Below, one piece after another: positions 1 through 64,000 of a stretch of DNA of 64,000 nucleotides. The translations under genes were made by a program, and so were the position numbers. Origin of the DNA: Auanema rhodensis (taxonomy: Eukaryota; Animalia; Nematoda); contig OZ059896.1 in assembly GCA_964057225.1 (NCBI GenBank), forward strand, positions 8,122,001 through 8,186,000. Reading direction: 5' to 3'. Each line of letters begins with the position of its first letter. Within the stretch, counting starts at the first letter, position 1. Below the pieces are notes generated by a model. The model saw only the letters and a program-made list of their open reading frames with translations. It ran no database searches and was not told the origin of the DNA.

Positions 1-1870
1 CTTTCAATAAATGTTGTATGGATGCATAAGGGAACTGATCCTCAAAAGATACTTCCAGATCCATTTTCTTCTTATCATCGATTCTTTCAGGGGGGAACTG
101 AAAAAAAAATTAAAATAATTTTAATGAAAAATAAAAAACCTCGTTATTCTCGTATACAAATTTATTTTCAATAAATTTCAAATAACGATCTTCTAGACTT
201 CTTTTCTTGAAATATTCGGCCACAATCTGACAAATGATTATTAAATAGTTGAATAATTTCAGTACAGTACCGTATCAGGCTTGAATAATTCAGATCGTTT
301 GTATTGTTGTTCATAAAAAAATCGATTTCTTCTCATCAATGGATTATCATCAAATAATAAATAGGTGGCTACAGATCTTGCAGCATCCGATCCAAGCATT
401 GCTGAATTGAAGACAAATTAATTTTTGTGTGTGACAATATAATTGAAAATGCAACCGCAACAGTAAACAATTTCACAAAAATGAAAATAACAAATAGTAT
501 AATCAAAGAATAAAATATAAATATTATATGAAAAATCACCTTTGTATTGACAAAAATGAAGATAATCATATATTGAAGTTATGATATTTCCTGTATTATG
601 GCCATTTATAATAGAAAGACGATATAAGCAATTATGCTGACAACGAACAATAGCTGAACGAATACCTAAAATAGAATAATTATACTAATTAAATTTCTAG
701 AAATATCATTACTAGTTAGTAGAACATCAAAATCTGGATTACCGTCCACTAACGACCAATCAATTTTATCTTGACATACATATCTGTAACAAATATAATG
801 TGTCTACTATTCAAGACTGAAATAAGTAAAATTATTACCTGCATTTTTCATCTTCATCCAAAACTTTATCAAGAGATGTTTCGAAATCATGAATACATCT
901 GCCCCAATCCTCATTTTCGTATGCACTTATACCATCAATATATCTTTGCTAAATTTTATAGTTAGAAGGAAACGGCATAGTTAACAATAAAACATGAAAC
1001 ATCACAGCCCGGTTAGCTCAGTCGGTAGAGCACCAGACTCTTAATCTGGCTGTCGCGGGTTCGAGCCCCGCATCGGGCTTTATACTTTTTTTGTTTTTAT
1101 ATTAATTATATGTTATATATAAATTAAATTAATTATAATGCTTTTAACTTACTTCATAAGGAGAACGTAACTGATCGACAAGCATATCATCATTGTACCC
1201 ATTTTGTTCCATATAAAACTTTAAAGAATCCAAAATGCCTTGATGTCCAGAATTTTGAACAAGAAACGTATAGGCTGCTTGAACTGCTAAAGATAGCTCT
1301 CCCGTCTGAACAAACTGGGTTAAAATTAAGAAATTCAGAATAAATGGAAACCTTCCAATAACATATATGAAGGTACTCAAAAGGTTTTCTCTCCATAAAA
1401 TCAAAGTATGTAGTCATTTTCTTTAATTCGGGCCTCATATCTTCAAAAATGTATAAAGCTAATATCGATCGAAATCAAAAAGCTCGATATAATTAAAACT
1501 TCAGCTTACCAGTAAAACGATCTCTCTTGCAGCGCAAAACACATAATGCTCGTTCAGATTCAGCATAATGCTGGGAGATTGTCTCAACTCCTGGTTTTTC
1601 AACGCGATCATTACAAGTTTTTCGACACGAAATCAGCTCATCTTCATAATATCTTGAAAATAAAAAAATATCAAAATAAATATAAAAAATTGTAATTTAC
1701 CTAAAGTCTTCCCAGGCACGGCGCATAAAAGCAACACAATCTTGCCATTCTCCAACAGTATAAGCAATTTTACCCTCCTGATATAACTCTTCGAACGTTA
1801 TTTCTGGTTGATCCGGGGTGGAATAGACCAGAAGTATATTACAAAACAGAAAAAAATAGAGGAGCCACAT
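1..1870 (-). CDS. Leprecan/CRTAP (prolyl 3-hydroxylase family)-like secreted protein, 5' part; continues beyond the left edge
   Basis: ATG at 1870, signal peptide MWLLYFFLFCNILLVYS, then TFEELYQEGKIAY..W.DCVAFMRRA, CRKTC, ERALCVLRCKR, RKPFEYLHICYWK, CRYVCQ and RCQHNC (repeated CXXXC, typical of the CRTAP/leprecan N-domain). About 10 GT-AG-joined exons stay in frame to position 1. Confidence 0.85.
1007..1079 (+). tRNA. tRNA-Lys, anticodon CTT
   Basis: GCCCGGTTAGCTCAGTCGGTAGAGCACCAGACTCTTAATCTGGCTGTCGCGGGTTCGAGCCCCGCATCGGGCT folds as a full cloverleaf: anticodon arm CCAGA-CT-CTT-AA-TCTGG, GTTCGA T-loop, A/B boxes, T-run terminator downstream. Confidence 0.98.
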
Positions 1871-2248
1871 GTGCTGTGATCGGCGATAAGCACAACTAAG
1901 AAAGTTGTGAAGGAATGTCCCAGCTGCTGACCTTTTGTCTGAACAGCGTGTATAAACTAGCAAATGTCATTGGAAAAGGATCAATTAGGATAGTAGAATG
2001 CTCAACCAAATACACAAAAAGTATAACATATGATCGAATAGATCTCAACAAAATACACTCAAATTCTGAAACTAAGATAGCACTACATGCTTAAGTCTGT
2101 TTAAGTTTGTTCGCACAGGTTGTGCACTTCTTATTTCTCAATCGTAAATACGACCTAATTAATTAATGATTGAAAATTTATTATATTGAAACAACTATAA
2201 TAATCTATACGATAAAAGTCTGATATGTTTCAAGTTTGTGATGAATAT

Positions 2249-2837
<589 letters not shown>

Positions 2838-3308
2838 TCCTACAACTCTGAAACGAATGAAAATAAAAATATGATATCACATTTGTTTCAGCTGGATTGT
2901 GAACGAAGGTATTATTCCTTGTTGTCCCTTCCCAGAGAATGGAACCATAAGTGAAGAATAAAGCTTAGTTATAGAAAATAGTGAACAACATTATAAGATT
3001 TCAATGTTTATTATGCTAAGTTAAGTATTTTTTTCAGTTCAGGTTATAATTACAATTAAAACTTTTAATGATATCATGATTTATTATATTATTATAATTT
3101 TAAATTGTTCGACGTCGAACCGAAAATACTGTTCGTAACACTCGTGATGAACATGAATTATTTTCACGCGCACGTTCTAAAGCTGTTACTGTATTGAGTC
3201 ATAGCTTAAATAATTTAATCGTGTTTAATTATTGTTTTATTAATATTTATAGATTGATTTTTGTTGATTCAGAAGACGGCTTTACCAGCAGGTGAGCGAG
3301 CGGCGTTA
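2838..3308. promoter_or_regulatory. Bidirectional promoter region between ferredoxin (-) and tsp-12 (+)
   Basis: Divergent starts ~470 bp apart; CpG-rich patch with the perfect palindrome GTTCGACGTCGAAC (3107-3120) and CACGCGCACG (~3166) in AT-rich surroundings. Confidence 0.6.
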
Positions 3309-4522
3309 ATGGCGCCGGATCCTCGCCAGAGACCTCGGGGTCGACACCCAGCGCAACAGCGTGTTCATCGACATTCGGTTTGGTTATTTTATTAAATAAT
3401 ATGAAAATGTTTTTCTTAAGACCCACAGATATGTTGCTGGTAGAGGTGGAGGTGAATCTGAAATTAGTTGTTGTGTAAAATATTCTGTATTTGGATTCAA
3501 TGTTTTCTTTTTCTTAATTGGTTTTGCTTTACTGCTCATAGGAGTCTGGGCTCAAGTTGAAAAGAATAACATATATAGTCACTTAAACAAGGTATATTTT
3601 AGAATTTTGTATAATGTAATAATTTATGTTTACAGGCTTCTAAGCTATATCTGGACCCTACTTACTTATTATTAATTATCGGGTTTATTACATTTATGAT
3701 AGGTTCGAATTCACATCATTCGTTTTATTTTTTATTTTTTTTAAAGGATTCAGTGGATGCGTTGGTTCTTTACGTGAAAATACTTCTTTCTTAACATTTT
3801 ATTCAACCTTATTGGGACTATTGCTGATTGCCGAATTTTCGGGTGCTGTGTTTGCATATGCTTGTCGTGACCAGTTGGATACTTATATTAGAAATTTACT
3901 AAATGATGTGGTTCGTATTATTCTTATTTGGTAACAGGAATATGACATGTTTATAGGTTGTTGGTTACCGTGATGATCCAGATCTTCAAGTCTTGATCGA
4001 TACAATGCAAGAAAGCTGGTATTGTTGTGGCATTAACAGCGCCGATGATTGGGAAAAAAATACCTACTTTGCCATCTCTGCTAGAGAAGTAATATTATTA
4101 TAGAATATGCAACATATATATTTTTGTTTTAGATTGCTTCACCAGAAGCCGGTGGCGTTCCCTTTTCATGTTGTCTCAATAGTAGCCAGCAAGCATTTAA
4201 AAATTTTTACTGTGGACATGGCGTTCGTTTATCTAAGGTAATTAATAATTCATTATCTGAGCAAATCCATATTTTAAAGGATGTATCACATGCAGCTACA
4301 AAAATTTATACGGATGGTTGTTTGCCTAAGCTTCAACTTTGGCTAAACAATAATGTTTTTTTAGTTGGAATTACACTGGTAATAATAGCTGTGATACAGG
4401 TAATTTTTTAAAAATATACCTGTTTAATAAAAATTATGTTTAAGATTCTTGGAATTTGTTTCGCCCAAAATTTGAAAAGTGATATCTTTGCTCAGCGAGC
4501 TAAATGGTATTATACTCACTAA
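3309..4522 (+). CDS. tsp-12: TspanC8 tetraspanin TSP-12
   Basis: GGESEISCCVKYSVFGFN, GCVGSLREN, YRDDPDLQ, CCG motif, GGVPFSCC, GCLPKLQLWL, ending AQRAKWYYTH*; closely resembles C. elegans TSP-12 as recalled. Multiple ~45-nt introns. Confidence 0.95.
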
Positions 4523-4924
4523 TAGAAACTCAATATCCAAATCATTTTCTTAATCTGTTTTATGTAGGTGATTTTATGTGATTTCCTATGTGTATATGCG
4601 TCATTCCTCTAAGTATAATCTATAACAAAGCATTAATCTTTCAACAAGCACTTGGGTTTTATATTCAAACAATCTCATTCCTGTGTTTTTGTATTTTCTG
4701 CTATTCATATTCAATTGTGCCTTCATTATCTTTCTTTTCTTGTCTCTTCCCTATTCTCATTTTTATCATTTCTACGCATTCAGTTTGATCATAATGAAAA
4801 TATTGTTGGCTCAACTATGGTTTTAATAAAATCAATACAATTTAATTTTTTTCATAGAAGGTTTTACTAACCAGCATATTTATATTAAAATAGTCTACAT
4901 ACTTTGCAATGTATTTCCACTTAG

Positions 4925-7161
4925 ATGGCAGATCTCATATTGGGGTTAAAATCCACAATAAAGCGAAAATTAGGTTGGGAAAATGATCAACATGTAGAGA
5001 AGCCACCACAAAGTCTCGAAGAAGTGATAGATAAATTACCTGTATAGTTGAAACTATTTTATTTCCAAGAAGTTCACTATTTTAGAATACTTTCAAAGAA
5101 GCAATCAATAATGAACTTGTGTATCGAAGATGGGCAGCTTTCACTTTTATTTTATTGGTATTAGGTGTGGGATTTCCTCTGTGGTACTATACAACTGTGA
5201 CCGAACGCTACCCATTTGCAACTTTTCCAAAGAATCAACTTATCACCTTTGAAATCAAGTTTGTTATTCTTCTTCATTAAATCACATTGCTACTGTTTAA
5301 GAATCGTAACTGCCTACACAGAAGAATCAATTGCTACTGAACTTAAGTCCTATGAATCTGAACTTCTTGAAAAATTGAATCATGCGGAAGTTGTGAAACC
5401 TTTGCGCGTTAAGTGGGCAATCGACGTTATAGGCAAGAAGTTAGTATGGTTATATAAAGAAATTTAATGAAAATTCAATTATTATAGAACTGTTGAGGAG
5501 GCAGCCGAAGATCTTGAACATCGTTCGGACTCCTCTCTTGAAGTTAAAATTTTGATGATACCTTCCAAGGATTGGCTACATTTCTCAGCTACAAACGTCC
5601 ATATGTCAAAGGGTCAGTGGGCATATTTTCAATGGAAAGATGAAGAAGAGCGAGGAAAGCGTGTGGATAGGCTAGAAGGGCTGATCCGCGAAGTATGAAC
5701 TATTGAGCTTTTCATTAATGTTAACTAAAGTATTTCTAGGTATTAGTAGATGTTCCTCATCTGAATGTGATTGTACGAAGAGATTTACGACAACGTATGG
5801 AACCGTGGCAAATCGCGACATTACCTCTTTCTCATCAAGTATGCAAGCTTCATATCTAACTGATTTTATTTTTATTTTCTTAGAAAAGATTGGTATGGGA
5901 TTCAGCCCCATTAGCAATGCATTATGTAGTTCAAATTCTCCATATACACGATAATGCTCGTCCTTCTGACTATGATAACGATAAAACTGAAAAGGTTGTT
6001 AGAAAATTGGCTGAAAAGTTAGAAAATATAACTACGATCAAGGTAACTGTTTATTTTTTAAATTCTATTAATCGTCTAAATATCACAGGTATCTTCTGAG
6101 CATTTCTGGGATTTTTCCATAAATTCTTTCTTAGAAAAAGATGTTCAAGATAGATGGACTCTTTCTAATGAAGCACTGGAAAGAGTTATTAAAGAGGTAC
6201 CGCCTTCCAAAAAATTCAAAGATTAAATAGATTTTAGGTTGATGCTTACTCACAATCCATAGAATCAGCTTATCCTTTGTTGAAAATAGCAATCCTTGAA
6301 ACTACTGAGCCTATTATTATGTTAGATTACTATGTGGGATTAATTTTCAGCTTTATAAATATTTCAAAGTTTTGCTTTAGGGAGATGATAGTAGAGGAGC
6401 TGCTATTGCTGCATGGGGATCTGTTGTACCTCGCTCAGTTCAAACGGAAAGCAGAGTACTTGCGTCCCTTCGCGTACTTCTGGGGATAGATGCTGAATTA
6501 GGAATTGGGTGGACGAGAGAATCCGTTCCGTTAGCATCATGGGAGATCAATCGAATGCGTCTCAGAGCAACGTTGGATAATGCCATGAGAGGTATAAGTG
6601 CTGTAGCAACCTTGAAGGTATTTTTTTGGATGATATTCCTTAACTTACCAACTTCCTCAGGTTCTGGAACAAGAAATAACTACCATTGTAATTAATGAGG
6701 AAGTAGCTTCTAAAGCAAATCTCGCTGTTACTTTGATAAGTAAAGGAATTTCCTCTTCGAAATCACCTGACCTACCTTTGGTTAGTGATTTTCGACTTTA
6801 AACATAATTATATTTTCCACACAATCACTTTGTAGTCTTAAACATTTTCTTTCAGATCAGAAGAGGCCGTGTCCTAGCAGATGAAGCAATTTCGCACCCC
6901 AGTCTTCTCTCTATTTTGTATTTCCCTCAGGATCAAACGTTCGCAGTTTACGTCCCGATCCTTCTACCAATAGTTGTTCCTTTCATATCTTCATTATACC
7001 AATTAATGAATTGGCTTGTTTTAGACAGAATCAGACGTCTTTCTATCATTACGTATTATTCTTTCATCGTAGCTGTTTTGGCTATGGTTTCTTATTTCTC
7101 TGGACTTAACTTTTCATTTGATTTTTTGACCGCTGATGTTTCAAATAGCACCGCTTCTTAA
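4925..7161 (+). CDS. PIGS: GPI transamidase subunit PIG-S
   Basis: N-terminal TM followed by GFPLWYYTTVTERYP; IAAWG; FRVLLG; AISHPSLLSILYFPQDQTFAVYVPILLPIVVP C-terminal signature. ATG directly follows a CTTAG acceptor. Confidence 0.9.
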
Positions 7162-7931
7162 TCTAGTCTTAATGTTAAAGCAGTAACTATAACATATTCA
7201 TTCATTAATTTATTTTTTAAGCTTCATATCAGTTTGTACATGTCATATGAATGCGGGTCCCAGTTTGACTGTCTTAGGTTAAATAATTTGTAGCTTAAAG
7301 CTTCATTGCTCTTGGTTTGAAGTATAAAACATTTATACAAATTGCATTTTTAGAACATTTTCTCGAATTTTATCCAAGCTATGAAATAGTTTCCAAAAAA
7401 AACTATAGTTTCAGTTGTTTACTCTTTATATACATTGCTTAATGTTCTACACCTAGTTTCTATGATAGAAATTGAAAAATAATGAGAGACTATGAGAAAG
7501 AAGAGGAAAATAAACGAGAAATTGGCTGTCTACCCTAAACTAGACCGACTTTTGAAGGAATTGATTTCAAAACCAGGGTATTAGGAGAGGCGAAGGCAGT
7601 AACGACAACGATAAACGGGTCCGTTCACACCTCATTGGAGAAGGCCCTGCCAGGATAGTTTTCAGCTTCTGAGTTCACTCTCTAAATTTTCAATTACATA
7701 TTACTTACTTACTTCTTAAGTGTAGTTTTCTCTCTAAACGTATAAACTTCATTCAACCATTACTTTTGATTCTCAAAATGTGCTTTCAACTAGACTAAGG
7801 TTCGATCGTTTAACAGAAAGACCTTTGTATAGTTTGTCAGTAATAAGTCTTTCACCTTTTCAAATTTTTCTTTCCATTTTTTTTATATTTTCTAATTTTT
7901 TTTAAAAATTATTAGAAATAGTGGTGTATGG

Positions 7932-10900
7932 ATGGGTGCGTGGTGTTCGAGTAACAAGTCTTCAAACTATGGTGGAGGCAGAATGGCTTTTGATCCAGAT
8001 GAAAAATGGTCTAATCTTTATCGTGAACGAGAGAAAAATCATTTGTATAAATGGGTTGGAGTTCGAAAAGGTAGGTTTTCATAAGTATTGTTTCAATTTT
8101 CGTTTTTGTTCCTTAGATGGTGAACTGATTACAATCTATGAGAGGGATTCTGAAGAAGGTGTGCTAAAATTTGCAGAAGAAAAGATGCCAGCCATGTTGT
8201 ACGACGATGGCTTGAAAGGAGGCCATTTGATCAAGTATAACGAATATTTGAAGTGGAGAAAAGCTTTGGTAGAATTTTTAATATAATACAGTTGAAAGTT
8301 ACAAATTATTTTAGAATATGCAACTTGGATTATCTGACGCTGGCATTGATATGACACAATCTAAATTTGTAGAGCATCGAGCTTTATGGAAATTGAACAA
8401 GCGTGGTGTTGAAGGCGAAAACATTGTTCATTTGTTGCTTAATAGGTTCGTATACATTTCTTTAAAATGCTTAAAAAAACTTTTTGTCATTGACTTTAGG
8501 GATCAATTGGTTTGTCATGAAGTTGCTCGAATTCTACTCCGCCGGTATCCAGCATTAGCCAACGATATATATCTTGGAGATCAGAAATTTGGTAATTCGT
8601 TTAGAAATTGGTCTAACATCTCAATTGTTTTGTAAATAATCCAAAATGTTTCCAATTGTTCTGAATTTTTCAAAGAATTTACTGAGAATGATGATGATGT
8701 TGATCATTAGCAATTTTGTGAATCAAAAACGCTTCCATCTTCTTCATTTCACTCTGTTAATTGAATTGAAGGATTAGCTTCAGAAAGCAATTGTGGGCTT
8801 CGCACATTCGCAACGACCTCAGAATGATGATCATAAAAATGAAGAGCAAAAAAAGTGCTCCAATTATTTCAAAAAATAAATTTTGCATTATGGAACTTCT
8901 GTTTTGTTTTTTGAGGTCAATCAGCTTTACATCTATCAATTGTGCATGATGATTATGAGACCATTCAACTTCTTCTAAGTTGTGGAGCTGATGTTAATGC
9001 ACGAGCTTGTGGCAGCTTTTTTCTTCCTGAAGATTATAAAAATAATCAAAAGGTTACAGATTACCAAGGTAATTTATGATCTAAAATAAATAAATAAATT
9101 CGAATATTTAGGTTATGCCTATTATGGTGAATATCCATTAGCATTTGCTGCATGCTTCGGAAATAAAGATATTTATGATTTGCTGATTCAAAATGGAGCT
9201 GATCCAAATAGAAAAGATTTTTTTGGAAATACAGTTTTACATATGTGTGTCATTAACTACAGCAGTGTTAGTATTACAATATATAATTAAAATTATATCA
9301 ATAATATAATATTAAGTCGATGTATTCGTATGCTGTGAGACACTGGGCCAAACCTGCTGATCCAAATATTGTTAATGAAGCTGGATATACACCTCTGACA
9401 TTGGCAACTAAATTGGGTCGAAAGAATATTTTTGAAGAAATGTTAGAACTTATGAAAGTAGTAAGTATATATAGAATTATATAAATTATTCGTTACTCAA
9501 TAATACTTGAAGGAATTTTGGCGTTTCTCGGATATGACTTGTTCAGCTTATCCATTAACAACATTAGATACAATCAGACCTGATGGAACAACAAGTAATA
9601 CACTAATTATTATAAATTTTTATGTAATTTTCTAGATTATGACTCAGCATTGATGACCGTAATTAATGGCAGTACCCCAGAACATCTAGATATGATTGGC
9701 AGTGAAGTAATACAGCGTCTGCTAGCTGATAAATGGAAAGCATTTGCAATGGTTTTATTAATATATTTTTAATTTTTCATAAGCTTCATTCAGAGAAAGT
9801 TAATCGAACGTCTTGTTTTACTTGTAATTCAATTAATAACTTTATCTATTGTGGTATATATAAGACCAACTGAAAGTAAACGTCTGTACATGGAAGAACC
9901 ACAGTGGGATGATTGGGTTAGATCATACACATAATTATTATTTAATTAAGTTTTTAATTAATTATAGGTACGCACTGTTGCTGAAGTTTTAACTATTCTA
10001 AACTGTCTTTTCTTTGTATTTGTCCAACAAATGACGGAGTTTCGTTCACATGGTTTGCATGGATATCTTAGGAATTTGGTAATCCCTCATTACAATTTTT
10101 TTTAAAATTTTAATTAAACTTTTTCTAGAGTACTGCTCCAGCTAAAGCTGTTTACTGTGTGGCTAACTTGTGTATTCTAGCTTGTATACCGTTTAGATTT
10201 TTGAGATTGCATGAGTATGAGGAAGCATTATTCGTATTTGCTTTACCTGGTTCATGGATCTTCCTATTGTTTTTTGCAAGGTTTTCCCGTTTCCTTTCAT
10301 TAAAAATAATTTTTAAACATTTATTCGTTAAATTATATTTTTGCAGAAGTGCTAAGCTAACTGGACCGTTTGTGCAAATGATATATAGTATGATTGCTGG
10401 TGATATGATTCGTTTCGCAATTATTTCAGCAATTTTCCTTATTTCTTTTTCACAAGGTATACAATTTTACAATATAAATATAAATATTGTTTTTATTTTT
10501 TTTAATTCCCTATCCTAATTATCGTTTTCAGTTTTCTATTTTGTCGGCAAAGATATGGCGGCTAAGCAAAAATTAAATTCAACAAATCCTAATCATTGTG
10601 CAATCACAGGCTATACTATTTATACGTATAGTAATTTTCCAGAAACTTTCATTACATTATTTCGTGCTAGTATGGGCGGTTATGACGTAAATTGAGAAAA
10701 AGAATTAGCCAGAACTAATCGAAAGTTTATTTTAGTATGAAGAATTTGCTTGTGCTAACTATGAAGCATTAACAAAGACTCTATTCGTACTTTATATGTT
10801 TGTCATGCCAATTATGATGATAAACATATTAATTGCTATGATGGGAAATACATATACTACGGTTATAGCTCAAGCTGAAAAAGCATGGAGACAACAGGTG

Positions 10901-12277
10901 ATTGAAATGCAATTAAAATCAATTATTTTCTTTAATTATAATCTTTATTACAAAGTTTTAGTATGCTCAAATTGTAATGAACTTAGAGCGATCAGTTTGC
11001 CGAGAAAAATTGGCTGCAAGTCAACTTGAATACAGTATACGATTAAGTGAAGCGTATGTTATATGATTTGTCCTTTAATTATCAAATTTGATAGTAAAAA
11101 ATCAAAAAAACAACCAATTTTACAAAATTATAAAATCAAGTTTTGATTAAAACAACAGTTTTAGCGAGTATATATTATATATTAAATAAAAATAAAAGCT
11201 CAATTACAGATTATAAGCCTTTTACGTCATTAAACGTTATTGAAGAAAAATACGTGAAATTAGAAATAATACTTTAAATAGAACATTTATAAATTTTATA
11301 AATAGGTATTAACTTTCAAAATTTTAGAGATGTAGGACAGGAAGTACGAGGTTTGATGGTTATTAAGCAGACAAAGAAAACGAGAGCTCGCCAACGGAAG
11401 CAAGCTATTAATAATTGGAAAACAATTGGTCGAAAAGTGAATATTTTTGAGAAGTAAATCAATAAAAAAGAATCTGATGTTTAAGGTCATTCAAACAATT
11501 GATAAAGTTGGTAAAGCTCAAGCTAGTATTTTACTTCATGTTCATGATCGTATATGTGATGAGAGAGCTGATCGATTTTATAGTCGTGCACCATCTCGAG
11601 TATCGCATCGTACTTCGACACCGAGACCTGAGGCAATTTGTTCTATTAATATTTTTCTGATCTTTGAATGTTTCAGGTAAAAGTGATTGATGCTTCAAAT
11701 GCTTCGCTTCCAACGTCATTACATCCCCGTACAGCCGAAAACTTAATGGTTATGCCAATGGTAAATACATTTGAATATAACTATTAATATAAATATATAT
11801 AAACTAATAAATTGAAAGAACATATATGAAACTCAATTAAAGTTTTTTTTATATGTTTCACTGAAAAATGTTTTTTTTTATGAATCATTAGGCATAAATT
11901 CGTTATGATCTAGTTATAAGCTAATCAGAAAATATTTTACTTACATCAGACATTTCAAATTTTGAATTATCTTCAAGTGTACATTATAAATAGTTTTTAA
12001 AACAGTCTATTCATGTATATATATCACTAACGTTCATAAATTTTCAGCGAAAAGTAAATCGATCTCATCGTGGTTCTCTAAATGAAGAAATGACACGAAC
12101 TAAAGAAGAAGTACATCCAATAGTTCAGGTATATCTTAATTATTTATTAATTTAATAACAAATATATATTTATTTTAGCTAAGACGTCATTCTACTAAAG
12201 ATGAATCGTTTGATCTACCAAATATACCGCCGACAGCAAATCGTCGTTCAGATTTTTTCCGTAAAAGAGGAGAATAA
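7932..12277 (+). CDS. osm-9: TRPV channel OSM-9 (ankyrin repeats + 6TM)
   Basis: [98 protein letters not shown]; ends FFRKRGE* after about 20 exons. Confidence 0.96.
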
Positions 12278-12855
12278 CTGAATAACATACTAATTGATAT
12301 GTTTATTTTTCAATATAACTATAATAAGAGTAGCAAAACTTGTATAATACTAAGGGGATGTTTTAGAAAATCAGCTAGATTTTTGTTTATTCTGCTCATG
12401 TATCTGAAAACAACTTTATTCAACCACATTAATTATAACGAAAATCTCTCAAAAATTCTCAACTGTCATACAATGCTTTTGTTTTATTTTAAACGATATA
12501 CTATATATTATAAATTAGTATATAACATATTGTTCAAAACCTTTATTATTATTTGTTTGAATTTAATAATGAAATTGAGTTTTTATAATAATAATAATAC
12601 TATACTATATAAAGAACAAGCGTGTGAGATTGAACTTCCGCCTATTTCAGGAAATCATTGAAAATTTTGGAAGTTTTAATTAATTTTTTTTGATTTTTAA
12701 ATCTTAATTAGTTTAATTAATAAATATGAATCACAAAAATAGACATATTTCATATGTTAATATGCATATATACTTTATTTTTTATAGTTTTCTATTGTTT
12801 TGAGATTATTTGGACAAAATATGTGTGTATGTTTTATTTTATTTTATTATTATGT

Positions 12856-12887
<32 letters not shown>

Positions 12888-13752
12888 GTATATTAATATT
12901 ATTTTTAAAAATAAACACATTTTAACATTTGAATTGTTTATAATTTATTCCTATAATTAAACAATTCTTTACTTTTTCATTATTTGATATGAAATATACT
13001 GTTGATTGAGGTTATAGTATAGTTAAATGATTTAAAAATATAATTGTATAAGTAATAAGATATATATATATATATAGACATATAAACATATATATGTACA
13101 TATATATTTAAAATAAAAACATAAAAATGAGACCATGTATTCATTGTGTAACAAGGAAAAAAAAATATAATTACATTCATTTGTATAAATTTGTTTTTTT
13201 TTCTATTAAAATAATATTTTTAGTTTTTTTTTTCTCAGTTTTGATTTGAAGGCATGGTTCATACAATATGAATATAGATATATAATAAGAAAATAAACTA
13301 TATCACAAAGCAATAAAATTATTAAATTGGAAAATCAGAAGACTATTTCAAAAAATTGCACAGATTTTCCTATATAATAGTATTTGGAACAAGTACCAAC
13401 AAATCAACAATGCATCACAATATATAAGAGAAATTTCAAAAAAAAAAAGAAAAAAGAAGAAAAGGTTTGCCAACAATGAGAGAGATAGTTATGATATCCT
13501 GAGACTATCAGATGGAAATATAGTTTGAAATATATATAATAATTTTAAAAATTATTTGATAAACTAATAAAAGAAAATTCAAAAACAAAAATACATATAT
13601 GTATGTGAAATATGTACATATTTAAAGTGAATTGACTAGACTGTCATAACTTTAAAATCACATTAAAATTCAATTAAATGATATAATATAATATAAAAAA
13701 ATGAGAGTAATGTGATCTATTTGAGGTTACAAGGATATATACTTTGAATTCT

Positions 13753-15870
13753 TTATGGAATCTGGGAATAATACTGCATACCCGTATAATTCATTGGCAT
13801 CATTACTGATGATGTATTCACTGGGGTTGTAACTGGTAGATGGCCTATGTAACTGGACGAGAGGCCATTGTTTGGAGCTGTAGCTCCTCCTATCATATAG
13901 CTAACAGTTGTTTGAAATGCATTGTGCATGGCTAACTGATTAATCAGAGGACTAGATGTATTGGGTACTGCTGGAACTCCTGCTCTTCCATGTGCTGGAG
14001 ATACATTGGGAGGCATTGGAGTTGGAGTAGCAGGAGGATGACCGATCACAGTCTGACCTTGAAGAACGTGCTGAAGACCAAGCTGGGCCTCAGGCTCAGC
14101 ATGATGTGGAGCATGGATATTAGGATTATGAAAGCGACTTGACGCTGTGCTGGGTTTATGGCACGTTTGAATAAGCTCATCAAATTCAATAATATGGAAA
14201 AGACTATTCATTTGAACACCTTCGTTCATTAAATGACATAAGCTCTGAAACATTTTATATAGCAATCTAAATTATAATTAAAACATACTGTAACAGCACT
14301 AAGCATTATCATAAACTTGGCTACTCGACAAGTTGCAGCTGATGCAGTTGTAACTTTATTCTTTCGTATATAGGTATACAAAGCATTGATATATCGTTCA
14401 CGAGCTTTGGCAACAATGGATTTACCAAGCGCTGATAAGCCACAGTCTGAAAGTAAAATCCGATTTTGAGAATAAAATTCATTATATGATATACCATCAG
14501 CAAATACTACAATAGCTTTAACCATGACAAATTCAAAATCATCCATTTGCAAAGCTCGCATTGGTCCAATAACATAATTCATTAAACGAGGCATACATTC
14601 TTTATAGAAGCTATATATACTATAATATTCAAATATAATTAAATATATTTATGTTAACTATATTATATATATATATATAATAAATATAAATGTTTTACCT
14701 TGGATGACCCTCAATAAGCGGATGATAAGATCTATTTGACATACATAAACCAGGTACATCAGCTTTCATGGAGTAATATGAGTGTGAGACCCTAAAGAAA
14801 CAAACGATATTCCTCTTTTTATATTGTCAGATTAACAAACCATCCGTGATAAACTAAACGACTACGAGCTAGTATATCCTGATCTTCTTCTGATAATTCG
14901 AGAAAATCATCTAGTCGATGACACCAATCAGAATAATAGACAAAATGACGTCGCCAACCTACAACATAAGATTTAAAAAAAAATCAAAAATATAAAAGAA
15001 AATATAAAAAAAATATAATATTAAAATCTTTTAATAATAAAAAATAAAAAAAATTGTATGTTATAAATACAAATGTAGTTGTACCTTCAATAAAATCCGG
15101 CGGACTCATAATACGTTCACCACTGAAGCACATAGGAAAACGAGAACTTACAAGAAGTGGACGACGAAAAACTGTCTAAATAGAAAATAAATATATTTAA
15201 AATAATAAAATAAATAGATTTCATACTCCAAATGGTAAATTAATATGTCGTTTACTTGGATTAGCACATTCTTCTTTCTCAACTGTTGGATTTGTTATCT
15301 AAATAAATTTATATTTATATGTAGGTTAAAATAGAATATAAATTTACCGATAACTCAATTTGATGCAATTTTTCAGGAATTGTATTAACATCATAAAAGC
15401 TTGGTGTAGGTAAATCATGAAAATCTGGTGATGTTCCTGGTTCCATTTTGATAAATGGAGTTGGAAATCCATCTAGAGGAGAATCATATGTTTCAGTCTG
15501 AATAATCAAATAATAGTTAATGATATCAAGTTTTTGTTAGAGACTACCTGAACACCCTGATCAATCATTGGAGATTTAACTCTATTTTTCTTAATGCCAT
15601 TTGATGGATATGATCCAACAGGACCAGGAGTTCCAGATGATTTCACATTTCTATCTCTTTCATTTTGAACAGCTAAATATACATACGCATAGTAGAAGAA
15701 CTATACATATAAACTTACAATCTGGATTCATTCCAACTTCGAAACATTTTTTTAATCGACACGACCGACATACATTACGATGCTCTTTAACTACAGGACA
15801 GTCACCACCAAAGCGACAGGTGTATTGTCTACGACTCCATACACTTAAATGATAATATTGCAATGAATAG

Positions 15871-15923
<53 letters not shown>

Positions 15924-15951
15924 CAATAAATAAGAGAAGTGTGATGAATAG

Positions 15952-15992
<41 letters not shown>

Positions 15993-18319
15993 CAATAAAT
16001 AAGAGAAGTGTGATCTATGAAGTTGTAATTGAATTATTTTGACGTCAGATTATTCTGGGAAATAGAATACATTCACAAATATGAGCAAAATGAATGAGAA
16101 TTCATTGTGGAAAGTAATCAGATGACGAGTTTTGTTGCTAATTCAAGCAGATGGATTTGATATAATATATAACAGAAGTTAATTACCTTCTACGGAAAAA
16201 TCCTTTGCATCCATTACAAGCATTAATTCCATAATGTTTTCCAAAAGCTACATCTCCACATACATCACATACTAAGCCTGTATTCATAGAAGATCCATTT
16301 GAGCAATCAACTGATGCATTTAGTGATGAGGGACTTGTATCACCTAGAGTATCAATTATTAATATTTTATATTAATATTCTTTATATCACAAAATACTTT
16401 TTTTGATGTAATGTGATATATCAGGAGGTTAAGTCGCCCCCTCCCTTTAGTTTTACAAACTTTTATGATAATTTTATAAAAAAAAATTTAAAAAAACTTT
16501 AAATAAGTAAAAGAGAAGTAAAACTACAAATATTTAATTTTACTAGTCCTTTTTCTTATAAAAACTGGACAATGGCGTCATAAAATTCTTTTTTCTACTC
16601 TCTCTCATTTACTGAGAAAAATACAGACCTGTATTGTCTGAATATGGAAAGAAATAATAAAAATTCAATTATGTGTGATCTCATACATTCATGATCATTG
16701 TTATCATTCGTATATTTTGATTCAAATATAACTAATTTTTTAAATAATTTATATTTTATAAACGAATATACCATGAAATGATTCTTTTCATCAGTCATTG
16801 AATATCTAATAGGACTCCTAGTATCAACTATCAGATAAGTCAAAAGTAATAATATTGAACTTGATAAGTTCACAGATAGAAAAACAACAAAAATAAGTCA
16901 AATTGACTGTAAAATTTTTAAATTAATTGATATTTTCAATACAAAAATAGATTCAAAAGGAGATGGCCTCTTCAGTATCATGGAAATCATCTTGTACTTT
17001 TGCTTAAGAATTGTCATTCAAAAATCTTATGATCAGATGGTTTTATGACTAATTGTAGATAGCAAAGAACATTTTTATATATTTTAAAATGTAAAACTTC
17101 ATAAACATACGAAATGATTTTTATAATTTTGAATTAAAAAAAAAAGAAAATCGTCTGAATTTATAACTATTATGTGAACTAAATAACAAAAAACAATCAA
17201 TGATCTACACATGAAGATCATATTTTCTTAGTTTAATTTAATAATTTTTGATGTTGTAAAAATTGTTTTTAGATAAGGTACATGATAGAAGTGTAAGTTT
17301 ACATATTTATATATTTATAAATATATATTATATATTAATATTAATATTTATATAAGAAATATTGATTATTCAATCTTTCAAAGTATAAAATACCATTTAC
17401 TTCTTTGTTTCAAAAAATAAATTGAGGTTATTTTATTTAAATGCTTTCAATAGTTATTATATGAAAAACTATTATAATAACAACTTTGTTCAAAAGAAAA
17501 AAATATATATTTTTGAATAAAATAAATAAAATAATAAAGAAAAATATTTTGTTAGGATTCAGGAGTGATTGTCATATTCACATGAGATTTTTGCAAATGT
17601 TCTCCAAAAATGCTACAGAGAACATAGACATGAAACAGTCCTGAAGAACTATTAAACAATATGAATTTATATATACTATTTATATATAATATATACTATA
17701 TTATTTCAATTATTAATAATTTAGACTATATATGTTATAACATAATATGCTAAGCCTACCATAAAAGCTTGTATAAGCAGCTGGAGCTGGTGGAAACATA
17801 TGATAGCGATTTATAGATGGATCAGTAGCAAATAACATTTTGTTTCTTAATCTGACTATTAGATAGTCGGAATAAATAGAAAAACTTGTTGATTTGATGA
17901 ATAAGTTCTCAAATTTTCAGTTTTGACTTCAATTAGTGATGCAAGTAATATGTGACCAACTGCGACAGCGTTGTGCTCGTAGTGGATAATAGTGTCCCCC
18001 AATTTAAATCTTCCGTTCTTGTATCTATGTTTAGAACATAAATAATTTGAAAACAAAGAGAAGAAAATCAATCAAATCAATAAAGAAATATAAGATAAAG
18101 TTTAAAAAAGTTGTATGTATAGAGGGGTAAAATACGAAAAATTAAAGTTAAAGAAATAATAGTAAAGAGAGAAAACTACTGATAAAATGGCTTCACTATT
18201 ATAAACTCTTATTGAATGAATACCAAAATAAGTAATAAGATATAAATAAAGATCAAAAGATAAAAAACTGTTTTCAATTTAAATAAATTTTTTTGTTATA
18301 AATAATAAAATTATTATAC

Positions 18320-18359
<40 letters not shown>

Positions 18360-21300
18360 TTATATGTTCAATAATTTTATTATAATTATATGAAAAACAC
18401 ATGGAAATATACATAGGCTTCTTGTTGCAAAAGAGGACGCGATGCATAAAAAATCGGAAGAGTTTCGAGTATATCCTTCCATTTAACAAAAAATATGTGG
18501 TCATTATGGCAATTTATCGGTATTGAAAAAGAACAAGACGAACAATCCTCTTTAACGCTAACCAACACTGCAGAGAAAAAGACAACTAACTACGAATTGG
18601 ATTCTGAATTAGACTGGGAAGTACTGCCGTCGTCGTCATCGTCGACATCGTCATGTCTTCGACCAAAACATGCGACACGACAACGTCGACGAACGTACGC
18701 GACGCCCCAAAGTGCAAAAGAACCTTGGGACGACAACGACAGCGTGGGGGGCTTTCTTTTGCTTCACTCTCTCTTTCATGCTCTTTCTCGTCTTCTCTGT
18801 TTCTCAGTCTCTCAAATTCATTTTCTTCATATCTTTGCCCTCTTTGCTTCTTTGTAACTACAGTTGGCCAGCTGATCTCCTGCTCTTTCTTCAACCTCTC
18901 ACTATCTTATTCTCTCATTATGCTGTACTATCTCAGTCATTTTGTTTCTTTTTCTCTCTCAAATTTCCCTTTTCTCGTTTCTATTCTATACATGCCACTA
19001 TACTTTGTTAATGATTTGCTCAACATTCTACAAAAGCATTCATAGAAAAAAACTGTTTCTATTTTGTATTAGAGAAATATAGTTTATGAAAAATGTAGGA
19101 TATAAAACTAGTTGACTTCAATAATTCAAAGTTTGAATGAATGAAAGTTCAATATCTGAAATGCTGAGTGAGAATATTTATGGTTAATGAAAGAAGATTA
19201 GAGGAAACGATTTCTGAAACAGGGTAGTGAACGCTGAAGACAAGTCAAAAACATCAAGTGTTTCGTAGAGTTCAATGTACCACAGCAAACAAAATAACAA
19301 GCAGCAGTAACTGCGTTGTTATACACAATGAAATAGTAAAATCTGTGGCTAAGATCACCACAAACTTGAAATCACTTATTGTGAACGAGAACGGGAAAAA
19401 ATAGAAATTATATATAAGTGTATATGTATATTTAATCAGGCGAAAAGTGAGAATAAGGCAACAGGCATGGGGAAAAACCTTCTAATTCACAAAAACAAAC
19501 CACGTCTGAAAGATGACGGGAAAGAGAAAAGGATGATTAGCGAGATTGAGAGGGCGAGAGAATAGAACAAGAGAAGGAGTAAGAGAAACAGAAAAACTGA
19601 GGTCTGGCAGGGACGATCCGTTTAAAGTGAATTTTTGCCTTTGAAAGGGCAAATCCGTCTTCGACGCTTGCTTTTCTCAAGTTGGAACTTTATGATATGC
19701 ATACGATCTTCAATCTTTAACTGTCTTCAACGTCAAGCTTGATGTTGTTTGTATCACAAAGTCATTTTAAGAATTTTGCAGAAAGTGCATTCATACGAGT
19801 AGGTGGGAAGCCACTCAGTACCTCAATTATCAGAAATCTGTCTTTGTCTCGATCTCTTCATCGCATAATTCCAAATTATTCGCATTGACTAGTACTCTAC
19901 AAGCTTTCATAATTCTCTACATTATTGGTATAAGATGCTCTTATGCTCATTCGAATCGTATTGTTGTCACTGTTCTAGCAAATAGCGAAAAAATTTTTTT
20001 AGAAATTACGAAAACTATCTAGCCATTATCAAGATCATCGTTAGCAAAAATCTTTTCATATTCAAAGATATTGCTTAAAGTTTTCATAACAAGAATTCGA
20101 AAAAAGATCAAACGCAAGTTGGTGAAAAAGTTTGAGGATAAGCGACAAAGAATAAGAATGAAAGGATAAGAAAGCGATGAAGAGAGAGAGAGAGAGAGAC
20201 ATGTAAAAATAGGAAGAAGGATATTATGAATACGGAGGAGAAGAAGCAAGTAAGAGTACAATTGTTCTTATGTGTCTTCTGGGGCTAAAGGGAGTGTAGT
20301 TTAGCTATGAGAGTACAATATTGGATACTCTCTTATATATGTATGTATATACATACATACATATATGCATAGATAGAAAGATATATATTTTGCTGTTCTT
20401 TCTTTCTCTCTTTATAACTTTTTATCATTATTTATTGGAGTAAGAAATGAACTTTTATATTTGAACTGCCAATCACAGATTTTTCATTAAGAACAAAAAT
20501 TTTTTCTTCCACAAAATCTTATTCATCTTTTCTTCAGAATATTAAATTATTCTTAAGCTAAACTTATATTTAGTATATATAGGTTGTCATGTATGTGATT
20601 GAAATATCAAGTAATAGTTTAAAGATAAAATCACAAAAATAAAATTTTTGCATAATTCTCTAACAATTTAAATTTTATAATATGATAATTGAATTCATAC
20701 AATTTTAATTAGTTTCATTGATAATAATCAGATATAATGATATATTTCATATTATTATGCGTTTCTTTGGCATAGTTAAATTCTAAAAATATTTAAATTT
20801 TTTTGCAGAAATAAACGAAAAAGAAAAGAATTTTAAAATTTTTGTCCAAGGTTATTTTTATCTAAAAATCTTTTTTCTATACCTCATTTTATTTATAAAT
20901 AAAATGATAAATTTAATTATGCATAATATTATAAATAACCGAAACAATACATTCAGCTGTAACTAAAAGAATTTCTCGAGTTATTTCAATGATTGGAATA
21001 ACAGCAAAGGCTTATTAAGAATCAAATGTTTCAAATATACATGAATTTATGTATATTTGTTATAAACAAAGTAACAAGATATCATTAATGATAAAAAACA
21101 AACAAAAAAACGAGAAATGAAATCGCCGTGCGCTTAGGTGGTTGCCGTGGAAAATCCGGCAATCCGGCAACATGTTTCGAAACTAATGATGTACGTAGCG
21201 GGAGAGAGGGAGGGTGGAGGAACAGCCACACGAGTTTCAATATCACATGCTCTATTTGCCTGGTATTCCCCAGTCCCTCCCTCCGTTTGCGTTTTCTAAC

Positions 21301-21834
21301 TCTCTCATTCGCACACTCTTTCCCTTTCTTAATTCGTCCAACTTCAAGCTTTTCTATGCATTATTTCTTGAAAATGTATGAAGAAACAATGAATAAGATA
21401 AAAAAAATAAAGACTTTCATATATCAAATTGTTAAAAAAGGAAATTCCTTTAAAATAATATAAAGAAGAAGAAGAAGAAGATGAAGATGAAGAAGATGAA
21501 GCGGATAATGATGATGTAAAAGATGAAAGGAATAAAATTTTATTATAATTTGATGTCAAAATTAACTATATAGATGATTAGAATATAAAGAAAATATTTG
21601 ATTTCAATATACCTTTTTTAATTTTTGAAATATTATCTTAAACACGTATTTATGCACTTTTAACTATATTATAATATTTTAATTTATAATTTTATATATA
21701 TATATTTTATAATTGAAAAGTAATAAAAAAAAGATAAGCTTACCAATAGGATATGGAGACGAATAGTTTTCAATGGATTCTACTTTTGGTGTAGCCATAT
21801 TCTGATGCCTGGGCGACGCTTGATCCCAGACCAT
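13753..21834 (-). CDS. nhr-4: HNF4-derived nuclear hormone receptor (nhr-4-like), long isoform with first exon 21744-21834
   Basis: C4 zinc fingers [76 protein letters not shown] (exons from 16343 and 15843); LBD exons at ~14200-15300; P/H-rich tail. The phase-1 first exon [11 protein letters not shown].. follows TTTCAG (21858-21863). Family is certain; the nhr-4 assignment is from recalled similarity. Confidence 0.85.
15863..16012. repeat. Two-copy tandem duplication (81 + 69 nt), each copy containing a (TA)n tract
   Basis: ATGAATAGAAA(TA)n TTTTCAATAAATAAGAGAAGTGTG repeated; the copies differ only in TA number. Confidence 0.9.
17760..17838 (-). CDS. Alternative first coding exon of the nuclear receptor ([26 protein letters not shown])
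   Basis: ATG after a GTCAG acceptor, 79 nt, phase-1 G|GTAGGC donor matching the DBD exon at 16343. An in-frame TAA just after the acceptor prevents use as an internal exon. Confidence 0.7.
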
Positions 21835-22266
21835 CTGTTTACATAAACTCTATGAAACTGAAATGACGAAAATATATATTTTACAGAAAAAACGGATTGT
21901 TATTTTGAAAAGAAGAGAATCAAAATATATAAACTTAGAAGAATTATATGAATTAAAAGTATAAAAGTATGGTTAATAGTGTTTGAAACAGAAGTATTTC
22001 TTGAAAAAAACCTTTTAATCTGTATATTAGATATAAGAAATGTTCGAACAAATGTTGTTTTCATCATTAAGATTGTGTCTAATAAGTATATTCAGATAAA
22101 TATTATAAACTATTCTCTTCATTTTGCTAGAATATTTTCAAAAAACTATTTGCCCTTTTCATATATTTTGATAGTATGTAGAAAAACTATTATTTTATAT
22201 GACCCACAGATTAGTATGTTTGAGGTGAGACAAAGATTTAGACAAATTCGAGTTCAAAACACAATA

Positions 22267-22269
<3 letters not shown>

Positions 22270-22340
<71 letters not shown>
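22270..22340. repeat. (TC)n microsatellite
   Basis: Direct reading of the sequence. Confidence 0.95.
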
Positions 22341-25300
22341 TTCAGTTGTAACTTCAATTTGTTGTTAGAATCATTTATCTATTTTTACTACATTCAAAGT
22401 ATTTTTACTAACCTGAAAAAACCAGTTAATTCATAATTCAGTATGCATAAACTTGAAATATACTATATGTATCTTTGAAATATATAGGTTCAATGTGTGG
22501 ATTATAAAATACTTTTAGTTTTCTTTGAATATATCAAAGTTAATTATATTATAAATTAATATAAATCATGACAATTTCATTATTTTTTCCTTATTTATTT
22601 TAAATTTTATTTCTCATTTTTACAAGTTTTTTCTGTTAAAGTTGAACAGAAAATGTTACTTCTTAATTTGCCAGCATAGAATAGAAGTTTATGTTATTCA
22701 AAGCGCTTTAGTACTTATTTCCATTTTAGGTTGTGTATATCACAGCAAGGATATTCAGTATAAAATACACAATATATAGTAAAATATCTTTATAAATAGA
22801 AGATATTTAAGATATATTTTCATATATTTTTAATCTCAAATCGTAGACATTCACGATTATTTGAGTATTGAACGTCGATAAATGATGTAGTTTGTTGCCT
22901 TTCTACTTCTTCTAATGTCTTAGCTGAAGAATAATATCTGAACAATGAATTTTCCCAGGTATCTTTGAGAGAAAATATCTTCTTCTGAGCCTTTTTTACC
23001 TATTTTGTGAATTGTCCGTATATTGAGTGCGATTAGTTATTGAAAAGGGGGAAATATTTAACTTTAAATCCAGATGGGAGACCTAAGCTCATGCAGAAAA
23101 GACAGAGGGTCACATAAAAACGGGGAAAGTAGTCAAAAAGATAGAAAAATTGAAAAAGATGAAAAGATAGGAAGTATTGAGAGAGGCTAAGAAGTTGAGA
23201 TAGAAAGAAAGAGAATTGAGAATTGAATAAAGGCAGAGAAAAATGGGAGAAAGAGGAAGAGAGGGAAAAAGAAAGAACGAGAGGGAAGAAACGAGAAAGC
23301 CTTTAGAGAAGTGCAAAACATTCTACTTCTGCTATCCAATAAAATGAACTCTGCTGTAGAGAAAAACACGAAGTGCACATATTCTCGACGAGACACAGCC
23401 GACACAAGCACTGTCCCGCTTACCTATCTCGACTCTCAATTTCCTCATCTATCTCTTTATTTTTCATTCTCTCTCAAATCTTTTTACTGCTTTTCACATG
23501 AAATAAATAATATTTGAAATAAGTTTTTCATTTTTTTTTATTATACGACAATGAGTAAGTAAAAGTTAAATGAGTGGAAAAGCTGTTCAAAATTTCAATG
23601 AAAGAAAAGTCAAGGACAGCAAAAAGAAATTACTTGTCTTCTTATTTGGTAAGTACAAATTTACATAAATGGCTCTTTTGACTGAGAACGAACAGAAAAC
23701 GAGACGAGTTTACGAATAAAGAACAGGAAAAGAGTCAAACATGTACCAACTTGAATAGATACTAAAGCAAAACAATTTGAACTTTTTCAACTTTATATGA
23801 AGTATCGGATGCCTTACATGTTATATAGTATAGTCTTAATCATCAAATAATAAATATACATATTATCAGCAATTATCATTTATATAAAATAATTACTTCA
23901 AAAAAACTATTTTTATATAAAAATTAAAAAGTTATAAAGTGATTTTTCACACACACATATATCTATATACTATATTGTTTTATTATTATATAATATTTAT
24001 ACATAAATTATATATTAAATCATGAAAATCTCTCATTATGTTTCTGTTATCATTTCAATTTAACTAAGATTATTATCTTTTAGTCTTTTTATTCATTTAT
24101 AAACACATATATATGATTATTATTATTATTATTATTAAATATATATGCTATTATTTCTTAATTTCTTAATTAAAGAAATGATAATAATGTTTTTAATAAT
24201 ATATGAATATTCGTAGTTAAGGCAAATATATATATATATAAATTTTATATATATATATATAATATCTTTTTAATATTTGAACAACAAATAGAATTTTTAG
24301 AACTAAAAATAGTTGTATAATTCAAAAATATAAAAGTTTGTGTTCAATACGACGTACCTATGTACATATACATATGGCTAGACTAGGAAATTCATTCCAA
24401 TTTCATGCTTTGATGATTGGGCCAGATGATATATACAATGAAGGCTTCCTTATAATATGAGCATATTAAGAAATAGTATTATTATAGGAAATTATGTAAA
24501 AAAATTAAAATTATAAATTATTATAATATTTAAGATTGGAATATTTTTAAAAAATTAGCAATTATAGAAACAAAATTTATAAAAAAAAGGTGTTACTCGT
24601 CGTTAAAGATAATTCATTCTGCATCAGAAAAATATATTGGTTAATTATCTATTTTCTTATTATAATTAATCAATATTCACATAATCTGTGAAGAAAAATA
24701 AGAAGCTAATATTACTTCTAGAATATCATATCAGTAAAATTGTGATTGACATTAAAAGTGAAAATGAAAAAAGCTGATTACTTGTCTTTATAAAACAAAT
24801 GAAAAACTAAAGTTAAAATAAAGATAATTGAAAATAAATTAATACTAAGAGAAGATTAGTACATGCATGAACTTGACAGAGTTTTTTTTGTTTTATTTAA
24901 ATAGTTGAAAAACCAAAAAAAAACAAGAAGGAGGAAAGGATTCTTATATAGAATAACATAAATTTTATTTCTACATAGATCATTTTTGCTCCAACATTTA
25001 CAACTGTAGCATAAGATAGTAACAGTTCGTTAGTCGGTCAATCAGATGAGCACACATCACAACTTTGTGTGAACGACCAATGTTACATCCGGTGTTAAAC
25101 AGAAACATTCATAAGACATATAGAAACATATATTTAGTTCAATAGATACATATAGTTAATATAGTTAGATATATATATATATATAAATTGAAACGTAAGG
25201 GTTGCCTTGCAACTAACCATATCATTCTCATTTGCTTTCTTATTCCCTTTTATGTCATGCATGTATACACATATTGAATTCCGAAAGAGCATAAGGTAAG

Positions 25301-26039
25301 TAATAATTATATTGTATTATCTTAAAAGATAGAAAAATTTTTAAAAAGCTTTTTGATGAAAAATTGAAAAGAAATCAAAAAAAGTTGAAATGGAGGGGGG
25401 GAGTAAAAAGCTAAACGGAAAAGAATGGAATTCTTAATAAAACAAAACTTGTGAGAATATTCGTAATAAAGTAGAAGAATTCAGCTTAAGAATAGAAATA
25501 ATTTGAATACCGATTCTTTAGATAAGTCGAATATAATAAATGTTTTAGAGCTAATAAGGATGTGAAACTTTTATGAAAAACAGACAATTTGTTATGAAGT
25601 AGATAGGATCATTGAAAGAAAAGAGATAACAAAAAAGTGTGAAATACAAGGTAATTGAAATAAAATAAAAGATAACAGAAAAAAAAGAAAAATAGAACAC
25701 GAGGTATATGTATATGAAGAAATAAAGAGAGAGAGCGAAAGAGAGAGAGAGAAAGAGAGAGAGACGAGAGTAAAAAAGTATAAACAATGAAAGAGAATGA
25801 GAAAGAGAGAGCAAAAGGTTAAAAAGTACGAAGAAATAAATGCTGCCATCTGGATAAGATAAGAACATCTGGTATTCAAATTGAGGAAAAAATCGAATAA
25901 TGATTATGAGAATCAGAAACATTTGTCTAGACTTAATTGTCATCATTGATAAGCTGTATGAGGAATAGAGAGACAATTTGTAGCTTGAATAAAACAGTAC
26001 AAGGAGTAGCTGTATGATTAAAAGAATGACGAAAAGGAA

Positions 26040-26190
<151 letters not shown>

Positions 26191-29100
26191 ATCTTGAACT
26201 GATTTTGAAATTTAAATTAATTTTAAATAATTTTATTTATAATATAACATTTAAAGTTTGTATTCGACTACATCATGAACATATATAATATTTTATAAAA
26301 ATACGTATTTGCATGAATATATGATATAACATGAGATGATGAATTCACAAGTACTTTTCTTATATCAATTAGAAGGCTGAATTGAAATTACAAGTCTTGA
26401 ATTGGAAAAAGCTCAAATGTTGAAAAATGATGTCCAGATGTTTCACGAATTTACAAATGCAACATGTTCTTGTCAGAAGATTCTTCAAAATATTTGAAAC
26501 TAACGATTACGCATGTCTACAAGTAACTTGTCCAAATGATTTCTCTATTGATATCAACCATACTCTCCTCATCGCTTTGGAAAATGATAATAAGACGACG
26601 TGTCAACTATATAAATACTATATAAATTTTGATATTATAATATAAATAATAGATAAATATAACAGTATCAGCATAGTCTATAGCATAGTCTATTTTCTCT
26701 TTCTCACTCACTCTCTCATAAGTCAAACAAGAAGGATTTTTTTGGGGGGACGTAGATGCGGTGATGCCGAATCTCTATCCATCTTTCTGTTTTATGTTAT
26801 TTTAATTTAGTAAATTATTATATAGAAATCAGTTAGATTCACAGACTGAAGAACCGATTGGAAACATACTACTCATTACAACAGAAATTATACATTAAAA
26901 ATTATATATTATGATAAGATTTATAAGAAATATAAGGAACTAATAATAAATGGAATCATTTACTGTTCTTTTTCGAATAAATATTAAAATTTAATAAAAA
27001 AATTTAATAACATTGAATATATGCTATATTCAACATACACGCTTATACGGGATAGGATATAGAGAAGTTTCAATTTTTAATTTTAAAAGATTATAATAGG
27101 AAAAATATAATCAGTGGCACTTCCTAGACATGCTTTTTTCATTCACTGGTCGTTTTTCTTTTCTTTTTTTTATATATATCTAATACAAAATATACAGAAA
27201 TATAAAATAGAATAATTTGTAAAATGAATGAAAATTGTAATAAATAGACTGATCAGACAAATTTTGAAGCTCAAGTTGTTAACTACACAGCTTTGATCAA
27301 GAGCTTGAATGTTGCATGAAAAGCCAATCACTATTATTATTATGTATAAAAAATATTGTAGAAATTCATTTTTCTGGCTATAAATTACAAAAAAAAATAT
27401 ATTCTATAGAATAGCAAAGATATAATATTGAATAGAAAGATATATGTATGTATGAGCGATTATTCTGATGTGAGGGACAAAATTTGTTTTAAATGGAAAC
27501 AAATCATGAATTAAAATATGATAAAATTAACTTTTATATTATAATATAATTAAATATTTTAAAAATTGAATAATATAGTTATAATAAAATTAAAATTGTG
27601 TAGACATATGAATGTATGTATGTACATACATACATGGATGTATGTATGTTTGATAAAAAAAATCAATAAAATATGCGGAAAATGACCGTTTCGTATATAG
27701 ATTAGAATGAAAATGAAAAGATTTTCACTTGCTCACGTAAATGTTTCAGATGTTCATTATGTGACCATGGAGATTGTTAAGAAATAATTAGAGGTTGACC
27801 TTGTGAAAGCAACAACGTATGCAGATGTAGATGTGATGATGTCACAACATCAAACACATATTTTATCAGACAAAAGTTTTATGATGTTTCAACTAAACTC
27901 AAGATAATACATAATAATTTCTTATTTTCATTAGAATACTTGTTTTTAAATTAGATAATTATCTATGGAAAAACTATAAAATGAGAAATTAAAAGAAAAA
28001 ATGTTTAATATTGAGTGTATAGATTATAATATGCTAAATATGAATAATCAATACGGTTATTAAACAGAATTTTAGGAAAATTATTGAAAAAAAAGGATAT
28101 GAAGAAGCAGCATTATTACCAGTTTCGAGTAATAGTTCTAACAATAATGTTCACTTAGTGACTTGTTATGTGAATTACAACGAATACATCAGATAAAAGT
28201 TTTGAATATAGGCTTATAGGCCGGAATAGAAGTAAATTACAACTTATTCTTACCTTATAAAAATTTTAATTATGTAATTATATAAGTAATAAATGTATAT
28301 ATATAACCAATATAAGTTAAAAAATTAATAAAAAATTAAGTTTGAATACAAAAAAATGACAAAATATTTTACTTTATTTATAAAGTATAATGACGTAAAT
28401 TTATTTATTTTGTATTTAAAGTACGATGAAGTAATCATCAAAAAAAAGAAAGGTTGACGTAGTAAAGCAGTGCTTTGTGACTATTATGATGAAAAGGTTA
28501 TTTTCATGAAAGAAACAGGATGCTATCAATCGAAAAAACATTAAATTGGTCAATCAACTGAGGGTTATCACTGAAAGTGTGACAATAATTGCAACATTTC
28601 ATTAGATTTTTGAGAAAAATATTAAAAAGAAAAACACATATATATGGAGTTATGCTTATATATGTTTGCATATATTAGTAACAGCTAGTTTTTATAATTT
28701 AAAATAAATTAAAAAAATAATAAAAATTATAATATTATTGTAATCGGCACATTTAAAAAAAATAATATCCATATGTATATTTGTATCACTTTTCATATAA
28801 TTGTTATTATTTTTGTAAAAATACTTGATATTTTCAAATTCGAAAAAAAAAAAATAAAGATGTATAAATAAATTTTAAAAATTTTATATTATATATTACA
28901 AATAGAAAATTACTATGAATACTATAGCATATACACATGTAGGATGGTGTATACATACATTTCTTACTTAAGCAAACAGTAATCGAAACACTAGGATACG
29001 TCGGCAGATATAGTATCGTTTTGAATACTTTTTCCAAATATAATAGCAAAGTTTTAAGTAAAAATGTATATTAAAACTTTGTTTCATTTTATTTAGGAAA

Positions 29101-29883
29101 TAAAATAATATTTTAATACGTGAGATATAGCATATCACAAATTTATAATAGATTATAAAAAAATTTGAAAAAATATTTCAAACGAATTTTAATAAAATAT
29201 AGTTTAGAATGGAAGAAAACGATAAATATAAATATGATTCTAAAAAAATATACACTGAGAATGATATACGTTAAGTTCGGCAATTTCATGGGACGGATGA
29301 CCTATGTATGTTACAAATCAACCTATCATTCAATAATTATAAGAGAATTCATTGACTATACAATAAACTTTTTGATTATGATAATCAGTCAAGAAATTAT
29401 TTGTGAAATACTTTTTTTAATTAACAAAAATGTTATCTAGTTATTGGGTAAAGTGCATTTCGTGGAGGAGAATGAGGGGCAGAGGAGATAGTCCGCTTGT
29501 GTGTATGTGTCTGTGTATTTGTGAACGACGGAAGGAAAGGGAATGAATAAGAGTTGGTGTATGTATGTTAAAAGGGTTGAAATAGAATATATATTTAAGA
29601 GAATTAGAAGAAGAGAATTGAAAAAGAGAGTGCAGATGAGGAAGAACGAAAGAGGAATGAAGAGAGTAAAGAGACATGTTGTGGGAGGGGGGGGGGGGGT
29701 TATGTTGCCAACATCAACGACAACATTGGTCTCTGCAAATGAGATAGAAGGTATGATAGAATATGTTACTAAAGAAGAGCGAAAGAGATAGAGAAAAAAG
29801 GAGGTAGATTGAAAGAGCAGACGGGGATAAAGATAAAATAGAACCAGATAGAAAGAGATCTGAATGAAAATATGAGAAATATA

Positions 29884-29968
<85 letters not shown>
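29884..29968. repeat. (AG)n microsatellite
   Basis: Direct reading of the sequence. Confidence 0.95.
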
Positions 29969-30491
29969 AAAAAGATGAAAAGGTTGGAGCAGAAGTAGAA
30001 GATAAGGATCCCAATGAAGGAGACTATGAGAACAATATACTAATCATATAATTAAGGTTTCAATAACCGATTATTAATTTTTTTAAATTTCAAGTATAAT
30101 ATTTGGTTATTAAGATGAGAAAAGATTATTAAGAAAATTTGAAGAATATTTTGAAGAAATAGTAATAATTGAATTAACTAACAACTATAGAGACTTTATA
30201 ATATAATATATGTATGTATATATATATTATAATAATATAATACAATTGTCATTTTAAGCAATTGAAATGTCACTATAATCATTTAGACAGTTAATATTTT
30301 ATTGAAATATTATCATCATCATCATCTTCTAGTAATATTATATAATATAACTATATTAATAATTCTAAATATAGTTAAGATTATACGTTTGTATCTGAAG
30401 ATGAAATCTGCTTTCCATAAATTTTATTCATTTTAATAAGGGAAATATTATTCTTTATATAAATATTTATATAATTTGATATATTTAATCT

Positions 30492-30533
<42 letters not shown>

Positions 30534-31030
30534 AGAAAAGATTTCTTAAACGAAATTATTAAGAAGAAATTGTTTTGTTTTCAACAAAAAAATTATAAAT
30601 AGCTTAATCAATTTGATAAAAATTAAAAGTTTAAATAGAAGCGTATGTAAGCTATAAGAAAACTAAGAAGAAATGACGTTTTTCTTTCTCAAAAGATATC
30701 TTAAGATCATCGAACAAACCGTCATCATAGTCATTCTTAACGGTTTCATGATGTCATCGTATTTTCCTATAGTTATCGAATAAATGAAACATTTCATTTT
30801 CTTAAGAATATTAAAAAAATATAATTAATATTATAATTAATTTATATAAATATAATAATTATATTATATATAAAATAATTAATAGGTATTATATAATAAG
30901 AAGTAACAACTAATAGGAAACCAATGTTAAAGACTTAGATCATCAAAATGTATTATTACAGATATTTTTATCTTCTTTTTTTTTGAAATATTTATTTGGG
31001 TGCATCCCCTTTTCTCTATCTTTCCTTTAA

Positions 31031-31054
31031 TCTCTCTCTTTATTTATCTCTCTT

Positions 31055-31091
<37 letters not shown>

Positions 31092-31119
31092 TTATCTCTC
31101 TCTCTCTCTATCTTCTCTC
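31031..31119. repeat. Imperfect (TC)n microsatellite
   Basis: Direct reading of the sequence. Confidence 0.9.
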
Positions 31120-32345
31120 ATATACACTAGTTTACTTTCAACCACCAAAGAAAGTTTATGACCCGAAGTAGAGAAGAATGGAAACATGGATACCCTGTAC
31201 CTAATGCTGAGACTTTTGGAAAATCGTTATGTTCTTCGTATGTTAACATCAACTTCATCTCATGCATGCTACTTCATTTCCTGTCGACAGTTTGGGAGCC
31301 GAGTGAAGAGAAGACTTTTACATGTTTCTCTCTCAGTTCATTATTTCTCTCAATCTCTTGTTAGTACCTGTCTCATTCAATGTTGTTCTCTTTCATTCTC
31401 CCTCTCTTAGATTTTCCTCGAGCACACAGTTAGTCGGTCTCTTCCGTTTGAAGTGGGTCCTCTATCTTTTCCAACTTGCCTAACATAATCCCCTTCTGCA
31501 ATCATCACAATCTTCATCTAAGTCTCAACATCATTATTAGCTTCATGAATTGTACCTTTCATGTCGTTTTCAACTTTTTTTTTATTTGCATGCCATTATC
31601 TGAAGTCATTTTATCTCTCACGTCTTCTATTGACGATATAAACATCTCAATCCCTTTAACGTTCAATTTTCATTGTGTGCTTCCCTTTGCCAACTAACAT
31701 ACACACCTGTCCACCCACATATATTGTTAACCTCTACTTTCATTTTCCACGTTTACCACGTGACATTTTATTTTTATCTATCTTTAAATAGTTCTCTCAA
31801 TCATTTCTTTTCCCTCATACCATTTGATCAAAATGTGAAACTTTACAATTTAATATTTTAAAACTGGTTGTAAATCCAATACTAAATGTTATAATTAGTA
31901 TAACCAATTACAGTTACATATATATTAAATATTCTGATGTAATTGAGTTATTCCATTCTATATTCTACAACTACTATGACTATTTTTCTCAAAAGTTTTG
32001 TAAGTTCTTCAATATCTACAAAAGCCATCTGATCGAGCAGTTTTCAGCTGCAAAAATCATATTCAAATATGTCAACTTCAAGACTTCAAGTCAATAGTTG
32101 ACATTTTTCAAAGAATAAATTTTTATTTCTTTTTCTTTTTCTAAAATATATATATCAATCAAATCTTTTTGTTTTTCAAATTTATAATAAATGCATGTAA
32201 ATGGTCGATATTCTTCTGAAGGCCATCAGAAGGGCAGAGACCGTCAATGTCTATTTGACGTCAATGAGCCATGTAAACAATGCATTTGAAATTCCACATT
32301 GATGATATGAAAGTTAGAGTAAAAAGCCTTAACCATATACATATA

Positions 32346-32589
32346 CAGTCCTGTGCGAAATAGTTGGGACAAACACAGTACTCTCTCGTATGCTATGAAA
32401 CAAACTACAAATGACTCAGAAAAAATAGTATGAATATGAAAGACTCCATAGCATCAATCAAGGAGTTTTTTAATCAATATGTTGCTACTTCAACCTGAAA
32501 ACTAAATTAAATTTTTTGATTGGTTTGTAGTTTGAGTTTCGCCGTCTGGCCTCTCTTTTTGGTTGTCCCAACTATTTCGCACAGGACTG
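32346..32589. mobile_element. 244-bp non-autonomous Tc1/mariner-type MITE
   Basis: Perfect 27-bp TIRs CAGTCCTGTGCGAAATAGTTGGGACAA (32346-32372) and its reverse complement (32563-32589). TA target duplication on both sides, CAGT terminus as in Tc1/Tc3, internal IR CAAACTACAAA/TTTGTAGTTTG, no transposase. Confidence 0.92.
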
Positions 32590-34342
32590 TATGTATCAAT
32601 TGTATGAGCAATTTTTAAAATATATACATGTATGTATATATATATATATTATTCTGAAATATATTGTGTCATTCGTATTTTTTATATAAATGACAAAAAA
32701 ATATCATCATCACACAATTTTCTTTCCTACAATTTGCTCACAATTACAACAATTTTGAGAGCAAATATTCAGAATAGAACAAATTTCCACAACTATTTTA
32801 ATTTGTTTTAGCAGTATTTTTCACTCAATCTGTATGTCTACTGAATATCTTCAAACTTTTGAAGTATAATGAATCTAATTATCCAGTTTTTCTTAGGTGA
32901 TGGTGTGAAGTACGAAATATATTAACTATAACTAATCGAACATTTTTAGTTGAAATCACGAAAGCAATTATTTCGTACCTTTTTCTCGATATATCTGCAA
33001 AATAGACAGATTCCCTTAATATCTGTATAAAAGCTAGATTCATAAGATTTAGACATTTCTGTTGCCATGGGAATGCGAATTCTCTCACATACACATACAT
33101 ACATGCACATACCTCTAGGCACGGATATCCGTAGATTCGTCTACTTTCAAGAACTTTTAAGAATAAAGTTCAAAACCTGACGTTCAGAGACGATGAAAAT
33201 GAAAAATAAAAGTTATTTATTCATAAAATCTTATTATGTTTCTGGAGAACATTCGTTTATATAGTATATTTAACACATAAATATTAATATATACGAATAT
33301 ATTTTCTATTTTATATATTAATATTAATATAACTATATATATATAGTTATATTAACTTAATATATATTTTTATTTATTTCTTTTTTTTCACATATATCTT
33401 CAATCATTCTTATGTTTCTTTTCTGATTTTTCTTCTATTTTTTTGAATCATTCATTCATACTCAATATTATATTTATATTCTCTATACCATATTGGATCA
33501 AGTTAAACAAGAACCAAATGAAATAGCCATTATTTATTTTTTGAAGCTTAAAATGATTTTTATTGTTTTTTTTTGTTGAATTCAGATCGATTTTAATGTT
33601 ATTTTTTGAGCATATGCACTATATTTCTTATCAAAAGTATTTGATACAATCCTATTTATTTTTTGATGAAAATTCGTAGTTGTGCGTGCGTAGGAACTTG
33701 GAACGCAGCTATAGAGCAAGTTAGAGCAAATATGCGTTCAACTATGTTTCTTCAACGTTATAAGCTGAATTTTCATTTGAAGCGAATGTCATGCCTGCCT
33801 CTAAAGAAAGAAACAGCTACTTATTGAAACTGGCAATACTTCTCTTGTATTTTCAAAGCATTTTCTACAAATGAAAATAACAATTCTATATCTTTTTCGT
33901 CTTTTAATTATAACATATAGTATAAATTAGCATAATTTTGCTACTACCTTAATACTATGATAACAATTTACTAATGACCTTTGTTTGATTTCTCGGTGTC
34001 ACAGCTCAAACAAATGAAGTTGAAATTAGTGATTAAAGCTTTGAATTTTTCTCAAAGTTTTCACATGAAACTATTTAATTAAGAGCTTATTAAGCACTGC
34101 AATTCAACTTTATTAACATTATTCTTGTAAGTTTTTTCACATAGTTAGCATGTTTACTATTCTTAAGCTTTCAGCATACTAGTTGAAGTTACTATATTTA
34201 CAGTTGAAAGCTTTTTTACATTTTATTTCATTTGATTCCTTCATGATTTCTTTCCGAATTGAAGAAAAATATAAATAAATATTTAACTTTTCTACACTAA
34301 TATAAACAAATGGCTTTTATTTTCCAATGTTGATCATGACAA

Positions 34343-34349
34343 TCATCAC

Positions 34350-34385
<36 letters not shown>
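34343..34385. repeat. (CAT)n trinucleotide repeat
   Basis: Direct reading of the sequence. Confidence 0.9.
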
Positions 34386-37300
34386 ATGATGTGATACTCT
34401 CACTTGTCTTCAATTATACTTACTGTTTCTCTTTCTCTTTCTCATTCTAGATCTTTTCTTTTCCTCATTTTTGTTCTCTTTTCATTTTGTTTTCTCACAT
34501 TTTCTTCGCATATACTATATTTCCAATTGCTTTTCAGTCTTTTCTTCTGCTCATACATGTATGTATTACCAAATTTGCAAAAAAAAAAATTTTCTTTTTG
34601 CTTGCAATCACCAGCTTTTTATTCTGTGTATTTGTTCCTATTTGGTTCGATTAAACAACTTCACAAACAGACTTCATAGAAATCGACAACAGAACCTCCA
34701 CGCCTCAAATCATCTCATATTCCTAACCATATTTTTCGTTCTCATTTCAGAAGAACAAGTGATATTACAACAAAAAAATCCATTTATAAATAGCATGAAC
34801 GATTCAACTTACTGATCTATTTTAAATTTATTCTTCGTTTACATTATCAAATCATGTTTTTCATATCAATATTATCTCTAACATAACATAAATTTTCAAA
34901 ATGAATTCATCAAACTTTTTTTTTCCGAAATAATTTTTATAAATTCAAAAACATTTAAACGAATATTTTTATTTATTTTAATTCTTAGAAACCAAACATC
35001 TTTCTTATCTTATCAATTAATTTTTGGATAATATTCCTTCTTTTCATATTTAATCCGCATAATTTGGAGTATCAATTCTCAAAAATTATATATTATATGT
35101 ATGAATGTCTTTACAATGCTAGAAGCAATACTCTTTTTTCATTTTAAATATATCCGGTTATATTTGATTAGGCCAGGTTGAAATAAAAAGACAACGAAAT
35201 AACGATACAGATAATAATTTCTCAACTCTGTTCTTTAATATATTCTAAATTATTTTTTTGTTTATTTATATGCTTAGCTATGAACAACTGCATTTTAGTA
35301 AGTAATTAAGCATTACTATATATAAGTAAATCTATACATATCTATATTATTTCTCTTTTAACAAAAATTCTATCTCATTGTTAACTAATATCTAAACAAA
35401 AAAAAAGGAATACAAGGTTCTGACATCATGCTAAAGTTTTTTATTGTATTTTCTCCAATTTACAAGCAAAAAAATCAACAATTCGCATACATATCTCGTC
35501 TTGTCATACAGAAATTTTTTGTTTCTGTTACTATTACGTGTCAACTATTTGATGAAGAGATTAAAACATTTTCACGGGGCAAATACAATTTAAAAGTTTG
35601 ATTTTTTGATGTTATTGTAACATTCAAAAATATTTCCGCAATTTTTTCAGAAACTTTTAAAGAAGAGTGGTTTCGGTTTTTTCATTGTTTACAATTTACT
35701 TTTTAATACATAATTAAACAATTAAATATGATATATTATACATATAGTATAACTATACATATTTTTAGTCTATATATCTATATATATATATATAAAGATA
35801 TATACAATGTTTAATTAATATATTATAATATGCTTTATATCCTTAGCGAATGTAATCTGAGCTTTTGGTTGGGCTATTCCTTGAAATTTAGAACAAACAT
35901 TCAAAACCTCAAAGGAATTCTTCTATTTGTATTTTCATTACTTTTCCTTCATATTTAGTATAATTAAATTGTTTTATAGTTACAATAATTTCTTTTTTTC
36001 ATTAATAGAAATATTTATTCTCTTACCTTTCTTTGAAAACAAATAGAAACAAAGAAAAAAAGGAATTTGAAATCCTAGAAAGAATTCAACCGCTCATCAA
36101 TGCTAGTCCGTTAGTAAAATAAAATAGTTTTCACGTAGCAAACACGTAAGTAGTTGCAACAACCAATTAAATTCCAAGACATTTCATGAAACTAAATATA
36201 AACTTTTTTTTTCTTTCAAACAATTCAAAAAAAAGTGTATCAAATTCTGAAATTGGATCAACTAAACTAATATTTCTCAGAATGAATATAATATAATTGA
36301 ATCTTTCAAATTGTATATGTATAGTTTAAAGTAAAATATACATTATTTTATTTTTTTTATAAAATATTATTTCATTGCCATAGTTATATTATCTAATATG
36401 CTTCATTAACAGTACTACTATTATATTGATATACTATTATATGTATTAATATAGTGTTATAATTCGTCTTTCTTATTACGATATATCAAAATTGTAGAAA
36501 TATGAGTTTAGAAAAGATTTCTAATTGAGAAACAACTTAAAACATATATAATCTATAATATTTATTATAAAATATATTATTTTAATGAACTTATCTATAA
36601 TACAAGCATCGTTTATAACTTAACCATTAATCTTTATCCAAATTCTAATTTATTTTAAAAGCTTTACTACGTATTATTATATTTGGAATTAGATATTCAT
36701 TCATCGTCAATTTACCTTAAAGATGAGATGATCCGTATAATGTTTTCTGATTATCAGATCATTTTAAGCTATCTTATTTGTCATGAATTTTTCATTTCAT
36801 ATTATCCTCGTTATACTCTATCATTTAATATTTCCACAATTTTCAAGCTGTATATCAAGTTTTATTTAAAACTTAATAGCATAGTTACTGTTAACATAAA
36901 AAATTATATAAATAATATATATATTTATATCACAGTATACTATATATATATATTCATTTCGAACTTATTTTTATGATAATATTTGGAAAACTATGGTTTC
37001 AATTTATTTATATTTGCATCTATATACATATGCATATATAGGTATATGTATATACATATGTCCTCCTACGCTATACTGTTATATCCAATTCCTATTTTCT
37101 TATTTCTGATTTGTTCTTCTTCTTCCTCTTCTTCACATTTTTTACTTTATTCATATAATAAAAAAATATTACAATATGACCAAATCGACAAAACTATGTG
37201 ATTCATAAACTGACATAGCATAACGTTGATAATGTTGATATCTTATTCTCTCAATACTAATGTGACAAACTCATGACGTATATAGATGTACGTCAAGTAT

Positions 37301-37920
37301 TTTCTCAGCATCATGGATTGAAACATAAGTTTTCATCCAAAAATATACAGCATGTTGTGAGTGTGTGTGTGCGAAGTTACATCAGCATCACTCTTTTTTC
37401 CTCTTCATTGTAATTGCGTCTATTCATCTTGCTCGTCGAAGAGATTCCGGAGAAATTACACGATAATCTCTAAAAATTACTGTTATAATTGAAGAATGTT
37501 TGTTCAATAGTTACAATCACATATACAAAGAATGAGACTTGTGACGACAATCTCTTGTTTGAAACTCAAATGCTGAATTTACGCAGCCTAGGCTTTAAGT
37601 AATAACATTAGCTTCATCATCATTCGTCATCATCGTTATCATGAACATCGTCATCATTTATTGTCTTCAGTCTCACATTGCTCAACCATATTCTTGTTAA
37701 AACAATTCGTTATCTTTCATGTTGTTCTATTAAACTAAAAGAAAAAAAACTGTGAACGATTATATTAACACAACATAATGTTTCTGCGGCGTCAGCACAA
37801 GGAATTAAATCTTCATTTGTTATATTAAACTTTCATCATTTTGTCTTGAATTGTTACTTTGACATCACTTTTTTCATAATCCATCCAATGCTGTATTAAC
37901 CAGATTCATTTCAGTAATAC

Positions 37921-39588
37921 ATGGCTTCTGAGCCAGAAACTCAATCAATCTTTCAAAAGATATGCTGTTGTTACAGTAGCACTTCAAAAGAGCCTCCAGT
38001 TGAATTAATAAGAAGTAAGAAATCATTATGTTATACGTCAAAATCAAAACAAATATATTAAAGCTCATTCGATTGCCGGGCCAACGACACAAGTAGCTAA
38101 AGAAAGCGTTGATGGATTTGAAGAGATTAACTTAGGTAGCAATATTTTCTTTCTTGAATACATGTATAAGATTTGGTTTTTCTCTTGATATATACATGTG
38201 CTTATATGATAATCATGTTTATCATTATAGAGAATAGAACAAATGGTGTTGAAAGAACTAACGAATCTACTACTCTTCCTGCTGTGCAAGAAGTATCTGA
38301 GAAAGAAAAATCTATGAATGATGATTTTACTATTAACGATATCATGATGGATGAAATTTGCGGAGAAAATACTATTGATGATGAACATGAAGTTCCTTTG
38401 GTTGAGGTTAGTTGTTCCAATTCATGTTAAAATTCAAAACCAATCATGTTAAGGATGGAATTTCCATTCATACAAATGTAATAGAGGAGGTAGATGAGAA
38501 AGAACTGGAAATGATAAAGGAACAATCATTCAATACGGAACGGCAAAATATTAAGCAAGTTTCTGATGATACCCCAACTGAAACTGAGCGATCAACTGAA
38601 GAAAAAGTATCTATTAATCAAGTGCTCAAAGAGGTTGGCTTTCAAGCTTGAAACAACTTTGATAAATCGTTTTTAAGGGTTATGAATCCCCAGGTCGATC
38701 GGAAGAAGTAGTATTAGAAACCAAAAAAACTGCGGAATCATTGGAAAAGAAAGATTCAACACAGAATCCTTTGAAACCAGTGACTGAAAAAGAACATGAA
38801 AATGAGAAGCAGGAAGAAAAGAACCAGGTTTCTGGTTTTGATCAAAAATCATCAAAGGAAGATAGTGAGAATGCTGATGATAAGGAATCAGAAGAAGGTT
38901 TTTAATTTCATTTTTTCTGAAAGGATAACTAGTAAATGATATTTAGGAATTGTCGAAACATCTAGATCGTATTCCACAACTGATGTTGCTGCTTTGCTTA
39001 GTGCTCGACCAGACGATGACGATGATAGCGAAGATGAGATTCTCATAGAAAATGTGTCACGTAAGAAAATTTTAAAAATATTCATAAGATTTATGAGTTT
39101 TAGCTCGGGAAAATCAACCTGTTATTACTGTAAAAAGTCAATCAACAATGTATGCTGAATCATCAGATGGTGAGGAAGATGAAGAAGTAGAGGAAGCAGA
39201 GGAACTGGAAATTATAAGACCACCTCGACGGCCAAAATCCGCTTATACTAGTGATAGCGGAAGTCAAGAATCTGAGTCAGAAGGAGAAATTGAAGAAATT
39301 CACCCAGTTCCATCACCTCGTAGAATGATCTCAAGTCGAATAGATGAAAAAGCTGCATCTGAACCTGAAGCTTCGGACAAGGAGGAAGGAGTTGTAGAAG
39401 AAGTAGATAACTTGGAAAAGCCTATCAGTCTAGTGGTTATGAGTTCTGCTTCCGAGAAGGAAAACGAAGGTGTTACAAGACTCTCCGTTAAAAGTGATGG
39501 TCGAGCTGCCGTAGCAAATGGAAATGTACGAGTAGCCTTGGACATTAGAGATCTAACAGACGATGAATTTTCAGAACAATTAATTTAA
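37921..39588 (+). CDS. Uncharacterised acidic, low-complexity protein with an N-terminal Cys cluster
   Basis: TTTCAG acceptor, then MASEPETQSIFQKICCCYSS..; about 7 phase-consistent GT-AG exons, strongly E/D/S-rich, ending ALDIRDLTDDEFSEQLI*. Confidence 0.75.
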
Positions 39589-40161
39589 TTCATGCAAGAA
39601 GAGAATAAACTTTGGATGATAATTATCTCAAAACTTGGCTTCTTTACATTGGTTCCGAATGATAACCTGTAATTCTGTATTAATGGACAATCATCATTCA
39701 AACGTTTATCATCAAATTATCAGAAGACTAATGTTTTTCGGGTATCATGTCATAATTTTAACTTGCAGAATGCGTAGTTTATTCAAGCTTTTTATAAATT
39801 AATATTGTATATGTATGTAAGTATATTACTTTATATGCTTATATCAAAACCAAAAGATTATATATGTCATTCATCTTGCTACTATATATGCTCAATTAAA
39901 GTTACTAGTTAATAAAAATATATTTTGTTTATCATTTTCTTACGACACATTGAACAGACACACAACTATAACTGGAAAGTTTATAATTGTGTGTGAGTGA
40001 ACAGAATCACACATATGCAATTACCTCATGAAAATACCAGAAAAATAAATCACGAAAAATAGAATTCCCAAAAATTAAAAAAAAATAGAAAATCTAACAC
40101 TAAAGTCAAATTTGGAACAAATAAAAAAATTAATGGAACAAAAGGACCCGAAACCTTGACA

Positions 40162-40931
40162 CTACTGAAACTGGTGACCAATTCTTCTACGACGTTCATT
40201 ATTGGGAGCTTTCGTTCTGTCGATTGTAGAATCGAAAAATCGTGCTAAAGCCATGGATGTCGAAGATCCAGGAGGAATTTGTTTTCGACAATCCACATTA
40301 ATTCTGAACAAAGAAAGTACAGGTGAAAGTAGTGGTAAGAAAACAAATTGAAACCTGTCGTACGCTAGAGGTCCACGATGAGGAGCTAGATCTAATTTGC
40401 ATCCAACAATAAGCACAGGGATATGACATGATTCTATATCAGCACTGATAGTTCTAGTTGAACCAACAGGTCTTGATTTACCATCAAGCAATGAAAGCCA
40501 TTGTCCTAGATTCTAAACCATTTATGATAATTTTGTAGGACATTTGGAATATAGACCTCCTCGCTTTTCTTATTGCTTAAATCGTGAACTAAAATAGCAC
40601 CGGCTGCTCCATCTAGCAGGACCTGAGATGCGCTACGATGAGCTAAAGTACCTCCTATATCCCATAATTCCATAAGTTCAGAACGTTGTTCAGCAGTTCC
40701 TTAATTGATATAGATACAGGAAATTATTATAAATATACCTGCTCTATATTCATGCCAGGCCATACATATTGAAACCCCAATAGTGCTCGGAAATCCTTGT
40801 CCTGGCCTAAAATTCTGACTTATAACACATCAAGGATAAATCGCATCATACTTTCCAGCTACCGAATTTACAAAAGAAGTTTTTCCAACCTCACTTTCAC
40901 CAAGTACAATGATTTTCGTTGATGACGACAT
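40162..40931 (-). CDS. RABL3: Rab-like GTPase 3
   Basis: MSSSTKIIVLGESEVGKTS (P-loop), STIG, ELWDIGG, ILVHDLSNKKSEENLGQW, PVLIVGCKLD; no CAAX; 5 exons. Confidence 0.9.
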
Positions 40932-41507
40932 TAGTTCTTCTACAAAAAATCATCAAATCAAGCAACAAAAAAAAATTATTACATTTTTAATAACTTCTAA
41001 GCACAAAGAGCACGATCCGCACTCGAAAATTCCAACGTCAACTATTTGACTGACTTGTTCAGGTGTAATCAAAAAATTGTCTCCACAGCGACAAAGTTCT
41101 TCTATAAAAATTATCAACTGCATACGAAGTAACTGTATGACCAACCAATAAAATCTTCGTCTTCGTCAATCTCGATTGATTCTCCGATAGTTCCCTTATG
41201 TTCTCTTAAACGCTGTTCAATAATCCAATTATCGTATTCTTCACGACGATTTTTATCCTACAAAAAAAATAAAACGATGAAAAAAAATTATAATAAACTT
41301 TCAAAGTGTTCCAAATTAATGTAGCTTGTCCAACAGCAGTAGCGTCACAATCTTCGTGTTGTTTGTCTGGATGAACCTAAAACTATATCAACTTATGATA
41401 ATTTGATAACTATTTCTAACCTTTCTTAAATAGGCGAAATACGCTTTTTTTATTACGTCTAATGTAGCAGATTCTTCAATTCCAAGGATATCATAAAAAC
41501 TAAGCAT
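40931..41507 (-). CDS. DNAJC24: DPH4/DNAJC24 J-domain + CSL zinc-finger diphthamide biosynthesis co-chaperone
   Basis: MLSFYDILG..IKKAY..HPDK J-domain, CRCG and CGSCSL zinc finger. The inferred last intron 40982-40940 gives ..LEVIKNKN* (TAA 40933-40931); without it the ORF stops at 40953. Confidence 0.9.
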
Positions 41508-41786
41508 TACGCTAACATATCTAGGAATAGATAGTTAGAAGTATTTTTCAGAATGATCGAGAGATATCATAATTGCTTCGACAATTTCTAATATTTTGAG
41601 TAAAGTATAAGCATGTAAATATTCATTAGATGAAGAATGAAGGTATTTCGAGACAAATAATACAAATACCTGAGATCAAAATGGGGATAAAGAATCTGAC
41701 TAAGACATTTTCTACACGTAGAATTAAAATTTCAAAAAAATTAAAAATTATGAGTAAACTAATGAGGTCTTTGGAGAGTACACATT

Positions 41787-43136
41787 TTAATCCGGACATT
41801 CAATACTTGTTAAAGGTACAACCGGCCGTAATGGCCTTTCCTGTTCATCGTTAGAAATTTCCTCTGGGTCACTATTTCTTCTATCAACTCCGAACTTCAA
41901 AACAATCATTAGCGCAAATTTTCTATTATTTCACAAACCTTATAACTGGTATTAGCATATTGCCCCAGACAAGGGCAAGAATCTAACAAAAATGTACAAA
42001 ATGGTCTACGCATTGCAAACCACCAAACATTTCCACCTCCATTACCAAAGCATAGCAATATCATACAGAATAATGAGAACCACAAGGGGCATAAGACAAT
42101 CTGAAGTAAACAGTTATAAATTTATTATGTGGCTTAGCCTAACAGAGTATGGTAGTTTCGCGGCTGGTTCCTTGTCTGTCCATTGTAGTGCATCGAGTTT
42201 TCCAGTCAGCAATATCAAACAGATTAATGCAGGTAACACAAGAAAAGTATGTAAAATAGCTGAGTAACAACTTTGTCTAAAACTATATATTTCTTAATTT
42301 CTAAGATAAAAAAATGTACCTTCTGTATGAATGAAGCAAATGCCGAGAGCGTGCAAGAACTATAGTTAAAACAAGGGAATAAAGAACTCCTACTGCGCTT
42401 AATGAAAGAACAATCCAAAGCGGAATAAACACTACTGCCCAAGACCAGTTAACCTGCTGGTCCAACTTGAAGGATATGAAGAAAAATTCAATTACATTGA
42501 CAGCATAGAAGAATTCGAACTGCAATGAACTATATCAAGATTGAAATAAAACTGTTGAAACTTCAAAAGCTTTTTCATGTTTCATGGACCAAACAGCAAC
42601 ACCAAGTGCAAAAATAGATAGGCCAAACACAGGAGCAAATACAATAGACCAATGAAGAATAGCTTCTTTGGGATCATGACTATCGTACTCTAGCTATAAA
42701 GGATATTAGTAGTTATTCAAATATTAACACACCTTATAATAAGCCAAAATTTCGAAAGATAACAAGAACATATGTTCTACTGTTGTTAGGAGCATAGCCA
42801 CAAAATCATTGCGAACAATTATATCATTTCTAAAGTAATCATATATAAACATAATTTTATGAAAATATACCTCGATGGTGGCCTAACAAAGAAGGAGATC
42901 ACACCAACTAATGCTCCAAGAAAAACGATACCATGGCATATCCACAAAGGTAGAAAAATAATAGCATAATTTACAACTATTTTCTCATCGAGCCGCAAAG
43001 ATAAGAGAACGACAAATGTTAAAAGAGATGAATAAAGCACAAACTTTCTAAAAAAAAATTTTAATTTTATATAGAAAATATTAACTCACGAAGCATTGAA
43101 GCCTTTGAACAAAACACCCAAACTTATATCTACCAT
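41787..43136 (-). CDS. TMEM185: TMEM185-family multi-pass membrane protein
   Basis: LFKGFNASKFVLYSSLLTFVVLLSLRLD, IFLPLW, HEKAFEFEFFYAVN, WSWAVVFIPLWI, WWFGMRRPFCTFLL, C-terminal IECPD*. Confidence 0.9.
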
Positions 43137-43282
43137 TATGAATTCAAATATATTTTAGGAAACCCATGTGCATGAATTTCTAAACATATGTATTATGTTA
43201 AGTGCACGTTTAAAAAACGATAAATATATGATATAAACAAATAAGAATAATACAAAATTCAATCTTTAGAAAACTGATTTAT

Positions 43283-43664
43283 CTAATTAGCAGTATCGAA
43301 TTTTTTCAAACAAAGTTCATGCTCCATAAAAAGTTCGATACACTCCTCTCCTCTTGGTTTAGATGTCGATTTATTTGTACATCTCAAAAACAAATCATAT
43401 AACATTAATAAATAAAAATAAAGCATACTGAATAGCTTCTCGTAGGAAATGTCCACAACGATGAGCCAAATTTGACTGCAAACAGGGACAGTCAAGGTTT
43501 ATTCTTCCATCCTCCAAAAAAGTTCCTAAATCCATATTTGATAAATACAAACTATCTTTCTCACCTGGTTCTTTAGGAATGTCTTTGAAAGACTGAAGCC
43601 TCCGCGTTAATTTCTCAGAATGGAAGTTCTTGTCCACAAAATATACTACATTAGAATAATCCAT
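43283..43664 (-). CDS. CHCHD4: MIA40/CHCHD4-like IMS oxidoreductase, paralog B
   Basis: MDYSNVVYFVDK.., DGRINLDCPCL, twin CX9C (CGHFLREAIQC, CIELFMEHELC); TTTCAG acceptor at 43673-43678. Confidence 0.88.
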
Positions 43665-43819
43665 AAAAAAATCTGAAAGAGCTCCGTAAGACGTCAAATC
43701 AAAGTTATAAAAAAAGTAACGGTGTGCGCCAACACTTGTAAAATAGTACAAGGCGAAAATAATAATTTAATTTTTAAAAAATCTAAACTATCTACTTTAA
43801 AAATAAACGGAAGAAACCT

Positions 43820-44341
43820 TTATTTTGAGACTGATATTTCTTCATTATCGCTCTTTAGAGCAGCTTTCATTTTCTGTCTTCTAGCCTCTGGAAGCAAAAA
43901 ACTATTTGGGCAACAAAATGTGATATATTAACCATCCATATTTTGCATGCAAGATGACCAATCAACAAATTGATCTGGACATTTCAGAGTTACATCCTCA
44001 TGCTCATTGTTTGACATACAAATATATAATTGCCGAAAGAAATGCCCACATCTAAATAATGTCGTGAAAACAAATGTTTTTTTTCTTAAATAAACTTATG
44101 GGCAACTAGAGATCCACCTGCCATACATGGGCATTGCCAATTTATTGAGCCATCAGGAAACCTCGGTCCTGCTCATGATGACTCATAATTATTAACTCTT
44201 GGTGTACAAACCTGGAAGTCTTTTAATCTTTTTTAATTCCACCATCCACTGATTTGTTAAAGATAGTGGTTGTGAATGATCATCTTTACTTAAAACTATT
44301 ACTTGATCTTTACCTTGTGCATATACTTCACGAAAAAACAT
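43820..44341 (-). CDS. CHCHD4: MIA40/CHCHD4-like IMS oxidoreductase, paralog A
   Basis: MFFREVYAQGKDQVIVLSKDDH, PDGSINWQCPCM, twin CX9C (CGHFFRQLYIC, CPDQFVDWSSC); 4 exons; AATAAA overlaps the stop. Confidence 0.88.
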
Positions 44342-44627
44342 CTAAATCTGACGATGATTTGCTATAGCTTTCACGATTTCAAATATTAATCAGCAATTAA
44401 CTGTTACAACTGAATAAAAAAAAATGTTAATAATTAGTTTATCATATGTTAAGACGTTGAGTAACAAAAGGGAGATCGCAATGTACATTAATCCTTCATA
44501 AGAAATAAATAACATAACAAGGAAGAGATTATGAACCGTAGAAAATAAAAACGAGAATTGATTCATGATACCGAAAAGTGATGAGGATCGTAAACATACC
44601 GACTCTTTACATAAGAAACAATTTCAA

Positions 44628-46455
44628 TTATGGACATTTCTTTTCAACGATATTTTTTCCAGTTTCGTCGTATTCTGATTTTCCTATCCACATTTGTTGG
44701 AAAGATCCCTTAAATTGAAACAATTTTCAATATAATGCACAAAAACTAGTGAGACTAACCAATGAACCTAGAATGGAACCACCAATCCATGCTCCAAACC
44801 GACGTTCCACAGGCGTTGGGGCAGCAGAAACTCTTAACTTGATTGTCTGGAAAAAAATAAAAATTCAAAGTAAATGATTAAAAAACGAACAGGTGGGCAT
44901 TTAAGAGCTAATTCATGATTCAATCGTTCAGTGAAGCCAAGAATGAGCGAGTTTCCACCAGTTACCATTAATCCACTGTACAATGTCTGTAAATATATAT
45001 TAGAATAGTTATATAAACTCGAAGAACATACTGATCGGATATCAATGTCACACATTCCCGCCGCTGCACTAGCAATTTGAGCAACATTCATTAAAGAATC
45101 TTTATTTTTAGTTTTAAGATAGCTCATATCGAACAGTCCTTCTGGAACTTTAACTCTATCTGCCATAAAGTCCTGAATGAAATTGCTAAAAACAATAAAA
45201 TAAAAAAAACTCCACCTTATTGTATCCATTGGGGAAAGTATATCTAACAGATGGCAGTTTCTCAGCATATTCCAAATCAATAGGAGAATCACAAAGTTGA
45301 AGAGCAGTAGCAGCTAAATCCTCTAAAATCTGCTTCCTCATGAATAAATCGTAATTTTCGGTGACTTCTGGAACGTTCGCTTTTGGAATCCATTTTGGTG
45401 TTTCATTCTCGGTAGTGTCTTCCTGGAAAATGAAAGTAAACAAAAAAATTTCAAAAGAATAAGCACTTTGCTTCCAACTTTATATTGAGGCACCAGATCA
45501 ATGTTGTACTCATCGAGCAAATGTTGAACTTGCTCACAAACCAAATCACCTCCAATAGGAGAACGAACAACAGCTATAAATAACAAAGTAAAATGCTAAA
45601 CAAAACACTAAAAAATACCATGTGTAACAGCATATCCATCATATACAGGAACCGCCGAGGTCTGAGTAGCTCCACTGTCGACGACAAGCCCTGTTGTACG
45701 TCCATTAGCGAACCTTCAATAAATATATAGAAAATTATATGATAGTACAGACATACACTGTGAGGACAGCATTTTTCGCTAAAAAGAAAGCTGGAACATT
45801 ATACTTCTCGAACATCAACTCAGTCAATTGTTCTCTCTTAGCTTTTTCATTCCACTTAAAATAAAAACTATTTCTATACGTTATTCTGAGACTTACGGCG
45901 CTTTCAGTAAAAAGAACAGGATGATAAACAGATTCAGTGTGTAACACATTAGCGTATGAATGATCAAGAAGCTGCTCGAACATTTCCCAGTTTTCAACTA
46001 AAATAGACAATTTAAGCTGATACCAATACTTTCATAACATACTCATTCCATCTTTCATGAAACTTTCGATTATAGTGTTCGCCCTTGGTACAATGAGTTT
46101 TGTTGTTCCTAACAAAAAAATGAGGATTTAAAGAAAAACAAATTTAAATACCAATAAAATAGTTTTTTTTGGTGTGGACGCTTTTGCTGTCTTCAGATTC
46201 TTCTTTCATTTCAACATCCCCATCAGGTTCGACTTCTTGAACGGCAACATAGGAAGGAATGTCACCCTGAAATAAAGATAGATTAAAAATGATAAAAGAT
46301 TAGCATACTTTGGGATATTCTTCTCCAGCAAAGCCAACTCTAAAAGAATGTGACCCGGCATCTAACACAAGTCCGCTGACTTCGTCTACAAGAAACTTTT
46401 TATTTATATATGTTTAAAAAAATAAATTACCTCCGCCGTAAATTCCACCACTCAT
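44628..46455 (-). CDS. swsn-6: Nuclear actin-related protein ARP4/BAF53 (ACTL6)
   Basis: [92 protein letters not shown], ending EKKCP*. Confidence 0.95.
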
Positions 46456-46909
46456 TCTTTCTGAGACTAAAAAAATAAAATAACGAATGTAATATTTAAG
46501 TATATCACCATGCAAATAAACTAATTTGAAAAAAAATGGAAACAAATAAATAAATAAAATAATAAAAAAAATTAATTATAATGAGGGATTTGAATGCCGC
46601 TTGATCAGCATCATTTTCAAGCGAAAGACACAGTATGCGTGCTTGATACTTACCATGTCTGTTGGCGCATACCTAGTGTACTAGAGACTTGAACAGAATC
46701 GATTGTCAAATAGGGTTTGGGTATAGATTGTGTCTTAATGTGGTGTTGTTTCATGATGTTTTATCTTTGAAATAATACAATAGATAGTAGAATAATTCTT
46801 ATTTCATAATTAATCTAAGAATCGTCATTCCTAATTTCAAATACGCTTTTTAAGGTAAAAATTTTAATTCAGTGCCATTTTTTAACTTTCATTTGCTCAG
46901 ATTTAAAGA

Positions 46910-48654
46910 ATGACAGCGAATTTGAATTCATCTGCAAAAGATGATGATAATTTCAAAATTAGATCCATAAGTATTCCAAAACCGATAGCATTCTCATTTT
47001 TGCTATCTATTCTGTATAATGTTGTTTTCTTCATGCAACTTGTTTCATCTACATATCTCTTCAAATCCATAGGGTTGTCAGATTCCGATAACGGTGAGTT
47101 AGATTGGAATATTATTTTTTCAGGATTTTAAAATCTTGTAAATATCTTATTTTAATAAGTGATGCCACACATTTTTCGCATAATCAACTAAAAAAAATGA
47201 TTTTTATATAAATTGAATACATATACATTTTTATTGACAAGATAATGTTTAGGACTCATCCAAACAATATTTGGAGTACTTCAAATGATTGGGAGTCCTT
47301 TGTTTGGGTACAGTATTCAGAGGTTTGGAATAAGGCACTCCTTGTTTTTGTGTTATGCTTCCACTTTCTTTTCTGGAATTCTAATGTATTTGGCATATGT
47401 GAGTATATTTTACTGATAAACAGTTGATATGGTTATCCTAATATGCAGGATTTTAAAACTGTTTTAATAAGTCGTCTTCCTGCTTTGTTTATGCATGGAC
47501 AACAGAGTCATCAAACACTTATTTCTGCTTTGACGGAGCCTGGAAAGCAGCGAACAACAGCTTTTGGTAGAATGGGATTAACTTTTGGTATATTTCTGTG
47601 TTCTAGATAATAAGATAACAAAAGATTTATTAAGGAATTGGTTTTATTTTAACTCCAATTTTCAATATAGCTTCCACAAAACTGATATCTGATAGGGCTC
47701 CTTTCTTTATATCGGCTCTATTGTGTTTTGTACCAATGCTTGTGCTAGAAACTTGTATTGCAAGAGAAAAATATGAATCTGTGAGTTAGAAGAACAGTAA
47801 TTGATTTACTTTTTTCTTTCTAGAAAGCTGCTGATGATGAGAAAGAATCTCATATGGTAATGAACATCACAAATACACTTCGTATCTTGAGTAAGCCAGG
47901 AACCTTCAATATTTTGCTGAAGAAAAATCTTCCTATTTCACCTGCACATCTCATTTTTGCAATCATGAATGTAAGTAGCTTTTTTATATATGAGTTAATG
48001 TTTTCTTTCAAGTTATATATGATCAATGAATTCAATTTGAGCTCCGAGCACAATCACTTTCTCCAACTGATAGTAGGTAAGAGTATCTTTTGGATTTCTC
48101 AGTTATTTTGTTTATATTCATATTTAGGTATCTGTATAATGTTCAGTAACGGATTTGGAGTTTTTTGGCTTCGTAAGAAATTTTCAGAAAATACAATGCT
48201 TTTTATAGGAACATTATTCTTTGTACGTATCTATATATTAAAGTTTAATAGTGATATGATAATTCAGATGGCTGCTTATTTCCTGTTTCACTTCTTCACT
48301 TCTTTGATGATGTTTTATGTTATTATGCCATTCTTATCTCTTGGCATGAGTGTAATAGCTACCGTTTCCGATAGTTTGTTAACTGCTCTTGTAGAAGAGA
48401 GAGAACAGGTTATTAATTTTAAAAGTTTGTATTTATAAAAATGTTTTCAGGGGCTTATCCTAGGATTATCAACGTCATTAAATTCGCTAGGACGTACATT
48501 ATCACCTGCACTTGCAGGTTTTTTGCTTGATATGTATGGTTTCAATATTCTTGCATCAATCGGTTTACTTTTTGCTTTTACTAATTTGGCAGTTTTATAT
48601 ATCTTTCCTTTGGACACTACCCTTCTTCGTAAATCAAAGACTCACGAAGAATAG
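46910..48654 (+). CDS. MFS transporter, SLC22A18-like
   Basis: Hydrophobic 12-TM pattern; QTIFGVLQMIGSPLFG, SRLPALFMH, RTTAFGRMGLTFGIGF, GLILGLSTSLNSLGRTLSPALAGFL. Confidence 0.85.
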
Positions 48655-49375
48655 AAATGTACAACAAAATATTGCGATATGGAGACGGGTGTTTCCACAT
48701 ATTGTTATTTTGAAAATGTGTTAGTTCTTTGAGAGCAGTCTACCCATATTCTAGTCAATCTTGTAATCAACCTTCAAAGTCTAATATCCTTAGCTATTAC
48801 AGCTTAGTACAGAAGTTTATAATAAATTCGGATTTTTTATTCAATAAATATATTTTATTCCTACTTTGTTGTTCCACATAGTTTTGATAATATGATACAA
48901 GTCAAAATTTTAAATATAAAATATGAAAATTGAATAATAGCAGTACCGTAAAAACAAAAATTATTAAAGTGTTTTTAGTTTGAGGCTATTAAGCCTGCTA
49001 TGGTCATGGATTTATAAAAATAGCAGCAGTAGCAGGTCCGGAAAATCAACTACAAGCATTGTCACTTAAATATGTAACAAGAAATGAAAATTGTAAAATC
49101 ACATACAAAAAAAATCTTTAGCATGGTGCTAAATGAGAAAGCTTAGGAGCAGCTTAACGATTTTCCTGTTACGTGCTCTCGTGTCATATAGAAAGAGAGG
49201 GAAAGGGAAAGATATGAAAGAAGGATAACAAGAAATGGAACAGTGAGCAACCAGAAGAGGAATATGTATTTTATGGGAGCCAGGTATAAGGGAAAAGTAG
49301 GATCGAAAAGAAGATTAGAGAAGTGAAGTCCGTAGGTGGATAAGTGAAATGTTCGACAAGATGCTTTGAATATGC

Positions 49376-52300
49376 TTATGTGGAAGACGGTCCTTCTCCG
49401 TGTTCCATCTCGATTTGAGTCTCATGCTTTCTGTGTCTACGCTCCTGAAATTGAGTTGAATGAATCGGATCATCATTCAGAAGCCGATCATGCTCCGATG
49501 GAATGTTGAAACGAACCTTCTTCTCAACGGAGCGGCCACGAGCTCGCATCTTGATTTGCTTAAACGTCTTCTTTTTTTCTTTCATCTCGGCTGGGAGTTG
49601 CATTTCGGCTTCAGCACGTTCAGCAGCAGCCTCTGAACCAAATGTTTCATATTATACTGTAAAGTTAACTAACTCTTTTCTTGGTGTTTTTGATGACGGT
49701 ATTTGCGGTAACTTGCTCTCCATCTGGCAGCTTCGGCTGCAGTCATAGTTGGAGCTGTTTTTCCAAATTTGGATAGATCTCTCGATTGGAATGCGCGTAA
49801 TACTTTGAGCTAAAGTAGGAAATGTATTTTGAAGTAATGAATATTTAGTGATACATGATTTCCGAGAAGGTACATTCCGCGAACCCAAAGAGATTTTCCT
49901 GAACGTCTAATTGCAAGAGCACGAGAGCGAGCACGAGTGTTATAATCACCATTAATGTGAATCTTTGATGGAGGAACCTAAAAAAATTAGATGTTATCAT
50001 TCAAGTTTTAAAACAAATATCGTACTTCTCCCTTTCCAACTTTCCAAGTCTTTGGAAGTCTTTTGCTTGGAATGGTATTGATAACTTGTCCCCAAGGTAA
50101 AACAGATACCGCAAGAACCATGCACACAATCCACTTAACAATAATATTTATTTTTAATTTTTAATAAAGCCATTTAAACCTGATTCAAGTCCAAAGGAGC
50201 AGTTGAGAACCATTCACCTCCATACTGTACAATAAGAATTTGTCCAATGAAGGTAGAAAGCCAGATAACACAGAATACCTTGTTGCTAGCCAAGCCCTGC
50301 GTCGTAATTGTTTCAATTAAACCAGAAATTTCATTAACATACCTTGAAAACGTTACGTTCTCCATGTACCTTTCTGGCGTTGACCTCGTTGAACAACGTC
50401 ATCATTACAAATGCATTGAAGACGAGAGTGAAATGCTGGGTTGGAGGAGCAAAGAGAGGAGCATTCAGGCCAGTTTTTACTCCGAAAAGACGATCACCAT
50501 AGAAGAAGATTGTGAACAGAATCAACATCTGGTAAATGGCATGACCCAAAATATTCTTAACCATCGTACGTGAGATCAATGATTTTTTTCTGAAAACAAG
50601 TATGAAAGTTGTTGTGAAAAGCTTTAGTATTTACCTTCCGTATGGTTTTCGATTCAACAGTTCTTCTGTTGGGACTTCGGTAGCTAAAGCCAATGAAGCT
50701 AATGTGTCCATGATAAGGTTAATCCATAACATATGAACAGCCTGAAAAACACATTTGAAAATATTATTTCAGGAAATGTTATTCACTTTTAGAGGTGAGT
50801 CTGAGACCGTTACAGCTCCAACAAAAGCTGTAATCACGGCGACAACATTGACTGTCAATTGGAATTGAAGGAATTTTGAGATGGAGTCATAAACATTTCT
50901 TCCCCACATAACAGCCTGAACGAAAATATTTAAACTTGGAGTTGTATTTACAATTTTTACCTTAACGATGGAAGTGAAGTTATCATCGGTGAGAATGATA
51001 TCAGAAGCTTCCTTGGCAACATCTGTACCAGCAATTCCCATAGCAAATCCAACATCAGCTTTCTTCAATGCAGGCCCATCATTGGTTCCATCACCGGTTA
51101 CGGCAACAATTTCACGTTGACTAGTAGCTTTACTGTCGATAATACCCTTTACAAGAATATATTTATCGGCTGGTTGGGCACGAGCTAAAACTCGGAGACG
51201 AGGCCATATTTCATCAAGCTTAGCTTGACTGACCTTGCCATTCTCGTCACGGATTCTATAAAAGAATACTATATTCCCGATTTAGAGATACTGTATACCT
51301 GGCATTGAATTCTTTTCCCTCCATTGCCAAGAAATCCTCTCCTGGTTCCAAAATACGACAAGCCATAGCAATAGCACGAGCAGTATTGATGTTATCTCCA
51401 GTAACCATACGAACTGTGATTCCGGCTTTTTTACATTTTTCAATAGCTGCAGGTACTTCGGGGCGCACAGGATCTTGGATACCACAAATTGCAATAGCAA
51501 CAAAGTTGCTATTCATTGCATCTTCATCGTCCCAATTAATATCCGATTCTTGCTCAAATTGGATCTGTACATAGGAAAGTTATATATAGTTGTATCAGTA
51601 GCTTTTTACCTCTGTGACATCAGCTTCACGAACATCTTTTCGAATTAAATCTTTGTATCCAACGCAAATTGTTCTTAATCCATTGTTCGCCATATGAGAT
51701 ATGATTGTTGAGTTGATTTCCTTTAAGCGATCAGATCCAAAGTTGTGTGGCTTTCCATCAGACCCAATAATGTATGAACATCTTCCGAGAACAATTTCAC
51801 TAGCTCCCTTTTGATAAATTCGATAACCGACATCTTGTCCATTTTCAAATAGACGAATAACAGTCATCATACATTTACGAGAAGAATTGAAAGTATAAAC
51901 CTAATATAATTATGTTTTGATTCACATTATTAGTATAAGATAAACCTTGACAAGTTCTTCTTCTGGGAATTTACGTCGAATAGCAGAATAATCTCCTCCA
52001 AGCTTGTTAACAAATCCAAGTAAACCACATTCGGTTTTATTTCCAAGCTGCTGCATCTGCTCTCCAGCTTTAGTTGGTTCAACAATCATAGAATTGTAAG
52101 CTCTAAAAATACAAATAAAATTTTAATTTCATTATGACAAGCGTACGAGTTAACGGATAAAGCTTCCATTAGAATAGGCCCAGTATTTCCTGGTAGAGCA
52201 GATCCGTTTGGTTGATTAGTTTGACCTTCATAATGGTTACCTTAAATTGAAAAATAATTATTTTCTTTCATGTGTTTTTCTCAAAACCATTAATGTAAGA

Positions 52301-55300
52301 ATCAACAACTGTCATTCTGTTTGTGGTAAGTGTTCCAGTCTTATCCGAACAAATAGAAGTAGCATTACCCATGGTCTCGCAAGCATCCAAGTGACGAACA
52401 AGATTATTATCAAACATCATCTGAAATATGAATAAATGTTATAAAGATGTGAATTTGTAAAATAAAATAAATAATAAACATACTTTCCTGACTGAATAAG
52501 TGAGAGCAAGAGCTATAGCCAATGGTAAACCTTCAGGAATAGAAATTACCAAAATAGTTACAGCAATAATGAAGAATTTAACAAACATCTGAACATCTTA
52601 TAGATTCATTATTTTAATTTCTAAAAGCTTTTACCTGAATATCGGCAAATGAAAAATGTTTTTCATCTATTACATAATGTTCGACACAGAAGCGAGTAAC
52701 TAAAACTATAAGAGCTACAGCTGCTACGGTTGTACCTTAAATTTATGAATTTTCACTTAAATGTATATGATATGTATCTAGTTACCGCAATAAATAATTT
52801 GAAGAGCAAGCTTGGCTAATTTTGATTGGAGTACTGATTTAGCTGATAATCCATCATCATCATCACTACTTTTACTGCTACCAGATGACGATGAGCTGGA
52901 AGAGGATGAGCTGGATGATGAAGAGGAGCTGGACGACGAAGAAGCTGCAATATAATGTTATCATACTCATATATTATATTCAGGTTATACTTGATGTTGA
53001 ATCATCGTCAATGCCTGCTCCAGCTTTACCAGCACCCAGTAACATCATGATAATACCGGTTTGAGAGTTGACTCCAACAGCAGTTACAACCATTTTTCCG
53101 GATCCTTCCATGGCATAAGTACCTAATAAATAAAAAAAAGGTTAAATTTAAGTTGTCAATAACAACAGACCAGAAAGAAGAACAGGATCACTTTCAACAC
53201 TCTTTTTGATATGATCCGATTCACCAGTTAAAGATGATTCGTCAATTTTTAAATCATTGGCTTGAAGTAGAAATCCATCAGCAGGAAGCAAATCTCCATA
53301 CTTCACGCGGATTATATCTCCTACAACCAAGTCAGATACCGGTACATCTTTAGCTTCTCCATCACGAATGACCGAAAATTTCTGTCCCGTTTCAATCTTT
53401 TCCTGTAATTACAGTTTGTTTTTTGTTCAAAAAATATTATTTTCTTTCATGTAAAGATTTTGAAAAGTTCACGTGAGTTTCACGTGGGAATTCGCGTAAC
53501 TTATGAATGATTCTTTCTCAGAACCGGTCGTTTCCGCTGTATTTAGTAACAAAAATTCATAATTTCGTTTAAAATTAAACAAATCAGTTATTGCTTAGGT
53601 ATTGATTTCAAAAGCTTGAAAACGAACCTGAAGACTACGGAACTGACGTTCCTTTGAGTAATCGTTTACTGCTGTTACAAGTACAACGATGAGGACGCAA
53701 ATGAGAATAGCAACACCTTCGATCCAAGCAGTTCCATGACCATCGCTTTGAGGTTCGAGGGTTGTTGTAGCAATGAGAGCTGGAATAGAACAATAAGTAT
53801 TCATTTAGATGAATATATCTGTTTCTGAAAATTATTTGGAGAAAAAGTTACTAACCGAGAGTGGCGTTGACGAGGACTTCTGTAGCGTTTCTGGTTATGG
53901 GTTCATCCTCAAGGGCTTCTGGGTCATAGAAGGATAGAGCCAGATTTATGAAACCAGCAGCAACCAGAATGATAAGTGTTGGATCCTAAAGATAAAAATA
54001 TGCCATATTTAAGATAATTAGCTTTAGTTGTAAATAAACACAATAAACCTACTCTGCAAGCGTCGAAAAGCAAACGCATAAAGCTTTTGCTCTTAGCTGG
54101 TGGAATCGTATTAGATCCAAAAACAGCACGACGACGATCGAGATCGGATGAAGAGCTGGGGAGACCTTTGATGACATCAACTTGCAGCTTTTCACAGAGT
54201 CCTTCAACGCCATTATGCTCGTTAGATAGCTGTAAGAACAAATATCAGTAAAATATTAGGAATGGATCATCTATAACCTACCCTTACAATGGCTTCGGCT
54301 CCACGAGCCTCCATGAGGCTTCGGAGTTGTGCTAACGAGCATCCGAATTCTTTTCCTGAGACCTAAAATGGAATAATTGTATGTTAATTTTTCTGGAATC
54401 TTTTGAATCTTTTTGTTTATTTTTATTTATCTAAATAAAAGATATTATCAATTCTATATCATATATACTATACCTCAGATTTTGAGCGGTAGAGTGATAT
54501 AGATTGAATCATATATTATAATATTGTGAATGGTACTGTATACAGTATACTTATATAGAGATTAATAGACTCCTATAATCTATGACAATTCCAAACAATA
54601 ACCTGTTAATTGAATTGAAAATTTTTCATAAATAAGAAAATAAAAGAAAATAAACAAATATATTATACAAAATAAAAAAAAAAAGATTAAAATTTCAAGT
54701 ACAGGTCTTAGTGGAAAATATCATATAAAGTGTATTGATAGTTGAAATATTAAGCCTAGCAAAATGACTGTGATTACAACATGAAGAAACAAGAATTTGT
54801 GGCAAGTTTGAGCCAATATCAAGTGTTAAGACCTTAATATTTGGACTTAGTGACAATAAGGAAAAGAAATTAGTACTAAAATCAATTAATAAATACAAAT
54901 GATGATTGAGATTGATATACATGAATATCTATATGAAATCTTTCGTTTATACTATCGAAAGTCTTATTTGTATGTTCATTAGAAATATTCGTTTTATGTC
55001 TCAGTCATTTCGTTTGTAAGCAAAACTTTGCTGTATAGTTTTACGAAATTGTTGTATTCATGTGAATTTGTGAAGGAATGAGCTAACTGATTGTTTATGG
55101 CTCTGTCATCATTCAGCACTACTTATGAAGACTTGAAACCGACGGTGTCGATGAATCACATCTGATGAGAGATCCGCCCCATTTTCACCAATTAACCATC
55201 CCATTTTAATGTTTAATTTTTTATAATAGTTTTGAATGTGTTGAATACTTACATTCATATGATGCATTAGTTTTCTCTCTTATATTTCTTATCAATTTGT

Positions 55301-55921
55301 TCAAAAAATTTTTAAATGTGGAAATGGATGATAGACATATATGATAATCGCATGACGATATTGTTTCAGAATGAAATTATAGCGAAATAGTGAATAAGCG
55401 TAGAATAATCCTTCATGCAACAAGAAGAGTGTTCAGTTTTGCTCGTATTTCCTTTTTTAAATCCGAACAAATGATGTCATGTTGATGTCATTGAGCGAAC
55501 CCGTTTTCAGTTCTGCGGAAGCTGGGTTCGTATGTACTCCGATCATTTAAGACGAGATGACAACTGTGTAATTTACAATAACATATCATGTTGTATGATA
55601 TGTAGCTATAGCTTGCAATTACATAGCCTGATTCGAGTAGATAATCAGAATTCGCAAATTTTCTACTTTCATATCGAATTCTTCTTATTTCATATATTTT
55701 TATTTTGGAAACAGTGCATAGATTTAAGTTATTTGGTCAAAAATAGAACATTTCTTCATATTTTTGATTTGCAGAACATGACTCGTTTTGGAAATATTTA
55801 ATATAGTCAGTAAGAAACCAACCTGTCGGCCTCCTAGGGTATCGGGAGCGGTGTTGGTCGCAGCCTTTGCTGCTCCAACACCAAGAATATCGTCGGAAGT
55901 CACATTGCGGGCTTTTTTCAT
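49376..55921 (-). CDS. mca-1: Plasma-membrane Ca2+-ATPase (P2B) MCA-1
   Basis: [59 protein letters not shown], poly-Ser insert, CaM-binding region GKSLWVRG and [16 protein letters not shown] as in MCA-1. First exon MKKARNVT.. at 55823-55921. Confidence 0.95.
54474..54512 (-). CDS. Alternative short first exon of mca-1 ([13 protein letters not shown])
   Basis: ATG-initiated 39-nt exon ending GAG|GTATAG, phase 0 like the shared VSGKEFGC exon; TACAG acceptor about 24 nt upstream. Confidence 0.6.
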
Positions 55922-58900
55922 TACACGATCACTCAAATCAACAGTAGTCAGCTTTGGAGACAAAGATTGGGGGCAGAGCTTTCGGCTCGGTGCCTTTCCC
56001 TGAAAGAAAAAGAAAAGAAATATGAGAATGTAGAGCTATAACAATAAGATTATAATAAAGATAATAGTAGAAAATGAATTCACAAAATTAAAATATTGGA
56101 TTATGAGGATCAAGATGTTTGTTTATTGTTTTTTTTCCGATTTTTAAGAACTTTAATTGTTTCAGATGATGATGTAAAATAAAAATAGAAATCAAGAAAA
56201 TATGAATGTAATAAACATAAACATTTCTAATTATTTTTAATAAAATAAATTTGATAATTGAATAATATATAAGGGAGAATTCAGAATGTATATAAGAAAA
56301 GAAGAAATTAATTGAATAAAAGTATGATTATAAGGTTAAATGTTGAATAGTGATAGGAACGACCTGACATATTAGATCTCAGATAAGATTGCTCATTAGC
56401 AGAACAGATCTTTGTTTTAATTAAAGTTATTAAGAAAAATAATACAATTGAACAGTCTCAATACAAAATCAAAATAAGAAATTGAAAAACATTAAATGTT
56501 ATTATAAGAAAAAAATATTTTTTTCATAATTACGTAGAATATAGAATTATTTGTTCTTCCTATATTTTAATTTTTCAAAATTTTCTACTGTATTGAAAAT
56601 GGAATAAAATGTTTTTTTTTGTAAATTTATTGAGTGAACAGGGAATGAAACTGATAAAACTGTTGATGATCAGCTATTTAAGGCCCTCTCTTGAAATTAT
56701 GCAAATCGCATCATGCGATGATGATAAGCTGGAAGTCGGGTTAACAGCAAAGTTGTCAATTTCGAGTAAAACAACTGATCTGAATCATTTCTATGTTACT
56801 CTCTATTGAAATATATTCTCTCTAATATTGTCTATTCTTCTTTTTCTCTCATTTTTTATCCTTTTCTCTCTTTTAGCTTATATGGTCTCTCAAGAGCATT
56901 TCATACGTTCTATACCATGTACTCAAAAGTTCTCTACCATACAATTCATGTATTTAAACTCTCTCAACTTTCTTTTCAAATTTCTTTCTCTATTCTCCAT
57001 ACTAGCTCTCACATTTTAGATCATACATTACTTAAACTCTCTCACAATTCTAACATGTAATCATTTTGTTCATGACTTATACTGCCTACAGTGATTTGCT
57101 CTTGAAATTTAATATACATATAGTAACTGCAACTGTTTCCAATTTTTCCAATTTCATTTTGCAATAAAAAAAAGATTATTTTCAACTTTGAGAAGCAAAA
57201 ACAGCTGCAACATATCTTGGAAGTTAGAACATTGGACAAGCTAAACTTCGGTTACACTAACACGCCATCACATAAGTCATTTATTTGTACAGTTCAAATA
57301 TTAATCTTATTCTTATTAACATTTCTATTCAAATTTTTGTTAAACATGATTCAAATAATAGTTAAGATATGAATGTTGTTATAACTTTTTTTAAAAAAAA
57401 AAAGTAATCGCTATATACTACATGTTTCATAATTGAATAGCAGAAGATGACTTATAATTCTTTTTTTTTGGGTTTGATATCATGAATTTCAGCAAACTTG
57501 ATAAAAATAAATAAAAATGAATAATATACTTTAGATTAATTATGAAAAAGATTTTGTTAACAATCAAGAAATGTTTTAAGAATCATAATTTATCCTGTAG
57601 AAAGATAAATCATGTTGACAACATACGTACATACACATGATTCTGAGAAAACGGATAGAAAATCATATATGATGAATTCGCCTAATTAAAAATCTTCAAG
57701 TTATAATAAAAATATATATATATATATATATACATAAAAAATAGAATTTAGAAAACAATTGTTTCCCAAACACATGATTAAAAGAATTTTTTCCTAATTT
57801 TCTAAATATAATTAGAACATAATTTTCTATGATAAAATGGTTAAGAAAAAAAAATAAACATATACTTATTGATTATTTAAATTAAATAATTAACATACCT
57901 ATATTATATAAATTAAAATTTTAAGGAATATATCTAATACTTTACTTTATATTTAATGAAAATAATGATTAATTAAGGCTTTTTCACACAATATCAAAGA
58001 TTAAATAGAACTAAACCTTGATGGAAAAAGTACAAAAAACAAAATGATAAATTATGTACAAGATATAAGCTAAATCAAAGATTAAATGGGGACTGGTATT
58101 TGTAATCACGTTCATATGTATATGGCATAGCACCGATGAATCTTCTTCCTACTGTTATGTTAATCTAAGAAAAAAACATAACAGAATAGAATATATACAT
58201 GTATATATGTATATATATATATTTATTATATGATATCATATATTTATCTAATTCATAAAATTTAAATTTTCCAAATGCTTTTCAATGCATTCAACTTGAT
58301 ACGTCGTTGATGATGATGATGAGGAGGAGGAGGAGATGGACGGGTCATGGAATTTCAAGTTTTTCTTTTTGTTTGATGAGTCAAATTGTTTTGAATATTA
58401 TCTTATTTATAAAAAAGTATATATCATATATTATATGTATATTAACACATTATTAAAACATTTCATTTTTTATGTTTTTAATGAAAAGATTCGATATTCG
58501 TGATAAATGAATTGTAAATCATATTGGTACATATAGAAGATATGATTACACCCATATGATCTCTCTTTTTCCAATTGAAAAATAGACGAAAAAGACAAAA
58601 AAAAACTTTGTTCTTCCATCATCACATGTCATATTGGCAAACCAAATATAATTTATGCTTGGTTTCAAATCGGGACGTCAATTTCCAATAAAGAAAAATA
58701 ATAATTTTTGATCTATCTACTTTGTAAACATGCTTTATAATATTTTTTTCTAATGGATGATTCAATTCAAACTTTTAATTTTCAAGACATTTTCTCAAAT
58801 TGTTTAAAAATGTTTAATTTCTAATATTTCAATTGTTTTAACTATCATAATAATATATTTTTTAATAAAATCATACTGAAAAATACTTGTGGGTGATCGT

Positions 58901-59699
58901 TTATATCATAGTACAAGCGATGATTATGATAATTCGGTCATTGTCGTCATGAATATAACTATTCAACTGGTTAACCAAACTAAAATTCAGAAAAAAAATA
59001 ATTAAAACTTGAATAATGCTGTTGCTGTATCAATGGAACAGAGTTACTGTGTAATGAACGTTAAAGTTCAAAATTTTGTTGCGATTAGTATGCCATATTT
59101 GAAAACTTCGGAAAATCAATATTCCTATATATTTTTCATGAAAAAAATATAAAATTGAAGTTGATATTCTAGTTAATATTCTTAATTATTATTTTTGTCT
59201 CAACAAACTATCAAATGTTTATTATTGAATTAAGTTTTGATTATAAAATATACAGTGTTCCTTCTCATACATTATGTATTCAGTGCATATTCCGTGGCCA
59301 AGAATGATCATAACATACCGCTTAAAGACAAAGCTTTTAACTCAATTATTGTTTTTTGAATGTTTTCTTCTGTTAATCTGGCACAGTAATAGCTATCGAG
59401 ATTTTCCTTACAATTGAAATCAAGATTTTCGCAAATGGCGAACACACACAAGGTAGAACACAAGTTTTGTTTTGTTCACATACGACATACAGTTTAGTGA
59501 AAGCCATAAGATTCTTTTTCCCGAATTTGTTATTATCTAAAAGTAAAATGTTTTTGATTACAAGAGAGATGAATATGAAGATGTAACTTCTTAAAAGGAT
59601 TAAAATTCTATATTTAAAAATATAAAATCAAAAAATATTTGATTATTTTTTGAAATATTTATTAAATTCTTATTATTATTATTGTTAAAAAAAAACAAA

Positions 59700-60619
59700 T
59701 CAATTAGATCTATAGGATGGGAACATAATTCTGAGCAATGTATCAACATCTTGAACAATAGCATCATCAGTTTCAGCATCAGTAGCCTTGATCTGATTGC
59801 TTGAAGGCTCTTCTTCACTTGAATTAATCATTTCCTCATCAACCTCGATCTCATTTTGAACTTCAGTAGGTGTTGTTTTCAAAAGTTTTGGATGACGCTT
59901 CTTCTGTCTGAAAATGAATTTTTATTTTCATACATATGTTTATGATTTTAGGGTTTGAAATGGTAATAATAGAATGAACATACGTAAGATTCATACGGCA
60001 AGCTAATCTGAAAGTGGTTTCTTCTTGATCACATGGTGATGCTCTCCAGAAGAACCAATCATTCTTACGCTGTTCGATACCAAATGTCTCAGAAGTTGAG
60101 CATCCAGGAACAGAAGGCTGGAATAAACATGAGAGTTAGAGATTCGTTCGTAAAACCTTGTCATTACTTTCTCAACTACAAAAGCATTTTCGGCATCTGG
60201 ACATTGAAGTGGGCACCATTCGATGACTTCTTCACGAATTGTATTGAATTCCTAAAATATGATATTTATTCAATTGTTTATACTAATTTTATTTTTGAGA
60301 TTAATATAAATTTTTGCCTAATTATAAATTGATCAAATAGTATTTCTTTAGAAAATAAGAAGAACAAACCTTAAAGCATCCATTATCGTTAACAGCATCC
60401 CATTCCTCATTTCCTTCAAATGATAAACGACAATCTACTGTTGATCCTAATTTTTTACATTTGTAATCACGGAAATCTAAAAAAAATATTTGAAAACTTG
60501 TTTTGTAAATATAAAATAGAATAAAGAAATAATGCTATAAACTCACTATTAACTAAGAAGTCAGCAGTAGCTAAAGCTGGAAGAAGTAACAAGGCAATGG
60601 AAAGCTTATTGCACTTCAT
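59700..60619 (-). CDS. Small secreted Cys-rich nematode protein with an acidic C-terminal tail, function unknown
   Basis: Signal peptide MKCNKLSIALLLLPALATA; 5 exons: FRDYKC..DCRL..GCFKE..WCPLQCPDA..GC..RKNDWFFWRASPC..FRLAC, then KKR and an E/D-rich tail; 8 Cys in the mature domain. Confidence 0.85.
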
Positions 60620-63600
60620 ATTGGAATAAAAATGGCTATACGTAATGAAGGTGTAGACGGTATTGAAGGATTATAGGATAGAGGAAAGAGGGCGGGACCT
60701 GTTCGTTCGGTTTATGTCTTCATGATGGGTTGGAGGATCAGGATTAATCATCAGGTGGCTGACAAGAACTGTTTTTGTTCGTTTTTATGTTGCTTGTCCT
60801 ATTTGTGGTCTATTAAGTGTATGTATGGATTCATTTATCTATTTCTACCTCGTTTTCCTTTTTTATCTTCTCATCCATCATTTTTCATTTTTATTTACAT
60901 TGTTTTACACAGGTTAGACAGAAAAGCTTCTCTAACCATAACCAATGAGGGCTTATCTGGAAGCATTCAGAGAACTAAAGATGTAGACGATGATGTCGGC
61001 GTTTGCGCCTTCAGAAGAGAAGCACGATTCCTGAAAAAAAACTTGTCAAGCCACCTAACGAGATCAAAAGAAGGACAATGAAATGAAATGAAAGGATAAA
61101 AAGAATAAACGAGATTTCATACGAGAGGTCAGACAATCAGATGTCCTGTTTACAGCTGACTATACCGAAATCTGGTAAAAAAGGAAAGTCGAAACAGAAA
61201 CGAAAAAATAAGAAGGTGAAATTTCTAAAAATGATAATAAGCCGAGATAAAATGAACAGGATTTATAAAATGAAACAAAAGATAAATGAAGAAAAACGGA
61301 TTTTCTTATCATATTCAATTTTAATTTCAATTTTTCTTTGTTATGGCCATTTGAGCTGAAAGCATAATATGGAAAGGGAAGAAGCATTTCTTTATTTAAT
61401 TCCATTACTTTAGAAATATAATTCTAATATTGAAGACAAAATAAAATTGAAGAAATACTTGATATTTTTAGCAAAAAAAATAATATTTTTTTAAATTTTT
61501 TTCAAATATACCATTAGATATCTCAACATATTGACATGTTGACCGTGAAATCAAATGATGATACCTATAACACTATGATATATGTGAGAAACATATGTTG
61601 TCATCTTCTGTACATAATACACCACCTTGATATCTTTTCTTTTTTTTTACAAAAAAAAAATAAATTGCTTAGATCTTCAAATACTTTATCTATCTTTCTC
61701 AAATACATCAATATTTATAATAAAATACAAATTTTATTACAAAAAATATAAATCATCTTCTCATTATACATATATGATCTATATATTATTTTTAAATGTT
61801 TTCAATTATAGTAATATTTCTGCAAAAATAATCTTAAAATTAATTAAAAAAATATAATTTAAATGCTTTTTATAATTTTTTATATGATATTATATAAATA
61901 AAAAAATAATTAAATTAATCAAATATGAAAAAAAAAAACTTTAATTCCTTACTTACAAATCTTAGTAATAGATTAAGTTTTGCATGTATGATGTACGCTA
62001 AATGCAAATATAATATTCTTTATATATGTATGAACTTACAATAAACTCTTCTAGGTGCATACAACATTTATATGTTAAATTTAAAAAATACAGCTCTTAT
62101 GAATCATGTAAATACTAATAGTATTATACTTTTTTCTAAAAATAAAATAATATTATTTAAATAGTTAAATCATATAATAATATATAATTCTTCTTGTATA
62201 CTATATGTATTTATATTATATATACTATACGTACATCTTCAGTATATAATGTATATGAGTACATGCTTCATATATAAATCAATTAATACATTTGAAATTT
62301 AAGTTTTATTATCTTATTCAAGTGCCAACAAATTTTTTTGCAGATCTATTCTGTTATCATACCGTTTCAATGAAATACTACGAAAAATCTTGAAATACTA
62401 AGTAAACGTCAGGCTATTCTACTTATCGTATGTTCAATATTGATAATGGATGTCATCAGATCTTCAAGTATGTCTTTTGGCATTACAGGTCTTCAAATGG
62501 TCCTCTGACGTCATATTTAGGCTATCACCAGCAGTTTATCATTAGTTTGCATCACGAGAAGTATAAAGGCCGAGAATGTGTGTAATGATAAATTACTGTT
62601 ATTCCTTGGAAGTGGAATTTAATGATTTTTCAAAATCACGGGTTTTATCTAAAGTGTTCTTTTCTGTAGCTTGATATGTAGCTTGGCATGTAGCTTGATA
62701 TGGTATCTGATACCATCATATACCTATGTATATCGTAATTGGTTTATGAAGTCTTTGCTATTCAAAACATTATTCCATTGTCCATCATCCACCGTAGCCT
62801 TGTGTTCATATATGTTTTGAATATATAGAATAATCACGTAATATCTATGTCTATTCGTTGTCTTCTTCGTTCCATTTTAATCTTTGAATTACCATTTGTA
62901 CTATCCATTCTTTTCATTAAAATAAAACTTTTCTAAACATTCCTTTAATATTTGATAGCTTTTGTTCTTCCAAAACTCTACAGTTGCATTATGGTAAAGA
63001 TAGTAATAGTGTGTAAGGGTTCATAGACTCTTCATCTTGTTTATGCCAATTTATCTTCTGAAATCTACTATTTATATTCTATATTTCATCATTTCGGATA
63101 GTACATCTTGTAGTCGTACTTCAATCTGTTTTTCTATTCTTTTCATTACTTTTTTCAACATTTTCAATGATTTCTATTCACTTTTTGTGGTTAGAAAAAA
63201 ATTCTTGTCATTCCTTTATTCTCCTCAACAAAGTTTTGACGATTTCGAAAAAAAAATGTTTCAGATGACGTTAAAGAATTTCGGGTAATAAGCGAAAACA
63301 TATCCGCAAACAACTTCTAGTTGGAACGAATGTTGTATTGCTCTGTATTTAAAAATATTAAAAGAAATAACCAAACCTTATGAGCATATTTTGTAACAAT
63401 TTGTACTTTAATTAAACCTATTTTCTTTTAAATCCCGAACAAGGGTAAATGGCAGTTTGCCACATTCTGCTTATGCCATCTGGAATTTTTCGTCGTTTGA
63501 ACCAGTCTAATCGAACTCTTTCTGTGTCTGCTTTCTCGATTGCATTTCGCTCCCCAACATCACTCAGGCCAATGTGTCTTGAACTCTCTGTTCTTTCTGC

Positions 63601-64000
63601 TCTCTCTAAGCTCTGAGGCTTAATGGTCTTCTGGATGTCTATCGCAGTGGCTCACAGATGCAACTTTATGCGTTTTCTCCCATTTCTCCAATCTCTCTCT
63701 CAGTTTTATCCACTTTCTCCACTCTCTTTTGCTCTCTTTGATATATCTTCCACTCTTTCTTTTCATCTTCCTCCATTTCATCCAGACTCTTTTCGCTCTG
63801 TCCAGCCGTTGTTCTTCTTTTACTTCTACTCCCACTATTTCTTTCTCTCTCTATATCTTTTGCTCCCTCTACATTTGCTATACTCTCTTCTAATTTGCAA
63901 TTAAAGCATAGGACCATCTTTCATACTACTCCGCTTATTTTTTTCCCTAATCTTCTCTTTTATATCCTACTTTTCGATTCGTTTATTTTTTTTTCTAGTA

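Follow-up and report, generated by a model that had tools for sequence, protein, structure and literature searches.

Gene content and exon structure

The window, i.e. the whole 64,000-nt stretch of Auanema rhodensis DNA that was analysed, contains a DPH4 gene and a RABL3 gene in direct succession on the minus strand, downstream of a TMEM185-like gene. The spliced DPH4 frame, built from the RNA joints, encodes a protein of 134 aa with an HPD motif and a CSL finger, and the RABL3 frame encodes 196 aa. The CSL zinc finger of DPH4 matches PF05207 with 31.9 bits (cut-off 29.2), and the J domain matches PF00226 with 25.7 bits on a 30-aa exon, below the cut-off of 27.8. The motif HPDK is encoded in exon 2, and the window DPH4 is collinear with the protein model P0069. 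Pfam Roc/Ras matches are weak and lie in single RABL3 exons; by our own count, 179 of the 196 residues of the window RABL3 are identical in the RABL3 portion of P0010, an Auanema model. The window RABL3 belongs to the same family as C. elegans Y116A8C.10. The features of the locus, all on the minus strand, are as follows.

41521..41610, minus: intercistronic region between the TMEM185-like gene and DPH4, 90 nt, an ordinary operon boundary, delimited by contig ends
41521..41522, minus: AG of the likely SL trans-splice acceptor of DPH4
41507..41518, minus: upstream open reading frame (uORF) of three codons (Met-Leu-Ala-stop), predicted to be translated; its TAA overlaps the DPH4 ATG and forms a second TAATG
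41421..41507, minus: DPH4 coding exon 1, with the ATG at 41507-41505, the start of the J domain and the sole out-of-frame ATG of the coding sequence (41494)
41299..41376, minus: DPH4 exon 2, HPD motif
41146..41257, minus: DPH4 exon 3, from RNA contig joints
40983..41101, minus: DPH4 exon 4, CSL zinc finger (PF05207)
40940..40982, minus: intron of 43 nt in total, GT..AG, 60% U, cis-spliced in RNA contigs; in-frame TGA at 40955-40953 if retained
40852..40939, minus: shared exon with the final two codons and TAA of DPH4, the RABL3 ATG and the RABL3 P-loop
40806-40739, 40699-40557, 40512-40355 and 40303-40162, minus: remaining RABL3 exons, from RNA contig joints
39891..40161, minus: 3' UTR of the joined RNA, reaching the contig ends at 39891-39939; GATAAA at 39933 and TATAAA at 39985
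40932..41491, minus: ATG-free stretch, exonic bases only, 391 nt between mRNA nt 27 and nt 418

The 15 introns observed are 39-51 nt long with loose acceptors; one of 39 nt (40738-40700, minus strand), which ends in AAG, is spliced in all four RNA runs. The RABL3 3' UTR (to 39891 in run X2) meets the contig end of the neighbouring gene (to 39901 in run X1), and the two genes read as convergent. Same-strand genes are tightly packed upstream of DPH4 (46460-41611, minus strand); by reading, we take these to be an actin-related ARP4/ACTL6-like gene, a CHCH/MIA40-like region and then the TMEM185-like gene. A low-GC tract at 22000-38000 with a strong skew that changes sign near 30000 could be a repeat array or an inverted element.

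The joined RNA and the stop-start junction

The RNA data consist of contigs from four runs of one study, which is possibly the source of the window itself. The contigs represent spliced RNA because 15 GT-AG introns are skipped in 39700-43300. Each of the four runs contains one contig of 1236-1281 nt that extends from 41522 through every DPH4 and RABL3 exon to 39891-39939. The joint 40983/40939 is present in 4/4 runs with 89 letters on its shorter side. The cis-splicing of the intron before the junction and the presence of RABL3 sequence in the DPH4 RNA, both predicted in the earlier note, are thus borne out in every run. At the contig level the two open reading frames lie on one spliced RNA in all four runs and also in a metagenome contig (L002). 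Contigs are assemblies rather than single molecules, so that one full-length mRNA carrying both frames is likely rather than shown. A sequencing indel that fuses the two frames was rejected as far as the four runs of this study go, since contigs across 39700-43300 are identical to the genome, with no other letters or indels.

The TMEM185-like gene is assembled as a separate contig whose end falls at 41611-41648, where an AATGAA occurs at 41627. The boundary of this gene with DPH4 is unbridged in 4/4 runs, which provides an internal control for the bridged DPH4/RABL3 joint. All four DPH4 contigs cease to match the genome at 41522, where runs X1 and X4 have three further unplaced letters, and the 5' end of the TMEM185-like contigs was computed at the acceptor AG (43181) in all four runs. 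Such 5' ends at acceptor AGs (41522 and 43181) are as expected of SL sites. Short SL tips drop out of contigs, so that even these two likely SL sites show no SL loose end.

The RABL3 ATG (40931-40929) shares its A with the DPH4 TAA (40933-40931), a -1 overlap that was described in the earlier note and agrees with the coordinates. Two codons and the TAA directly follow the intron 40982-40940, and its acceptor is located 8 nt 5' of the RABL3 ATG. Retention of the intron would end DPH4 at the TGA 40955-40953, leaving 13 intron nt beyond it; this stop near the acceptor had also been predicted, with the distance given as 12 nt, which requires correction. The absence of a poly(A) signal at this point was noted correctly, as a hexamer search of the junction region found no poly(A)-like hexamer 3' of the unspliced DPH4 stop. 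AATAAA occurs once within 41850-39900, at 41454, and the ATTAAA at 40991 lies inside the DPH4 coding sequence, 5' of both candidate stops.

When leaders of 8 nt were resampled, 13.9% of them had their first DPH4-frame stop overlapping the ATG; with the leader phase left free, the chance is about 5% by our own arithmetic. The TAATG alone is therefore weak evidence, because such an overlap is not rare by chance, and the real feature is the splice into RABL3 exon 1 rather than the TAATG. As a conserved signal the TAATG was rejected, since the stop/start geometry differs among nematode lineages.

Conservation of the DPH4-RABL3 pair in nematodes

A search with a 40-aa query matched a fused DPH4-RABL3 model from Heligmosomoides. 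The two genes are adjacent in 27 named nematode species (clade V, 17; clade III, 8; clade IV, 2), so that the linkage is old, and 35 fused models with differing joins were collected. The CSL finger is cut in 20 of these 35 models. The differing joins and the cut fingers indicate that the fused models patch over a junction that is out of frame. One locus in Nippostrongylus (Q1695_006451) and one in Haemonchus (V3C99_008134) are annotated with DPH4-only, RABL3-only and fused isoforms, and the Caenorhabditis briggsae genes carry consecutive names (CBG00333 and CBG00332). TMEM185-DPH4 adjacency is also seen in the fused models P0017, P0024, P0046, P0048, P0078, P0084 and P0123.

In Nippostrongylus the DPH4 tail and the RABL3-frame leader fit one DNA string with a stop-to-ATG distance of +1 nt (0/1000 random pairs), and a gap of +1 nt was obtained for Caenorhabditis, where two species were paired (0/1000 random pairs as compatible). 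The distance in Haemonchus is about +17 nt (7 and 12 of 1000 random pairs). The frame test found no fit to one DNA string for Ancylostoma in 2/2 cross-species pairs. The linker of the C. auriculariae model, read in the +1 frame, decodes as the RABL3 N-terminus, so that the two frames overlap by 15 codons or more (at least 45 nt); 0/300 shuffles were as good for three of four reference N-termini. RABL3-like matches were found at 61 metagenome loci, two of which carry DPH4. L002 is an intronless (spliced) contig in which the two frames overlap by 17-20 nt, and L009 is genomic with a 134-nt DPH4/RABL3 spacer that contains three ATGs. Stop and start are within about 20 nt of each other in five of six spliced or deduced junctions, the exception being C. 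auriculariae. In L009 (590-760), splicing from a possible donor that directly follows the CSL finger to an AAG acceptor upstream of the RABL3 ATG would join DPH4 and RABL3 in frame.

Pattern matches for nematode DPH4 in prokaryote genomes and viral contigs were confirmed in 0/63 and 0/62 cases, respectively. No C. elegans DPH4 under an NCBI name was among the protein search results. A Brugia timori protein of 51 aa (P0121) that matches the DPH4-based profile is labelled ParD antitoxin in UniRef, which is probably a mislabel.

Avoidance of ATG in the DPH4 coding sequence

The ATGs of the spliced mRNA are located at nt 3, 14 and 27, and the next one is the RABL3 start at nt 418. No bin was free of ATG among 328 genomic bins of 390 nt. 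The window DPH4 has no internal Met, and its out-of-frame ATGs number 1 against 8.08 expected by synonymous resampling (0/5000 as low). In the same resampling, RABL3 has 10 out-of-frame ATGs against 7.6 expected and the TMEM185-like gene has 20 against 18.4. ATG is the most depleted of the 64 out-of-frame trinucleotides in DPH4 (z -4.06; the next, -2.16). Possible out-of-frame ATG sites are used at 1/14 in DPH4 and at 30/45 in the two neighbours (10/13 and 20/32; Fisher P 1.1e-4). The Asp, Asn, His and Tyr (NAY) codons of DPH4 end in T in one of eight cases before G, against 13 of 16 elsewhere (P 0.0023); as the T/C choice varies with the following G, the avoidance of ATG is context-dependent. 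A post hoc dipeptide test (O/E 0.82 vs 1.11) was given no weight.

The nucleotide-level depletion is significant in one of the three DPH4 sequences examined (the window, L002 and L009). L002 alone uses 1/7 sites in DPH4 and 4/16 in its RABL3 (P 1.0), which is not significant. The DPH4 of L009 uses 12/21 sites, without ATG depletion, yet has no internal Met. The lack of depletion in L009 is as expected if the constraint is lost once the genes separate, given its ATG-containing spacer, and the combination of undepleted and Met-free suggests that the scarcity of Met may in part be inherited.

The 43 distinct nematode DPH4 parts contain 3 Met in 4911 residues, and all three lie in insertions that look like retained introns; the 50 RABL3 parts contain 110 in 6149. 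A broader protein comparison covered 126 full-length proteins out of 150 representatives. Met accounts for 5 of the 2189 residues of 17 nematode-motif representatives (5 of 12 new motif-bearing proteins are named nematodes) and for 133 of the 14054 residues of 109 others, assumed to be non-nematode (P 4e-5). Met is the most depleted residue in the nematode-motif DPH4 proteins, in which His is also low (ratio 0.55-0.57). On trees of 52 and 112 sequences, with two models with insertions left out, there are 6 DPH4 Met changes against 24.7 expected, two of the 6 lying in fusion joins; nematode RABL3 has 50 against 15.6 expected and is not depleted. These figures are to be read with two limits: the profile used for the DPH4 search came from Met-poor sequences, and 33 of the 109 other DNAJC24 proteins likewise have no internal Met. 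In Aphelenchoides besseyi (P0132), whose DPH4 has a different downstream neighbour, the DPH4 model continues into a methyltransferase domain rather than into RABL3, and this DPH4 too lacks Met.

The upstream open reading frame

The uORF begins 2 nt past the DPH4 acceptor. Of the 11 DPH4 models that are extended at the N-terminus, eight (six strongylid or Heterorhabditis species) have Trp or Cys two codons before the Met, and in the same eight models the preceding codon can end in A; the remaining three, from other groups, do not have the pattern. From the protein models, the Trp/Cys pattern would be compatible with a uATG at -7. The start context of DPH4, behind the upstream AUG, has G at -3 and C at +4, and that of RABL3 has C at -3 and T at +4. 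The case that the uORF is special to DPH4 is weakened by a second one in the TMEM185-like gene, of nine codons and with two ATGs (43179-43134, minus strand), between the likely SL acceptor AG (43181-43180) and the start of that gene.

Proposed translation of RABL3 from a shared mRNA

DPH4 and RABL3 probably share one mature mRNA, from which RABL3 would be translated mainly by scanning ribosomes, either leaky or resumed after the uORF; we hold this with moderate confidence. Scanning as the route to the RABL3 start is suggested because selection acts against ATG along DPH4. Neither this avoidance nor the uORF figures in the earlier note, and both point towards scanning. Avoidance of AUG over a whole coding sequence is predicted by scanning, but not by SL trans-splicing at 40939 or by reinitiation at the stop. 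The operon transcript, which is cut after the TMEM185-like gene, would be trans-spliced to an SL at 41521/41520, the eight introns would all be removed, as they are at the contig level, and the RNA would end near 39900. Ribosomes that initiate at 41507 would produce DPH4 and terminate at 40931. The 40S subunits that leak past the DPH4 AUG would cross the 391 AUG-free nt and initiate RABL3; or ribosomes may translate the uORF at 41518 first and rescan beyond the overlapped DPH4 AUG to RABL3. The DPH4:RABL3 ratio would then be set at the 5' end, and the TAATG at 40931 would merely be the first stop met by the DPH4 frame. Among the observations that count against scanning are the following: three AUGs in the first 27 nt have to be passed; the close stop/start spacing (within about 20 nt in 5/6 junctions) is not required by it; and the annotations of Nippostrongylus and Haemonchus include isoforms with RABL3 alone. 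More tentatively, the uORF that overlaps the DPH4 start may act as a switch, by which a ribosome either makes DPH4, a diphthamide co-chaperone, or rescans the AUG-purged coding sequence to RABL3, and which would have been kept since clades III, IV and V split. If so, initiation conditions (e.g., ternary-complex supply) would set the DPH4:RABL3 ratio.

Scanning, trans-splicing and termination-reinitiation are mutually compatible and can coexist. In one alternative, a single 3' splice site is used in two ways: cis-splicing yields a DPH4 mRNA in which RABL3 serves as a long 3' UTR, and trans-splicing of an SL to this AG yields a monocistronic mRNA, the source of most RABL3 protein. An AG 8 nt before the RABL3 ATG, an intron with 60% U and the location in an operon are in keeping with this, as are the cis-splicing from DPH4 into the site in 4/4 runs and the three isoform classes of Q1695_006451 and V3C99_008134, although these isoforms may be mere open reading frame calls on one transcript. 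A nearby upstream 5' splice site favours cis- over trans-splicing in C. elegans, and the one 43 nt upstream here should do the same; moreover, no poly(A) signal frees the acceptor while keeping DPH4 intact, and neither the ATG avoidance along DPH4 nor the Met loss is predicted. We regard such a dual use of the acceptor as unlikely. Less probable still is the termination-reinitiation proposed in the earlier note, by which ribosomes ending DPH4 at the TAA would restart on the AUG that overlaps it, in the manner of influenza B M1/BM2. UAAUG is among the viral junctions, and TURBS keeps stop and start within 20 nt (PMC10275272, in part), a range that includes the distances in the window (-1), Nippostrongylus (+1), Caenorhabditis (+1), Haemonchus (about +17) and L002 (overlap of 17-20 nt). 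Geometry and frame vary among these relatives, however, and the overlap of at least 15 codons in C. auriculariae exceeds the limit of roughly 30 nt given in the same source. The window mRNA has no TGGGA 5' of the RABL3 ATG at nt 418, the first copy being at nt 601, and shows no unusual folding upstream of the junction (exon 4 z 0.19; 113/200 shuffles fold as well). UGGGA is the core of the 18S-complementary motif of TURBS. Nor does reinitiation need ATG avoidance as far as 300 nt 5' of the stop or the loss of in-frame Met. Variable geometry, the missing motif and the ordinary folding of exon 4 thus speak against the influenza-B-like restart.

The joined RNA might also be a by-product or intermediate of a simple SL1-type operon, in which the real DPH4 mRNA retains the intron and ends near 40940. 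This would agree with the in-frame stop inside the intron, with the filarial DPH4 models P0077 and P0092, which end like donor-site read-through, with the spliced dicistronic precursors known from Brugia (PMC1657053, in part) and with the invisibility of short tips in contigs. It is hard to reconcile with a spliced path assembled in 4/4 runs beside a true upstream operon boundary that is unbridged, with an unspliced stop that has no poly(A) signal after it and with the DPH4 tails of relatives, which are encoded in the RABL3 leader; it leaves the ATG avoidance unexplained, and we consider it highly improbable, though such an RNA may exist as a minor form. The least credible reading is a true DPH4-RABL3 fusion protein made via other splicing or frameshifting, for which the chance is slight in the extreme. 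The 35 fused models, among which Brugia malayi and Dirofilaria have an identical join, would fit it, but the joins vary between models, 20/35 cut the CSL finger, and the splice in the window retains the DPH4 stop without any indel. A real fusion in the window was rejected on the kept DPH4 stop and on a RABL3-frame stop 9 nt before the RABL3 ATG. The by-product and fusion readings are very unlikely even when taken jointly.

Relation to known systems

Erroneous fusion of genes that lie in one operon is a recognised problem of annotation (PMC7986045, in part). The DPH4-RABL3 arrangement accounts for fused gene models in 27 species, parasites included, and the fusions are probably artefacts. Further background on related systems is available in part from PMC2776167, PMC7668243, PMC5025045 and PMC12410068. 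Nematode operons are taken as resolved to single-gene mRNAs via SL trans-splicing (PMC7896298, in part), and an ancient, conserved pair of genes with a single mRNA as the template for both proteins would, if true, clearly depart from this rule. RABL3 being Y116A8C.10 in C. elegans, the pair is directly testable there. No literature on DNAJC24 with RABL3, or on Y116A8C.10, was found in a search that left subscription papers and key C. elegans operon papers mostly outside its reach. CBG00332 and CBG00333 are absent from 12 files of the C. briggsae TEC-RED supplement (PMC9258526), and the pair is absent from the two files searched of the PMC9984361 supplement.

SL1-type, alternative and dicistronic operons of C. 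elegans have reportedly been described by Blumenthal, Davis and Garrido-Lecca (2015) and by Morton and Blumenthal (2011). They have in common with the present pair the lack of intercistronic space and, within an operon, a 3' splice site that closely precedes the AUG of the second gene. Unlike in those operons, the cis-spliced joined RNA is assembled here, and the selection on the first frame suggests that both proteins come from it. Delayed reinitiation controlled by uORFs is known from yeast GCN4 and mammalian ATF4. The likeness is that a short cap-proximal uORF could send ribosomes past a near AUG to a distant one; in the nematode pair, however, the skipped frame is a full conserved protein gene rather than an inhibitory uORF. 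With the TURBS systems (influenza B M1/BM2 and caliciviruses; PMC10275272, in part) the pair shares UAAUG and close stop/start spacing, but neither motif nor structure was found in it, its junction geometry is variable and its first frame avoids AUG throughout.

The closest working likeness is to the scanning-translated bicistrons of green algae (Duenas et al. 2025, PMC11892635, in part) and to stoned and Snapin of Drosophila, which are cited there. AUG depletion before the second frame is a published signature of scanning bicistrons in that source. The shared characters include a short first frame, a short 5' UTR, AUG depletion, unrelated partners and long conservation. The nematode pair differs as the last unit of an SL-resolved operon, in that its frames are joined by a spliced intron and in its uORF overlapping the start of the first frame. 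The weak-ORF1/strong-ORF2 pattern described for the algal cases is not evident (DPH4 has G at -3 and RABL3 has C at -3). Context-specific avoidance of ATG in an upstream coding sequence offers an easy way to screen nematodes for further hidden bicistrons. The fly gene CG2911 is presumably Dph4. Among the Drosophila genes, 159 dicistronic pairs have been listed, and CG2911 and Spec2 have a common promoter and 5' UTR (PMC4528330, in part).
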